Shown here: in pieces, positions 1 through 21,861 of the stretch
Layout of the letters: the number at the start of each line of letters is the position of its first letter
How positions within the stretch are numbered: position 1 is the stretch's first letter
From: a virus
Taxonomy: Duplodnaviria > Heunggongvirae > Uroviricota > Caudoviricetes
Direction: 5' to 3' (one strand)
DNA length: 21,861 bases
Virus record (IMG/VR): IMGVR_UViG_2579778633_000005
Coordinates: 1-21,861 of that record
Translations under genes and position numbers: made by a program
Notes under the pieces: model-generated
What the model saw: the letters and a program-made list of their open reading frames with translations, nothing else
Databases searched by the model: none
What the model was told of the DNA's origin: nothing

Positions 1-933
1 ATGGACAACGACAAAATTGATCAACACAGCGACGAAATTGAAGTTGAGAGCGAAGAAAAAGAGCGCGGCAAAAAAATAGAAATAGATGAAGACCGACTCC
101 CCTCCCGGGCGATGGCAATTCATGAGCATATCCGCCAGGATGGTGAAAAAGAGCTGGAACGCGACGCAATGGCGCTACTGTGGTCAGCCATTGCGGCGGG
201 TCTGTCGATGGGCGCTTCGTTACTGGCAAAAGGGATATTTCATGTCGAACTGGAAGGTGTGCCGGGCAGCTTCTTACTGGAGAATCTCGGTTATACCTTT
301 GGTTTTATTATCGTCATTATGGCCCGCCAGCAATTATTTACCGAAAACACCGTGACTGCGGTACTACCCGTCATGCAAAAACCGACAATGAGCAACGTCG
401 GCTTACTTATGCGATTATGGGGCGTCGTGCTGCTGGGTAATATTCTCGGGACAGGTATTGCTGCATGGGCATTTGAATATATGCCTATCTTCAATGAAGA
501 AACTCGCGATGCATTTGTCAAAATCGGCATGGATGTGATGAAGAACACCCCCAGCGAGATGTTTGCCAACGCGATCATTTCCGGCTGGCTGATCGCCACT
601 ATGGTATGGATGTTTCCTGCAGCAGGTGCGGCAAAGATTGTGGTGATTATATTGATGACCTGGCTTATTGCCCTGGGTGACACCACCCATATCGTGGTCG
701 GTTCTGTTGAAATCCTCTATCTGGTGTTTAACGGTACGCTGCACTGGAGCGATTTCATCTGGCCCTTCGCACTACCTACTTTAGCGGGGAACATCTGCGG
801 CGGCACCTTTATCTTCGCGTTAATGAGTCATGCACAGATTCGTAACGACATGAGCAACAAGCGTAAAGCAGAAGCACGCCAAAAAGCAGAACGTGCGGAA
901 AACATTAAGAAAAATGATAAAAACCCGGCATAA
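1..933 (+). CDS. yfdC: Formate/nitrite transporter family inner membrane protein YfdC (310 aa)
   Basis: Full ORF from ATG at 1 to TAA at 931-933. Hydrophobic multi-helix protein whose sequence matches my recollection of E. coli YfdC, which sits immediately upstream of argW in E. coli K-12. Confidence 0.85.
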   Translation: MDNDKIDQHSDEIEVESEEKERGKKIEIDEDRLPSRAMAIHEHIRQDGEKELERDAMALLWSAIAAGLSMGASLLAKGIFHVELEGVPGSFLLENLGYTFGFIIVIMARQQLFTENTVTAVLPVMQKPTMSNVGLLMRLWGVVLLGNILGTGIAAWAFEYMPIFNEETRDAFVKIGMDVMKNTPSEMFANAIISGWLIATMVWMFPAAGAAKIVVIILMTWLIALGDTTHIVVGSVEILYLVFNGTLHWSDFIWPFALPTLAGNICGGTFIFALMSHAQIRNDMSNKRKAEARQKAERAENIKKNDKNPA

Positions 934-968
934 ATGGCGAGGGTTTAAGCAATCGAGCGGCAGCGTAC

Positions 969-997
969 TTACCCCGCACTCCATTAGCGGGTATACT
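969..997 (+). promoter_or_regulatory. Putative sigma70 promoter of argW (-35 TTACCC, 17-nt spacer, -10 TATACT, GC-rich discriminator)
   Basis: TATACT at 992-997 lies 11 nt upstream of the tRNA 5' end; a -35-like hexamer sits 17 nt further upstream; GC-rich discriminator CATGCCGC is typical of stable-RNA promoters. Pattern match only. Confidence 0.35.
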
Positions 998-1008
998 CAT
1001 GCCGCATT

Positions 1009-1083
1009 GTCCTCTTAGTTAAATGGATATAACGAGCCCCTCCTAAGGGCTAATTGCAGGTTCGATTCCTGCAGGGGACACCA
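1009..1083 (+). tRNA. argW: tRNA-Arg, anticodon CCU
   Basis: 75-nt sequence GTCCTCTTAGTTAAATGGATATAACGAGCCCCTCCTAAGGGCTAATTGCAGGTTCGATTCCTGCAGGGGACACCA. It has a 7-bp acceptor stem, anticodon loop CU-CCU-AA, T-loop GGTTCGATTCC and encoded 3' CCA. Matches the known argW attachment site of KplE1/Sf6-type integrases. Confidence 0.9.
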
Positions 1084-1088
1084 TTTAT

Positions 1089-1172
1089 CAGTTCGCTTCC
1101 ATCCGTACCAGTCCGCAAAATCCCCTGAATATCAAGCCTTCCGTAGATTCACAGTTCGCCATGGTTCGCTTC
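1089..1172 (+). repeat. Direct repeats of (CA)GTTCGC / GTTCGCTTC in the attL phage arm; candidate integrase arm-type or regulatory sites
   Basis: CAGTTCGC at 1089-1096 and 1152-1159, CAGTCCGC at 1109-1116, GTTCGCTTC at 1091-1099 and 1164-1172, all between the tRNA 3' end and the int start. Confidence 0.35.
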
Positions 1173-1178
1173 AGATCG

Positions 1179-1208
1179 TTGACAGCCGCACTCCATGACG
1201 GGTAAAAA
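1179..1208 (+). promoter_or_regulatory. Putative intS promoter (-35 TTGACA at 1179-1184, -10 TAAAAA at 1203-1208)
   Basis: Perfect -35 hexamer with ~18-nt spacer to an AT-rich -10. The predicted start falls between the GTG at 1209 and the ATG at 1245, which supports ATG 1245 as the int start. Pattern match only. Confidence 0.35.
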
Positions 1209-1244
1209 GTGGATAAAATAATTTTACCCACCGGATTTTTACCC

Positions 1245-2399
1245 ATGCTCACCGTTAAGCAGATTGAAGCAGCAAAGCCGAAAGAAAAACCATACCGCCT
1301 ACTCGATGGTAATGGCCTGTACCTTTATGTCCCTGTGTCAGGGAAAAAGGTATGGCAGCTTCGCTACAAGATTGACGGTAAGGAGAAAATCCTGACCGTC
1401 GGAAAATATCCGCTTATGACTTTGCAGGAGGCAAGGGATAAAGCATGGACTGCGAGGAAAGACATCTCGGTTGGCATCGATCCGGTAAAAGCAAAAAAGG
1501 CTTCGTCTAACAACAATTCCTTTAGCGCCATTTACAAGGAATGGTACGAGCACAAGAAGCAAGTCTGGTCAGTAGGCTATGCAACTGAACTTGCCAAAAT
1601 GTTTGATGACGACATTTTACCCATCATCGGCGGTCTTGAGATTCAGGATATTGAGCCGATGCAACTGCTGGAAGTAATCCGCAGATTTGAAGATCGCGGT
1701 GCAATGGAGCGAGCCAACAAAGCCCGCAGAAGATGCGGCGAGGTTTTCCGTTACGCTATTGTCACCGGCAGGGCTAAATATAACCCGGCACCTGACCTTG
1801 CTGGCGCCATGAAGGGGTACCGCAAGAAGAACTTCCCGTTTCTTCCTGCAGACCAGATCCCGGCATTCAATAAAGCACTGGCAACATTTTCAGGAAGTAT
1901 CGTATCGCTCATTGCCACCAAGGTTTTACGCTACACTGCCCTAAGAACGAAAGAGCTTCGTTCCATGCTATGGAAGAACGTCGATTTTGAAAACAGAATT
2001 ATCACCATCGACGCCAATGTGATGAAGGGACGCAAAATTCATGTGGTCCCGATGTCAGACCAGGTGTTTGAACTTCTCACTACGCTAAGCTCAATCACCA
2101 AACCAGTATCAGAGTTTGTTTTTGCCGGGCGCAACGATAAGAAGAAGTCAATCTGCGAGAACGCGGTACTGCTTGTGATCAAACAAATCGGCTATGAGGG
2201 TCTGGAAAGCGGTCACGGATTCAGGCATGAATTCAGCACGATTATGAACGAGCACGAATGGCCTGCCGACGCCATTGAAGTGCAACTGGCACATGCCAAC
2301 GGCGGTTCTGTGCGCGGGATTTACAACCATGCGCAGTATCTCGATAAACGCAGGGAAATGATGCAATGGTGGGCGGACTGGCTTGATGAAAAGGTGTGA
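1245..2399 (+). CDS. intS: Tyrosine recombinase, phage integrase of the IntS (KplE1/Sf6/HK620) type
   Basis: The ORF track begins at a GTG at 1209; I prefer the ATG at 1245 (MLTVKQIEAAKPKEKPYRLLDGNGLYLYV), which matches the N-terminus of K-12 IntS as I recall it. C-terminal catalytic region carries HGFRHEF and the RGIYNHAQY tyrosine motif. Directly follows the tRNA. Confidence 0.85.
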   Translation: MLTVKQIEAAKPKEKPYRLLDGNGLYLYVPVSGKKVWQLRYKIDGKEKILTVGKYPLMTLQEARDKAWTARKDISVGIDPVKAKKASSNNNSFSAIYKEWYEHKKQVWSVGYATELAKMFDDDILPIIGGLEIQDIEPMQLLEVIRRFEDRGAMERANKARRRCGEVFRYAIVTGRAKYNPAPDLAGAMKGYRKKNFPFLPADQIPAFNKALATFSGSIVSLIATKVLRYTALRTKELRSMLWKNVDFENRIITIDANVMKGRKIHVVPMSDQVFELLTTLSSITKPVSEFVFAGRNDKKKSICENAVLLVIKQIGYEGLESGHGFRHEFSTIMNEHEWPADAIEVQLAHANGGSVRGIYNHAQYLDKRREMMQWWADWLDEKV

Positions 2400-2402
2400 G
2401 TT

Positions 2403-2442
2403 GTTGAGCGCAAAATTTGAATATTTTTGATTTGCACTCAAC
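2403..2442. repeat. Imperfect 12-bp inverted repeat (GTTGAGCGCAAA / TTTGCACTCAAC, 16-bp spacer) just after the int stop
   Basis: 11 of 12 positions pair; no T-run on either strand, so not a canonical intrinsic terminator. Possible RNA hairpin or protein-binding site. Confidence 0.3.
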
Positions 2443-2561
2443 CACAACAATTGAATATCCAGAAAATTATTAATGATTATTCATTTTTTTGTCAAGTTAT
2501 GTAATAAATCCTATAGCATACGACGATACTTGGATTGATTAACGCCGCCAAGCTGCATGGT

Positions 2562-2613
2562 ATGCATGAGATGCCATTTAAAGCATCATGTTGCGCAATC
2601 ACATCTCATGCAT
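2562..2613. repeat. Perfect 12-bp inverted repeat (ATGCATGAGATG / CATCTCATGCAT) with 28-bp spacer containing palindrome TTGCGCAA, 30 bp beyond the tailspike stop
   Basis: Read directly from the sequence; lies in the convergent int/tailspike intergenic region; no T-run. Confidence 0.3.
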
Positions 2614-2642
2614 ATTAATAATATTCATACAACGCAGAACAG

Positions 2643-4730
2643 CTATCCTATAACAACCCCATCAGTTAAACTTGTTGGCGGAGACCCAAATTTCCTAACC
2701 AACTGTCCTGATGAGTTCCTGAATAGATAGAATTTGCTACCAAATTCCATGCATGGAATACCTGTTCCTGTGGTGGTAGCCAATCCGAGATTTGTTGCAA
2801 TGAATGCCTTTCCATCGAAATTAATAATATTGCTTACGTTATTTACCCCGTGGTAGTTTGAAATCGAGCTAACCCAGTCTAAAGCTGTAGTTTTTGGATT
2901 AGTAATGTTCAATGCATTTGCAGCGGCCGTCAGCTTGTCTATGCGCAGGTTATCGATAGTTACTTTTCCGTAGTTATCAATCGCCAAAGCAGTGGCAGGG
3001 TTACGTATATCGATGTTACGTCCTACAAACTCGCTAATGTTCTTTATTCTCGGAGCGGTTTTAATTCCGGTCAAGGTGCAAGTATAGTTCTCGACTTTGA
3101 CGACCCCAAAGGTATCTCCTCCGTTAGTCGTGTTTATACTGAGAGCATTCTGCACGTTTTCACTTGTTACATTTAAAATTTTAGCATCAATTACGCCAGA
3201 GTTCTCAATATTAACGTCAGCGTTAGCACCGTTTATGTACACACCATCGAGTGTAGCTTTACGAGTAAGTGGAGAGTTGCTCGGATACATGCTAATGATA
3301 ACCCCCATCGTATTATGACGAACTGATGGGTTATCTTCATCCTCTACCGTATTCTGGTGATAGATTCTTGTACCTTGCCCTATGTACACGTCATAGCTTC
3401 CAGATAGACGCATACCCCACTTGCCTTTCTTACTCCCGATATTGTTGCAATATGCACCGAGAACAACCCCAGACGATATCTGGAATACAGGGCTGCCGTC
3501 AGAATTGTCTTCAGAGGTCATCAATATTGGCTCTCTCCAGCGGGATACCTGATATGACCCGCCGATTACCTTGAAGTTAGCGGTACTGTAGAAGGCCATG
3601 CCGTTACGGTCAGTATCATAAGTGCGACAACGCGTCACCTGCACATCAGTACAGAACATAAACATTATCCCAGGTTGACCGCCACGAGAGCCATAAGCAT
3701 TAACAACCGAGCAGTCAGTTAATTTAATGCGAGTGGCCTGGTGGAACCAGAAACCATTAAATGTTGACTTATCTGATGCTGTGTCCCACGTCACATTAGA
3801 CTTATTACCATCAATAATAAGCCCATTTACCGTGATATCATAATGCTCTGGCGTTTCAGCGTCATAACTATAGCCTTTACGGTTTGTAATACCTGTAGAT
3901 ATGCCAAGGTAGCTTCCGGGCTTAAGCTTAAGTGTGCACCCGTAGGCGTCAATGGTCGTTCCTGTTTTAACAATTAAAGGTGTCCCGTCCCAGTAAATTG
4001 TTCGTGCGGGGAAATGAACAAGAGGCGATCCTGAATTTAGAGCGGCATTAATTGCAGCAGTATGGTCTCCAGCATAATCCATCTCAGGGGTAATAAATTG
4101 TTCAACGCTGACCGGTACGCCATATCCACGCTGTGCATTGCCAACACATTTCCAGTTCGAATCTGGTGACGATCCAGCTAAGACATTTATTGGATAAGGA
4201 AACGTCCCATTGTACTGATAGTGGTAACCATCACTATATAAAGCCACATCTTTACTGTCATTTAGCGTCCCGCCAGAAACGAAACTAGCTATTCTTTTAT
4301 AATACGATTCAAGATAGTCACTATATACATTACCGTTGTATGAACTACCAACAAGCTTATCTCCTCCATTGGTGGTTATTTCCTGTCGTAATTGATCAGG
4401 GTCATACTTCAGTACATTAGGAAAATAGAACTGCTGAGCACCGTAAGCATCATATACAGCCATAGAATGGCCTTGCACAGTTACGAACTTAGCAATCTGT
4501 CCGTTATATACAGGGTAACCAGCAGCGTTAAGGATGATTGGTTGCGAAACAGGAACGTGAGAACCGTCTTCGTTCTCCACATAAACCTGAACCTGGTTTT
4601 CAGGATTTACCGGGTCAGTGTCAATTTTACCGATATAAATTTTGCCATTAGCTACAGCTTTAAAAGAACGCGCCATAGTGAAGAGTTGCGATGGCATGCT
4701 TACCACAACATTGGCTGTAATGTCTGTCAT
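2643..4730 (-). CDS. Tailspike protein (695 aa): P22 gp9-type N-terminal domain fused to a divergent receptor-binding/depolymerase domain
   Basis: First ~110 aa ([113 protein letters not shown]) are near-identical to the P22 tailspike head-binding domain as I recall it. The remainder is Gly/Asn/Thr-rich and unrelated to the P22 receptor domain. Confidence 0.85.
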
Positions 4731-4798
4731 TTAATTTGCTCCAGATACAAGGAATCGCCGCGGCGTGGCCGCAGTGATGCATTATTAATCAAACAAAG

Positions 4799-4813
4799 AG
4801 ACCACGGTGGTCT
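4799..4813. promoter_or_regulatory. Mnt operator-like palindrome AGACCAC-G-GTGGTCT
   Basis: Perfect 7-bp inverted repeat around a central G, sharing the CCACGGTGG core of the P22 Mnt operator as I recall it. Located between divergent mnt and tailspike starts, next to a candidate mnt promoter (-10 GATAAT at 4834-4839). Confidence 0.5.
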
Positions 4814-4876
4814 TATTGAGGATGCAACCAGCAGATAATAAGATGCCGATCCACTCACAAAAGCGAGGCATCAAGA

Positions 4877-5128
4877 ATGGGAAGAGATGACCCGCAATTT
4901 AATCTGCGGCTACCTTACGAATTAAAGGAAAAACTAAAACAGCGAGCCAAATCCAATGGCCGCTCTCTTAATTCAGAATTAGTTCAGATAGTGACTGATG
5001 CTGTATCAAAGCCATCCAAAATTTCAGGCTATCGAGACGATGCGGAACGCATCGCTGATGAGCAGTCTGAACTTGTTAAGAAGATGGTGTTTGATACGCT
5101 GAAGGATTTGTACAAAAAACCCACCTGA
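4877..5128 (+). CDS. mnt: Mnt repressor (ribbon-helix-helix, Arc/MetJ family, 83 aa)
   Basis: Sequence MGRDDPQFNLRLPYELKEKLKQRAKSNGRSLNSELVQIVTDAVSKPSKISGYRDDAERIADEQSELVKKMVFDTLKDLYKKPT closely matches P22 Mnt as I recall it. RBS GAGG 9 nt upstream. Confidence 0.85.
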   Translation: MGRDDPQFNLRLPYELKEKLKQRAKSNGRSLNSELVQIVTDAVSKPSKISGYRDDAERIADEQSELVKKMVFDTLKDLYKKPT

Positions 5129-5137
5129 TGGTGGGTT
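5115..5137. terminator. Bidirectional hairpin between convergent mnt and lipoprotein genes; strong intrinsic terminator for the minus-strand transcript
   Basis: Stem AACCCACC / GGTGGGTT (8 bp) with loop TGAT. On the minus strand it is followed by TTTTTTGT; on the plus strand by CCATTT. The mnt stop codon lies in the loop. Confidence 0.55.
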
Positions 5138-5144
5138 CCATTTA

Positions 5145-5564
5145 CTAGTCTTGCTTTGTGGACGGTATAAGGGATGCATTTGCCTCTTTAGGCTTCAAGG
5201 TATACATACCGCCATTAAATGGATCTACAGCAAGCCAACCAATTAACCCACCAAACACAAGGTTTCCACCAATATACCAACCATTAGCATTGGCTTTGAT
5301 TGGCAGGGTAACTGGTTCGTACCCATCCTTCTCCATAGTGATCTGGTAGCTCTTTTTGCCAAAATAACTACCATCTGACTTGGCAAGAGTTACTCCTTGC
5401 GGGGTCTTACCTTGCGCAACAATCACGCCTGATTCGTCTTTTACCTTAAAGCTCGCGCCGGAAGGATTGCTGTTCACTTGCACAAGCTGTGTTTCGTCAC
5501 CAACAATAGTTGCGCACCCAGATAACAATATAGCGCCAGCAACGACGCCGATAATCCTCTTCAT
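5145..5564 (-). CDS. Predicted outer-membrane lipoprotein (139 aa), function unknown (moron)
   Basis: Signal peptide MKRIIGVVAGAILLSGC with lipobox LSGC and Ala at +2. Segment SNPSGASF...GKTP...KDGYEP resembles a PEGA-type beta domain (tentative). Sits where P22 carries sieA. Confidence 0.6.
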   Translation of the reverse strand: MKRIIGVVAGAILLSGCATIVGDETQLVQVNSNPSGASFKVKDESGVIVAQGKTPQGVTLAKSDGSYFGKKSYQITMEKDGYEPVTLPIKANANGWYIGGNLVFGGLIGWLAVDPFNGGMYTLKPKEANASLIPSTKQD

Positions 5565-5698
5565 ATTACTTTCCGTTTTGTTAGAATCAGAAAGATCTTA
5601 ATAATAAAAAGTATTTTCGTGAAGATATTGTCGATTGAGTTAATAACTCATTTACACCCAACAGTGCCATGATGGCAAAGATAAGGAGAGTTAATCAT

Positions 5699-6184
5699 AT
5701 GAAAAAATCACTGTTAATTATCCCGCTTCTGCTGGCAGGGTGTGCAAAGGTTAGCGACTATCAGGAAAATTGCGAACAACGCTATCCAAAGCTTAGCGAT
5801 ATGGCTAATTGCCTTGATGCTAGCGTGAAGAACGACTCACGCATGGCATCAGCACCAACACCTAAGTTATATGTCCTTGCTGCGAAGATGCTCGGGCAAG
5901 GTGTCGATGATGGCAAGATAAGTGACGCGCAGGCAAGACTTGAGCTTCAGAATCTTTATGTTCAACTACAAAGCCAAGAACAAGCCCAACAAATAGCGCA
6001 AAGCCAAGCATTCCAGCAGGCTTTATTGAATTATCAGGCTGTAAACACAATGCAAGCGATCGAGCAAAAAGCGAGACAGCCTGTTATAACTCAACCCTAT
6101 CCAACACGAGTTGACACTTACACAAACTGCAATTCAGGGTTTGGAAATACAGTCACATGCAACAGTAGCAGTAACATCAGATAA
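5699..6184 (+). CDS. Predicted outer-membrane lipoprotein (161 aa) with Gln-rich coiled-coil-like segment, function unknown (moron)
   Basis: Start chosen at ATG 5699, with RBS AAGGAG at 5683-5688, rather than the track's 5669. Signal peptide MKKSLLIIPLLLAGC with lipobox LAGC and Ala at +2. Divergently transcribed from the neighbouring lipoprotein gene. Confidence 0.55.
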   Translation: MKKSLLIIPLLLAGCAKVSDYQENCEQRYPKLSDMANCLDASVKNDSRMASAPTPKLYVLAAKMLGQGVDDGKISDAQARLELQNLYVQLQSQEQAQQIAQSQAFQQALLNYQAVNTMQAIEQKARQPVITQPYPTRVDTYTNCNSGFGNTVTCNSSSNIR

Positions 6185-6274
6185 CAATCAGCAAAGGTAT
6201 CGCCTATGCAGAGGGATAAGATAAACCTCGCGTTCTACATATTTGGTTTTTGCACGTTCCTGGTGTTTGAAAAG

Positions 6275-8272
6275 CTATTCTGACAACGCATCAGACTTAG
6301 CCCCCTGCGTCATAGCGTTAATTGCCTTTTGTGCCTGCTGCATGGCTTTCTCAAACGCTGTTGATCCGCGTGGGGTGTTTGCCATTCGGAGCATTGCATT
6401 TCTGAATGGCTCGCTCTCATAGGCGCGAGTAAGAAGTCCGTAGCTTACTGCTGCGCCAGTTGTCGCCGGGTTCATTGCCGTCCCATACCCAATAATGAAC
6501 GGGATAGTTTGCTGTCCTGTGGGTGTTGTTACTGCCGCTTTTGCAGCCTGCTGCGTGGATTGCAGGTAGTTTTTTAATCCTTTCAGATAAGCAGCGTCCT
6601 GCCCCTTAAATGTGATGCCAGTCTGGTTTTGCAGGATGTTAAGCTGCCGAAGGAACTGGTCAGGGGATCCGCCAGATTTCTCCATCGCCTTTCCAATGAT
6701 GCCATTGCGCATTTGCGCCCTGCCAACACGACCAACTGAGTTATACAGCGTCTTAATTTCCGATTTGTTCTTGCTGAATAGCATGTTGTTGACGACTTCC
6801 GGCGTCAGGTCGCCTTTCATGAGAACATTCTTCAGCCTTGTATTCTTTAGTTTCGCCGCTTCGTCAGCGTAGACGGCATTGGCCTGCTGATATTTACGGA
6901 GAGTATCGTTGCCAAGATTCTGACCAATGGCACCATTGATATCGTCAGTCATTGCCTTGTAAACGCGTTGAATGGCAGCATCGGAACGGTTTGGTAACAC
7001 TGGTCGCTCACCCTTCACGTCCATTCTGAACTGGCTGCGCAGGTCGCTTAATTGCTTCAAATCCAGATTTACCGGACCATCAGGGCCAGCATTGCGAACA
7101 AGCTCATCACGATATGACTGAAGTTTTGAAATTGTCTCGTTATCAGCTACCTTACCAAGCTTCTGCAGATTAGATATCTCAGTATCAATCTGCTGAATTG
7201 CTCGCGCAGGCTGGATATTGACTCCCGCCATTGCATTCTGAACTTGCTCAAGACGGTTCCCTGCAGCACGACGAATTCCTGATGTTTTCGCTTTAAGGCT
7301 GTCAATAACAACCGCTGGATCGTACTCGCCGAATTTATCAGCAAATCTCTGCACCAACTGGCTTCTCGCTTCCTGTTGCGTTGCTCTCATTCCGCTTGTG
7401 CCGGCCAGAGGGATATTTTCTGCTGTAGTCTGCGCCATTTTTCCGACGCGGGAAGTTGGTTGTAACAGGTCTGTGGTGTGCAGAGGAATTCCTTCACGCT
7501 CTGCAAATCTGATAGCCTGCTGCGCTTCTGGCGCTATCGAACCACGAACGCCACGATAAGCAGCACCTAATCCACGTCCGGAAGCGTTAATAGCACCGCC
7601 AGCAAGTACACCAACGCCTAAATCGGTGGCGAGTGCTTCCGCATCATCTTTCGCACTATTTGCAGCAAGTGATCCAACTGCGTTTTCTGCTAGAAGGCGA
7701 GTTGCCCCCTGAGCAATTCGACCAGCAAGTGTTGGTGCCTGTACCGCCGCTCTCTCAACGCCAGCAGGAGTGAGGTAAGGCAATGCTTCAGCAAATAACC
7801 TTCCCTCTGTCGTTTGTGGAGTCAGCGCACCTTGCTGAAGGCCAAAGTCCTGCTCTAATCCCTGCGTTGTTACTCGTGGTGCTGGTTGATATGTACCATC
7901 GCCAATACCGAGTTTACCGCCAGCCCAAGCCGCCGCGCTTGTTACAGCATCGGCAACTGATGCAGGTATGTTTGCCACGTTCACGCCAGCCTGCACCAGT
8001 CCGCGACCAGTCTCTTTTACTGCTTCACCAAGATCAGACATAAATCCACTTTGCTGTGGTTGTTGCTGTGCTACTGGTTGTTGTGTCTCCACTGGCTGCA
8101 CAGATGGCAATGGATAGGCAGCATAGAAAGCTTTCTTAGCCTGCTCTGCATTTTCTCCGGCTTGCGGGGCCACGACTTCATTGAAGTATTGCTCCTGAGC
8201 CTGCGCTTTTTGTTCTGGTGCTAACGCCTGATACTGTGGAGAGGCGATAACATCTTTCCATGCTTTAGCCAT
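6275..8272 (-). CDS. Injection (ejection) protein, P22 gp16 family (665 aa)
   Basis: Position in the conserved P22-like order gp7-gp20-gp16 just before the mnt/tailspike region; large Ala/Gln-rich protein. Start overlaps the stop of the upstream gene. Confidence 0.65.
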   Translation of the reverse strand: MAKAWKDVIASPQYQALAPEQKAQAQEQYFNEVVAPQAGENAEQAKKAFYAAYPLPSVQPVETQQPVAQQQPQQSGFMSDLGEAVKETGRGLVQAGVNVANIPASVADAVTSAAAWAGGKLGIGDGTYQPAPRVTTQGLEQDFGLQQGALTPQTTEGRLFAEALPYLTPAGVERAAVQAPTLAGRIAQGATRLLAENAVGSLAANSAKDDAEALATDLGVGVLAGGAINASGRGLGAAYRGVRGSIAPEAQQAIRFAEREGIPLHTTDLLQPTSRVGKMAQTTAENIPLAGTSGMRATQQEARSQLVQRFADKFGEYDPAVVIDSLKAKTSGIRRAAGNRLEQVQNAMAGVNIQPARAIQQIDTEISNLQKLGKVADNETISKLQSYRDELVRNAGPDGPVNLDLKQLSDLRSQFRMDVKGERPVLPNRSDAAIQRVYKAMTDDINGAIGQNLGNDTLRKYQQANAVYADEAAKLKNTRLKNVLMKGDLTPEVVNNMLFSKNKSEIKTLYNSVGRVGRAQMRNGIIGKAMEKSGGSPDQFLRQLNILQNQTGITFKGQDAAYLKGLKNYLQSTQQAAKAAVTTPTGQQTIPFIIGYGTAMNPATTGAAVSYGLLTRAYESEPFRNAMLRMANTPRGSTAFEKAMQQAQKAINAMTQGAKSDALSE

Positions 8273-9567
8273 TAATCACCCCATAGTGAAGAAAAGTTAC
8301 TGCCAGTAGTAGATTGTTGCCCTGGCATATTCTGAACCGGCTCCTGATAATCAAACTGTTTTTTAACAGTGCTCAACTTGCTTTCAAGCTGATTTCTAAT
8401 CTTTCCGATAGAGTCACGAAAAGCCTTTTCACTCATTTTGGGGCTTAGGGCACCAACCGCATCGGATAATTTTTTACCCTCAGCATCTGAAAGAGCGCCC
8501 ATACCCTTCAGGGACTGCACCATAGGAAGGAATGTTTGAGCTTTAAAGGTGTCGAGCCTTGCTTCAAAGTTAGCCGCATCAGAGCCAGGAACTGTCGGAA
8601 ACGCTGAGCGAATTCCTACTGCTTTTGAAAGGCCGGGGCTTTGCTCTATCTCGTTGAGAGAATCAAGCGCGGTGCTGAACGTATCAACTGCCCCCTGAGC
8701 GGCGGCCTGCCTGTCAGCGCGGGCTATGTCAGCCTTTTGCCGAACATCTGCCTGTTTCTGTTTTAGCTCTTCAAGCTTTAACTGATTGCTTTCTCTGGCT
8801 ATCTGTCTGTCCAGAGCCTTTTCTTGTAATTCTGCTCTTTGTATTTCGCGGGAAAGAGCAGCATTCTGTGCGCTGATGTTCTGTCCACGTATCTGGATGT
8901 CCTGACCACGCGCTGTTAGTGCTTCTCCAGCCTGATTGCTGCGGATTGTCTCTGCCAGCCTGCCTCGGTCAATTTCACGACCAGCCATCTTGTCCTGAAC
9001 ATTGAAGTAGTCAATCGGGCCAAGAGCAGCCATTCCAAGGTGATCAACAAACTCACCAAATCCTGAAGGATTCTGCTGATACATCTGAGCAACACTGTTA
9101 GGGTCAACACCGACGCGAGTCAGTTCCTTGGCGTTGTTTTGCAGCCATGATTGCATTGCTTCTGGAGACGATGACGCAAGGCGTGCGCCAGCCGCTAAGG
9201 TGCCGATAGAATTACGCTGATCTTCATCAATGAATCCCATGCCTTTACGAACGGATTCAATCTGGTCTGGATATTGAGTAGCCAACTGACGCAAAGCACC
9301 GCGATCACCAGACGCATAAGCATTAGCGTACGCCTGCTGAAATTCTTTCTGCCGCTGAGCCTGCTTTTCCTGCTGAAAAACACCCGCAATACCAGAAAGA
9401 CCTTGCAAAGCTGTCAGCCCAACATTGTTAGCGCCTGAACGCTCAATATCATTGTTCTGCCTGATAAGCTGAAGCGTGTTGCCGATGTCATTTACGCTCG
9501 GAGCGTTTGAGTTGACGCCGCCGATACCAGCCAACAATCCGCCATTTGATCCTTGCCAAGTAGCCAT
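8272..9567 (-). CDS. Injection (ejection) protein, P22 gp20 family (431 aa)
   Basis: Synteny between the gp7 and gp16 homologues; N-terminus MATWQGSNGGLLAGIGG is glycine-rich as in gp20-family proteins. Confidence 0.65.
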   Translation of the reverse strand: MATWQGSNGGLLAGIGGVNSNAPSVNDIGNTLQLIRQNNDIERSGANNVGLTALQGLSGIAGVFQQEKQAQRQKEFQQAYANAYASGDRGALRQLATQYPDQIESVRKGMGFIDEDQRNSIGTLAAGARLASSSPEAMQSWLQNNAKELTRVGVDPNSVAQMYQQNPSGFGEFVDHLGMAALGPIDYFNVQDKMAGREIDRGRLAETIRSNQAGEALTARGQDIQIRGQNISAQNAALSREIQRAELQEKALDRQIARESNQLKLEELKQKQADVRQKADIARADRQAAAQGAVDTFSTALDSLNEIEQSPGLSKAVGIRSAFPTVPGSDAANFEARLDTFKAQTFLPMVQSLKGMGALSDAEGKKLSDAVGALSPKMSEKAFRDSIGKIRNQLESKLSTVKKQFDYQEPVQNMPGQQSTTGSNFSSLWGD

Positions 9568-9576
9568 GATTACCCC

Positions 9577-10269
9577 TTAAAACAACGAGCCAAGCAATCC
9601 GATACCAGCACCAATGCCAGCGCCCCAAGGTGTTGATGTTTCCAAAAGGCTGGCAAGACCTGCACCGGCAATCGCACCGGACGTTCCGCCGCTAATTGCA
9701 GTCTGAAGACTTGATGGTTTATTGGCATTAGCAGCGGCAAGTGCTGCGCTTTGCTGTGCAATGCTGCTCATGTTGTTGGCGTACGTCTGCCCGGCGTTTG
9801 CCTGACCTTGCAGCGCACCAAGCCCAACGTTTGCCAGATTGTTGTAGTTGCTCATCTGATTTGATAACCAAGACTGACCGAGTGTCGGCGCGATCGTAGC
9901 CAGTTGATTGCTTGTGGCTGTCGAACCAAGTCCACCCGTCGCCTCCGCAGCAGCAAGACTCTGGTAACGCGCCTGCCCTGCAAGGTCTTTATACTGCTGA
10001 GAGTTGTAATACTGATTAAGTGCCTGCCCCTGACCTTCTAAACTGGAAAGGTTCTGAAGCTGGTTAACATACTGCTCCGCAAGAGGCGTGAACGGAGCAA
10101 GGTTTTTCATGATCGTCTGCCACTGCTGATTTTGCAGATCTGCAGCATACTTCTGAGCTTCTGCTGCATACTTTGCGCTTTTATCAGAACTGCCACCTTT
10201 CCCGCCTTTTTCAGGGCAATAAGGTTCCTCGCCGCGCAGTTTTCTGCCCAGCTTAAATGCATATAACAT
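9577..10269 (-). CDS. Injection (ejection) protein, P22 gp7 family (230 aa)
   Basis: MLYAFKLGRKLRGEEPYCPEKGGKGGSSDKSAKYAAEAQKYAADLQNQQ... and the Gly/Ala-rich C-terminus ...GIGLLGSLF closely match P22 gp7 as I recall it. Confidence 0.8.
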   Translation of the reverse strand: MLYAFKLGRKLRGEEPYCPEKGGKGGSSDKSAKYAAEAQKYAADLQNQQWQTIMKNLAPFTPLAEQYVNQLQNLSSLEGQGQALNQYYNSQQYKDLAGQARYQSLAAAEATGGLGSTATSNQLATIAPTLGQSWLSNQMSNYNNLANVGLGALQGQANAGQTYANNMSSIAQQSAALAAANANKPSSLQTAISGGTSGAIAGAGLASLLETSTPWGAGIGAGIGLLGSLF

Positions 10270-10271
10270 GG

Positions 10272-10727
10272 CTATCTCCTGTGATTCAGGAAGTCGATTA
10301 GTTCTTCGCGTGTGGCGCTGTAAAAAGTCACGTCATCCACGCCTTTGAAGTATTTCTTGATGGTTCCTACACGCTTAAGGCCAATCATTGCGCAGTACAT
10401 CTGCCCGTGGCGGAATTTGCGCGCAGCGAACGATGTGACGCACTGAACGGTGGTGTTAGTCAGAATGTATCGCCAGAACGCCAGCCCAATTTCCTTGCTG
10501 AAGCCGCGAATCTCTGGCAGGTACATGGCGTGGCAATCGAATGTCAGCGGCTGAATCTCCTGATAGTAAACAATGCCGCCGAACTGACCGTGCACGTTAA
10601 CCTCAAAGTAACGGCATTCAGGTTTGTAGTCGTATCCATCACCGTTGTTGCTCCCGGCGATAATGTCAGGGTGATTTCCTACGGCTTCTATCAGGTCGAT
10701 GTTTCGCGTTGGTTTGAATGTAATCAT
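10272..10727 (-). CDS. P22 gp14-position protein (151 aa), probable ejection-protein assembly factor
   Basis: Assigned by synteny between the tail needle and gp7 genes; translationally coupled (ATGA overlap with the upstream gene). No recognisable motif. Confidence 0.5.
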   Translation of the reverse strand: MITFKPTRNIDLIEAVGNHPDIIAGSNNGDGYDYKPECRYFEVNVHGQFGGIVYYQEIQPLTFDCHAMYLPEIRGFSKEIGLAFWRYILTNTTVQCVTSFAARKFRHGQMYCAMIGLKRVGTIKKYFKGVDDVTFYSATREELIDFLNHRR

Positions 10728-11428
10728 CAGTCAATCAGCCCATGTAATCTAAGTGCTGTTTCAAGCGCCAGAATACGCTGCCGCGCCTGCTCCAAACCTG
10801 TAGCGAGAGCTGCGACTTCGGATTGTGTGTACGTAGTGCCGACCGTGTATGACTGGTTAGCGTTGAATGAACCAAGAAGTGGCGTACCTGTGGCTGCAGT
10901 CCATCCGGTCTGCCTTGCTCCAACGACCTGAATTCCATCAACTGAATATGATGTTTTTACATCCAGCGGTGACGCAAGAGACTGCGATTCGGTTACGGTT
11001 TTCGATACGTAATCACTCTTAATGTCAGATACATCGCTTTCTACGTCATCCAGTCTTTGGTCAACAGTGACCAGATGCGCCTGAATATCGATAACCTCAT
11101 CCAGCAAGTAATCAACATCGCTACGCAGTACGACTATCTTCCCTTCGGCGGTTGTTAACCTGACCTCAAGGAGATTTATCGCTTTTGTGTTTGCGGTGAT
11201 TCTTGCATCGTGATCTGCCAGCTCGACGTCCTGTTCATCGTTTTTCACCTGAGCATCGTAAGCGCCCTGACCAGCCTGATTTGCCTTCCCGGCAATTGCG
11301 CCAACATCAGCACCCTGATTTATGACATACAGCATGTAAGACTGGCTGAATATATTGCGTGGCAAAATTGAAGCATCAAGGCGCGTAGCCTGAACCGCGA
11401 CAGGATTATTCAGTGATGAATCAACCAT
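10727..11428 (-). CDS. Tail needle protein, P22 gp26 family (233 aa)
   Basis: N-terminus [73 protein letters not shown] and C-terminal ...ALRLHGLID match P22 gp26 as I recall it; central coiled-coil region. Confidence 0.85.
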
Positions 11429-12846
11429 TACTCAATCCTTATCTGGCAGCCTGACAGAGTGACAGGTGACTTCGTGATAACGCGCAATTTGAAGCCGACA
11501 TTTTTCCTTATTCGCCCGACACGCTTCCACAAAACACGCTTGTCGTAAACGAACGGTTCATTCTGCTCAATCATCTGCTCACGCCCGTAATTGATGCCGT
11601 CAGTGGTTGCAGAGAGGAACAGGCGGTCAGCGTACTGAGCAACACCAGTCGATGATTCAACTTCCAGATCAAAACATCTGGCGTTCTCAGCTTTGAAGAG
11701 TGGTGTAAACAACAGGTGTTCTTGCTGTAGCCCATACTGGCTGCTGATATCGAACTGCAATTTGCCGATAACCGATTCCAGCTTATCTCCGCACGTTATC
11801 TGATTGCCTTCGTAAATGAAGTCGATAGCGCGGTACACATCGTCATACAGGCCTGTTTTCAGTACACACCATTGCGGACCATTGGCGCTTGAAGATGCGT
11901 CGTACACGAGAACATGGCGCGGAAGGTGGATAATCAGCAACTCATGAGCATCAAACCGCAACGATTCCATCACGCCATCAGCCAGTTCATCAGCAGTGTA
12001 GGAGCGGAGGATTTTCTCAATGCTCGCGCTGGCGATTGGTGATACCTGACCGGAGCCGATGATGTAAACAGACGGCGCACCTGTTGCCGGATTGCTGATG
12101 AACGCATACGAATCAGCAAACGGCGTTTTGCAGTAGGTTCCGGCGATTCCTTTTTGCACCATCAACGATGGCTGGGCGACATACAAAGCGGCACCAACAG
12201 TGGTTGCACCAGTCAGGGAAAAATATTCAATCGTCGATGAACCAAAGCAGACGATGAAGTCTCGCCATGTTCCGATGCCGATGATGCCGTCAGGCTGCGA
12301 TTCTGCGCGATATTGTGCGCTGTATCGGTCAGGATGTGATTCGTCTTCAAGGTCAGTGATAAACCATGAATCAGTGCCGTCTTTTGACCACGCATAACGC
12401 CCACGTAAGCGCGTAATGTCGCGTACTGAGCCTAACTCATACTGCGTGAATCCGCTGTCTGTAGGCCAGTTTGAGACGGTTTTAACCGTGCCATCATAGC
12501 GATACTCGACCAGTTTCCCGTTAACGCCTACCGCCTGTGATGTCCGACCATGCGCCATTGATACACGACCACTTCCGGCGACGTCACCGACTTCACTTTC
12601 GCCTTTGTACAGCTTGCCACCACACACGCGATAAACAGCATTCTGCGCCATGTTGTACTCGACGCCACGCGATACGCCGTTCACATCAGAACGTTTGGCA
12701 ATGCCCGGGAATGAGCGAAGATATCCGCTGCTGTTAAGGATTTCTTTTGGTGTAGCCAACATATTCACTGGCAGATAGTCGATATAGTCGGCGTTTCGGA
12801 AGTCTTTGCCGACACCTTTCATAAGCGGAAGTTGCTGAATCGGCAT
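11428..12846 (-). CDS. Tail accessory protein, P22 gp10 family (472 aa)
   Basis: Same length as P22 gp10 and correct synteny (gp4-gp10-gp26); start overlaps the upstream stop. Confidence 0.7.
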
Positions 12847-12905
12847 TTATTCACCTATGCGTTTGGGATATCGCCATCAATCAGAGGGAGATCGCCTGGA
12901 TAATA

Positions 12906-13337
12906 TCAGTCAGATGTAAACACGTCATATTTATTACCCTGTCCTACAGGAAAATCTCCACGTCGTCGCATTGAAGGAACAACCAGAGTGTCGGTCATCA
13001 AGGCATCATATGAGCGTTGGGCGTTACTGAGAACTTGCGGAGTTGGTTCAAGGCTGTAATCAGATAGCATTCTCAGCAATAACTGATAGCCTACTGCGTG
13101 TTTGTATTTTCTTGGAAGACCTGACTCATCATCTGGTAATGGCTGATCATCTCCAGTTGCGAAAGCGTAACCAATGTCGCCGGGGTTAATCATCCACTCG
13201 GACATCATATCTTCCAGATCATTTACACCATCTTCAATTGATTGCGGCTCAACATCAGTCAGCGATGCATTAGAAGCAATAGCAAACTTACGAAGCGCAA
13301 AAAGGACGATCTCACCCTTTGTCAGTACTGTTGCCAT
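12906..13337 (-). CDS. Tail accessory / head completion protein, P22 gp4 family (143 aa)
   Basis: N-terminus [48 protein letters not shown] aligns with P22 gp4 as I recall it ([32 protein letters not shown]...). Confidence 0.75.
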   Translation of the reverse strand: [143 protein letters not shown]

Positions 13338-13497
13338 TGTCTGCCGCCTTACGACCTCGCTTACTGGTCGGTTTCAATTCATCAACTGAGGCAACAAAGC
13401 CCAACCTTTCGAAAAACTGGAAGTCTTTTTCTGCGATAACGGCCTGTACATGCCCGGATTCGTTATCTGCGGCAAGGAATACACTCATCCGATCCAT
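13312..13497 (-). CDS. Small hypothetical protein (61 aa) between the coat and gp4 genes
   Basis: ORF begins 8 nt after the post-coat terminator and overlaps the gp4 start by 26 nt. Called on position only; P22-like phages such as Sf6 carry a small gene between coat and the gp4 homologue. Confidence 0.35.
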   Translation of the reverse strand: MDRMSVFLAADNESGHVQAVIAEKDFQFFERLGFVASVDELKPTSKRGRKAADNGNSTDKG

Positions 13498-13504
13498 ATT
13501 GTTT

Positions 13505-13534
13505 CCTTAAAACATAAAAGGGGCGTAAGCCCCT
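13505..13534 (-). terminator. Intrinsic terminator-like hairpin after the coat remnant
   Basis: Stem AGGGGC / GCCCCT with loop GTAA at 13519-13534, followed on the minus strand by TTTATGTTTT; begins 5 nt after the coat ORF stop. Confidence 0.5.
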
Positions 13535-13539
13535 TGTTA

Positions 13540-14106
13540 TTACGGATTACCGAAGAACTGACCGCCCATGTGAGGGTTAAAGCACACATATGCAGGCAGT
13601 AAGTCGAAGCGCATTTTTTGCACGTTGGCATCGCCATCTGCGTATTTATGTACGCGGATGGAGAAACCTTCATATGTTGCAACAGCAGAATCAATACTGT
13701 GCAGTTTCGGCAGTGGGATAGAGCCAAGTCCACAGAAGAACTTGTTATAGAACAGGTTTGGCTTCATTGTCTGGCTAGCAGTGCCTACTACAGATACGTC
13801 ATCGCCTGCATCTACCTGACGACTTACAGAGTTGTACTGCGGGTTTGTAGTGTCATAAATCGGAACACCAGAAAGCGTAACCGTCACATCGCCACCGCTG
13901 TCTGAATCAGCATCAGCAGTAACCGTTGCAGTGAAGCTAATTGGTGTGGCTCCGTTATACAACGCCTGTTTGGTCTGCTGTTGCAGCCAGTAGGTATTGG
14001 TGAATTTGACCTGATCACCAGCTTTCAGAAAACCTGTAACGCTGGCTTTCGCTCCGGTCAATGTTACAGTGAACTGGTACGGGGATTCATTCGGGCCAGC
14101 GCCCAT
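13540..14106 (-). pseudogene. Probable 3' remnant of the major coat protein gene (188-codon ORF), N-terminal part deleted
   Basis: Occupies the coat position just before the gp4 block but is less than half the ~425 aa of P22-like coat proteins. Its 5' end overlaps the 3' end of the truncated terS reading frame. Identity as coat is inferred from position, not from recognised sequence. Confidence 0.45.
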
Positions 14107-14405
14107 TTGCGGGTATCAACGCGAAGTCTTGCCTTTGCCACCTCGGCGGCATCTGGAATCGCAGTGTCAGCAATTTCGAATATCTCTTCGAAAATAGAAT
14201 CAGCTCGTGCCTCAGTTGCCTTCGCGTACTTGTCGCGAAAATCCTCATGCTTTGCCAACCAGCGGAAAACAGTGGACTTATCCGGCATACCAGGACGCTT
14301 ACATACTTTCAGCAAACTTTCGCCAGAAGAAAGCAACGAGCAGATATCGTCAGCCACCTCCGGCATATAATCAGAGGGGCGACCAGCTTTTGGTTCAGTC
14401 GCCAT
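14064..14405 (-). pseudogene. 5' remnant of small terminase subunit gene (113-codon ORF; frame lost after ...ARMNPR)
   Basis: MATEPKAGRPSDYMPEVADDICSLLSSGESLLKVCKRPGMPDKSTVFRWLAKHEDFRDKY... matches my recollection of the Sf6-type small terminase (~140 aa). The ORF ends early and is followed directly by a coat-like 3' segment; no terL, portal or scaffold genes are present. Confidence 0.5.
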
Positions 14406-14430
14406 ATTTATCTCACTTAATTGTCATTTC

Positions 14431-14608
14431 AGGTTGAGGACTCTTTCGCGCCTTCAATCAGTGACTGCTTCAGCAATTCGAGTGTGCCAATCGCCTCGCA
14501 TAAACTGATTTCACCATCGTAATCATGAATGACGCTTTCCAGCCGCTCGTATAGCTCTTGAGTAATTGGGAATTTCTTCTCCTTACCCAAATTGATTACG
14601 CGGCTCAC
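14431..14608 (-). CDS. Small hypothetical acidic protein (59 aa, GTG start)
   Basis: Hand-translated ORF (V/M)SRVINLGKEKKFPITQELYERLESVIHDYDGEISLCEAIGTLELLKQSLIEGAKESST, with GGAG 7 nt upstream of the GTG. Below the 60-aa cutoff of the supplied track. Immediately upstream of the terS remnant. Confidence 0.4.
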
Positions 14609-14609
14609 A

Positions 14610-14852
14610 TCATGCTCCGGTGGTGAACAGGTCTAACGCTTCCTTCGATTTACGCACCGCTTCAAATGTGCGGATCGTGATATCCGAATTAGCGCCACCT
14701 GACTGGAAGTGAATTTTGAATAGCTCAAGCTTCAGTTCGTCAGTGCCAATGAATTGAAATGCTTCTTCTGCGGCTGCGTTCTGGTTCATGACCAGTTTGT
14801 AAATCTCTAACTGGAATTTCTGTTCTTCAGTCATGGGAATAATCTCTGCCAT
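14610..14852 (-). CDS. Hypothetical protein (80 aa)
   Basis: ORF between the lysis cassette region and the terS remnant; no recognisable motif. Confidence 0.45.
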   Translation of the reverse strand: MAEIIPMTEEQKFQLEIYKLVMNQNAAAEEAFQFIGTDELKLELFKIHFQSGGANSDITIRTFEAVRKSKEALDLFTTGA

Positions 14853-15356
14853 TGTTGGCTCCGTTTATCCGTTAAAAGGGATATCAGTTAAGTTATCCCG
14901 TGTAGGGTATAAGCCATTGTCGAGACCACTCATTGAATGGCCTCTGCAATAACCGATGTCTTTCCATCAGTCCGCCACCACAAAGAATCTTTTTTGCCAT
15001 AAGGCTGGAGGTTCATCTTTCAGTGGCTGCCAGTGTTATTTCCCCACTTACTGGCTTGGGTTGCTTCGTGGTACTGCCGTAACTGGTGGTGCACAGATTT
15101 AGTTAAATCCGTTCTCGCATAATCCAGCTTTACATACCTGGATTGTGAGGGATGTAAATCACGGTTTCATTATCAAGCCCACCCGTAGATAGGCTTTGTA
15201 ATGACTGGCTCTTATCTCAACGCAGCCCCTTACCGCGCGCCAGATGCTCAACTTCAAGCATCAGCAATGAGATGTTTAATCTGGATTCACTCCAGAAGTG
15301 ATCACCACCCTGTCTACAGAGACAGATGTGAAGGATGATGAGTAAAATTATCGCTA

Positions 15357-15794
15357 TCATCGAAGGCATTGCGTCCTGATGTACTCCTGCAGGTAGTTAA
15401 CCTGCGCGGTTATCTTGTCGATTCCACTTCGGAGACGGTAATAATTGAGTTCAGCATCTGCTGTAAGTCTTGGGCTTTCTCCATCGCCCATGCTGCTGGC
15501 TCCGGCCGTTGACTTTGCACAGGTGGCGGCGACTTGCAGGCGCTTACGACCAGCAGAAACATCAGCACGGAGGCTTTCGATAGTCTCGTTAGCATCAGCA
15601 AGCTCCTTTGTGTATCTGGCGTCGAGTTCCGCTACATCACGTTGACGCTTCTGCATGTCAGCGATTGTGGATGCGGCCTTATCGCGCTGCTCTTTGTAGA
15701 TCATGGCGTTATCACGGTAATGATTAACAGCCCATGACAGGCAGACGATGATGCAGATAACCAGAGCGGAGATAATCGCGGTGACTCTGCTCAT
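15357..15794 (-). CDS. Rz: Spanin, inner-membrane subunit Rz (145 aa)
   Basis: [30 protein letters not shown]... matches the lambda Rz N-terminus; start overlaps the endolysin stop by 4 nt as in lambda. Confidence 0.85.
15410..15601 (-). CDS. Rz1: Spanin, outer-membrane lipoprotein subunit Rz1 (63 aa), embedded in the +1 frame of Rz
   Basis: Out-of-frame ORF wholly inside Rz; signal peptide with lipobox LVVSAC followed by a Pro-rich stretch ([16 protein letters not shown]), the classic Rz1 architecture. Confidence 0.7.
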
Positions 15795-16267
15795 ACCTCA
15801 ATCTCTCTGACCGTTCCGCCTGCTTCTTTGAATTTTGCAATCAGGCTGTCAGCCTTATGCTCGAACTGACCATAACCAGCCCCCGGAAGTGAAGCCCAGA
15901 TATTGCTGCAACGGTCGATAGCCTGACGGATATCACCGCGATCAATCATCGGCAAAGCGCCACGCTCTTTAATCTGTTGCAATGCCACAGCGTCCTGGCT
16001 TTTCGGAGAGAAGTCTTTCAGGCCAAGCTGCTTGCGGTAGGCATCCCACCAACGGGAAAGAAGCTGGTAACGTCCGGCTGCTGTTGATTTGAGTTTTGGG
16101 TTTAGCGTGACAAGTTTGCGAGGGTGATCGGAGTAATCAGTGAATAGCTCTCCGCCAACAATGACGTCATAACCATGATTTCTTGTTTTCTGACGTCCGT
16201 TATCAGTTCCCTCTGACCACGCCAGCATATCGAGGAACGCCTTACGTTGATTATTGATTTCCACCAT
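15791..16267 (-). CDS. R: Endolysin, lambda R-type lytic transglycosylase (158 aa)
   Basis: [62 protein letters not shown]... is essentially identical to lambda R as I recall it. Confidence 0.9.
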
Positions 16268-16574
16268 CTTCTACTCCGGCTTTTTTAGCAGCGAAGCGTT
16301 TGATAAGCGAACCAATCGAGTCAGTACCGATGTAGCCGATGAACACGCTCGTTATATAAGCGAGATTGCTACTTAGTCCGGCGAAGTCGAGAAGGTCACG
16401 AATGAACCAGGCGATAATGGCGCACATCGTTGCGTCGATTACTGTTTTTGTAAACGCACCGCCATTATATCTGCCGCGAAGGTACGCCATTGCAAACGCA
16501 AGGATTGCCCCGATGCCTTGTTCCTTTGCCGCGAGAATGGCGGCTAACAGGTCATGTTTTTCTGGCATCTTCAT
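16251..16574 (-). CDS. S: Class I holin, lambda S-type (107 aa) with dual-start motif Met1-Lys2-Met3
   Basis: [69 protein letters not shown]... is essentially identical to lambda S; 17-nt overlap with R as in lambda. Confidence 0.9.
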
Positions 16575-16801
16575 GTCTTACCCCCAATAAGGGGATTTGC
16601 TCTATTTAATTAGGAATAAGGTCGATTACTGATAGAACAAATCCAGGCTACATTTTGCGGTAACGCTGTTTGCTCGTCACAGTTTTCGCGAGGAGACCAT
16701 TAGGGATACTGTTTGCGCAGTATCCATATCAATCGCATTTAACGACCATTAATGGATGCACTCATAAATGCATCCTGTAATGGGAGCTCTTAATTAATTA
16801 G

Positions 16802-17323
16802 TTAATAAATAACCCATGTCTTATAGTTAAGAATTCCTGCAATTGTTGCTTTTGATACGCCGTACATTCTCGCCATTTCACGCTGTGACATTGATTTGCA
16901 CGCACGTATTTCTTTCACTTGCTCAGTAGTGAGTTTTGCACAATAGTGACGCTCACCACTGATTGGGTTTAGCAATCCTGACTTGCTTGCATGGACCATA
17001 TTCTGGCAGCCAGTAACCCACTCAAGATTATCTACTCTGTTGTCAGACTTGATTCCATTTATGTGGTTTACCTGCGGAAGCGAGTTTGGATTATCAATGA
17101 ATGCAGCCGCCACTAACCTGTGAATGTAATGTTTTTTAAGTGCTCCTTTGTCGCGGAGATTTACATACAAGTAACCATCACTATGATTAACAGGCTTAAG
17201 CCATCTGCCCTTCTGTAACCTTCCACGAGCATCAACTCTCGAATGAGAATAAACGCGGCCATCAGTAGTTACGGAGTATTTACCTTCATATCCTGCGATA
17301 TCTTTCGCTGTTTCGCTTAGCAT
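16802..17323 (-). CDS. HNH homing endonuclease (NUMOD4 + HNH_3 + C-terminal HTH; 173 aa)
   Basis: NUMOD4-like GYEGKYSVTTDGRVYS; HNH_3-like HRLVAAAFIDNPNSLPQVNHINGIKSDNRVDNLEWVT; C-terminal HTH-like ...SQREMARMYGVSKATIAGILNYKTW. RBS AAGGAG upstream. Inserted between lambda-like pR'/tR' sequence and lambda-like sequence upstream of S. Confidence 0.75.
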   Translation of the reverse strand: MLSETAKDIAGYEGKYSVTTDGRVYSHSRVDARGRLQKGRWLKPVNHSDGYLYVNLRDKGALKKHYIHRLVAAAFIDNPNSLPQVNHINGIKSDNRVDNLEWVTGCQNMVHASKSGLLNPISGERHYCAKLTTEQVKEIRACKSMSQREMARMYGVSKATIAGILNYKTWVIY

Positions 17324-17511
17324 AAGCTACTCCTTGTATTTATTTTTAATCGACAACAACTTCTTGCCACCCACTTTCACGAAGCCAGCCATTGCGCTGG
17401 TTTTCTTTTATGCAAAGCACACCGCACCGTAGCCACAGCGGATAAGGTGATTATTTTTGTCTGTCTGGTATTTGGTTTGATGTGCTTTCAGAAAGGTCGT
17501 GATTAAAACGC

Positions 17512-17542
17512 AAAAAGCCCCGAGCTATTAACTCAGGGCTTT
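17512..17542 (-). terminator. tR'-like intrinsic terminator downstream of pR'
   Basis: Minus-strand RNA AAAGCCCTGAG-TTAATAGCT-CGGGGCTTTTTGCGTTTT: GC-rich stem followed by T-runs, roughly 30-60 nt downstream of the predicted pR' start. Confidence 0.5.
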
Positions 17543-17568
17543 ATTTAACGAGTGCATTTATCCATCGT

Positions 17569-17604
17569 TGAGTCAAATTTACCCAACTTTATTCAAAAAG
17601 TCAA
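17569..17604 (-). promoter_or_regulatory. Late promoter pR' with overlapping qut region (lambda-like)
   Basis: Minus-strand TTGACT-TTTTGAATAAAGTTGGG-TAAATT-TGACTCAACGATGG closely matches lambda pR'/qut (TTGACTTATTGAATAAAATTGGGTAAATTTGACTCAACGATGG) as I recall it; lies downstream of Q. Confidence 0.65.
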
Positions 17605-17646
17605 TATTATGCCGTTAATATGTTGCCATCCGTGGCAATCATGCTG

Positions 17647-18270
17647 CTAACGTGTGACCGCGTTCAAAATGTTGTCTGCGATTGACTCTTCCTTGTGGCA
17701 TTGCACCACCAGAGCGTCATACAGCGGCTTAACAGTGCGTGACCAGGTGGGTTGGGTAAGGTTTGGGATTAGCATCGTCACAGCGCGATATGCTGCGCTT
17801 GCTGGCATCCTTGAATAGCCGACACCTTTGCATCTTCCGCATTCTTTCTCAACAACTCTCCCCCACTGCTCTGTTTTTGCTATATCAACCGCACGGCCTG
17901 TACCGTGGCAATCTCTGCATCTTGCGCCCGGCGTCGCGGCACTACGGCAATAATCCGCATAAGCGAATGTTGCGAGCACTTGCAGTACCTTTGCCTTAGT
18001 ATTTCCTTCAAGCTTTGCCACACCACGGTATTTCCCCGATACCTTGTGTGCAAATTGCATCAGATAGTTGATAGCCTTTTGTTTGTCGTTCTGGCTGAGT
18101 TCATGCTTACCGCAGAATGCAGCCATACCGAATCCGGCTTGTGATTGCGCCATCCCCATAGCAGCCATCACATCAGTACCGGAAAGAGAGTCAGAAGCCG
18201 TGGCCCGTGGTGAGTCGCTCATCATCGGGCTTTTTGGCGAATGAAATTTAGCTACGCTTTCGAGTCTCAT
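17647..18270 (-). CDS. Q: Late gene antiterminator Q, lambda type (207 aa)
   Basis: MRLESVAKFHSPKSPMMSDSPRATASDSLSGTDVMAAMGMAQSQAGFGMAAFCGKHELSQNDKQKAINYLMQF... is essentially identical to lambda Q as I recall it, including the Cys-rich zinc-binding segment. Confidence 0.9.
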   Translation of the reverse strand: MRLESVAKFHSPKSPMMSDSPRATASDSLSGTDVMAAMGMAQSQAGFGMAAFCGKHELSQNDKQKAINYLMQFAHKVSGKYRGVAKLEGNTKAKVLQVLATFAYADYCRSAATPGARCRDCHGTGRAVDIAKTEQWGRVVEKECGRCKGVGYSRMPASAAYRAVTMLIPNLTQPTWSRTVKPLYDALVVQCHKEESIADNILNAVTR

Positions 18271-18455
18271 GGCCTTCCCCTTTTGCCCTGTTTGACCATC
18301 AGGACGCCGTTAACTATTATGTGACGCTCACCTTTGCTGTCTCGGTTGTACTTAAGCACTGTTCCTCTTGCGCAGGAAAGCATCCTAGCCACTTCGGTCT
18401 GATTGCCTCGTGTCTGGATAAGAAGCTCTGGTATCGTTTGAATTGTGGCGTTCAT
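18267..18455 (-). CDS. ninH: NinH-like protein (62 aa)
   Basis: ...TIPELLIQTRGNQTEVARMLSCARGTVLKYNRDSKGERHIIVNGVLMV resembles lambda NinH; sits immediately upstream of Q as in lambda. Confidence 0.6.
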   Translation of the reverse strand: MNATIQTIPELLIQTRGNQTEVARMLSCARGTVLKYNRDSKGERHIIVNGVLMVKQGKRGRP

Positions 18456-18814
18456 ACGTTCTCCAGTTCGGTGATTTTTATTCCAAGCCGTCCGCCTGGT
18501 ACTTTCACACCACGAATTACGCGAATGTCATCGAATTGCTCGTCGTCTTCCGCAAATCCGGCGTGGATAAGTGAGTCGAGTAAACCTTTCAGGATGTTAT
18601 CGAGGTCGCGGCGGCGGGAGTCTGGAACGTCTGCGATGACTTTGATGCGGAGTCGTGATTTGGTGAAAATGTCTAACTTGAGTTGGCGGATGATTTGCTG
18701 AACGTCTTTTCGGTATTTCTGGCCTTTATCGCTTATGTAATATTGGCTTCCCCGTCTTCGCCAGTAGGTATTCACCGACGGCGGGTATGGAAGCACAAAC
18801 TGATATTCGTTCAT
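18452..18814 (-). CDS. rusA: Holliday junction resolvase RusA family (120 aa)
   Basis: Same length as E. coli RusA; conserved LPYPPSVN and PDSRRRDLDNILKGLLDSL (catalytic Asp region) and ...GGRLGIKITELENV. Occupies the nin-region slot filled by rusA in phage 82 and DLP12. Confidence 0.75.
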   Translation of the reverse strand: MNEYQFVLPYPPSVNTYWRRRGSQYYISDKGQKYRKDVQQIIRQLKLDIFTKSRLRIKVIADVPDSRRRDLDNILKGLLDSLIHAGFAEDDEQFDDIRVIRGVKVPGGRLGIKITELENV

Positions 18815-19101
18815 GACTTAATCTTCCCCTCCTTCAGCAGTATCGCCTGCGTCCTGATCACGCCTTCGAGGTGGTAAAGTCTGGCGTCTTTGTTGTCGAG
18901 ATTATGGGTACGTCGGTCGATTTCATCGTGACACGCGCTACAAGCCCATGCACCGATCAGGTCGTCAGGTTTCATTCCCGTTCCGCAAATTCCAACCATC
19001 CGGTAATGTGCCAGAACTGTAGTTTCAGGATTGCCATTGCATACGCCGTAAATACGTACCTGGCATTCTCTGCCGCGTGCTTCTTTGCGTAGGTTAGCCA
19101 T
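18811..19101 (-). CDS. YbcO-like DUF1364 protein (96 aa), Cys/His-rich putative nuclease
   Basis: MANLRKEARGRECQVRIYGVCNGNPETTVLAHYR...ACSACHDEIDRRTH resembles the DLP12 YbcO family as I recall it; nin-region synteny ybcO-rusA. Confidence 0.55.
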   Translation of the reverse strand: MANLRKEARGRECQVRIYGVCNGNPETTVLAHYRMVGICGTGMKPDDLIGAWACSACHDEIDRRTHNLDNKDARLYHLEGVIRTQAILLKEGKIKS

Positions 19102-19271
19102 TAAGCAGCCTCCCCTGTTACTTTCAGCATTCCGTTATCGAGCAGCTTTCTGGTCAGCCACTGTTGACCACGTCCGGTGATTTTTGTGGTGAACGATATC
19201 TGTATTCCGTGATTTGTGTTGGATAAGCTGTAGTGATCGAATGCCGGAAGACACCAAAATGTTACTGGCAT
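19101..19271 (-). CDS. Possible NinE-like small ORF (56 aa), possibly truncated at the nin/early-left junction
   Basis: Hand-translated MPVTFWCLPAFDHYSLSNTNHGIQISFTTKITGRGQQWLTRKLLDNGMLKVTGEAA; its stop overlaps the ybcO-like start (TAATG). Its first ~19 codons overlap the opposite-strand DUF551 ORF, so the start is uncertain. Confidence 0.25.
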   Translation of the reverse strand: MPVTFWCLPAFDHYSLSNTNHGIQISFTTKITGRGQQWLTRKLLDNGMLKVTGEAA

Positions 19272-19417
19272 TTAGTCAAGGTGAAATCGTGGCCGCATAT
19301 TGGAACTGGGTTGTAAATCCAATTGATTACAAAAAATATAGAGCTTTCACGTATTTATCAGGAAATATCTTGGATGACGTAACTCACTGGATGCCGCTAC
19401 CAGAGCCTCCACTTTGA
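19214..19417 (+). CDS. DUF551 domain protein (67 aa; TTG start at 19214 or ATG at 19241)
   Basis: Contains both DUF551 signature segments, WISCSDRMPEDTK and WMPLPEPP. Opposite strand to the nin genes, co-oriented with torI. Confidence 0.55.
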   Translation: MCWISCSDRMPEDTKMLLAFSQGEIVAAYWNWVVNPIDYKKYRAFTYLSGNILDDVTHWMPLPEPPL

Positions 19418-19513
19418 AAGCGAAGCTTATACATATCTTTTACATCAGCAATCTATTGTTAATCTCCAATCAATGTTACGTTGTCATCTCACTCATGCTT
19501 TGGAGGTAGTGAT

Positions 19514-19693
19514 ATGTCTTGTCCAAAATGCGGTTCTGGAAATATTGCAAAAGAAAAAACAATGCGTGGATGGTCTGGTGATTATGTGTGCTGCGATTGC
19601 GGATACAACGACTCTAAAGACGCATTTGGAGAGCGTGGTAAAAACGAGTTTGTCAAAATTAATAAAGATCGCGAAGGCAACGGAAAAAGCTAA
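19514..19693 (+). CDS. Small zinc-ribbon protein (59 aa)
   Basis: MSCPKCGSGN...CCDCGYN has two CxxC pairs; RBS GGAGG 7 nt upstream of ATG 19514. The track ORF at 19481 begins with TTG and lacks an RBS. Confidence 0.5.
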   Translation: MSCPKCGSGNIAKEKTMRGWSGDYVCCDCGYNDSKDAFGERGKNEFVKINKDREGNGKS

Positions 19694-19758
19694 TTTATTT
19701 ATTCATATATGAAAACAATGTAACCAATATTCGAATTGAAGAACTGAAAGAACACCAA

Positions 19759-19782
19759 GCCGCCTGATGGCGGTTTTTTATT
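19759..19782 (+). terminator. Intrinsic terminator after the zinc-ribbon gene
   Basis: Stem CCGCC / GGCGG with loop TGAT, followed by TTTTTTATT. Confidence 0.5.
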
Positions 19783-19793
19783 GGAGACAAGAA

Positions 19794-20138
19794 ATGTCAG
19801 ATTTGGCTATGAAGGTTTTGAAATGGCAATCGACTGGCGATGTTGGCATCAGTAGCGCAACTCTTGCCTCAATCGCATGTGGACTGAAAAAGAATATCTA
19901 TGGTCATAGCTTCGGTGCTCCACATGACGCAGCAGACTTTCGGCGATGCGTTGCACTTGTTGAGCAGATTCCAGAAATCAGAGATTCATTCGACAAGGTT
20001 GCAAAGCGCGTTCCGGCATTCAAAGGAATCCTCAACGAATGGGATTCACTCGTTGCTCTGTTGAAGTCTGAAATGAAGACGTACGGGAACAAAGCACCAG
20101 AGACTTACAGAAGAATCAGCGAGCTACGCAAGGATTAA
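19794..20138 (+). CDS. Hypothetical protein (114 aa)
   Basis: Start chosen at ATG 19794, with GGAG 7 nt upstream; the track's ATG at 19767 lies inside the terminator hairpin. No recognised motif. Confidence 0.45.
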   Translation: MSDLAMKVLKWQSTGDVGISSATLASIACGLKKNIYGHSFGAPHDAADFRRCVALVEQIPEIRDSFDKVAKRVPAFKGILNEWDSLVALLKSEMKTYGNKAPETYRRISELRKD

Positions 20139-20226
20139 CCCGCCTCACACTCGATGAGGCATTTTCATTTATCAAGATATCCAGACCTACCATCGGCGCA
20201 TCAATGCGGTTTTTTTATTACCTGAT

Positions 20227-20242
20227 TTGCAGGTTCGATTCC
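20227..20242 (+). repeat. 16-bp copy of argW nucleotides 46-61 (TTGCAGGTTCGATTCC), immediately upstream of the torI RBS
   Basis: Exact 16-mer identity to tRNA positions 1054-1069 of this window. Confidence 0.8.
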
Positions 20243-20261
20243 CTATTCGGAGATAGCACTC

Positions 20262-20462
20262 ATGCAACACGAACTACAGCCTGATTCCCTGGTTGATTTG
20301 AAATTCATCATGGCTGATACTGGCTTCGGTAAAACCTTCATATATGACCGGATTAAGTCCGGAGACCTGCCTAAAGCCAAAGTTATCCACGGGCGAGCAA
20401 GATGGTTATATCGTGACCATTGTGAATTCAAAAATAAGCTCTTAAGCCGCGCCAATGGGTAA
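20262..20462 (+). CDS. torI: Excisionase / recombination directionality factor TorI (66 aa, winged-helix)
   Basis: MQHELQPDSLVDLKFIMADTGFGKTFIYDRIKSGDLPKAKVIHGRARWLYRDHCEFKNKLLSRANG matches K-12 TorI as I recall it; located next to the attR core repeat, RBS GGAG 10 nt upstream. Confidence 0.85.
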   Translation: MQHELQPDSLVDLKFIMADTGFGKTFIYDRIKSGDLPKAKVIHGRARWLYRDHCEFKNKLLSRANG

Positions 20463-20535
20463 AATAGCGGGTAAAATATTTCTCACATCTAAAAAACACC
20501 ATTCTAATCAATCCCCTGCCGCGTCAAGTAGATGT

Positions 20536-20550
20536 CTGCAGGGGACACCA
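20536..20550 (+). repeat. attR core: 15-bp direct repeat of the argW 3' end (CTGCAGGGGACACCA, tRNA nt 61-75)
   Basis: Exact match to 1069-1083; sequence beyond it does not match the attL phage arm, consistent with host DNA. Confidence 0.8.
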
Positions 20551-20991
20551 GATACCCTTCAAACGAAATCTACCTTCACCCCGTAAAAGATGGGTTTGGC
20601 AGCACACTTGCCTTATATCTACTCATTTTTACTGCAACAGGTTGAAATCTCAGCACTGTCAGAAAGCGCTGATGACTAAACAGCCCTGGGCCGGGCGATG
20701 TAACCATCACACAGAATCCTGATAGCGAAATATGGCGTGACTCGATACTTCACTCCGCAATGCATTCCTTGATGAATTCGCAGGACCGTGATACACGGGA
20801 CAGGTCACTGAATGACGACAATGTCCTGGAAATCAGCGAACCGCGCATCTGAAGTACATTTGAGCGACTGTACCAGAACATGAATGAGGCGTTTGGATTA
20901 GGCGATTATTAGCAGGGCTAAGCATTTTACTATTATTATTTTCCGGTTGAGGGATATAGAGCTATCGACAACAACCGGAAAAAGTTTACGT

Positions 20992-21861
20992 CTATATTGC
21001 TGAAGGTACAGGCGTTTCCATAACTATTTGCTCGCGTTTTTTACTCAAGAAGAAAATGCCAAATAGCAACATCAGGCAGACAATACCCGAAATTGCGAAG
21101 AAAACTGTCTGGTAGCCTGCGTGGTCAAAGAGTATCCCAGTCGGCGTTGAAAGCAGCACAATCCCAAGCGAACTGGCAATTTGAAAACCAATCAGAAAGA
21201 TCGTCGACGACAGGCGCTTATCAAAATTTGCCACGCTGTATTTGAAGACGGATATGACACAAAGTGGAACCTCAATAGCATGTAACAGCTTCACTAATGA
21301 AATAATCCAGGGGTTAACGAACAGCGCGCAGGAAAGGATACGCAACGCCATAATCACAACACCGATAAGTAATGCATTTTTTGGCCCTACCCGATTCACA
21401 AAGAAAGGAATAATCGCCATGCATAGCGCTTCGAGTACCACCTGGAATGAGTTGAGATAACCATACAGGCGCGTTCCTACATCGTGTGATTCGAATAAAC
21501 CTGCATAAAAGACAGGAAAAAGTTGTTGATCAAAAATGTTATAGAAAGACCACGTCCCCACAATAAATATGACGAAAACCCAGAAGTTTCGATCCTTGAA
21601 AACTGCGATAAAATCCTCTTTTTTTACCCCTCCCGCATCCGCCGCTACGCACTGGTGATCCTTATCTTTAAAACACATGTTGATCATCATAAATACAGCG
21701 CCAAATAGCGAGACCAACCAGAAGTTGATATGGGGACTGATACTAAAAAATATGCCGGCAAAGAACGCGCCAATAGCATAGCCAAAAGATCCCCAGGCGC
21801 GCGCTGTTCCATATTCGAAATGAAAATTTCGCGCCATTTTTTCGGTGAAGCTGTCAAGCAA
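20992..21861 (-). CDS. cscB: LacY-family oligosaccharide:H+ symporter, sucrose permease CscB-like; 3' portion only, 5' end beyond the window
   Basis: Hydrophobic multi-TM protein; ...LVKLLHAIEVPLCVISVFKYSVANFDKRLSSTIFLIGFQIA... aligns with the LacY C-terminal region and matches my recollection of CscB, whose csc locus maps near argW/dsd in sucrose-positive E. coli. ORF runs to the window edge; the first codon is not a real start. Confidence 0.6.
   Translation of the reverse strand: MLDSFTEKMARNFHFEYGTARAWGSFGYAIGAFFAGIFFSISPHINFWLVSLFGAVFMMINMCFKDKDHQCVAADAGGVKKEDFIAVFKDRNFWVFVIFIVGTWSFYNIFDQQLFPVFYAGLFESHDVGTRLYGYLNSFQVVLEALCMAIIPFFVNRVGPKNALLIGVVIMALRILSCALFVNPWIISLVKLLHAIEVPLCVISVFKYSVANFDKRLSSTIFLIGFQIASSLGIVLLSTPTGILFDHAGYQTVFFAISGIVCLMLLFGIFFLSKKREQIVMETPVPSAI

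Follow-up and report, generated by a model that had tools for sequence, protein, structure and literature searches.

The P22-like (Lederbergvirus-type) podoviruses carry tailspikes built to a common plan, exemplified by P22 gp9, Sf6 gp14, HK620 gp9 and the CUS-3 endosialidase tailspike: a shared N-terminal anchor is joined to a beta-helix body, and the gene closes the late operon, adjacent to int. Receptor-binding domains (RBDs) are known to be common to P22-like phages or prophages and the tailspikes (TSPs) of the genus Kuttervirus—Det7 TSP3 shares its domain with P22 and CBA120 TSP1 with a Salmonella Minnesota prophage (PMC11721090)—and the transfer of RBDs across genera has been analysed systematically in phages of Escherichia coli (Pas et al., 2023; PMC10408124). 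In these accounts the anchor follows phage taxonomy and the RBD moves horizontally. The gene described here has the anchor, position and body plan of the P22-like tailspikes and represents the same phenomenon, but its RBD subtype differs from those in both accounts and is absent from both.

The gene was found in a 21,861-nucleotide stretch of viral DNA (IMG/VR record IMGVR_UViG_2579778633_000005), hereafter the window, as a single, full-length open reading frame of 695 amino acids on the minus strand (2643..4730), with GGAG 10 nt 5′ of its ATG. Identical 695-aa proteins are present in the databases under the name ‘phage head-binding domain-containing protein [Escherichia coli]’. About 70 nt 5′ of the start codon, a consensus scan gave a terminator-like hairpin on the same strand (4799..4813), a pattern match only, which calls to mind the terminator found ahead of P22 gene 9. 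We are confident that the gene encodes a complete P22-like tailspike, composed of an anchor and an autonomous receptor module and derived from a podovirus prophage at argW of E. coli. The evidence set out below establishes its domain layout, its fold class, the exchange of its module between phage types and purifying selection on that module.

The left end of the window holds yfdC (1–933), the tRNA-Arg(CCU) gene argW (1009–1083) and the integrase gene intS (1209–2399) of E. coli. The gene order is gp4-gp10-gp26-gp14-gp7-gp20-gp16, a Mnt-like gene, tailspike, int and argW, with the gp homologs upstream on the tailspike strand. The partners of the anchor in the tail hub are encoded at 10727..13337 on the minus strand—a gp4-like adaptor (12906–13337), a gp10-like protein (11428–12846) and a gp26-like needle (10727–11428)—and match phrog_637, phrog_578 and phrog_1219 in PHROGs, as well as, at the identical locus L013, the Pfam families P22_Tail-4 and Phage_stabilise. 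The tailspike gene stands at the normal position for a P22-like prophage and the genes of the hub proteins that bind the anchor are present; anchor, gene position and partner genes all place it in the P22 family.

Other genes of the element were also noted. Between gp16 and the tailspike gene, in the region equivalent to immI, lie two lipoprotein-like ORFs (5145–5564, minus strand, 139 aa; 5669–6184, plus strand, 171 aa) that match phrog_6823 and phrog_6067, neither with a known function; they could be lysogenic-conversion or exclusion genes. A Mnt/Arc-like repressor gene occupies 4877–5128 on the plus strand, with no antirepressor gene (ant) between it and the tailspike gene; at the same place, the variant locus L017 instead holds a pair of Arc-like genes along with an antirepressor of the KilA-N/P22_AR_C type. 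A 173-aa HNH-endonuclease-like ORF (16802–17323, minus strand) lies between the lysis cassette (15357–16574) and the antiterminator gene (17647–18270), and a LacY/MFS-type permease ORF (20992–21861, minus strand) occupies the right edge of the window. The permease gene may be a pseudogene, because on L011 it is split into ORFs of 98 and 289 aa (890–2137), beside sucrose-utilisation-type genes (GH32, PfkB and LacI on L010).

Codons 1–113 of the tailspike gene (4392..4730, minus strand) encode the head-binding, or tail-hub attachment, domain of the P22 family. Residues 1–113 match the full 113-position profile of Pfam PF09008 (Head_binding) with an E-value of 1.2e-66 and 222.5 bits (cut-off 24), and residues 1–117/118 match the solved N-termini of Sf6 gp14 (7sg7, E 2e-64) and P22 gp9 (2vky/2xc1/1lkt). 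The earlier note had taken this N-terminus to be near-identical to that of P22 gp9. Its assignment to the P22-type anchor stands, on both the Pfam and the PDB matches, but near-identity overstates the likeness a little: the anchor is 75% identical to that of P22 gp9 and 91% identical to that of Sf6 gp14, with CUS-3/HK620-type E. coli alleles at 85–92%.

Past the anchor, the protein parts company with these relatives. Matches to P22, Sf6, HK620 and CUS-3 all end at residues ~117–135, those to ~180 further phage records at residues 117–162 (carriers of the module such as Se-B excepted), and no sequence similarity to the P22, Sf6, HK620 or CUS-3 tailspikes was found beyond about residue 125. Structural alignments of those four bodies with that of the window protein gave 10–13% identity and low TM-scores; since the bodies show so little similarity, receptor specificity is expected to differ from that of all four phages. 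At the DNA level, the first 374 nt of the gene are matched in 1,127 of 5,426 complete E. coli genomes, the remainder in only three. The junction or linker, approximately residues 114–127 (4350..4391, minus strand), contains both the swap point and the first residues of the module. The boundary, after KYDPDQ, is one that the window protein has in common with P22-like tailspikes; the CUS-3 record marks the same place as a ‘boundary sequence’. In alignments of relatives, a conserved block runs from LRQEI...GDK (residue ~115) to the C-terminus, and the module begins with a shared motif, D-x-LR-x-E...GDK, on all anchor types. DNA similarity to the two closest non-P22 carriers, one epsilon15-like and one P2-type, begins at window positions 4364 and 4347, and the 3′ edge of DNA similarity to non-P22 carriers is exactly the stop codon.

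Apart from its occurrence on the P22 anchor, the same module recurs on at least six other, unrelated N-termini, with 63–92% whole-protein identity in alignment, and four of these contexts were examined. In one (P0032, 793 aa), large virion genes are followed in order by a T7_gp14-like gene, the tailspike gene, an acyltransferase gene and lysis genes, an order that we read as that of an epsilon15-like podovirus. Another protein (P0035, 706 aa) belongs to a siphovirus, where its gene comes after those for the tape measure and the distal tail. A third (P0041, 692 aa) belongs to a myovirus whose tail is of the P2 type; here the gene fills the fibre position, beyond the baseplate genes gpV/W/J/I. 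The fourth, gp135 of Se-B (739 aa), is from a Kuttervirus with a cluster of four TSPs, in which it is the spike of TSP1 type. The module circulates among at least five phage types. Because it recurs on other anchors and DNA similarity ends at its boundaries, the break in the protein is a genuine and repeatedly used exchange boundary. The sequence break after ~110 residues and its identity as a domain-swap point, both proposed from the sequence in the earlier note, are thus upheld by the limits of the protein and DNA matches and by the recurrence of the module in other phage types. The family is nevertheless small: relatives of the module number 47 among 5.8 billion proteins searched and 42 among 1.84 billion cluster representatives.

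The closest phage counterpart is TSP1 of Se-B and Se-D (gp135, ‘tail protein’, YP_009948936.1; Kuttervirus, Ackermannviridae). The module is 77.5% identical to it over residues 114–695 and 82.9% over residues 200–695, and the best structural match in BFVD was a 739-aa protein, the length of Se-B TSP1, at 75% identity and a TM-score of 0.67. Under the scheme in which at least 75% identity over the receptor-binding module defines one TSP subtype (Sorensen et al., 2021), the window module belongs to the subtype of Se-B TSP1, on a different anchor. At the N-terminus the two proteins have nothing in common, with 8% identity over residues 1–113: Se-B TSP1 carries the Kuttervirus TSP1 anchor (TD1), by which it attaches to TSP4 in a branched complex of four spikes, whereas PF09008 takes that place in the window protein. 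The carriers differ too, Se-B being a virulent 158-kb myovirus and the window gene coming from a temperate P22-like podovirus prophage. The earlier note would have been refuted by a body near-identical to a characterised tailspike; none that has been characterised or solved comes close, and Se-B TSP1, the closest found, is itself uncharacterised. Hosts have been predicted for Se-B TSP2 and TSP3 and none for TSP1, and a 2024 review that tabulates Ackermannviridae TSPs whose receptors have been determined does not list Se-B TSP1 (PMC11721090).

Between diverged alleles of the module, dN/dS was 0.09–0.22, as expected for a functional protein and indicating purifying selection on the module. The alleles differ mainly at residues 406–480 and 536–650 (approximately window positions 3291–3515 and 2781–3125), and each of these variable segments comes in two forms, ~56–80% or 86–100% identical to the window allele. 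The two forms are distributed independently of anchor type, which points to recombination inside the module as well.

The earlier note had read the ~580-residue remainder as a Gly/Asn/Thr-rich beta-helix and proposed structure prediction as a check. Composition after the anchor agrees with this reading (Gly 10.3%, Asn 8.6%, Thr 9.1%, Ser 8.6%), and the monomer model is a right-handed parallel beta-helix, with the C-terminal part folding as the pectate-lyase-like kind used by phage depolymerases. In the AF2 model, a small beta domain precedes the helix (residues ~128–197; 4140..4349, minus strand), with strands at residues 125–197 and a pLDDT of 58–81. It bears a weak resemblance to a TSP1/Gp66 N-terminal receptor-binding domain: PF18668 was matched at residues 146–191 below threshold (E 0.004, 17.6 bits, cut-off 25), and Se-B TSP1 matches the same family strongly at its residues 91–156. 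The presumed polysaccharide-binding and -cleaving body follows (residues ~198–695 plus the stop codon; 2643..4139, minus strand), comprising cap helices (209–231), the right-handed parallel beta-helix and a C-terminal part.

Family searches agree at a distance. The window protein gave no match to Pfam PF12708 or PF13229 at E ≤ 1; two close homologs reached 21.3 and 19.1 bits against PF13229, below its threshold of 25.9, and relatives at ~30% identity pass PF12708, for example with 58.6 bits against 27. Single-sequence and profile searches for relatives of solved structure matched anchors only. Identity to pectate-lyase-like enzymes—the AlgE4 A-module (2pyg), an alginate epimerase/lyase (8ja4), a Klebsiella K1 capsule lyase (7w1c), GH87, GH28 and phi29 gp12—is only 11–16%; since identity is too low and catalytic residues are unmatched, neither mechanism nor catalytic sites can be transferred from these enzymes. 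A stretch of the module, Y289...P294-E295-H296-x-D298, seems to resemble the catalytic motif of AlgE4, a comparison that was dropped.

Invariant Asp, Glu and His residues are nonetheless present in the aligned modules, and the acidic residues that are invariant in all alleles include D307, D316, D339, D362, D374, E400, E407 and D408. Such residues are to be expected of a catalytic groove and count against the idea that the module is an adhesin-type beta-helix that binds its glycan without cleaving it. To our knowledge, nearly all podovirus and Kuttervirus tailspikes that have been studied are enzymes, and we regard the binding-only proposal as improbable. Trimerisation, enzymatic cleavage and the target of the tailspike we infer, the first two by analogy. 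Residues 1–113 are the adaptor, common to the whole family, by which the spike is attached to the gp4/gp10 tail hub. In residues ~114–695, a small beta domain is followed by a right-handed beta-helix of the pectate-lyase-like kind and then by a C-terminal part; as in all studied tailspikes, this module should assemble into a trimer that binds surface polysaccharide along the helix and then cleaves it. Cleavage would draw the virion down towards the outer membrane. The module itself was gained by recombination at the conserved D-x-LR-x-E boundary.

The prophage that carries this gene is damaged. A 113-aa fragment of the terminase small subunit (14064–14405) overlaps a 188-aa C-terminal fragment of the coat protein (13540–14106), and comparison with undeleted copies places a deletion junction near 14079/14080, with the loss of the terminase large subunit, portal, scaffold and most of the coat gene. 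With its head genes deleted the prophage is defective, so this element by itself cannot yield a virion that includes the copy in the window. Assemblies that have either this gene or the 86%-identical allele include GCA_036949165.1, GCA_014329955.1, GCA_043392265.1, GCA_029848295.1, GCA_965180985.1, GCA_019104655.1 and ET479. The exact protein occurs on at least 21 contigs; all ten loci shown adjoin intS/yfdC, at the argW site, and at nine of these the gene is identical to that of the window in nucleotides. When loci L009–L018 were mapped on the window, at least five states of the prophage were apparent, including apparently intact (L014, L016), with the head-gene deletion (L013), truncated by an insertion sequence (L012) and with larger deletions (L009, L010, L011). 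L010 and L011 have a common deletion endpoint at window position 6199/6200. In every state, the segment from the lipoprotein gene pair through the Mnt-like gene and the tailspike gene to int is retained, and the most economical explanation is that a single clone decayed very recently, its deletions happening to spare the attachment-site end.

We lean towards regarding the tailspike gene here as a relic in decay, without present function and still intact only because the prophage decayed so recently. In addition to the missing head genes, the zero nucleotide differences at nine of ten loci imply that selection has had no time to act, and a related copy in two complete genomes, ET670 and ET979, has already been broken by IS1/IS3. 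On the other side, the reading frame is full length with its upstream GGAG, and intact versions of the prophage exist. The relic reading concerns the present use of this copy rather than the identity of the protein and is compatible with the explanation of the gene as a P22-like tailspike; the copy in the window is a stranded but apparently undamaged allele in a defective prophage.

The 3′ flank of the gene bears on its target. A segment of 92 bp (2551..2642, minus strand) travels with the P22-type tailspike gene, as judged by blastn, and its far end is an empty site for an acyltransferase cassette. The window junction 2551|2550 corresponds to 10180|12143 in L021 and to 24217|26181 in ET670 (L007), so that the window lacks a cassette of ~1.96 kb (L021 10181–12142; L007 24218–26180) with its breakpoint 92 bp past the stop codon; the cassette edges are clean and show no obvious flanking direct repeat. 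The sister allele P0028 (86% identical) likewise occurs at argW in P22-like prophages, where an Acyl_transf_3+SGNH acyltransferase gene stands between tailspike and int; a gene of similar type comes after the epsilon15-like copy and after the tailspike remnants of ET670 and ET979. In three temperate contexts, an AT3-SGNH acyltransferase gene comes directly after the tailspike gene. In P22-like phages this place is a slot for O-antigen-modifying genes, occupied by gtrABC in P22 and oac in Sf6. We also considered whether the acyltransferase is co-transferred with the module and rejected this: the enzymes of epsilon15-like and P22-like carriers are only 35% identical over the AT3 domain and so do not form one travelling cassette.

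Among Ackermannviridae TSPs with a determined receptor, nearly all target the O-antigen of LPS, the sole exception being a Klebsiella KN2 capsule TSP (PMC11721090, Table 2). Together with the acyltransferase in an O-antigen-modification slot, this favours an O-antigen as the target of the module, which on balance we think probable; the target would most likely be an O-antigen repeat whose O-acetylation blocks recognition. It is unlikely, in our judgement, that the target is instead a capsule, K-antigen, colanic acid or other exopolysaccharide, in which case the module would probably be a lyase acting on a polymer containing uronic acid. A family with a colanic-acid-degrading label, phrog_8280, was matched over residues 1–686 at E 4e-109, ~110 bits above anchor-only matches, although that label is not experimental. 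This lead was dropped when tblastn with residues 200–695 found only Se-B and Se-D among phage proteins.

Host serotype was considered as a route to the receptor and led to no conclusion. Three complete genomes carry the module, and O loci were read in two of them, ET479 and ET670. In ET479 (L002/L003, NZ_CP100950.1 1,856,000–1,888,000, and L004), a Wzx/Wzy cluster between galF and gnd is followed in tandem by an O9-family wzm/wzt/wbdA cluster between gnd and his. That Wzx/Wzy cluster occurs in 16 genomes, none with a serogroup label and no other with the tailspike. ET670 has a rhamnose-type cluster unrelated to that of ET479, and its tailspike is an IS-broken remnant, the same as that in ET979. 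In ET479, there is also an apparent tandem duplication of the P22-like prophage, in which the lysis/Rha block occurs twice, ~40 kb apart, and intS is present in two copies; its many frameshifts suggest assembly errors.

A more far-reaching proposal is that the module is the first of a depolymerase family with a new specificity—for example, for O9-family polysaccharides as in ET479 or for a polymer shared by E. coli and Salmonella—and that the tailspike end is kept in every state of decay for the benefit of the host. The evidence is compatible with this, as the module has no characterised relative and all five deletion states keep the block, but we hold it to be very unlikely.

The sharing of RBDs across phage genera was already known; what is added here is a rare and uncharacterised RBD subtype on a P22-type anchor. 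This is an ordinary case of receptor-module swapping among phages, in which the subtype is rare and its portability unusually well documented, and it leaves the understanding of tailspike biology unchanged. It adds one rare, well-delimited, uncharacterised receptor module to the catalogue of exchangeable tailspike domains. The clear edges of the module, with the D-x-LR-x-E motif at the 5′ end and the stop codon at the 3′ end, are useful for engineering, and nature already shows it on anchors of the P22, epsilon15, siphovirus, P2-type baseplate and Kuttervirus types. Once its glycan target is identified, the module would provide a serotype-specific depolymerase or typing reagent, along with the receptor for Se-B TSP1.

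Follow-up and report, generated by a model that had tools for sequence, protein, structure and literature searches.

Positions 4731-5128 of the window (the whole 21,861-nt stretch of DNA that was analysed) probably hold the mnt-only form of the P22-like 'ant moron', with Mnt regulating only its own promoter. This reading builds on the identity of the gene, the conservation and co-variation of its operator, the geometry of its promoter, the absence of arc and ant and the purifying selection acting on mnt, all of which were established in the analysis. By analogy with P22, an Mnt tetramer would bind GACCAC-N-GTGGTC, centred about 45 bp upstream of the predicted transcription start of mnt, and would sit 2 bp from the -35 element of Pmnt (TTGAGG-17-TAAGAT), so that its regulation would be confined to this promoter. 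Pant, the Arc operator, arc, sar and ant appear to be gone and no tailspike promoter is recognisable; late-operon transcripts probably reach the tailspike gene by read-through, joined in the prophage by leaky transcription from the moron gene at 5145-5564. Both routes would cross the terminator at 5112-5145 and then run antisense through mnt. We infer the binding of Mnt at this site, the direction of its autoregulation and the route of tailspike transcription.

Gene content of the region and its known relatives

The tailspike gene (695 aa, 2643-4730, minus strand) encodes a P22-type head-binding domain at its N-terminus (Pfam Head_binding, E=1.2e-66) and is followed by a 146-bp gap (4731-4876, from the list of open reading frames) and a divergent 83-aa open reading frame (4877-5128, plus strand). 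The latter had been described as an intact P22-type mnt gene, and domain searches bear this out: its product combines an N-terminal ribbon-helix-helix domain (Pfam Arc PF03869, E=2.8e-22) with the C-terminal tetramerisation domain (Pfam Repressor_Mnt PF11423, E=2.2e-18, residues 53-80), and matches the P22 Mnt structures 1mnt (E=2.8e-34, residues 3-77) and 1qey (E=3.1e-12). It is 76% identical to P22 Mnt and 100% identical to the Mnt of phage Gally. On the other side of mnt lies a 139-aa moron gene homologous to epsilon34 gene 15 (5145-5564, minus strand), which reads toward mnt and the tailspike gene and whose Gally homologue is strongly expressed in the prophage according to published RNA-seq data. 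Between the two genes, a bidirectional intrinsic terminator is predicted at 5112-5145, where positions 5118-5125 pair with 5130-5137 and the mnt stop codon falls within the loop. It is stronger in the late-operon direction: the minus-strand fold, trailed by UUUUUUGU, has an energy of -18.0 kcal/mol, that of the plus strand -16.6 kcal/mol. In epsilon34, the equivalent position carries an annotated terminator.

The preliminary description also held that arc and ant are missing and that the operator therefore faces the tailspike gene, and this is what we find. Using P22 Arc, Ant and SieA as tblastn queries, no match to arc, ant or sieA was obtained in the window except mnt itself: mnt is the sole match of Arc, and Ant gives no match below E=3. 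The divergent neighbour of mnt is the tailspike gene, and the 5' end of ant, which sar overlaps, is missing from the window. At gathering thresholds, the Rfam scan of the window returned one argW-type tRNA (1009-1080) and nothing else.

The arrangement is not a local loss peculiar to this DNA, nor a fresh rewiring of tailspike control. It is a common and already known variant of the P22-like ant moron, described by Villafane 2008 and Zaworski 2021, in which mnt is the sole immI gene and lies between the ejection-protein genes, together with their morons, and the tailspike gene, opposite to the late operon; mnt occupies exactly this position in the window. The same mnt-operator-tailspike junction recurs across a clade of viable phages as well as prophages, including phage 720R6 (97.4% identical), phage Gally (96.6%), ST160, SE1 and related Salmonella phages (82.7%) and at least 37 complete E. 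coli genomes. Gally, a prophage of E. coli LF82 whose Mnt is GALLYPH_15, has the 96.6% DNA identity over 4603-5300, the same flanking morons and the same tailspike N-terminus; it differs from the window in being a complete inducible phage instead of a deleted remnant and in having T instead of G at the operator centre. Phages L, ST64T and ST104, as well as SE1 and ST160, likewise combine mnt, an operator (AAGACCACGGTGGTCTTATTG) and a tailspike gene 57 nt away, and share the N-terminal domain of Mnt, but in the window the operator is separated from the tailspike leader by 11 additional nucleotides. Phage L Mnt also stands apart in having a C-terminal domain with no relationship to the one found in P22, Gally and the window.

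Compared with the immI region of P22 (mnt - Omnt/Oarc - Pmnt/Pant - arc - sar - ant), the window has retained both Mnt domains, a palindromic operator with a CCAC-N-GTGG core, the placement of the cassette, flanked by gene 16 and its morons on one side and by the tailspike gene on the other and facing the late operon, and a conserved tailspike leader. In contrast, it has no Arc operator, Pant, arc or ant and probably no sar, its operator half-site is GTGGTC instead of GTGGACC, and what follows past the operator is the tailspike ATG after 68 nt instead of arc.

Several related loci show other arrangements. Sf101 and VSe13 carry a third Mnt class with the recognition strand AQFHLR, again as mnt-only beside the tailspike gene, and an imperfect palindrome (approximately ATACC-N5-GGTAC) occupies the same position before TATTG or GATTG. 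CUS-3 (2980-3509 of locus L010) and four IMG/VR loci have tandem mnt-like genes beside ant, without arc; the His6 Mnt of the CUS-3 type is the second of these genes, so that its upstream region is not an operator gap. Finally, at 3132-3555 of locus L007 (E. coli 30134_6#3) and in about ten IMG/VR loci the P22-type tailspike gene has been replaced by a different one, the old leader and its first four codons (MTDI) being left beside the operator, with about 280 extra bp before the new tailspike gene.

The window itself is part of an E. coli chromosome, at the yfdC / tRNA-Arg / intS site, and its prophage is a defective remnant. Relative to the intact LR-29-1 prophage, about 5.2 kb between gp4 and the lysis genes is gone (region 12856-14612), which removes the large terminase, the portal, the scaffold and ~250 N-terminal residues of the coat protein; at the deletion joint, the open reading frame of a C-terminal coat fragment (13540-14106) overlaps that of an N-terminal small-terminase fragment (14064-14405). 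Homology with P22-like prophages breaks off within the nin region, at about 19.2 kb (19221), and the window thus has no immC (c2/cro/replication) region. Beyond this point lie a small AlpA-like gene (20262-20462) and a LacY-family permease gene (20992-21861), perhaps cscB, a gene of the sucrose regulon that is located close to argW. An HNH/NUMOD4 homing-endonuclease-like gene (16802-17323) separates the Q antiterminator gene from the holin gene, in a stretch with no alignment to the LR-29-1 relative. Another perfect 15-bp palindrome, TGAGTTAATAACTCA, is found at 5636-5650, in the divergent gap between the moron genes at 5145-5564 (minus strand) and 5669-6184 (plus strand); it could be an operator, or a chance occurrence given the AT-rich stretch.

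The palindrome at 4799-4813 and the specificity class of Mnt

The 146-bp gap contains, as previously noted, a perfect palindrome, AGACCACGGTGGTCT, at 4799-4813, with the core GACCAC-N-GTGGTC at 4800-4812 centred on 4806 and 68 nt between it and the tailspike ATG. It had been called Mnt-operator-like, and in our view it is very probably a genuine one. The window has two palindromes of this kind (7-bp arms around a 1-bp gap) against ~1.3 expected; this frequency is unremarkable, and the case for function must therefore come from position and from the relatives. Three observations carry the assignment: the spacing to Pmnt is that of P22, the arms are conserved, and their sequence co-varies with residue 6 of Mnt.

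Regarding position, the P22 record annotates the Mnt operator as AGGTCCAC-N-GTGGACCT and Pmnt as TTGAGA-17-TATCAT. The predicted Pmnt of the window (4816-4844, plus strand) consists of a -35 element TTGAGG at 4816-4821, a 17-nt spacer and a -10 element TAAGAT at 4839-4844. It has 8/12 consensus matches in a hexamer scan and remains under the threshold of the promoter tool, but it is the positional homologue of the annotated P22 Pmnt and is conserved among 44 distinct upstream regions. Comparison of the two immI regions places the operator centre 10 nt before the first base of the Pmnt -35 element in P22 and in the window alike. Regarding conservation, the arms are retained in 720R6, Gally, ST160, L and the E. 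coli prophages, with a centre base of T, T, G, G, A or C depending on the relative, so that all four bases occur there. Among the 44 distinct upstream regions, however, the whole stretch from the operator to mnt is highly conserved, which makes the conservation of the arms alone unexceptional.

The co-variation was assessed on 80 IMG/VR loci gathered by similarity of the Mnt protein alone and not by the operator, which avoids circularity. Across these loci the arms track Mnt residue 6. All 64 loci with a Gln6 Mnt (MGRDDPQFNLR) have (A/C/T)GACCAC-N-GTGGTC at a constant distance from the ATG, six of them as single-base variants, and all 12 loci with a His6 Mnt (MARDDPHFNFR) adjoining arc have GGTCCAC-N-GTGGACC. 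Even distant Mnt proteins that resemble the window Mnt only in RDDPQFNLR (contigs L013, L066 and L077) accompany the same operator. For P22 Mnt, the optimal half-site has been measured as GTGGACC, with position 7 nearly free (PMC2726951); relative to this optimum, the half-site of the Gln6 class changes consistently only at position 5 (A to T), position 7 being variable as well.

The recognition strand of the window Mnt, RDDPQFNLR, differs from that of P22 at residues 6 (Gln instead of His) and 9 (Leu instead of Phe). The P22 specificity, His6 with the half-site GTGGACC, is thus not that of the window, where Gln6 goes with GTGGTC(T). On the strength of this co-variation, the window Mnt would represent a natural Gln6 specificity class of the Mnt family, and the palindrome at 4799-4813 its putative cognate operator. 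P22 Arc shares the ribbon-helix-helix fold, and its residues 8-13 are the PQFNLR of the window Mnt; Gln9, Asn11 and Arg13 of Arc contact bases (PMC12645479). Arc differs in having no tetramerisation coiled coil and in binding a 21-bp operator of another sequence, located between the -35 and -10 elements of Pant.

Further searches were made for the operator itself. Allowing up to three mismatches, no second Mnt site was found in the window, in the complete Gally genome, where the operator occurs once, or in the LR-29-1 prophage and its flanks. The 73 operator matches in IMG/VR without a nearby Mnt were screened by phmmer for Ant, Arc, Mnt and tailspike; 72 of these had none of the four and are chance or unrelated occurrences, and the remaining one lies on a contig that ends before mnt. 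In a collection of genome contigs with one genome per species, which evidently lacks such prophages, no relative of the locus was found, and the eight matches to the operator-plus-TATTG pattern were all chance matches in unrelated MAGs.

The window and its relatives also differ in a way that separates the two domains of Mnt. A mosaic joint lies inside mnt at about position 5030, dividing the DNA-binding from the tetramerisation domain: positions 5030-5300 have a 90-93% match in epsilon34 and in those E. coli prophages that carry a complete immI, while the N-terminal half and the operator are unmatched there. Together with phage L, which has the N-terminal domain and operator of the window but an unrelated C-terminus, this joint suggests that the operator and the DNA-binding domain move as one module.

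Selection on mnt and candidate targets in trans

Although both lineages lack arc and ant, the mnt genes of the window and of ST160 differ with a dS of 0.48 and a dN/dS of 0.10. Against phage L, which also has no arc or ant, the N-terminal domain shows 24 synonymous and 5 non-synonymous differences in 40 codons. The arc-less junction just past the operator, ATGC(A/G)T(T/C)ATTA, is common to the window and ST160/L types. The orphan mnt is thus under strong purifying selection. The suggestion that Mnt was kept for autoregulation only consequently stands in part: it fits the anatomy of the region, yet it gives no selective reason for keeping mnt and leaves this selection unexplained. Given the single copy of the operator in the complete Gally genome, any function beyond autoregulation would need to be exerted in trans or on passing transcription.

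Resident Mnt might act in trans on phages with a Gln6-type operator, whether incoming or co-resident, and repress their Pant-arc-ant, which would keep the resident prophage from being induced by their antirepressor. This role is compatible with autoregulation at Pmnt as the preferred reading, and we regard it as possible, if on balance unlikely. The purifying selection requires some function, and potential targets exist: complete mnt-operator-arc-ant cassettes with the operator AGACCACCGTGGTCT and a consensus TTGACA -35 element facing arc, the Ant of which is of the true P22 type (Pfam P22_AR_N and P22_AR_C). They are carried by ES18-like enterobacterial siphoviruses with ~82% identity to the Salmonella phages S107 and SPN3UB, and the metagenome that yielded one of them (L077) also yielded many Gally-type contigs. 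In P22 lysogens, Mnt acts in trans on superinfecting P22. Such cassettes are rare, however, with only three loci among 119 operator matches and none in 5,426 complete E. coli genomes, and any protection would fall short of constitutive, mnt expression in Gally being no higher than background in overnight LB. The three loci are ES18-like contigs (L066, positions 2158-3706, L077 and L013) with a complete mnt-arc-ant in which arc begins 10-18 nt past the operator; a resident orphan Mnt should, from the shared operator, repress the ant of phages of this kind. Related ant cassettes also occur in Erwinia phage Midgardsormr38 and in Salmonella phage SPN3UB but were discarded, since their operators and recognition strands are different.

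Transcription toward the tailspike gene and the persistence of mnt

The tailspike leader (4731-4785, minus strand) includes the Shine-Dalgarno sequence GGAG and, in an alignment of 22 distinct leaders, is invariant from about -27 to the ATG. It is also found in phages with a full arc-ant (P22, epsilon34) and in CUS-3, and therefore belongs to the tailspike module and not to mnt. A 7-bp RNA hairpin, CUGCGGC-CAC-GCCGCGG, is predicted within it at 4758-4774 (minus strand, tailspike-sense), whatever the moron type and including P22, epsilon34 and CUS-3. Across the 22 distinct leaders 95.5% of the 154 cells are paired, and two pairs change on both sides; 30 of the 154 cells are G.U pairs, which correspond to A.C mismatches on the opposite strand, so that pairing holds in the tailspike sense only. 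Support from covariation is modest, as 13 of 500 shuffles reach the observed score, and the deletion of the hairpin in seven related leaders indicates that it is not essential.

The hairpin accounts for the second palindrome, CGCCGCGGCG at 4756-4765, to which attention had been drawn earlier. The palindrome is present but is not a site in its own right: it consists of the 3' arm of the leader hairpin plus flanking bases, and arose by chance. One hairpin position runs through A-U, G.U and G-C among the leaders, and the window is the single G-C case, which creates the palindrome; close relatives have CGCCGCAGCA or CGCCGCAGCG there. Gapless palindromes with 5-bp arms number 17 in the window against ~21 expected. 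A protein site at this position was ruled out on this chance frequency and on the lack of conservation in close relatives.

The preliminary description had further proposed that Mnt may now control tailspike transcription. At the position equivalent to P22 Pant (4821-4849, minus strand), the window has TCGGCA-17-TGCATC, with 6/12 consensus matches and a -10 element without A2 and T6. The corresponding sequences are TTGACA-17-TATATT in P22, TTGACA-17-CATCAT in the ES18-like contig L066 and TCGGCA-17-TGTATC in ST160. From this comparison, we read the window equivalent of Pant as decayed and probably non-functional. None of the minus-strand hexamer pairs in the gap exceeds 7/12 matches to a sigma-70 promoter directed toward the tailspike gene, none has a -35 element and none is common to the window type and the ST160/L type; the promoter tool likewise returned nothing tailspike-directed in the gap. 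As far as can be judged from DNA, intact relatives thus have the same arrangement with no tailspike-directed promoter, an outcome that the preliminary description had set out as counting against its proposal. An unrecognised tailspike promoter, for instance a non-sigma-70 one, is possible.

Published expression data from Gally point in the same direction. While mnt is at background in overnight LB, it rises 40-fold in macrophages, and the tailspike gene rises with it by ~20-fold (PMC9928086). The three small flanking genes rise along with mnt, whereas late gene 12, just upstream, stays at background, and a delta-mnt::Kan lysogen is viable without a survival phenotype (PMC9928086). The co-induction of mnt and the tailspike gene is the opposite of what repression predicts. 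In the published RNA-seq data, tailspike RNA of the Gally prophage does not strictly track the upstream moron, which counts against the preferred reading of the region.

Mnt could in principle gate the tailspike gene either by repressing a promoter aimed at it or, through roadblock or head-on interference, by acting on transcription from the late operon or the upstream moron. The layout lends itself to such interference, since every upstream transcript entering the tailspike gene must pass the operator and Pmnt fires head-on against these transcripts, and Villafane et al. 2008 suggested that the ant moron and its repressors modulate tailspike read-through. Against it stand the promoter scan and the joint rise of both RNAs in Gally macrophage infections, and the weak terminator-like T-run after the palindrome is missing from ST160 and L. 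Roadblocks would be expected to have rather little effect on antiterminated late transcription. Overall, we find gating of the tailspike gene improbable, and control of this gene by Mnt is unsupported, given the decayed Pant, the lack of a sigma-70 promoter in the scan, the co-induction in Gally and the viability of the delta-mnt lysogen.

Still less probable is that mnt and its operator are a decaying relic, not yet eroded after the loss of arc and ant, an option raised for phage L by Zaworski et al. and in keeping with the lack of a phenotype of the delta-mnt Gally lysogen in the assay used and with the defective state of the window prophage itself. Among lineages with the arc-less junction, mnt has diverged to a dS of 0.48 or to saturation with dN/dS still at 0.10, none of the 64 Gln6 loci has a disrupted reading frame, and 58 of these loci retain a perfect operator. 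Moreover, three specificity classes (Gln6, the L variant with its other C-terminal domain, and that of Sf101/VSe13) occur as mnt-only beside the tailspike gene. The orphan mnt is therefore very unlikely to be a relic.

That the palindrome at 4799-4813 acts as an RNA hairpin, an attenuator or terminator in a tailspike-directed transcript, and not as a protein site is almost certainly wrong: the terminator scan does list it on the minus strand, followed by CTTTGTTTGA, with a fold of -9.3 kcal/mol, but the stem has just 6 bp with a loop of 3 nt, the T-rich tail is gone in ST160, L and the CGACCAC group (which rules out an intrinsic terminator), and an RNA stem would leave unexplained why the arms track Mnt residue 6 and keep a fixed distance to Pmnt.

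Autoregulation of mnt within an mnt-only ant moron thus seems the best account of the region, and the new points that go with it are modest. The pairing of His6 with A and Gln6 with T at half-site position 5 in natural Mnt variants adds to the classic studies of Mnt specificity. That the orphan mnt is under strong purifying selection speaks against the 'degrading remnant' option in the literature and demands some function. Whatever its role in intact phages, Mnt here resides in a prophage incapable of a full lytic cycle. More speculatively, and at odds that we would put as rather low, the orphan Mnt would be an anti-antirepressor that silences ES18-like Pant-arc-ant in trans and/or tunes tailspike transcription, its DNA-binding domain and operator forming an exchangeable module of which several classes circulate. 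The ES18-like cassettes, with arc and ant behind the same operator, offer a concrete and testable candidate for such cross-phage immunity as a trans target of Mnt.

Follow-up and report, generated by a model that had tools for sequence, protein, structure and literature searches.

The region between genes 16 and 9 of P22-like phages, the 'ant moron', is the sieA-equivalent region (PMC2629481, PMC10883804) and is in rapid flux (PMC2629481). In P22 itself the gene order is 9, ant, arc, mnt, orf59a, sieA, 16. SieA, the superinfection-exclusion protein, of which types A, B and C are distinguished, spans the inner membrane with three or four helices, is about 160-210 residues long and has the motif FxRYPxEAxxFNK. 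Of the P22-like phages sequenced, no more than about a third carry the gene, and 85 bp of leader are enough for its expression (PMC10883804). A second inner-membrane exclusion protein, HK97 gp15, derives from the host protein YebO and is encoded by a moron directly upstream of the tape-measure gene (PMC3594210). Phages also encode small lipoproteins without an inner-membrane retention signal, such as the receptor-blocking outer-membrane proteins Cor (phi80/N15/HK022) and Llp (T5), whose genes lie near tail or host-recognition genes. The Bor/Iss proteins of lambda type, which confer serum resistance, are outer-membrane lipoproteins encoded by prophage morons.

The DNA analysed here (the window, 21,861 nucleotides) contains a defective P22-like prophage of E. 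coli, integrated at tRNA-Arg (argW), in which the gene order is 9, mnt, ORF A, ORF B, 16. The capsid genes have been lost from this prophage, and ORF A and ORF B are both still intact. The left edge of the variable region is formed by mnt (4877..5128, plus strand), which encodes an Arc/Mnt-family maintenance repressor (Pfam Arc, E 2.8e-22; Repressor_Mnt, E 2.2e-18), goes by the name Mnt in the annotations of phages 720R6 and Gally, and is followed downstream by neither arc nor ant. The right edge is gene 16 (6275..8272, minus strand), a gene 16-type ejection protein annotated as a DNA transfer or injection protein in the closest phages and accompanied in the window by gp20 (PF16928) and gp7 (PF25688). 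Between these edges the GC content is 42-45%, as against about 50% in genes 16 and 20.

Two lipoprotein genes between mnt and gene 16

ORF A (5145..5564, minus strand) encodes a 139-residue lipoprotein precursor of phrog_6823 and is the ortholog of epsilon34 gene 15, while ORF B (5699..6184, plus strand) encodes a 161-residue lipoprotein precursor of phrog_6067. The first-pass annotation had described them as two unrelated proteins with signal peptides, the lipoboxes LSGC and LAGC and Ala at position +2, and this description holds: the two belong to different PHROGs with no family in common, and an adjustment is needed to the start of ORF B, which was listed as opening at 5669 and has its family's conserved start at ATG 5699 (MKKSLLIIPLLLAGC followed by AKV). 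Both precursors have, in sequence, the features that define a signal peptidase II substrate, namely a basic N-terminal region, a hydrophobic core, the pattern [LVI][ASTVI][GAS]C and a conserved Cys. ORF A begins with MKRIIGVVAGAILLSGC followed by ATIVG, and in its MKR..LSGC signal the lipobox (residues 14-17; 5514..5525, minus strand) ends in Cys17, which is invariant in the family (40/40 diverse homologs) and is followed by ATI at positions +2 to +4. In ORF B, the MKK..LAGC signal places the lipobox at residues 12-15, with Cys15 invariant in 37/37 diverse homologs. E. coli lipoproteins that lack Asp at +2 are sorted to the outer membrane; from this rule only, outer-membrane sorting is predicted for both proteins. 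Strong purifying selection acts on both genes, with dN/dS values of 0.03-0.05 for ORF A and 0.04-0.06 for ORF B.

Each gene also has its own ribosome-binding site, as had been proposed. That of ORF A is modest (GGAAAG, 5569-5574, 4 nt before the ATG), and that of ORF B is AAGGAG at 5683-5688, with the ATG 10 nt after it. The genes are not arranged back-to-back, as they had been described, but head-to-head, diverging from a 134-bp spacer (5565..5698) that contains both Shine-Dalgarno sequences and is the mosaic joint of two cassettes. A consensus scan of this spacer returned two sigma-70-like sites directed at ORF B (5560-5587 and 5578-5605), the total number of sites being no higher than in shuffled controls, and zero promoter-like sites facing ORF A.

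The strong terminator placed at 5115-5137 by the first-pass annotation is a real hairpin (minus strand, about 5116..5139; fold energy -18 kcal/mol, z = -3.4) that overlaps the mnt stop codon and is followed by UUUUUUG. Since the U-run lies on the minus strand, the element mainly serves ORF A, and the hairpin that it forms on the plus strand is weaker; its homolog in phage epsilon34 is annotated as a Rho-independent terminator. Folding of the interval between ORF B and gene 16, where 90 nt separate the ORF B stop codon from the 3' end of gene 16, yielded no terminator-like structure. Two hallmarks of a moron, in the sense of Juhala and Hendrix, are presence or absence between syntenic phages and a terminator of its own. 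The former was found for both genes, and the latter for ORF A but not for ORF B.

Placement of both genes at the sieA-equivalent locus is correct for the region as a whole and for ORF B, which lies in the sieA slot, but not for ORF A, which is a separate cassette that adjoins the 3' end of mnt and reads in the direction of the late operon. Nor do the two genes form a unit. ORF A is present in 17/80 ORF B loci and ORF B in 16/74 P22-like ORF A loci, so that each gene is commoner alone than with its partner, and an obligate pair is ruled out.

Neither sequence had been recognised at first reading, and indeed neither matches a characterised family. At E values up to 1, Pfam returned PEGA alone for ORF A and nothing for ORF B, and PADLOC matched no family to either. 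Fold searches with both proteins gave nothing specific, profile searches of the PDB gave nothing significant, and no study of either one came to light in searches of the literature or by accession. The suggested comparison with Cor- and Bor-type proteins stands as an analogy, and not as family membership by profile. Membership in Cor (NF047972, phrog_1119) was rejected because the signal peptides alone match, over residues 1-20 and 1 to about 30; the NF047972 score was 11.7 bits (E 0.19), against a cut-off of 31. Similarly, membership in Bor/Iss was rejected because neither protein matches Pfam Lambda_Bor; the likeness lies in the type of element, and the proteins differ from Bor/Iss in size, predicted fold and genome position.

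ORF B and the sieA slot

ORF B has the exact position and orientation of sieA: it lies in the slot between genes 16 and 9, is convergent with gene 16, and shares the orientation of mnt. In sister prophages, the likeness includes the upstream leader up to the Shine-Dalgarno sequence. One type of E. coli prophage (L035) is 92% identical to P22 from mnt onward, across orf59a and up to a point some 7 nt short of the sieA start, carries ORF B in place of the sieA reading frame, and regains homology to P22 in gene 16. The alignment puts the junction between ORF B and sieA at AAGGAG, behind the P22 sieA leader. The order mnt-orf59a-ORF B recurs at 18 loci, and in Yersinia and phage Brookers ORF B follows mnt at a distance of 15-18 nt.

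In all loci examined, ORF B and SieA are mutually exclusive. Searches by tblastn with P22 SieA and HS1 SieA found neither SieA type A nor type B at about 100 ORF B loci, and none in the window. Among 5426 complete E. coli genomes, ORF B was found in 186, SieA type A in 35, SieA type B in 21 and the gp10 marker in 923. An unstudied lipoprotein family, exchanged at the ribosome-binding site, therefore fills the sieA slot in about 20% of E. coli P22-like prophages, and both tested SieA types together account for 56 genomes at most.

Despite this shared position, ORF B is not a SieA protein. No sequence homology was detected by tblastn, and past its signal peptide ORF B has no transmembrane helix, the top 19-residue hydropathy being 0.47. 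With its lipobox and predicted outer-membrane anchor, it differs from SieA in sequence, topology and predicted compartment. The mature protein comprises a helical domain with conserved Cys25 and Cys38, a Gln-rich helix, and a C-terminal conserved cysteine pair around a G-N motif; its structural model is of modest confidence (pLDDT 62), and a structural search with that model returned no informative neighbour. A kinship with GspK, given in a source annotation and also by an NCBIfam hit (E 0.0014; 18 bits, where the cut-off is 130), was dismissed, as the match is to the Gln-rich helix.

The ORF B family is small and confined to Enterobacterales, and a profile search beyond that order did not extend it, save for one 30%-identical relative from a different phage type. 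All close relatives examined are in P22-like prophages and in the sieA slot, with the orientation of sieA and convergent with gene 16; they come from prophages of E. coli, Citrobacter, Morganella, Yersinia, Serratia and Tatumella, from a Proteus phage and from Salmonella phage VSe13. In other P22-like phages the slot is empty or has different occupants, as was seen both in the locus comparison and previously (PMC2629481). The other occupants are likewise envelope proteins: SieA in the inner membrane, an epsilon34 gp14/hkcB-like protein with an N-terminal hydrophobic segment and a coiled coil, a 129-residue protein with a Sec-type signal peptide, and a Rap1a-like homolog of type VI immunity proteins, which is located in the same moron in Tatumella.

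Repeated capture of ORF A as a moron

Unlike ORF B, ORF A belongs to a family that is chromosomal across the Proteobacteria, including Enterobacter, Photorhabdus, Lonsdalea, Halomonadaceae and others. The allele found in the window is present in 124/5426 complete E. coli genomes. The first-pass annotation had held that clear homology to housekeeping lipoproteins would point to host-derived filler. This applies to ORF A by half: its chromosomal homologs are many (identity is 81% in Enterobacter, and 52-60% where the Proteobacteria are distant), but they are genes without an assigned function. Their conserved neighbours are only common housekeeping families (EAL/GGDEF, ABC-F, MurJ, GNAT), with no operon, while in Pasteurellaceae a homolog lies 10 nt downstream of an outer-membrane beta-barrel gene. 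Since the chromosomal homologs are many, capture of a host envelope gene is suggested. Furthermore, an identity of 52-81% to chromosomal genes of bacteria without such phages points to a general envelope role for the protein.

In siphoviral prophages of E. coli and Proteus, homologs with 68-71% identity to ORF A lie directly upstream of the tape-measure gene, which is the slot of the HK97 gp15 moron (PMC3594210). Further lambdoid sites are found after the tape-measure gene and in the K/I and I/J intervals, the identities of these genes being taken from order and length. Wherever ORF A was seen in a phage, it points in the same direction as the late or tail operon. It is followed by its own terminator in both the P22-like and the lambdoid context; in one lambdoid copy (L002) this is a stem and then T8, at 8436-8461. 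Most P22-like and most lambdoid phages are without ORF A. ORF A derives from a lipoprotein family that is widespread in Proteobacteria, and phages of Enterobacterales have taken it up repeatedly as a moron with a terminator attached. This recurrence, with its own terminator, at moron sites in two kinds of phage speaks against its being mere filler. The homologs of ORF A and HK97 gp15 are alike in the slot between the tail chaperone and tape-measure genes, in the gene-plus-terminator layout and in their many chromosomal homologs. However, the sequences are unrelated, and ORF A is predicted to be a beta-sandwich lipoprotein and not a small inner-membrane protein.

The predicted structure of the mature protein (123 residues) is a PEGA-like beta-sandwich. 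ORF A scores 17.6 bits against PEGA (PF08308; E 0.0037), below the 20.8-bit cut-off, and its relatives score 12.6-19.8 bits; the predicted fold is compatible with PEGA. PEGA and transthyretin-like domains (PF08308, PF13620) are a generic fold and uninformative on function, whereas a Gly-rich insertion is specific to the ORF A family. This hydrophobic stretch, NGWYIGGNLVFGGLIGWLAVDPFNGGMY (residues 94-121; 5202..5285, minus strand), is near-invariant in the family alignment and may form a membrane-dipping loop or an oligomer interface. Residues 96-115 have a pLDDT below 50, with confident strands on either side; a true transmembrane helix is unlikely here, as the 19-residue Kyte-Doolittle maximum is 1.30 and the flanks pack into one domain. 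Membership in the glycine-zipper lipoproteins (SlyB/Pcp/YfgH type) was rejected, no Pfam model matching at E up to 1. By eye, the likeness of ORF A to these proteins is limited to the Gly-rich hydrophobic stretch.

Candidate functions of the two lipoproteins

The explanation that we tentatively prefer, and regard as possible rather than probable, is that two independent moron cassettes are neighbours within the hypervariable 'ant moron', with ORF B as a prophage-expressed superinfection-exclusion lipoprotein and ORF A as an envelope-acting captured moron. The presence of ORF B at the exact place of sieA makes it a candidate for a new phage-entry blocker. It would act against incoming P22-like phages at an outer-membrane or periplasmic stage in the assembly of the gp7/gp20/gp16 DNA conduit, as an outer-membrane counterpart of the inner-membrane SieA. 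ORF A, in turn, would be made in late transcription and possibly in lysogens too, and its target would be a conserved envelope component, with phage exclusion or envelope fitness as the effect. That it binds one variable receptor such as FhuA is made less likely by a conservation reaching well past the host range of any single phage. The argument by analogy from position to exclusion is nevertheless weak in its logic, because the ant moron also carries genes that have no part in exclusion (mnt, arc and ant). Also counting against the preferred explanation are the differences between ORF B and SieA, the modest confidence of the ORF B model, the outer-membrane sorting predicted from the +2 rule only, the close likeness of ORF A to chromosomal genes of bacteria without such phages, and the zero promoter-like sites facing ORF A in the spacer. 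It is doubtful, in addition, whether ORF B founds a new class of superinfection-exclusion proteins, as a periplasmic lipoprotein anchored in the outer membrane, and the gene-16-proximal slot is a dedicated exchange site for unrelated entry blockers. On that reading, the candidate blockers would be SieA, ORF B, the 129-residue periplasmic protein and the hkcB-like membrane-anchored coiled coil, and ORF B would hold the sieA slot in E. coli more often than any other gene, in about one in five P22-like prophages and at roughly three times the frequency of both tested SieA types together.

Alternatively, one or both lipoproteins could be lysogenic-conversion factors that serve the host (in serum or complement resistance, like Bor/Iss, in stabilising the outer membrane under stress, like glycine-zipper lipoproteins, or in defence against contact-dependent attack) with no effect on phage entry. 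The chromosomal distribution and high conservation of the ORF A family across Proteobacteria would suit such a role, as would the beta-barrel neighbour in Pasteurellaceae, an invariant Gly-rich stretch suggestive of contact with a conserved membrane component, the retention of both genes in a capsid-less prophage, and the Rap1a-like gene in the Tatumella moron. Yet the restriction of close ORF B relatives to P22-like prophages, and there to the sieA slot, is hard to square with a general fitness factor, phage homologs of ORF A cluster by DNA-delivery and tail-tip genes, and Pfam assigns neither protein to Bor/Iss or to a glycine-zipper family; this alternative is judged rather unlikely. That the genes have no function, whether as filler taken from a host or as passengers decaying in a recombination hotspot, is very improbable and already disfavoured. 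While ORF A does have close chromosomal homologs, the region is in rapid flux (PMC2629481) and the window prophage is defective, such an origin does not fit with the low dN/dS values (0.03-0.06 over both genes), with frames that are intact and signal-peptide and lipobox residues that are invariant over hundreds of prophages in many genera, with the numbers of E. coli genomes carrying each gene, or with cassette junctions exactly at the ribosome-binding site.

A role in the lytic cycle is also improbable, although somewhat less so than filler. ORF A could then act, like T5 Llp, in masking or altering the envelope late in infection, which would keep progeny from being lost on debris, in envelope disruption, or in control of tailspike levels through its terminator. 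Its constant co-orientation with late or tail genes would be expected in that case, and it lies on the path of the late transcript between gene 16 and gene 9 (PMC2629481), with a strong terminator on the route to the tailspike gene and no promoter-like site facing it in the spacer. However, its absence from most P22-like and lambdoid phages shows it to be dispensable, and a gene with its own terminator is the classical architecture of a moron, which in the case of HK97 gp15 is expressed from the prophage (PMC3594210). Moreover, ORF B is antisense to the late transcript, and the lysis cassette of the window has a separate Rz gene of its own.

Should ORF B prove to block entry, the passage of podophage ejection proteins through the envelope could be approached by a second route, from the outer-membrane and periplasmic side, and predictions of host range would be affected for the O-antigen-specific phages used in therapy and typing. 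Through ORF A, a lipoprotein family that is widespread in Proteobacteria and has no name is connected to the moron slots of phages, which offers a genetic entry to the function of that family.

As for a target of ORF B, the gp16 encoded next to it is of two widely divergent types, with 98% and 34% identity to the window gp16, so that ORF B shows no co-variation with the presumed target. Inhibition of a lytic transglycosylase domain of gp16, in the manner of T4 Spackle, was set aside as speculation only, since ORF B adjoins two unrelated gp16 types. Sequence searches of Pfam, NCBIfam and the PDB found no such domain in the window gp16; PGAP labels this gp16 type as a lytic transglycosylase domain protein, and a Tatumella gp16 has PF01464.

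The prophage and its two lipoprotein genes

The window represents the left end of a prophage of the P22-like type (Lederbergvirus). A host formate/nitrite-transporter gene of the yfdC type (1-933) and a tRNA-Arg(CCU) gene (1009-1083) are followed by an IntS-type integrase gene (1209-2399), the gene for a tailspike with a P22 head-binding domain (2643-4730, minus strand), mnt (4877-5128, plus), ORF A (5145-5564, minus), ORF B (5699-6184, plus) and the ejection-protein genes 16, 20 and 7 (6275-10269, minus). The GC content is 42-45% in the moron and about 50% in genes 16 and 20. The nearest phage records, those of E. coli phages vB_EcoP-720R6 and Gally, are 98-99% identical across 4800-6300, and both annotate ORF A and ORF B as hypothetical proteins.

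As claimed in the first-pass annotation, both precursors carry a signal peptide with a lipobox and alanine at +2. In each, a short basic N-terminus and a hydrophobic core precede the lipobox, which is LSGC in ORF A (Cys17, then Ala-Thr-Ile) and LAGC in ORF B (Cys15, then Ala-Lys-Val), and outer-membrane sorting is predicted for both. Alignments of 40 diverse ORF A homologs and 37 diverse ORF B homologs show no variation at the lipobox cysteine, and pairwise comparison of each gene with alleles at a dS of 0.25-0.5 gives a dN/dS of 0.03-0.06. Together, these values identify ORF A and ORF B as real genes under purifying selection. The true start of ORF B is the ATG at 5699, which is common to all homologs and has AAGGAG 10 nt upstream; the ten extra codons from 5669 are not conserved in homologs.

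The two genes are indeed divergent, but they lie head to head, with 134 bp between them, rather than back to back. Similarly, the strong terminator assigned to this locus at first pass is a real hairpin (-18 kcal/mol, z = -3.4), but one that serves mainly one of the two genes. It overlaps the mnt stop codon, and its U-tract is on the minus strand, so that it terminates ORF A; the homologous element is annotated as a terminator in phage epsilon34. Fold analysis found no terminator-like structure downstream of ORF B. In a promoter scan that scored consensus matches only, two weak sigma-70-like sites face ORF B and no such site in the spacer faces ORF A; the total number of sites found does not exceed that of shuffled controls.

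Several further features of the prophage were observed. It is integrated at the tRNA-Arg(CCU) gene, adjoining the transporter gene and with the integrase gene next, and the same site in E. coli LR-29-1 holds an intact relative. The window prophage itself appears defective: phage Sf6 is 99% identical over 12900-14079 (Sf6 5603-6782, from the 3' portion of the coat gene to the gp4 homolog inclusive), and a 188-aa ORF within 12900-14405 matches the P22 coat profile at positions 250-423 only, abutting and overlapping a small-terminase fragment (14064-14405). The large terminase, portal, scaffold and coat N-terminus are absent, a deletion estimated at about 5 kb. The tailspike resembles those of the closest phages only over its first ~120 residues, the head-binding domain, and its receptor-binding part differs even from that of the near-identical LR-29-1 prophage, which indicates a different O-antigen specificity. 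Finally, mnt is the only gene in 4731-5128: arc, ant and sar are all lacking from the interval up to the tailspike gene, which leaves this Mnt without a cis-linked antirepressor gene as a target; mnt-only morons of a similar kind are described for ST64T-type phages in the epsilon34 paper.

ORF B and the sieA position

The interval between genes 16 and 9 is a fast-changing moron, known as the 'ant moron', with ten types among sixteen P22-like genomes, and in P22 it contains sieA (PMC2629481). The sieA gene is present in only 22 of 66 sequenced P22-like phages, always at this location (PMC10883804). In the P22 record the order is 9(-) ant(-) arc(-) mnt(+) orf59a(+) sieA(+) 16(-); ORF B therefore has the position and orientation of sieA, which bears out the earlier designation of a sieA-equivalent locus.

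Stronger evidence for replacement than position alone comes from sister prophages of E. coli, typified by comparison locus L035. These are 92% identical to P22 from mnt through orf59a, as far as a point some 7 nt short of the sieA start codon, where ORF B takes the place of the sieA reading frame; homology to P22 returns in the 3' end of gene 16. In a three-way alignment the junction falls at the Shine-Dalgarno sequence, and the order mnt-orf59a-ORF B occurs in eighteen IMG/VR loci. Since 85 bp of the sieA leader suffice to drive functional sieA expression (PMC10883804), ORF B behind that leader most likely inherits the prophage expression of sieA. In Yersinia prophages and Proteus phage Brookers, ORF B starts 15-18 nt downstream of mnt, a spacing that suggests an operon, and in Morganella it is the sole gene between gene 16 and the tailspike gene. 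Searches for SieA type A and type B (the type B query being the HS1 protein, identified by position and the motif FNRYPGEARKFNK) detected neither in the ORF B loci or in the window: ORF B and SieA are mutually exclusive in the loci examined.

ORF B relatives form 91 clusters in a single-sequence search and 104 in a profile search, all from Enterobacterales and none with a Pfam domain. Its close relatives are restricted to P22-like prophages and phages, being convergent with gene 16 in every context examined: E. coli (80 IMG/VR loci, the loci returned being mostly near-identical E. coli prophages), Citrobacter, Morganella, Yersinia, Serratia (a remnant), Tatumella, Brookers and Salmonella phage VSe13. 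ORF B adjoins two gp16 types, 98% and 34% identical to that of the window, and hence does not track a single gp16 allele. Among 5426 complete E. coli genomes, the P22-type gp10 marker was found in 923, ORF B in 186, SieA type A in 35 and SieA type B in 21, at megablast sensitivity, which misses divergent alleles. The new point is this prevalence, together with the RBS-precise replacement of sieA. The only distant relative (L185 6001-6423; 30% identity, 140 aa) belongs to another type of phage. There it stands in reverse orientation, flanked by a Peptidase_S74 tail-fibre gene and by large structural genes, an arrangement that echoes that of P22-like phages.

ORF A as a moron with chromosomal relatives

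ORF A, whose family comprises 728 clusters, is orthologous to epsilon34 gene 15 (98% identity). It has both moron architecture and chromosomal relatives. Relatives of 52-60% identity, usually in a longer form of ~170 aa, occur in Halomonadaceae, Pasteurellaceae, Nitrosomonas, Gallionellaceae, Mariprofundus and deltaproteobacterial genomes, and a neighbourhood search found no conserved neighbours for those on chromosomes. Enterobacter has an 81%-identical copy as a normal gene of its chromosome. Within Enterobacterales, the short form is in addition a mobile moron: siphoviral prophages of E. coli and Proteus carry copies of 68-71% identity immediately upstream of the tape-measure gene, which is the HK97 gp15 slot (PMC3594210), and further copies follow the tape-measure gene or are placed between K and I or I and J, these tail-gene identities being inferred from order and length. 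In tail operons ORF A always has the orientation of the operon, with its own terminator next. In most P22-like loci the hairpin that it shares with mnt links ORF A to the 3' end of that gene. ORF A also lies in sense orientation on the path of the late transcript, which has to continue as far as the tailspike gene.

Two arrangements were noted beside ORF A homologs. In Pasteurellaceae (Lonepinella and a relative; L127, L129 and L148, ~4397-5486), a gene for a small PF13505 outer-membrane beta-barrel precedes the homolog by ~10-17 nt in what may be an operon, and is the only recurring functional neighbour seen for chromosomal homologs. In E. coli lambdoid prophages whose ORF A homolog is upstream of the tape-measure gene (L002-L005, ~12261-13424), the same tail operon contains a second outer-membrane moron, a porin gene (Porin_1/Porin_4) inserted between minor tail genes M and L.

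Residues 94-121 of ORF A (NGWYIGGNLVFGGLIGWLAVDPFNGGMY) are nearly invariant across the family. Model confidence for this stretch is low; its flanks both lie in one domain, and its hydropathy is below the transmembrane threshold. It could form a membrane-dipping loop or an oligomer interface.

Candidate functions and other occupants of the slot

Both genes behave like prophage envelope morons. The sequences had gone unrecognised at first pass, and neither family has in fact a characterised member: family models for Cor, Bor/Iss and PADLOC and a query search for SieA placed neither ORF A nor ORF B, and no paper on either protein was found in the literature.

SieA is proposed to exert its effect on gp20 and gp16 from the inner membrane (PMC10883804). 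The best-supported reading of ORF B is that of an alternative exclusion determinant; expressed from the prophage, it would target the ejection-protein conduit of incoming P22-like phages from the outer-membrane or periplasmic side. The extreme conservation of ORF A beyond phage hosts makes a conserved envelope component its favoured target; the outcome could be phage exclusion, envelope robustness or a late-infection benefit. In rival readings the genes would be host-fitness factors, would serve the lytic cycle or would be filler.

The two lipoprotein genes are not a functional pair: ORF A is present in only 17 of 80 ORF B loci, and ORF B in only 16 of 74 P22-like ORF A loci. In 12 loci the partner of ORF A in the sieA slot is an epsilon34 gp14/hkcB-like protein that combines a hydrophobic N-terminal segment with a coiled coil. 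A 129-aa protein apparently fills the slot in roughly 40 of the 74 IMG/VR loci, judged by spacing; in the one locus inspected (L200 4494-4883, minus) it has no Pfam match, carries a Sec-type signal peptide (MKQFLTVMFLFISFGATA) and represents a third unrelated occupant. Conversely, in Citrobacter P22-like prophages (L010 6497-6886 and L011 2578-2982, minus), an unrelated putative lipoprotein (…LLVSGGCSVYN…) has the position and orientation of ORF A, again forming a divergent lipoprotein pair with ORF B. In a Tatumella P22-like prophage, L184, a Rap1a-family (type VI immunity-like) periplasmic protein (4604-4942) is encoded between mnt and ORF B. The alternation of unrelated envelope-targeted proteins at this site is a recurring theme. 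In the gp16 of this Tatumella prophage (5468-8125), the P22_gp16 domain is fused to an SLT lytic-transglycosylase domain (PF01464).

Follow-up and report, generated by a model that had tools for sequence, protein, structure and literature searches.

The stretch of DNA analysed here (21,861 nucleotides; hereafter, the window) very probably carries a genuine internal deletion scar, located in a cryptic Sf6/HK620-type Lederbergvirus prophage at argW of Escherichia coli UCI 53. The chromosome of this strain is the carrier of the element, which is a prophage remnant of 19.5 kb at the tRNA-Arg gene argW, as compared with 38–39 kb for Sf6 and HK620. The scar, an attached pair of a terS 5′ remnant and a coat-gene 3′ remnant as proposed in the earlier note, was confirmed by Pfam, PDB, tblastn, and blastn alignments. 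The element as a whole is bounded by att cores and has lost genes essential for lytic growth through two internal deletions. A single illegitimate recombination event with a 2-bp TA microhomology would have removed 5,276 bp, with terS codon 110 and coat-gene codon 244 as the limits of the loss, and a second, independent deletion with a CAAC microhomology would have stripped the repressor, cro, N, recombination, and replication genes. The element is an ordinary cryptic prophage in stepwise decay and not a new kind of element.

Junction between the terS and coat remnants

Megablast of window positions 12800–15400 against phage records divided the region into two halves, one matching HK620/Sf6 up to terS and the other matching Sf6 from within gene 5 onward. 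In blastn, positions 14405–14078 corresponded to Sf6 nt 1–328 (98.8% identity) and positions 14079–12800 to Sf6 nt 5603–6882 (99.1% identity), and the HK620 alignment was broken at the same point as the Sf6 alignment. The E-values of these alignments are effectively zero, and chance is thus excluded for the matches. By three-way alignment with Sf6 and HK620, the deletion junction (junction 1) was placed at 14078..14079; the position of 14085–14095 estimated in the earlier note was close, being 7–16 nt off. The dinucleotide TA at 14078–14079 is common to the terS side (Sf6 nt 327–328) and the coat side (Sf6 nt 5603–5604), providing a 2-bp microhomology. The missing segment amounts to 5,276 bp, with the same gap relative to Sf6 and to HK620, and contains the terS 3′ end, terL, portal, scaffold, and the 5′ part of the coat gene. 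The absence of terL, portal, and scaffold genes between the two remnants, as previously claimed, holds for the entire window, in which tblastn with the Sf6 terL, portal, and scaffold proteins gave no match. Codon 110 in terS begins with Sf6 nt 328, and codon 245 in the coat gene begins with Sf6 nt 5603, so that the terS–coat fusion is out of frame and the terS frame ends four codons on. The two resulting minus-strand ORFs, 14064..14405 (113 aa) and 13540..14106 (188 aa), have 43 nt in common but lie in different frames.

The terS 5′ remnant (14079..14405, minus strand) comprises codons 1–109 of the 140-codon small terminase gene of Sf6/HK620-type phages; the small-terminase N-terminal sequence followed by a stop had been correctly recognised before, with a count of about 108 codons that is now revised to 109. 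The 113-aa ORF matched Pfam Sf6_terminase (PF20901) at positions 1–97 of 106 (E-value, 1e-39), and Sf6 gp1 (140 aa; PDB IDs: 4DYC and 3HEF) at residues 1–109, followed by TSSL and the stop. In tblastn with residues 1–109 of Sf6 TerS, the identity was 99.1%. Downstream of the junction, the ORF continues to 14064 through four out-of-frame codons (TSSL), which replace the last 31 residues of a full-length Sf6-type small terminase. It is a truncated piece of the Sf6_terminase family, and the possibility that it represents a full-length protein family of its own size is excluded. The small terminase fold consists of a DNA-binding domain of the helix-turn-helix (HTH) type at the N-terminus, a helical oligomerisation core, and a C-terminal β-barrel/tail (PMC9611059). 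Of these parts, the remnant keeps the DNA-binding HTH region and the greater part of the helical core, and is devoid of the C-terminal stalk and tail. The protein deposited for UCI 53 as KDG78713.1 ('hypothetical protein') is therefore to be regarded as a pseudogene fragment beside the deletion.

The coat (gp5) 3′ remnant (13540..14079, minus strand) is composed of codons 245–423 of 423 (14079–13543) and the stop codon, and accounts for the overlapping ORF in another frame that had been noted at the coat position with less than half the coat length. The 188-aa ORF matched Pfam P22_CoatProtein (PF11651) at positions 250–423 of 423 (E-value, 2.5e-58), residues 243–423 of the solved Sf6 coat protein gp5 (PDB IDs: 5L35 and 7SP4), and residues 245–423 of Sf6 gp5 with 97.8% identity (tblastn). 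Being a truncated piece of the P22_CoatProtein family, it is not a complete unrelated protein. The fragment lacks the N-terminal 244 residues (58% of the coat protein) and so falls short of the full 423-position profile. Residues 1–9 of the ORF (MGAGPNESP) come from terS DNA translated out of frame from an ATG that is there by chance, with no Shine–Dalgarno-like sequence visible before this ATG; the coat remnant itself retains no start. KDG78712.1, annotated as 'major head protein' in UCI 53, is likewise a pseudogene fragment beside the deletion. A terminator-like stem-loop at 13518..13535 (minus strand) matches the annotated coat terminator (t coat) of Sf6 at 6147–6173.

Integration site and host context

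The window was 100% identical both to scaffold KK736529.1 of the E. coli UCI 53 assembly (GCA_000692815.1) and to a Logan contig that had been built from SRR1187805 in a separate assembly. Its left end is occupied by host yfdC (1–933), followed by the tRNA-Arg(CCT) gene argW (1009–1083; identified by ARAGORN), the 3′ end of which contains the attL core CTGCAGGGGACACCA (1069–1083, plus strand). This 15-bp sequence is directly repeated, in an identical second copy, as the attR core (20536–20550, plus strand), and is the annotated attP core of Sf6 and HK620. The integrase gene int (1209–2399, plus strand) encodes a protein 98.4% identical to Sf6 Int, and the excisionase/TorI homologue gene xis (20262–20462, plus strand), located just inside attR, encodes a protein 100% identical to the product of Sf6 gene 18; these two homologues are named intS and torI by PGAP. 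In the annotations of Sf6 and HK620, the attP core is located upstream of int, so that int adjoins the tailspike gene in the prophage, and the same arrangement is found in the window. argW is a known integration site for this phage group, Kapi1 included (PMC8787464). A fragment of host cscB (20992–21861, minus strand) is present outside attR, and the prophage bounded by the two att cores is 19.5 kb long.

In the cscB gene of UCI 53 (sucrose permease; ~2167–3414 of locus L004), codon 99 reads as a stop where the gene of E. coli strain 124, which is intact and encodes 415 aa, has Tyr. The 289-aa ORF at the right end of the window is thus a restart fragment of a pseudogene.

Second deletion in the early region

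A second deletion junction (junction 2) was located at 19218..19221 by blastn against HK620 and phage HZ41 and alignment of the junction, with a 4-bp microhomology, CAAC. Window positions 19221–17512 correspond to the nin/Q region of HK620, starting from inside roi, and positions 20550–19218 correspond to the distal early-left region of HZ41 and HK620 containing xis/TorI, eag, and a DUF551 gene (blastn). In the sequence context of the junction (19101–19417), the DUF551 (hkaE-like) gene, of which the 3′ third is left (to 19417, plus strand), abuts the last 39 codons of roi (19104–19220, minus strand); only residues 202–240 of Roi survive (tblastn). In HK620 coordinates, ~11.7 kb is missing at junction 2, corresponding to the recombination genes, kil, cIII, N, cI, cro, cII, O, P, and ninA–F, and no tblastn match was obtained in the window for O, P, or ninF. 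The earlier note, while right about the loss of the head and packaging genes, had missed this deletion and thereby underestimated the degree of decay.

Only 2–4 bp of sequence is shared at junctions 1 and 2, neither of which is accompanied by an insertion sequence or a long repeat. As judged from the two alignments, both bear the signature of illegitimate recombination, which may have proceeded through replication slippage or microhomology-mediated (alternative) end-joining. A terminase cut near pac in an abortive induction was also considered as the cause of junction 1, and found to be unsupported; in a related remnant (strain 124, described below), the deletion in this region starts outside terS.

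The flanks of junction 2 are divergent in orientation, and the promoters pL and pR have both been lost. With the loss of pR and pL at this junction, Q is devoid of an evident early promoter, and the late operon would be left in the same state. It is most likely that the late operon is transcriptionally silent, with the surviving lysis and tail genes being carried as passengers, although read-through into the late operon from the direction of the upstream host cscB may occur. If the late operon is indeed silent, this would account for the tolerance of an intact holin–endolysin–spanin cassette without a repressor.

Surviving genes

Nineteen reference proteins were matched at full length in the window by tblastn. 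Full-length matches with 94–100% amino acid identity to Sf6/HK620 were obtained for gene 6, gp10, gp14, gp7, gp20, and gp16, and also for S, R, Rz, Rz1, Q, NinH, Rus, HkbD, Int, and Xis. The block for head completion, needle, and injection (6275..12846, minus strand), assigned by Pfam families and by full-length tblastn matches to Sf6 homologues (97.7–99.6% identity), consists of gp10 (11428–12846), the needle gp26 (10727–11428; the same length as HK620 gp26), gp14 (10272–10727), gp7 (9577–10269), gp20 (8272–9567), and gp16 (6275–8272), all on the minus strand, with gp10, gp14, gp7, gp20, and gp16 being full length. The lysis cassette (15357..16574, minus strand; full-length tblastn matches with 94–100% identity to Sf6) is composed of the holin S (16251–16574), the endolysin R (15791–16267), and Rz with embedded Rz1 (15357–15794). 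The late regulator Q (17647–18270, minus strand) is full length and 99% identical to HK620 Q, and is followed on the same strand by a pR′-like promoter (17604–17576) and a tR′ terminator (17542–17514), which were found by promoter and terminator scans, respectively, and by reference to the HK620 annotation.

Two stretches around the lysis cassette differ from the reference phages. A 173-aa homing-endonuclease-like gene with NUMOD4 and HNH_3 (16802–17323, minus strand) is located between tR′ and the holin gene, where Sf6 and HK620 are without it. The stretch of ~500 bp from hkbM (DUF2560) to Rz (14852–15357) contains only one ORF of 50 aa; its counterpart is occupied by hkbK (KilA-N) and hkbL in HK620 and by other genes in Sf6. 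The latter stretch is an ordinary mosaic difference with no mappable scar.

The tailspike (695 aa; 2643..4730, minus strand) is complete, with a P22-type head-binding N-terminus (Pfam Head_binding) and a different receptor-binding body. Residues 114–695, extending to the C-terminus, are 77.5% identical to a tail protein of the 158-kb Salmonella phage Se-B. To judge from sequence comparison, this mosaic points to a possible exchange of receptor-binding domains between very different phages.

The statement that a full set of tail, injection, and lysis genes has been kept is borne out insofar as the ORFs are full length, with a qualification for the gp4-type head–tail adaptor gene (12906..13337, minus strand), which encodes a 143-aa protein. 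In a codon-by-codon comparison with Sf6, codon 144 of 160 (window positions 12906–12908) was found to be TGA in place of CGA. The identical 143-aa protein is present on 373 contigs, and over a 100-bp probe the allele was shared by 17 complete genomes of E. coli, whereas identity across the probe was seen in none of 10 phage records. One of the 17 genomes is that of E. coli EC45, in which the 143-aa allele is carried by an apparently complete prophage at argW. Because of its occurrence on the 373 contigs and in the EC45 prophage, the TGA codon was withdrawn as a firm claim of a third inactivating lesion.

Because TerL, portal, scaffold, O, and P are absent, the element is unable to replicate, to package DNA, or to build capsids alone; the inability to package and to build heads had been claimed before, and follows from the missing terL, portal, and scaffold genes and the truncated terS and coat genes.

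Distribution and relatives

A 601-nt query spanning junction 1 was searched against 5,426 complete E. coli genomes, 328 of which matched one half or the other and none of which spanned both. The exact 24-nt string at the junction was absent from the GTDB species representatives, the JGI metagenomes, and IMG/VR, and the exact 113-aa protein was found on three contigs only. The absence of the junction from the searched collections indicates that the lesion is private and not a conserved architecture. It is probably also recent.

The element has the same gene order as Sf6 and HK620 (Lederbergvirus, P22-like), with 92–99% nucleotide identity in the alignable segments, namely int, the N-terminal part of the tailspike gene, and the injection, head-completion, lysis, Q, and nin genes. 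The attP core and the prophage layout with int adjoining the tailspike gene also match. Unlike these phages, it lacks the 5,276 bp for packaging and head formation and the ~11.7 kb of early genes, has a different tailspike body and an HNH/NUMOD4 gene upstream of the holin gene, and contains no oac. By synteny and identity, the element belongs with the Sf6/HK620-type Lederbergvirus prophages at argW, but its packaging/head module is reduced to terS residues 1–109 and coat residues 245–423. With this module incomplete, it is a defective derivative and not a functional member of the group.

Two other argW prophages with the 143-aa gp4 allele were compared with the window. The remnant in E. coli strain 124 (NZ_CP048344.1; locus L008, 15680–27639; ~12 kb) has the same insertion site and is 99.9–100% identical to the window in the segments 14612–15617 and 12776–13049, whereas its deletions are different and more extensive, with endpoints at early-left/mid-Rz, hkbM/mid-gp4, and gp10 start/immI region. 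In this remnant, terS, the entire coat gene, the 5′ portion of gp4, and gp10 through gp16 are gone; it looks as though a related prophage had decayed independently at this site. The full-length prophage of EC45 (NZ_CP059125.1), also at the same site, keeps terS, terL, portal, scaffold, coat, repressor, and replication genes, and differs mosaically from the window in other parts. Altogether, EC45, UCI 53, and strain 124 show full-, half-, and third-length stages of argW prophages sharing the gp4 allele. This pattern across strains is what is expected from stepwise, lineage-specific decay, and does not look like a conserved head-less architecture.

Alternative explanations

One explanation other than simple decay, which we regard as improbable, assumes a helper-dependent element or interference module. 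A superinfecting or co-resident phage with an HK620-type Q and an Sf6-type terminase might trans-activate the late operon, upon which a pac site in the retained terS could start headful packaging of the adjacent chromosome, or the truncated TerS and the coat fragment could poison the assembly of the invader. Q, pR′, tR′, and the late genes are all retained as this would require. According to PMC7672466, which cites Leavitt et al. 2013, recognition by Sf6 TerS is directed at a specific pac site. The part of terS coding for the DNA-binding domain is 98.8% identical to that of Sf6 in the window. The Sf6 pac site is reportedly located within the terS DNA that codes for this domain, and an Sf6-type pac site is therefore presumably still present in the retained terS DNA of the remnant. 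There is a slight chance that the Q–pR′–late operon and the pac-containing terS together constitute a platform that is trans-activatable under superinfection by a phage of the Sf6-terS/HK620-Q type. If they did, headful packaging in situ might lead to lateral transduction of the yfdC–mlaA–fadL side of the chromosome; alternatively, premature lysis together with dominant-negative fragments of TerS and coat might sabotage the invader. However, the proposal is purely inferential, the deletion is private to one lineage, and the frameshifted four-residue tail of the TerS remnant and the coat fragment without a ribosome-binding site look accidental.

It is highly improbable that the remnant has been domesticated as a tail-and-lysis module, a head-less element kept by the host for the usefulness of its tailspike, tail, or lysis genes, for example in forming a particle resembling a bacteriocin, in releasing vesicles, or in degrading O-antigen. 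In favour of this reading, the tail, injection, lysis, and Q genes are full length over ~14 kb while the head and early genes are gone, and Int, xis, and both att cores are intact. The full-length tail, injection, and lysis ORFs could be read as a sign of selection, but recent deletions would leave them full length just as well. Conservation of the architecture is lacking, as no complete E. coli genome among the 5,426 contains the junction and the strain 124 remnant has lost terS, coat, the 5′ part of gp4, and gp10 through gp16 via other deletions; in addition, regulated expression is not evident for a Q gene without pR and N. In podoviruses, tail assembly takes place on the portal once the head has been filled, and a free P22-type tail acting as a bacteriocin is not known, both of which argue against such a module.

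Two classes of known elements were rejected. A phage satellite (PICI/cf-PICI) is not compatible with the absence of a repressor, primase, or replication gene among the called genes, nor with the finding that, as far as the breakpoints, all segments consist of ordinary Sf6/HK620-type phage DNA. A tailocin was rejected on the grounds of the genome survey (0 of 5,426 with the junction), the loss of tail genes in strain 124, and the lack of a regulator upstream of Q.

An assembly artefact, with 5.3 kb passed over by the assembler in a prophage that is in fact intact, might account for a junction seen in one strain lineage only, but is extremely improbable, since the NCBI scaffold (2.5 Mb) and the independent Logan contig (36 kb) both carry the junction with 100% identity, the 2 bp common to both sides are far too short for a repeat collapse or k-mer misjoin, and the second clean deletion and the 15-bp att duplication fit a coherent biological remnant.

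For a cryptic prophage decaying by deletion, the main value of the present analysis is in annotation, in that the element should be labelled as a defective prophage. It also provides a base-resolved example of prophage decay via short-microhomology deletions, which is textbook behaviour and raises no new question. A comparable case, likened here by annotation, is CPS-53 (KpLE1) of E. coli K-12, a decayed prophage that occupies the same tRNA-Arg gene and has an excisionase of the TorI type and an integrase, IntS, closely related to that of the window; similarity to the cps-53 integrase is also noted in the annotation of HK620. CPS-53 differs from the UCI 53 remnant in its surviving genes and deletion endpoints.

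Follow-up and report, generated by a model that had tools for sequence, protein, structure and literature searches.

The window, by which we mean the whole stretch of DNA analysed (21,861 nucleotides), contains an already annotated gene for a 173-aa HNH protein, set in an E. coli P22-like prophage. The genes of this region all lie on the minus strand, with Q at 17647-18270 and S at 16251-16574, so that the interval 16575-17646 corresponds precisely to the Q-S intergenic leader. The features of the locus and its neighbourhood, read along the minus strand, are:

17647..18270, minus strand: Q, late antiterminator of lambda-Q type, 207 aa, the upstream neighbour (Pfam Antiterm, 1.3e-57)
17576..17604, minus strand: pR'-like late promoter TTGACT-17-TAAATT with qut region (promoter scan)
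17505..17542, minus strand: tR'-like intrinsic terminator, 13-bp stem and T run (terminator scan, 17542-17514 plus T run)
17359..17504, minus strand: left homology arm, native late leader of HK97/HK140 type (alignments)
17359-17386, minus strand: box GGCTTCGTGAAAGTGGGTGGCAAGAAGT, the end of the left arm and 5' arm of the native hairpin
16722..17358, minus strand: inserted cassette of ~637 bp, junctions ambiguous by 1-4 nt (comparison with HK140, HK97, lambda and epsilon34)
17330..17335, minus strand: Shine-Dalgarno sequence AAGGAG, 6 nt ahead of the ATG of the HNH ORF (read from the sequence; conserved in all cassette copies)
16802..17323, minus strand: ORF of the 173-aa I-HmuI-like HNH endonuclease (Pfam, PHROG, PADLOC, PDB, AF2/Foldseek)
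16746..16783, minus strand: hairpin 1 of the cassette 3' tail, 6 bp, 2x2 internal loop, 7 bp (RNAalifold helix 1)
16704..16725, minus strand: hairpin 2, GGATACTG-cgcaaa-CAGTATCC (ungapped register with epsilon34, ACTGCGCtAACAG...)
16668..16721, minus strand: 54-nt cassette-linked variant of the native leader (ungapped alignment)
16575..16667, minus strand: right homology arm, native leader (alignments, Alifold helices 4-5)
16635-16675, minus strand: GAGCAAAC...GGATTTGTTC stem in the right arm (Alifold helices 4-5)
16635-16651, minus strand: box GTAGCCTGGATTTGTTC in the right arm
16581-16594, minus strand: sdi-type hairpin ahead of S
16251..16574, minus strand: S, holin of lambda S type, 107 aa, the downstream neighbour (Pfam Phage_holin_3_1, 2.4e-30)
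15791-16267, minus strand: R
15357-15794, minus strand: Rz
14064-14405: remnant of the terminase small subunit

In phage N7 as well as in E. coli prophages, the Q counterparts carry the annotation antitermination protein Q. A preceding sequence-only reading of this DNA had described lambda-like sequence on both sides of the HNH gene. The strings quoted in support were found as reverse complements at 17367-17386 and 16620-16651, and the scans detected the pR'-like and tR'-like signals. In alignments the promoter falls on the pR'/qut that is annotated in HK140 and epsilon34, and the alignments showed conservation of the terminator in empty and occupied relatives alike. Both arms closely match HK140, with 97.5% identity for the left arm (from the Q stop to GGCA) and 98.8% for the right arm (from GTAGCC to the S ATG). 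The shared late leader is one short stretch that is crossed by every late transcript.

Comparison with HK140, HK97, lambda and epsilon34, none of which carries the cassette, revealed a clean insertion at which no native bases were lost. The length difference of 1501 versus 862 bp agrees with an insert of ~637 bp. The insert splits the 5' arm of the hairpin native to this leader, at a point equivalent to lambda 45038/45039. The cassette consists of a 35-nt leader with the RBS, the HNH ORF, hairpin 1 and a new 5' arm of hairpin 2. The notion that the gene replaces the lambda spacer gives way to such an insertion accompanied by a diverged stretch of 54 nt. This 54-nt variant is always co-inherited with the HNH gene. 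In ungapped alignments it is 74-100% identical among HNH-positive alleles, 61-69% identical to epsilon34 and 43-54% identical to lambda/HK140, and the flanks outside it match the local background at 98-100%. The variant is a candidate co-conversion tract or a candidate cleavage-resistant form of the target; interruption of the native hairpin by the insert is likewise a candidate basis for resistance of the occupied allele. The reading of the variant as a resistant target was downgraded, since the empty leaders of lambda and epsilon34 are equally diverged from each other (65% identity); with divergence no greater than this, the variant need not represent a resistant target.

The 3' tail of the cassette is structured, and its RNA structure is conserved; for 16575-16804, a span that includes the right arm, the MFE z-score is -4.5. 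The hairpin GGATGCA-8 nt-TGCATCC that had been noted at 16754-16775 is present and forms the top of the longer stem at 16746-16783, which has 13 bp and a 2x2 internal loop. This hairpin 1 is restricted to HNH-carrying phages, and RNAalifold identified compensatory changes in two of its pairs, one from A-U to G-C and the other from C-G to U-A or U-G. Three pairs of hairpin 2 likewise show compensatory changes (RNAalifold). The 5' arm of hairpin 2 is mostly insert-derived, and the diverged native leader supplies the loop and the 3' arm. Judged by the ungapped register with epsilon34, hairpin 2 is the native leader hairpin (lambda 45031-45060) in rebuilt form. The covariation analysis is limited to eight distinct sequences, because a scan of genome contigs with the clade alignment gave no further tails and detected one distant Cloacimonadota locus only. 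Comparison of 16400-17800 with Rfam, run with a permissive E-value, returned chance-level matches only and assigned the cassette tail to no known RNA family.

The claim of a 173-aa NUMOD4/HNH_3 gene with its own RBS was borne out by a profile search with scores above both Pfam cut-offs and by the AAGGAG motif ahead of the ORF. NUMOD4 was assigned to residues 7-57 (9.1e-12, 45.5 bits; cut-off 23.4) and HNH_3 to residues 65-109 (1.3e-8, 34.8 bits; cut-off 24.8); a match to HTH_3 (2.4e-4) fell just below the Pfam cut-off. The protein also matched PHROG 59 (6.4e-58) and the PADLOC entry 'HEase' (homing endonuclease; 2.5e-21). Its AF2 model (pLDDT 91.5, high confidence) places strands in residues 6-66, the N-terminal NUMOD4 beta-sheet module, and a C-terminal three-helix HTH at about 133-165 (helices 133-141, 147-154 and 158-165). 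By sequence the only PDB match was I-HmuI (1u3e; 7e-11), and the sole significant Foldseek match of the model was 1u3e_M (E = 3.5e-8, 178 columns, TM 0.56). Sequence and predicted fold thus agree on a single solved structure, which upholds the homing endonuclease identity first proposed from the letters alone. The F-Tfl enzymes of T5-like phages, which we take to be free-standing I-HmuI-like HNH endonucleases, are about 41-43% identical matches.

I-HmuI, encoded in the DNA polymerase intron of Bacillus phage SPO1 (PDB 1U3E), has 174 aa compared to the 173 aa found here, and both proteins combine an N-terminal beta-sheet NUMOD4, a beta-beta-alpha-metal HNH/N motif and a C-terminal HTH. The general-base histidine and the asparagines of I-HmuI (H75, N87, N96) align with H87, N99 and N108, and 47 homologues share N86, H87, N99, N108 and H111 without exception. 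Identity between the two proteins is, however, just about 27-30%, and in contrast to the intron-encoded I-HmuI the HNH gene described here is free-standing in a non-coding leader. A further difference concerns the metal ligand D74 of I-HmuI, whose position is taken by Asn86 here and by Asn throughout this family, a constancy which suggests that the residue is probably functional. The dN/dS values of 0.19-0.41 indicate purifying selection on the ORF; identity amounts to 51-62% in the C-terminal domain versus 71-76% in the catalytic part. Decayed copies also occur: two loci (L040 and L041) carry the nonsense mutation E101* inside the NLEW motif, and two clusters (P0010 and P0020) are truncated. 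Architecture, fold and catalytic residues mark the 173-aa protein as a predicted endonuclease of I-HmuI type (NUMOD4/HNH_3/C-terminal HTH). The gene, annotated but itself uncharacterised, comes from a very large family that is well understood, and belongs to a fairly ordinary kind of mobile gene.

A sigma-70 scan of the coding strand found no promoter besides pR', and the 35-nt cassette leader showed no plausible -35/-10 pair. Since the scan yielded no promoter of its own and the gene lies downstream of pR'/tR' in late orientation, co-expression with the late genes is plausible. The terminator scan revealed no terminator at 16746-16783 or 16704-16725, where neither hairpin is followed by a T run. 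The site had been called a moron slot in the sequence-only reading. The cassette is extra DNA between genes that related phages carry side by side, but it has neither its own promoter nor its own factor-independent terminator and was rejected as a classical moron in the Hendrix/Juhala sense. Many seg and mob genes of T4 are promoterless cassettes as well and as a rule are served by upstream promoters (PMC2988022).

The same reading had placed the gene at the site that carries stx in other phages, which applies to gene order. In 933W, stx occupies the corresponding slot between the late antiterminator/pR' and the holin gene and is expressed by Q read-through, as is predicted for the cassette. 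An identical site was rejected at the nucleotide level, as the Q-stx-S region of 933W displays no homology to the leader of the window. Promoters, tRNA genes and terminators are annotated within the stx region itself, whereas the cassette comes without promoter or terminator and encodes a nuclease and no host-directed factor.

The boundaries proved insertion-like on comparison with relatives and the gene is sporadic rather than ubiquitous, both in line with the sequence-only reading. Of 5,426 complete genomes of E. coli, six have an occupied site and 1,076 an uninterrupted one; the target-bearing leader is thus found in about 20% of the genomes (1,076/5,426), with an occupancy of about 0.5% of available sites. 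Among phage records with this leader, the HNH gene and tail are present in three only (N7, ST-35 and 29485), and about 190 are empty. The low occupancy in E. coli is not what would be expected of a strongly driving element, though prophages seldom meet in mixed lytic growth.

The same cassette is found in unlike flanks. Three loci (L017-L019) have an ORF 98% identical to that of the window, and their flanks, of epsilon34 type, are just 65% identical; the breakpoints fall within about 10 nt of the left edge of the cassette and at GAGCAAAC on the right. All relatives with at least 62% identity are located between a late antiterminator and a holin gene, and this clade adjoins at least four antiterminator types and three holin types. 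Relatives with at most 56% identity lie in Rz-terminase or O-primase gaps. The experimentally studied I-HmuI-like enzymes of Skunavirus phages likewise have one clade per site (PMC12724721). The variety of Q and holin neighbours was tempered as proof of repeated homing: phage UPF_BP1 shares Q and holin with one of the loci (L009) and has an unrelated leader. The lambda-type leader is itself a mosaic module, and many Q/holin partners can therefore arise by ordinary recombination. The occurrence of the cassette in divergent backgrounds suggests horizontal spread, part of which may stem from leader mosaicism.

The reading that we consider probable is that of a promoterless, free-standing I-HmuI-type homing endonuclease cassette, which downstream of tR' and ahead of the holin gene interrupts the 5' arm of a conserved hairpin of the lambdoid late leader. 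For such a cassette we infer catalytic activity, by a nick or a double-strand cut, the identity of the target, late expression, homing and biased inheritance, along the following lines. In a lysogen, transcription from pR' would halt at tR', leaving the nuclease silent. Upon induction or infection, Q-modified RNA polymerase would pass tR' and reach the HNH gene and S, and ribosomes would enter the HNH gene at its own AAGGAG RBS within the late polycistronic mRNA. The enzyme would then grip a long asymmetric DNA site by means of its N-terminal beta-sheet domain and C-terminal HTH, and nick or cut it with the beta-beta-alpha-metal site (N86, H87, N99, N108). The likely target would lie at or beside the insertion point, in the empty leader of another lambdoid phage or prophage present in the same cell. 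The occupied allele would serve as repair template via the conserved leader arms of roughly 150 nt and 90 nt and the flanking Q and S, and repair would copy the cassette together with the adjacent 54-nt variant into the empty genome. The structured 3' tail may rebuild the interrupted leader hairpin, by which the fold of the downstream late mRNA and of the S leader would be kept. Late expression would leave little time for repair ahead of packaging. A literature search returned no cleavage, target or inheritance data for the HNH protein or close relatives, and nothing specific on this gene, on the HNH of phage N7 or on homing endonucleases in the lambdoid Q-S leader.

Two groups of phage enzymes resemble this cassette. 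The I-HmuI-like enzymes of Skunavirus (PMC12724721) and T5-like phages are free-standing, variable in presence and confined to one insertion location per cluster; variation is greater in their C-terminal domain than in the catalytic part, and truncated copies are common. In contrast to the clade described here, which resides in the untranslated late leader of temperate lambdoid phages with a predicted dependence on Q antitermination, they belong to virulent phages and their genes lie mostly in replication modules. The seg and mob genes of T4 (PMC2988022) are also promoterless intergenic cassettes on host-operon transcription, and their co-conversion of flanking DNA and marker exclusion may be a further likeness. 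Unlike our protein, these enzymes are GIY-YIG, or HNH with other DNA-binding domains, and their cleavage sites are usually within neighbouring conserved genes, whereas both flanks of the cassette are non-coding structured leader.

The cassette might also have been a passive passenger of mosaic exchange, inserted a single time into one leader lineage and then distributed by ordinary homologous or Rad52-type recombination, with the endonuclease playing no part. Recombination would in this case occur at the conserved leader boxes (GGCTTCGTGAA..., ...ACGAGCAAAC/GGATTTGTTC, tR' and the S RBS). The observed breakpoints do fall at conserved boxes, and the right breakpoint varies by event, lying at GTAGCC in the window and at GAGCAAAC in L017. 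Low occupancy and the association of the leader, itself a mosaic unit, with different Q and holin genes fit this history as well, and relaxed recombination of temperate phages with defective prophages is reported (PMC3945230). A functionless passenger would be expected to decay, however, and in 47 homologues the catalytic motif has remained intact, with purifying selection acting on the ORF. Furthermore, clades correspond one-to-one with insertion sites, which is the signature of site-specific enzymes. We regard passive carriage as unlikely.

Purifying selection on the ORF could also reflect a nuclease that is kept for the benefit of the phage. It would cut competing lambdoid genomes just downstream of pR', where all late transcription has its single entry, and so exclude the markers of rivals, or process or recombine the phage's own replicating DNA, and spread of the gene would be a side effect. 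The presence of the target-bearing leader in about 20% of E. coli genomes speaks for such a role. In Skunavirus sk1, genetic markers are excluded when I-HmuI-like enzymes are expressed (PMC12724721), and the T4 seg and mob enzymes explain the marker exclusion of T2 (PMC2988022). The same data fit homing just as well, and the two readings are not exclusive; rarity in E. coli speaks against a large benefit, and nonsense alleles persist. As the main explanation of the locus, phage benefit appears rather improbable.

The C-terminal HTH and the position of the gene within a highly structured regulatory leader raise the question of a domesticated DNA- or RNA-binding regulator, which would tune holin or late expression from the late leader by its HTH and beta-sheet domains with little or no nuclease role. 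I-TevI, for instance, also acts as a repressor (discussed in PMC2988022). Against this stand the invariant catalytic residues, the sister clades in unrelated intergenic sites and the normal lysis of most relatives that have this leader without the gene, and we consider regulation very unlikely to account for the cassette. HNH proteins are common in phage packaging machines and the gene lies in the late operon, but a terminase-associated HNH protein like HK97 gp74, on which DNA packaging would depend, was rejected as practically implausible, given the lack of similarity to HK97 gp74 in BLASTP (E = 5.3), the different Pfam family (NUMOD4/HNH_3), the location between Q and S instead of next to the terminase genes, carriers that are P22-like headful packagers, and absence from nearly all close relatives.

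The preferred reading of a homing endonuclease cassette can be carried a step further, though with low probability. A whole I-HmuI-like clade may have specialised on the lambdoid late leader, where a cut in the leader of a rival would shut off that rival's late genes and promote co-conversion of the adjacent lysis cassette, and where the conserved 3' RNA tail would rebuild the hairpin and spare the carrier a regulatory cost.

If the enzyme is active, the locus would document, for E. coli and Salmonella, a homing endonuclease that works among temperate lambdoid phages and prophages, with its site of action beside the lysis genes, in the gene-order slot that toxin genes take in other phages. Its activity could account for part of the sharp mosaic joints seen around Q-S, and would make it a natural sequence-specific nickase or cutter with a target in about one fifth of E. 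coli genomes. According to the structure models, the locus would also be a case of an inserted cassette that preserves the RNA fold of a regulatory leader.

The lambdoid prophage late region is encoded on the minus strand of the window, and positions 16575-17646 are exactly the intergenic leader between Q and the holin gene S. The sequence-only reading had placed an HNH homing endonuclease gene here; the two strings that it quoted and its hairpin at 16754-16775 were all found in the window, which confirms the observation. Within the leader a promoter is followed by a terminator and the HNH ORF:

17647-18270, minus strand, Q
17604-17576, pR'-like promoter (TTGACT-17-TAAATT), first element of the leader
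17542-17514, tR'-like terminator followed by a T run, second element
16802-17323, minus strand, HNH ORF of 173 aa with AAGGAG upstream at 6-nt spacing, third element
16251-16574, minus strand, holin S
15791-16267, minus strand, R
15357-15794, minus strand, Rz

The best-supported reading is that this ORF probably belongs to a promoterless, free-standing homing endonuclease cassette.

The prophage itself is defective (12906-14405). Its small terminase ORF (14064-14405, minus strand) is of Sf6 type but truncated, and leads into an ORF (13540-14106) covering no more than the C-terminal part of a coat protein of P22 type (profile positions 250-423). Large terminase, portal and scaffold are absent, as is the N-terminal part of the coat. 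This terminase-coat junction was found in one piece in none of the complete E. coli genomes. A tRNA-Arg(CCT) gene (1009-1083) adjoins a tyrosine integrase gene (1209-2399), and the attachment site is of the argW/intS/yfdC type, as in the P22-like prophage of E. coli SWYH.B349aT, whose far end carries torI. Plus-strand ORFs at 19214-19417, 19481-19693 and 19767-20138 form a run within the nin region, which is otherwise on the minus strand; the 123-aa ORF of this run (19214-20138) had no Pfam match.

The native late leader seems rich in structure (lambda 45010-45130, i.e. 1211-1331 of the lambda locus L004; window 16575-16700). It contains a hairpin at lambda 45031-45060 (GGCAGGAGGT-cgcgctaaca-ACCTCCTGCC), a possible long-range pairing that encloses it (TTCGTGA/TCACGAA) and, further on, a GAACAAATC/GGATTTGTTC stem and the sdi hairpin ahead of S. 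Among ~190 phage records sharing this leader, only three hold the HNH gene with its 3' tail: N7 (99.2% identical to the window across the Q-S region), Salmonella ST-35 (81% DNA identity) and Salmonella 29485 (63% aa identity). The uninterrupted records include HK140, HK97, HK022, the mEp phages, lambda and epsilon34. Alignment with these revealed a clean insertion of ~637 bp (window 16722-17358). It interrupts the 5' arm of the native leader hairpin at the equivalent of lambda 45038/45039, with GGCAAGAG on one side and ACTGCGC on the other. The window sequence flanking it matches HK140 at 97.5% (left) and 98.8% (right) identity. The 54 nt directly 3' of the insertion (16668-16721) align to the native leader without gaps, yet are of a distinct type, with 74-100% identity among all HNH-bearing alleles, 61-69% to epsilon34 and 43-54% to lambda and HK140. 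This segment is always co-inherited with the HNH gene and might represent either a co-conversion tract or a target variant that resists cleavage; we do not press this reading, because the uninterrupted leaders of lambda and epsilon34 are as far apart from one another (65%).

Pfam searches identified NUMOD4 (9.1e-12) and HNH_3 (1.3e-8) in the ORF, both above their curated cut-offs and as the sequence-only reading had proposed, and a C-terminal HTH_3 slightly below its cut-off. PHROG 59 'HNH endonuclease' (6.4e-58) and the PADLOC 'homing endonuclease' model (2.5e-21) also matched. The gene is already annotated in GenBank and RefSeq as an HNH/NUMOD4 protein, and its family is very large and known (2,819 phage records). 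A sequence search of solved structures returned I-HmuI (1U3E) as sole match (7e-11). An AlphaFold model computed with 47 homologues is confident (pLDDT 91.5), and I-HmuI was the one PDB entry that Foldseek matched to it significantly, with a full-length alignment (E = 3.5e-8). N86, H87, N99, N108 and H111 are invariant across the 47 homologues. H87, N99 and N108 align with H75, N87 and N96 of I-HmuI, whereas D74 of I-HmuI is replaced by Asn throughout the family. Clade members compared in pairs gave dN/dS values of 0.19-0.41, with divergence faster in the C-terminal domain than in the N-terminal two thirds. The natural allele P0004 (locus L013, 3001-3519) is chimeric, with its joint near residue 104: it has 97% identity to the window protein over residues 1-104 and 100% to the ST-35 type over residues 105-172, so recombination took place where the catalytic part meets the C-terminal DNA-binding domain. 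The same locus also encodes a 188-aa HNH_3 ORF between ninB and ninG (742-1308).

The cassette was found in 6 of 5,426 complete E. coli genomes, every copy in a prophage Q-S leader (RefSeq WP_000947860.1, 'NUMOD4 domain-containing protein'); 1,076 of the same genomes carry the uninterrupted site. Transfer is visible in three IMG/VR loci (L017-L019), whose ORF is 98% DNA-identical to that of the window while the epsilon34-type flanks are merely 65% identical, with one breakpoint no more than ~10 nt from the left edge and the right-hand one at GAGCAAAC. All relatives of at least 62% identity lie between a late antiterminator and a holin gene, at a constant stop-to-holin distance (223-227 nt), and adjoin at least four antiterminator and at least three holin types; copies of the 63% clade abound in Salmonella. 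Relatives of at most 56% identity occupy other lambdoid intergenic gaps (Rz-terminase, O-primase). Two Salmonella-type copies (L040 2009-2527 and L041 2501-3019) are intact apart from E101* in the catalytic NLEW motif, caused by one G-to-T change, and further truncated clusters are present. A prophage with an identical cassette (L006) has another gene of homing type, encoding a GIY-YIG nuclease (22355-22840), between Rz and the DUF2560 gene; the window's gap (14853-15356) is ~570 nt shorter and has no GIY-YIG ORF. In L014 (1407-3000) one 375-aa ORF combines HNH_3 with an antiterminator region resembling Q, and an insertion of two tRNA-like genes separates tR' from the leader.

UPF_BP1 (L060 1090-1506) shares its 203-aa Q-like gene and 90-aa holin with the HNH-bearing Salmonella loci (compared with L009 2723-3742), but its leader has no homology to the lambda type. 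Judged from these comparisons, the lambda-type leader is itself a mosaic module that can be exchanged, with tR' and the holin RBS as its limits, and ordinary recombination may be behind part of the cassette's association with many Q and holin types. That the cassette is only a passive passenger of this mosaic we consider unlikely, though it is the foremost alternative. Next in rank, and likewise improbable, is a nuclease retained because it serves competition or marker exclusion; this reading overlaps with homing.

The pattern in the window's family is the one reported for experimentally studied I-HmuI-like enzymes of Skunavirus phages, in which clades keep to one site each, C-termini vary, some copies are truncated and marker exclusion is observed (PMC12724721). 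The promoterless seg/mob cassettes of T4 also match the pattern (PMC2988022). The suggested moron label does not hold in the strict sense, because the cassette has neither promoter nor terminator of its own; the proposed identity with the stx site holds only for gene order, and at the nucleotide level there is no homology with 933W. With these two corrections, the earlier interpretation is supported on its own terms. The papers searched made no mention of a clade specific to this site of the lambdoid late leader, of where exactly in the leader hairpin the insertion lies or of a 3' tail that restores structure.

The cassette's own non-coding tail (~80 nt) has two hairpins:

16746-16783, hairpin 1, a longer form of the hairpin at 16754-16775
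16704-16725, hairpin 2, 5' arm mostly from the insert, loop and 3' arm a diverged native hairpin

The hairpin broken by the insertion is thus rebuilt as hairpin 2. Shuffled versions of 16575-16804 fold far less well than its sense-strand RNA (z = -4.5). Across eight distinct but related tails, 98% of cells are paired, against at most 45% with partners slid; six pairs show changes on both sides, and several G-U pairs are possible solely on the late-sense strand. Together these suggest that the late transcript forms a structure at the RNA level, with moderate confidence because eight related sequences are few. An Rfam search gave no match to the tail, and the hairpins, which lack T runs, are not terminators. 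A domesticated regulator is very improbable, and a packaging HNH can practically be dismissed, as the protein has no relationship to HK97 gp74.

The data establish the cassette's architecture, fold, conservation, insertion, distribution and transfer; its activity, target, timing of expression and homing are inferred. As a promoterless homing endonuclease cassette, the HNH gene would be silent in the lysogen, because pR' transcription ends at tR', and would be expressed late through Q read-through. Its product would then nick or cut the leader of a lambdoid genome that shares the cell and has the uninterrupted site, and repair on the occupied allele as template would copy the cassette together with the linked 54 nt.

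Follow-up and report, generated by a model that had tools for sequence, protein, structure and literature searches.

The window analysed here, a stretch of 21,861 nucleotides of viral DNA (IMGVR_UViG_2579778633_000005:1-21861), brings a set of minus-strand genes, ybcO, rusA, ninH and Q, directly up against a set of plus-strand genes. This gene layout, described in an original prediction made from the sequence alone, was confirmed, and it raises the question of what once lay between the two sets, how it was lost, and in what state the loss left the genes that remain. The window holds about 19.5 kb of an HK620/Sf6-type (P22-like) prophage remnant at the tRNA-Arg gene argW of E. coli. The left host flank is yfdC (1-933), followed by tRNA-Arg(CCT) argW (1009-1083), the sole Rfam match in the window, with the attL core inside its 3' end. 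The att core, CTGCAGGGGACACCA, is a 15-bp direct repeat (attL 1069-1083, attR 20536-20550) and the longest exact repeat between the element ends. An intact intS integrase gene (1209-2399, plus strand; Pfam Phage_integrase and Arm-DNA-bind_3) adjoins argW. The other end carries, on the plus strand, what survives of the early-left operon, namely Eag (19514-19693), a hypothetical gene (19794-20138) and an intact torI excisionase gene (20262-20462). Eag was identified from the RefSeq annotation of 100%-identical DNA of strain 1EC187 and torI likewise from that of 100%-identical DNA, and PHROG matches also support the early-left end genes over 19514-20462. A cscB pseudogene (20992-21861, minus strand) forms the right end of the window. 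Between these ends the remnant encodes a P22-type tail and ejection set (tailspike head-binding domain, gp16, gp20, gp7, gp14, needle, gp10 and gp4; Pfam/PHROG). It is collinear with HK620 over the tail/ejection genes and the nin-Q-lysis module (blastn), at 96-98% nucleotide identity to HK620 and intact argW prophages. With att repeats, intS and torI ends, a P22-type tail and a lambdoid nin-Q-lysis module all present, the element is an argW-integrating P22-like (Lederbergvirus) prophage. As intS, torI, attL and attR are intact, the potential for excision may have been retained.

The breakpoint was searched for by megablast and blastn comparison of positions 17600-21861 with 50,697 phage records and 5,426 complete E. 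coli genomes. In both collections every match on the Q-ninH-rusA-ybcO side ended at 19221 or earlier, every match on the DUF551-torI-cscB side began at 19218 or later, and no record among the 50,697 and 5,426 spanned both flanks. Since homology on the left extends to 19221 and homology on the right starts from 19218, the junction is a 4-nt microhomology, GTTG (19218-19221), common to the roi and DUF551 sides. At the break (marked here by a slash) the DUF551 gene of intact relatives reads ...GGATGGTTG/GATAAGC... and intact roi reads ...TTTGTGTTG/ACCGCTG...; the window reads ...TTTGTGTTGGATAAGC... across the junction, with the two sides overlapping by GTTG. A second large deletion with its junction at about 19200-19270 had been predicted, and the mapped breakpoint falls inside that range. 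Both flanks are collinear and co-oriented with HK620 (ends at L001 13622 and ~25301) and with the PM06121 argW prophage, and neither a transposase ORF nor an IS end was detected in the window with Pfam or PHROG. With co-oriented flanks, few shared bases and no mobile element, this is a microhomology-mediated illegitimate deletion. The junction was not present in the 5,426 complete E. coli genomes, the GTDB representative genomes or the protein collection; at 100% identity it was found only in NCBI assembly GCA_000692815.1 (scaffold KK736529.1, with an identical 16.3-kb arrangement), which is possibly not independent of the window. Strain 1EC187 was considered as a sharer of the DUF551 breakpoint and rejected: its right flank is 100% identical, but the gene runs on upstream there and the strain carries a different deletion.

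The 121 nt to the left of the break (19101-19221, minus strand) are the 3' end of roi, which encodes a KilAC antirepressor. They comprise the last 39 codons and the stop, corresponding to residues 202-240 of HK620 Roi at 100% identity (tblastn). In intact HK620 and HK97, roi (a KilAC-type antirepressor gene) directly precedes ybcO. The minus-strand ORF at 19101-19271, previously taken to be NinE-like, proved to be the Roi C-terminus (these 39 codons) preceded by 17 codons antisense to DUF551. This ORF gave a weak Pfam match to ANT/KilAC (E=0.0016) and no Pfam match to NinE, and tblastn with the NinE proteins of HK620 and PM06121 found none in the window. Membership of the NinE family (Pfam PF05322) was rejected, the conserved part of the ORF being Roi 202-240. 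On the other side of the break, a 5'-truncated DUF551 gene occupies 19218-19417 on the plus strand (ORF 19214-19417). Its Pfam match (PF04448) covers profile positions 1-67 of 68 with 78 bits against a cut-off of 22 (E=1e-21), and the junction enters at the first position of the domain. The whole domain is kept; the variable N-terminal part, the ribosome-binding site and the ATG are gone, and the original prediction was right that no ATG precedes the WIS motif of the DUF551 ORF. This DUF551 copy is a pseudogene fragment. RefSeq labels the identical DUF551 DNA of 1EC187 'missing N-terminus', though the gene continues upstream in that strain.

The two genes are not neighbors in complete relatives. 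Adjacent and intact DUF551 and roi ('NinE-like') ORFs in such genomes would have meant no deletion at this point, according to the original prediction; the two genes are 10.7 kb apart in HK620, and the equivalent points of the PM06121 argW prophage lie ~13 kb from each other. The missing length is ~11.7 kb relative to HK620 (L001 13622 to ~25301) and ~13.1 kb relative to the PM06121 argW prophage, and is given as a range because the exact gene content of the progenitor is not fixed. According to the HK620 annotation, the lost interval includes a nin and replication part (roi codons 1-201, ninF, ninE, ninX, ninB, ninA/tR2, the DnaB-like helicase gene and the initiator gene with ori), a control part (cII, tR1, nutR, cro, pR/OR, cI, pL/OL, nutL, N, cIII and kil) and an early-left part (recombination genes erf/sak4 and ssb, abc2, and ea genes). 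All HK620 proteins from Roi to HkaE, together with cI, cro, cII, O, helicase, NinB/E/X and Erf of PM06121, were used as tblastn queries against six frames of the window. Only two matches to proteins of the lost interval were obtained, one to the C-terminal domain of DUF551 and one to residues 202-240 of Roi. Nothing in the six frames matched cI, cro, N, O, P/helicase or ninB. The claim that no repressor, cro, N, O/P or ninB gene occurs anywhere in the element was therefore upheld for cI, cro, N, O/P and ninB. It was wrong as to the absence of any repressor, since a Mnt-type protein with Pfam Arc and Repressor_Mnt domains is encoded near the tailspike (4877-5128, plus strand). This immI-type, Mnt-like protein is the sole repressor-type gene product remaining, and arc and ant, its usual targets, are absent; no immC-type repressor was found elsewhere in the element by tblastn. 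With immunity, replication and early control lost, the element would be uninducible and unable to replicate or to transcribe its early operons, judging from lambdoid regulation. The window very probably carries a defective HK620/Sf6-type argW prophage in which a single illegitimate recombination joined the roi 3' end to the DUF551 domain across GTTG with the loss of ~12-13 kb, and no evidence contrary to the deletion itself was found.

The minus-strand genes left standing are whole. Beginning at the junction, ybcO (18811-19101; a DUF1364 putative nuclease gene; Pfam YbcO, E=4e-44), the Holliday-junction resolvase gene rusA (18452-18814; Pfam RusA) and ninH (18267-18455; Pfam Phage_NinH) are intact, and the Q antiterminator gene (17647-18270; Pfam Antiterm, E=1e-57) encodes a full-length product of 207 aa, the same length as HK620 Q. 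Hexamers of the late promoter pR' were located by consensus scan at 17604-17576 on the minus strand, collinear with the HK620 pR'/qut annotation, and a terminator hairpin of 13 bp with a T-run lies just downstream (17542-17514, minus strand). The late leader also contains a minus-strand HNH endonuclease gene (16802-17323; NUMOD4, HNH_3 and HTH domains by Pfam and PHROG) that is absent from HK620 and PM06121, neither of which shows homology over 16651-17357 (blastn). The minus-strand lysis cassette of S (16251-16574), R (15791-16267) and Rz (15357-15794) is full length throughout (Pfam holin and Rz; PHROG endolysin). Q, pR' and the lysis genes had been described as intact and free of any phage repressor circuit. 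Their intactness was borne out by the full-length genes and by pR' with its hairpin; freedom from the repressor is literally true but misleading, as pR, pL, N and both nut sites were lost too.

In lambdoid phages of the HK620 type, transcription of Q starts at pR and is assisted by N. Since pR, pL, N and the nut sites were deleted along with cI, Q would have lost its promoter rather than its brake, and the Q operon is probably best regarded as severed from its promoter, not as derepressed. A crude consensus match found no sigma-70-like site on the minus strand over 19101-21861, and the sole terminator-like structure on that strand ahead of ybcO (19773-19760) has a poor T-tract. Lacking a phage promoter, ybcO-rusA-ninH-Q would be silent unless outside transcription entered, for example from the cscKB operon, which is aimed towards Q. 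pR' would still fire into its own terminator and S-R-Rz would stay off without any repressor, so that a short terminated RNA and no lysis would be expected. That Q and the lysis genes are silent is a prediction from their architecture, which leaves room for cscB read-through or cryptic promoters. The visible risk to it may be read-in from the minus-strand csc genes aimed at the remnant.

The element carries further damage. At 14078/14079 the C-terminal half of the coat gene (13540-14079) is joined to the N-terminal part of terS (14079-14405), with 179 C-terminal coat codons fused to the first 109 codons of terS (Pfam coat 250-423/423; Sf6_terminase). By blastn and tblastn this deletion removed 5.3 kb of HK620 (L001 2283-7556), including the scaffold, portal and terL genes, and tblastn across all frames of the window returned no match to portal, scaffold or terL. 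The head-deletion junction was absent from complete E. coli genomes and was found at 100% identity in GCA_000692815.1 and also in two Logan read-set assemblies. Both scars are real and restricted to few identical assemblies. In addition, gp4 contains a premature stop (R144*), and the head deletion and this nonsense codon make the element doubly dead. With its genes for induction, replication and virion assembly gone or cut, the element is a defective (cryptic) prophage, and from lambdoid regulation it would be expected to be unable to replicate, to answer SOS induction or to package DNA.

HK620, Sf6, Kapi1 and KplE1, whose recombination module and layout recur in the window, all use argW (PMC3509656). 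HK620, Sf6, Kapi1 and the PM06121 prophage resemble the window in the argW site, IntS, TorI and att, the P22-like virion genes and the order roi-ybcO-rusA-ninH-Q-pR'-S-R-Rz; compared with HK620-type phages, the window lacks the 11.7-13.1 kb from roi codon 201 to the DUF551 domain and 5.3 kb of head genes, has the gp4 nonsense codon, and has an extra HNH gene. KplE1 (CPS-53) of K-12 is itself a defective argW prophage with conserved attL, attR, intS and torI (PMC3509656, PMC2951348), with 16 ORFs that are mostly of unknown function (PMC3509656). The window remnant is much less eroded than KplE1, with nearly all tail and ejection genes and a complete Q-lysis module. In DLP12, another K-12 prophage, ybcO and rusA presumably lie upstream of the Q gene, and rusA, having no promoter, stays silent until an IS lands in front of it. 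DLP12 is incapable of forming phage and has an S-R-Rz/Rz1 lysis operon controlled by a Q-type antiterminator (PMC7918800). It differs from the window element in integration site and phage type, and it is old and widely shared, in contrast to a scar found in few identical assemblies. The nin5 deletion of lambda and the nin deletions of experimentally evolved Sf6 arose between short repeats or after a local break, and recurred in independent lines (PMC5630979). Those deletions stay within non-essential nin genes and leave the phage viable, and the Sf6 ones are anchored by IS911 in ninG, whereas the window deletion leaves the nin region and crosses the genes for replication and immunity, with no IS found. 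The window holds a recently disabled prophage, and the scar itself is ordinary prophage decay with an outcome comparable to DLP12 or KplE1: in one E. coli lineage a P22-like prophage was disarmed by two deletions that left the Q-lysis genes, most tail and ejection genes and the excision module in place. Its value is modest and lies in strain annotation and in judging whether read-through could switch on the leftover lysis genes.

The unexpected part, and the sole reason to rank this locus above routine decay, is the recurrence of the roi breakpoint. On the roi side the window breaks between 19221 and 19222, at GTGTTG/ACC within the sequence GTGTTGACC, 120 bp upstream of ybcO. At least five deletions in unrelated phage lineages, each with a different partner, end exactly here; in all five the DNA reads ...CCGTGATTTGTGTTG/ up to the break and then diverges into five different sequences. 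The partner is DUF551 in the window (microhomology GTTG) and the 3' end of abc2 in strain PI6 (no microhomology). In L128 it is roi codon 7, joined in frame to codon 202 (TTG); in L130 (P0002) ninB codon 19, giving NinB 1-19 plus Roi 202-240 (TG); and in L131 (P0004) cro codon 20, giving Cro 1-20 plus Roi 202-240 (TTG). Where microhomology is present (4/5) it abuts the same nucleotide, and in none of the five does the partner sequence continue with the A that follows in roi. All five deletions extend towards the roi 5' end, over roughly 0.6, 1.3, 4.5, 10 and 12 kb, and ybcO is intact every time. PI6, a complete genome and the best partial match to the window among complete genomes, has an argW deletion of its own, in which the roi remnant ends at the same nucleotide.

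These junctions came partly from searches biased to this site or to short in-frame ORFs. A search for the 23-nt pattern that ends at the break, with a base other than A coming next, gave no match in the GTDB representative genomes, one point mutant only in IMG/VR, and a second point mutant plus one new junction, L128, in the JGI metagenomes. A protein search with the fusion ORF of the window returned the L128 fusion again (P0001, six contigs) along with P0002 and P0004; other truncated Roi ORFs from the same search (P0005, P0006, P0009, P0010, P0014 and P0015) break at scattered positions. Leftward deletions from the site were not seen in IMG/VR, where rightward ones were also absent. An ordinary mosaic or module boundary at the site was considered and rejected: roi reads uninterrupted through it in about 120 intact IMG/VR contigs, and the non-A variants are point substitutions only. 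Across 600 nt on the left side of the break, four of the elements are 98-99% identical to various intact phage contigs, as against 82-98% to the other junction elements (L130, with a further deletion there, was left out). Different partners, and flanks that are nearer to intact phages than to one another, argue that the five events were independent. By a rough estimate that allows for the protein-search bias, and in which L128 enters as the protein hit P0001 and not as a DNA hit (the DNA search having been aimed at the site), the probability of a chance coincidence on one nucleotide is <1e-6. From these sequence comparisons the roi-side breakpoint appears, robustly, to be a non-random and recurrent deletion endpoint.

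One rival reading gives two of the five a shared history. A PI6-like remnant (roi'/abc2') might have formed first and a later deletion might have run from the old junction to DUF551, with the breakpoint simply inherited. PI6 and the window do share the roi endpoint to the nucleotide, both lie at argW beside csc, and a GTTG-to-GTTG deletion of PI6-type sequence would give exactly the window junction. The left 600 nt of the window, however, are 97.8% identical to PI6 as against 98.8-99.2% to different intact phage contigs, PI6 has a different Q (519 nt vs 624 nt), and a second deletion starting exactly at the old junction would be the same coincidence over again. The three other junctions, moreover, have partners left of abc2 (roi, ninB and cro) and so had no PI6-type ancestor. 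This two-step origin is improbable. Very unlikely, too, is an IS once inserted in roi at the site, whose excision or an adjacent deletion took the IS and variable amounts of flanking DNA. Evolved Sf6 offers a precedent, in that all of its nin deletions remove IS911 and most were attributed to IS excision followed by flanking loss (PMC5630979), and the PI6 remnant has IS3-family copies elsewhere. In Sf6, though, IS911 sits in ninG and not in roi, the window has no transposase or IS end, and scanning IMG/VR, GTDB representatives and JGI metagenomes for ...GTGTTG with a base other than A after it revealed no IS abutting the site or near it. Repair after excision should also erode both flanks, and the flank on the ybcO side is exact in all five junctions.

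Two further accounts concern the window itself. The absence of its junction from the 5,426 complete E. coli genomes and the GTDB representatives would fit a chimeric join of two contigs of one prophage, but an overlap of 4 nt falls far short of what misleads an assembler, KK736529.1 (possibly the window's own source) has the same 16.3-kb arrangement, and junctions at the same nucleotide are present in the complete genome of PI6 and in independent assemblies, so that an assembly artefact deserves almost no credence. Hardly any more can be given to a functional reduced element (a satellite or a domesticated lysis/tail module) under selection rather than decay, for although most of the remaining ORFs (tailspike, ejection proteins, needle, gp10, Q, S, R, Rz, intS and torI) have stayed whole, at 96-98% identity to active phages, a recent deletion explains that identity equally well, both junctions fall inside genes (roi and DUF551 at one, coat and terS at the other), gp4 is cut short by a stop codon, and the arrangement is limited to few identical assemblies.

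For the roi site, then, recurrent independent deletion is the reading pursued here. An endpoint fixed to the nucleotide, with the same side always kept and with variable partners showing 0-4 nt of microhomology, fits a DNA end that is made at the site and then joined or primed far away. It is suggested, tentatively and as something rather less than probable, that GTGTTG/ACC in roi may be a site at which a defined DNA end arises in lambdoid phages, as the product of a sequence-specific nick, of a protein covalently bound to DNA or of a replication roadblock, and that one-sided deletions of 0.6 to >12 kb may start from this end and run in the direction of the genes for replication and immunity. 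An end at this position of roi, left by a site-specific nick or by stalled replication, could be ligated, or extended, at a distant microhomology. Candidate agents would include nicking by the adjoining putative nuclease YbcO or by an HNH endonuclease of phage origin, a covalent topoisomerase-type intermediate on the roi-sense strand (where the cut 5'-CGGT/C has C at -4) and a replication block just past the site.

Several specific agents were compared with the site. As a specific associate of the breakpoint the HNH endonuclease was rejected, HNH genes being common in intact relatives too. Inspection by eye placed HincII-type GTY^RAC and RusA 5'-^CC cuts each 1 nt off, indicated that at the gyrase consensus a different end would be retained, and gave no match at the site to EcoP1I/EcoP15I sites, Ter, IHF, dif or the att core. 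DNA folding around the site yielded no significant hairpin and was no better than that of shuffled sequence, and the window contains no Chi sites. A simple rule of cleavage at a motif is unsupported: at the second copy of TGTTGACC (19162), the junction of P0015 breaks 5 nt off the equivalent position. In 1986 Michel and Ehrlich reportedly found that many deletions share one endpoint at the origin nick sites of M13 and pC194, joined there to varying partners that show little if any homology. The likeness of those nick-anchored deletions to the roi site is one of outcome only, and we know of no nicking enzyme or origin at this position of roi.

A defined DNA end in roi, if it exists, would be a previously undescribed built-in route to the loss of immunity and replication genes, by which the prophage is grounded. 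If many independent prophages break at one nucleotide beside a putative nuclease gene, their decay would not be purely random, and a specific molecular event might influence the order in which genes disappear. Among the junction elements, L131 has kept cI and pR intact, and pR now drives cro'-'roi-ybcO-rusA-ninH-Q directly.

The sequence to the right of the window's deletion junction (19218-21861) was found at 99.9-100% identity in E. coli 1EC187 (locus L003) and in five other genomes. In 1EC187 (L003, 14129-15200), the only one of these six genomes to be inspected, a different and larger deletion joins an immI ant fragment to the DUF551 N-terminal region, and only intS, the tailspike gene and the early-left end remain. 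A single ancestral prophage seems to have followed at least two independent decay paths. The DUF551 domain begins with GGTTGGATAAGC ('WIS', 19213-19222), which is also a switch point at which natural relatives exchange unrelated N-terminal modules, for example a dATP/dGTP pyrophosphohydrolase domain. The divergence point of the 1EC187 locus (at 15001) and locus L004 (at 4001) lies 5 nt upstream of the break in the window.

The retained 3' end of roi, like intact roi, carries two near-repeats, GTGATTTTTGTGGTGAAC at 19162-19169 and GTGATTTGTGTTG(ACC) at 19214-19221. The octamer TGTTGACC occurs once at the recurrent roi breakpoint itself and again 60 nt to its left. The near-repeats could represent a protein-binding repeat. 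Another remnant with a junction at this breakpoint, L131 (1-4236, Logan ERR13732012), retains intact cI and pR, followed by a fusion of cro (1-20) to Roi (202-240) and then directly by ybcO-rusA-ninH-Q. In this arrangement the late regulator comes directly under the prophage repressor, and no replication genes separate the two. Elsewhere, abc2 is broken at positions 2-4 nt apart in two argW remnants, those of E. coli PI6 (L002, 6957) and GDSC2227PM (L006, ~3003), with different left partners. Their proximity may mark abc2 as a second recurrent endpoint, or it may be a chance product of the way in which the match was chosen.

In the window, a second deletion scar at 14078-14079 joins the C-terminal 179 codons of coat to the N-terminal 109 codons of terS, a deletion through which scaffold, portal and terL are missing. 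The scar had no match in any complete E. coli genome; GCA_000692815.1 and two Logan read sets carry it at 100% identity. In gp4 (12855-13337, minus strand), a tail accessory/head-completion gene, a premature stop, R144*, lies at 12906, and the alignment of gp4 with HK620 is free of indels.

A minus-strand gene (16802-17323) for a 173-aa HNH endonuclease with NUMOD4, HNH_3 and C-terminal HTH domains separates the pR' terminator from the holin gene S within the late leader. HK620 has about 815 nt of unrelated sequence in its place. None of the 26 related loci having both Q and S carried this gene between them. An orphan Mnt-like repressor gene (4877-5128, plus strand; Arc and Repressor_Mnt domains) adjoins the tailspike gene, with neither arc nor ant nearby. 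The 289-aa cscB ORF (20992-21861, minus strand) is probably a pseudogene: the 100% identical cscB of 1EC187 has an internal stop flagged by RefSeq, and the NCBI assembly divides cscB into 98-aa and 289-aa products.

Follow-up and report, generated by a model that had tools for sequence, protein, structure and literature searches.

A conserved copy of the argW T-loop upstream of the excisionase gene in the KplE1/HK620/Sf6 recombination module

The argW recombination module in the window

The KplE1 (CPS-53) prophage and phages HK620 and Sf6 share a recombination module with a 15-16-nt core, in which the integrase gene intS lies by the tRNA gene argW and the excisionase gene torI lies at the far end. 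In experiments, TorI sites of this module were defined by their pentamer, GTTCG, GATCG or GTCCG; IntS arm-type sites have TAAA in common, and intS is repressed by IntS and TorI through operators in the att site (PMC2951348). In the same text, the KplE1 authors propose the RDF (excisionase) gene as the point at which excision is controlled (PMC2951348); they named this gene and no control site, and the control of the excisionase in argW prophages is an acknowledged gap.

The window, which is the whole 21,861-nt stretch of DNA that was analyzed, contains a ~19.5-kb P22-like prophage in argW that carries the published KplE1/HK620/Sf6 recombination module. The features of this module and of its flanks are as follows.

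1009..1083, + strand: argW, tRNA-Arg(CCT), with its T-arm at nt 48-64 (ARAGORN and sequence)
1069..1083, + strand: attL core copy CTGCAGGGGACACCA, then T (exact repeat of 20536-20550; core of attL as defined in PMC2951348)
1091..1178, + strand: five attL TorI sites (sequence; pentamers and two-block layout as in PMC2951348)
1091-1095, + strand: TorI site I1, pentamer GTTCG
1111-1115, + strand: TorI site I2, pentamer GTCCG
1154-1158, + strand: TorI site I3, pentamer GTTCG
1164-1168, + strand: TorI site I4, pentamer GTTCG
1174-1178, + strand: TorI site I5, pentamer GATCG
1245..2399, + strand: intS, integrase gene (ORF list, NCBIfam integrase domain, homology to Sf6/HK620 int)
20197..20216, + strand: weak terminator-like hairpin (CGCA-TCAA-TGCG) followed by a T-run (sequence)
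20249..20252, + strand: torI Shine-Dalgarno GGAG (sequence), 9 nt before the ATG
20262..20462, + strand: torI (xis), 66-aa excisionase (ORF list, identity to HkaC/gp18, RefSeq annotation torI)
20457-20465 and 20469-20477, + strand: two P-arm IntS arm-type sites GGGTAAAAT (sequence)
20536..20550, + strand: attR core, argW nt 61-75 (exact repeat; phage homology ends at 20550)
20995..21861, - strand: oligosaccharide MFS transporter of the non-phage flank, running off the window end (NCBIfam TIGR00882, 406 bits)

The core CTGCAGGGGACACCA(T) is duplicated at the argW 3' end and at the far prophage end, intS lies beside argW and is co-oriented with it, and torI lies at the opposite end and reads towards attR. 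The five TorI sites (GTTCG/GTCCG/GATCG), which form two blocks, and the TAAA-type IntS arm sites are the same as in KplE1, HK620 and Sf6, and the TorI protein is 100% identical to K-12 KplE1 TorI, HK620 HkaC and Sf6 gp18. Homology to free phage genomes ends exactly at 20550, and the 16th core base is G at attR in the window vs T in K-12. ARAGORN found argW as the only tRNA gene of the window. We set the intS start codon at ATG 1245, the ORF list beginning at an upstream GTG (1209). GGGTAAAA-type IntS arm repeats occupy 1200-1244 and 20457-20477, and the P-arm GGGTAAAAT repeat is kept in all relatives. The GTTCGC repeats were rejected as candidate IntS arm sites, since they are TorI sites and the IntS arm sites carry TAAA (PMC2951348). 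At the torI end, homology to the Sf6/HK620-type module starts at ~20206, in the T-run of the hairpin, and relatives have a terminator in the position equivalent to 20197-20216.

A tRNA-identical segment upstream of torI and its conservation

A segment of the argW sequence is found upstream of torI, about 20 bp inside the start of this module homology, with the following nested parts.

20227..20242, + strand: proximal 16-mer TTGCAGGTTCGATTCC, argW nt 46-61 (exact match)
20232-20242, + strand: T-loop box GGTTCGATTCC inside the 16-mer (conserved across lineages)
20233-20242, + strand: invariant box core GTTCGATTCC, argW nt 52-61 (conserved across lineages)

The preliminary description had noticed that torI is bracketed by two exact pieces of the argW 3' half, and this observation stands. 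The proximal 16-mer is identical to tRNA nt 46-61 and the distal 15-mer (20536-20550, CTGCAGGGGACACCA) to nt 61-75, the base next to each match differs at both ends, and the two share nt 61, so that together they cover 30 contiguous tRNA positions around a gap of 293 bp that contains torI (20262-20462). With up to 3 mismatches allowed, argW and 20227 were the only places in the window that matched the 16-mer, and two such matches were not seen in any of 100 dinucleotide-preserving shuffles, which rules out chance as the source of the 16-mer; the 11-mer GGTTCGATTCC gave the same outcome in search and shuffles. Apart from those in tRNA genes, no further copy of the box was found in the window or in Sf6. 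As had also been proposed, the distal piece is the attR core, known as CTGCAGGGGACACCAT in KplE1, Sf6 and HK620 (PMC2951348), at the end of which phage homology stops, and the proximal piece is phage-borne: it is unchanged in Sf6, HK620 and K-12 KplE1, and the block 20140-20560 that contains it was found in 1414 of 5426 complete E. coli genomes (about a quarter).

The 16-mer is neither a tRNA gene nor a pseudogene, as it has no cloverleaf (ARAGORN finds argW only) and no intact T-arm, the T-stem 3' strand being replaced by CCCTA where CCTGC is expected. An RNA mimic of the T-arm was likewise ruled out: the T-stem 3' strand is not conserved, and CAGG has its partner on the upstream side in some lineages and on the downstream side in others, and further lineages have none. 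The 16-mer is not a component of attR or attP either. It lies ~200 bp upstream of a 135-bp attR fragment that is sufficient for in vitro recombination with attL, the phage-end primer of which, CTCTTAAGCCGCGCCAATGG, corresponds to window 20440-20459 (PMC3509656), showing that the box is not needed for excision in vitro. Nor is the box followed by a contiguous attB-identical overlap, with a match to nt 62-67 of 0-7% (37% at one position).

Phages and islands that integrate into tRNA genes reportedly carry tRNA 3' segments in their attP. The box resembles these segments in being phage-borne and in matching a stretch of the target tRNA gene exactly. It differs from them in that they are contiguous with the crossover and rebuild the tRNA, whereas the box lies 293 bp away, has no overlap and rebuilds nothing, and is still conserved. 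Considering that phage-borne tRNA segments are already known, what appears new from the comparison of these sequences is a conserved, non-recombining second copy of a half-site on the xis ribosome-binding region. A T-loop copy upstream of torI is not mentioned in the accessible text of the module literature (PMC2951348, PMC3509656, PMC8787464).

Relatives were gathered through the Xis protein, and not through the motif, from species-representative genomes, viral contigs, metagenome contigs and isolated phages. GTTCGATTCC was present in 67 of 112 sequence-distinct upstream contexts (about 60%), with 50 exact copies and 16 copies with one edit among the boxed contexts. The box ends exactly 19 nt before the xis ATG in 59 of these 67 contexts, and it lies 6-7 nt upstream of the Shine-Dalgarno (6 nt in the window). 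Its hosts include Escherichia/Shigella, Citrobacter, Serratia, Pantoea, Erwinia and Edwardsiella, and it is also found upstream of a second excisionase family (MRELRDDSLIDMKF...). Two tandem boxes occur in Erwinia phage Midgardsormr38 and in two metagenome contigs.

Agreement with argW, taken per position, is 97-100% over nt 52-61, except at nt 60 (83%); it is 77-89% at nt 49-51, 40% at nt 48 and only 4% at nt 62. Only the E. coli lineage has the TTG that completes the 16-mer. Thus, the expectation that the 16-mer is conserved among argW phages holds for nt 52-61 and fails for the TTG, and constraint is confined to the 10-13-nt T-loop part of the 16-mer. Mean column identity was 0.95 in the box, 0.51 in the 5' flank, 0.58 in the spacer and 0.85 in the Shine-Dalgarno hexamer in an alignment (A2) of 24 sequences that were picked for having the box, which inflates the value for the box; GGAGAT is conserved in the same alignment. 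This identity of the box core, against 0.5-0.65 in the non-coding columns next to it, and its retention in Erwinia phage phiEt88 beside a Xis that is 39% identical to TorI, speak against the view that the proximal piece is a neutral fossil. The torI ribosome-binding region contains a short element whose conservation roughly equals that of the start codon and the Shine-Dalgarno, and it offers a precise target for mutation and binding work.

The remaining 45 of the 112 contexts have no box. Formally, relatives that keep xis without the 16-mer had been expected to count against an origin of the piece as a fossil, and such relatives do exist, but they are weak evidence, as some of the losses are clear secondary deletions: two lineages (L013 and L355) have GCCTGG|AGAT in place of GCCTGGCTTCCAGGTTCGATTCCCAAACTGGAGAT. 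The box is thus conserved yet dispensable. The same 45 contexts keep an identical gene layout, which contradicts the idea that the box explains the order xis-attP-int.

Half-sites of the attP core and the split tRNA pattern

The position-wise comparison of 61 distinct attP cores revealed a half-site on the left of the core, which leads to the following predicted anatomy.

1059-1069, + strand: left (B-type) half-site GGTTCGATTCC within argW (sequence)
20528..20536, + strand: phage (C-type) left core half-site GTAGATGTC (position-wise comparison, 61 distinct sites)
20537-20543, + strand: predicted 7-bp overlap TGCAGGG, nt 62-68 (inferred from symmetry)
20544-20549, + strand: right half-site GACACC (inverted repeat)

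The family consensus of the left half-site is TTnGATGT(C/A). Over the 61 sites it agrees with the tRNA in 70% of cases at nt 53, 81% at nt 54, 98% at nt 56, 83% at nt 57 and 90% at nt 58, and it has an invariant GT at nt 59-60 vs TC in the tRNA. The core consensus of the family, GATGTC - TGCAGGG - GACACC, is an imperfect inverted repeat around 7 bases. An inverted repeat with a 7-base spacer is the standard core layout of tyrosine recombinases. Since the repeat is centered on TGCAGGG, top-strand cleavage is predicted between nt 61 and 62, which provides a sequence-based prediction of both the IntS overlap (TGCAGGG) and the cleavage position. In attL, the host copy of the box (1059-1069) and TorI site I1 (about 1090-1100) form direct repeats that flank the core.

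The box has exactly the sequence of the B half-site and stops at the predicted 61|62 position, with neither a partner half-site nor an overlap. We therefore read the box as a probable left (B-type) half-site of attB and the distal piece as the overlap plus the right half-site, which is also the tRNA 3' end. A single att-site landmark would then bound both pieces and so account for their abutment without any insertion, and a box that ends at the predicted cleavage position would be integrase-related by origin or by function. Even if the box were inert, it would serve as a warning that att-site anatomy can yield a 'split tRNA' pattern without insertion. A GAGAT sequence at 7-nt spacing from the box coincides with the Shine-Dalgarno. 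The box followed by nt 62-76 was also considered as a degenerate full second core and rejected, as only GGA and one A of the Shine-Dalgarno align past the box, which is not significant.

The preliminary description had offered another origin for this pattern, namely an ancestral attP with contiguous tRNA nt 46-75 into which the torI cassette was inserted at nt 61, leaving a fossil and creating the order xis-attP-int. The pieces are indeed exact and abut at nt 61, and the 3' boundary of the proximal tRNA identity lies at nt 61 in almost all lineages of the family (100% match at nt 61, 4% at nt 62); that this boundary is also the predicted integrase cleavage position makes the joining of a xis-P-arm segment by the integrase mechanistically conceivable. 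An integrase-mediated event at 61|62 is thus possible as the origin of the box. However, the insertion model further predicts complementary halves of one nt 46-75 fragment, while attP keeps an in-register T-loop-like half-site on the left of the core. The module consequently contains tRNA nt 53-61 twice, with one copy ahead of xis and the other adjoining the core, and a segment that is present twice was not split. Only nt 52-61 are conserved, the box shows purifying selection and no decay, and the tRNA match runs to nt 63 in two lineages (L011 and L014), and so into tRNA positions of the core. Beyond the box, the next 15 nt have no significant likeness to nt 62-76 other than the GGA of the Shine-Dalgarno, and unboxed lineages have the same gene order. 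Altogether, we consider an insertion of the torI cassette quite unlikely.

Candidate readers of the box and rival explanations

Two proteins of the module are candidates to read the box. TorI is the first to be considered for the window itself: the box contains the TorI pentamer GTTCG (20233-20237), it agrees with TorI site I1 (GTTCGCTTCC, 1091-1100) at 9 of 10 positions, and a TorI-like recognition helix is found in 42 boxed and 16 unboxed contexts, compared to 25 boxed and 29 unboxed contexts for other Xis proteins (raw counts, in which phylogeny is not factored in). Considering these three observations, binding of TorI to the box is a direct prediction for the window. However, the box is also kept in lineages with (A/G)TTACC or GAAC-type P'-arm repeats (presumed RDF sites) and an altered recognition helix, so that recognition of the TorI type cannot explain all of the conservation, and a pure TorI operator is weakened as an explanation. 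The only specificity that is constant across the family is the core specificity of the integrase for argW. None of the relatives with the same layout that were recovered from species-representative genomes, viral and metagenome contigs, isolated phages and a protein search was aimed at another tRNA, and all have an argW-type core. Across these relatives, the module family holds its core constant while it exchanges arm-site and excisionase specificities.

This constancy fits a reading of the box as an IntS half-site. Compared to the core half-sites of the lambda family (B, B', C and C') and to pseudo-att sites that do not recombine, the box has the length of a half-site (~10-11 bp), its position and the B sequence. 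It differs from them in standing alone, with no overlap adjoining, and in having more conserved positions than genuine C half-sites, and binding by IntS is hypothetical. Since the box conserves nt 55, 59 and 60, which are free in real C half-sites, and lacks an adjacent TGCAGG, constraint on an integrase half-site does not account for it by itself.

Taking both candidates together, we tentatively favor a role for the box as an operator that acts in cis where translation of xis starts, with TorI and/or IntS as its readers. The box would then be a duplicate of the attB left half-site that is maintained on its own; located at the xis ribosome-binding region, it would be bound by TorI and/or by the core-binding part of IntS, and this binding would hold down the expression of the excisionase or limit it by feedback. 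Such an arrangement would resemble the autoregulation of intS (Panis et al. 2010, PMC2951348), in which motifs for recombination proteins overlap expression signals and in which GTTCG is shared. The intS operators, in contrast, lie within attL and were shown to act (PMC2951348), whereas the torI box is a single candidate site outside the minimal att site.

The main rival to an operator is an RNA hairpin, in which the box would pair with the ribosome-binding region (GGUU/AACC and AUUCC/GGAGAU), sequester the Shine-Dalgarno and keep basal translation of the excisionase low. The fixed spacing of the box to the Shine-Dalgarno and the ATG is what such an element would show, RNAfold recovers the hairpin in many relatives, 89.8% of cells pair vs 34-61% when the 3' partner is slid, and the common C60-to-T variant (GATTTCC) turns the inner stem into a perfect one. 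However, the structure was derived from the same sequences that were used to score the pairing, not a single compensatory change was found and RNAalifold gives no consensus structure. The outer stem is missing from the E. coli lineage, the stem is short and weak, several relatives reaching an MFE of only ~-3 kcal/mol, and the invariant, unpaired C55 and G56 are left unexplained, so that we regard an RNA element as unlikely. An exchange junction fares worse and seems to us very unlikely: here, the box would be kept as a linker for swaps of the int module between phages and would have no role in expression or in recombination chemistry. A mosaic boundary with Sf6-type phages does lie ~20 bp upstream of the box, Sf6 is annotated with a 'bsq2 boundary sequence' in this region, and a near-identical terminator-box-Shine-Dalgarno block precedes xis in two families with >50% protein sequence divergence, which points to an exchange whose breakpoint fell at the start codon. 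Yet homologous exchange would be inefficient over only 10-13 bases, the box is unchanged in lineages with quite different flanks, and a linker explains neither its identity to the target T-loop nor its stop at nt 61.

Database annotations suggest still another function for this region, as the CII-dependent promoter pI for the integrase, annotated by homology: the HK620 GenBank record has a 'promoter, phage integration' and a cII protein_bind site, the Sf6 record reads 'pI; possible integrase expression promoter', with the annotated features overlapping window 20217-20245. CII-activated promoters of the lambda pI/pRE type have TTGC-N6-TTGC astride the -35 region. As annotated, the site here reads TTGC-N5-TTGC, while Sf6 P_RE has the canonical N6; its first half-site is mutated to TTAC in the window and in K-12, and the TTGC repeat is missing from most relatives that keep the box. 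Moreover, there is no conserved -10 between the box and the Shine-Dalgarno, a sigma-70 scan of 19700-20700 was negative, and a promoter at this place would co-transcribe xis with int. Based on the spacing, the mutated first half-site, the lack of conservation, the missing -10 and the empty promoter scan, we rejected the pI annotation, which is most improbable.

Returning to an operator at xis, a stronger and rather improbable version would be that the phage carries a dismantled attB, in which the T-loop left half-site was placed on the xis ribosome-binding region as a non-recombining operator, and in which the integrase, or an excisionase that reads the T-loop, would gate the synthesis of the excisionase. 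As a corollary, excisionases of the TorI type would recognize argW T-loop DNA at attL and attB. If TorI does read the argW T-loop, this would give the excisionase a physical route to block re-integration.

Fixed core and exchangeable arms

The 15-mer core of the module (argW nt 61-75) overlaps the consensus GATGTC-TGCAGGG-GACACC, which was found at window 20528-20549 and in all relatives, and which suggests from its sequence a 7-bp overlap located at tRNA nt 62-68. At nt 59-60, the tRNA carries TC and the phage half-site carries GT without exception, which brings the left half-site closer to symmetry with its right counterpart.

The direct repeats of the P' arm, which are found 10-200 nt after the core and which we presume to be excisionase sites, sort into classes that match the recognition helix of Xis (GKTFIY, FTAKYFY or FTDRYFY):

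P'-arm repeat types among the collected loci
TTACC-type: L356, L365, L375, L420
GTTC-type: L399, L417, L418
GAAC-type: L409, L414

Two alternative IntS arm sites, GGGTAAA and GGGCATA, also occur among these relatives, and the core is unchanged across all the repeat classes and both arm-site types. The module family exchanges its arm and RDF specificities on a target that stays fixed.

Surroundings of the attL core and of the T-loop box

Two similar direct repeats (window 1059-1100) flank the attL core, corresponding to the host T-loop GGTTCGATTCC (1059-1069) and to I1, the first TorI site in attL, AGTTCGCTTCC (1090-1100). Since the published attL substrate starts inside the T-arm, any footprint left by TorI on the T-loop could have escaped notice.

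On the torI side, the terminator AAGCCGCCTGATGGCGGTTTTTTATTG (19757-19783), which in Sf6 and HK620 directly adjoins the upstream side of the conserved T-loop box, is separated in the window from CCTGATTTGCAGG by ~440 bp (region 19757-20226). This segment has hairpins of its own and contains the following ORF:

19767-20138: 123-aa ORF, related to HK022, HK97 and 434 DNA

The ~440-bp segment resembles a moron-type insertion, with duplicated T-tract junctions on its two sides. Upstream of xis, the box is found twice in tandem with a 16-nt period in Erwinia phage Midgardsormr38 and in related metagenome contigs (L003 2482-2513; L481 and L482), and divergence has already begun in the second copy of L482 (GGTTCGGTTCC).

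Small ORFs, DNA beyond attR and a T-arm-like stretch

Two small ORFs overlap torI or attP:

20243-20455, minus strand: 70-aa ORF, antisense to torI
20455-20595, plus strand: small ORF annotated over the attP core, hkaB / gene 17 in HK620 and Sf6

The second one straddles the crossover and is interrupted upon integration. Both are probably non-genes.

The first base past the attR core is G in the window versus T in K-12. The flank CACCAGATACCCTTC (in window 20550-20700) was found again in many E. coli loci and is similar to the flank that, ~300 nt beyond the core of L358, lies ahead of a second integrase gene. Past 20550, the apparent host DNA, including a sugar-transporter gene, may be a remnant of another argW island.

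A degenerate T-arm and acceptor-like stretch (GCAGGTTCGATTCCCTGACAGGGAGCC) was also detected on an unrelated contig (L145 8133-8161), where no tRNA gene was called. It stops 5 nt upstream of a P4-type integrase start codon, and its GGGAG appears to be the Shine-Dalgarno sequence.
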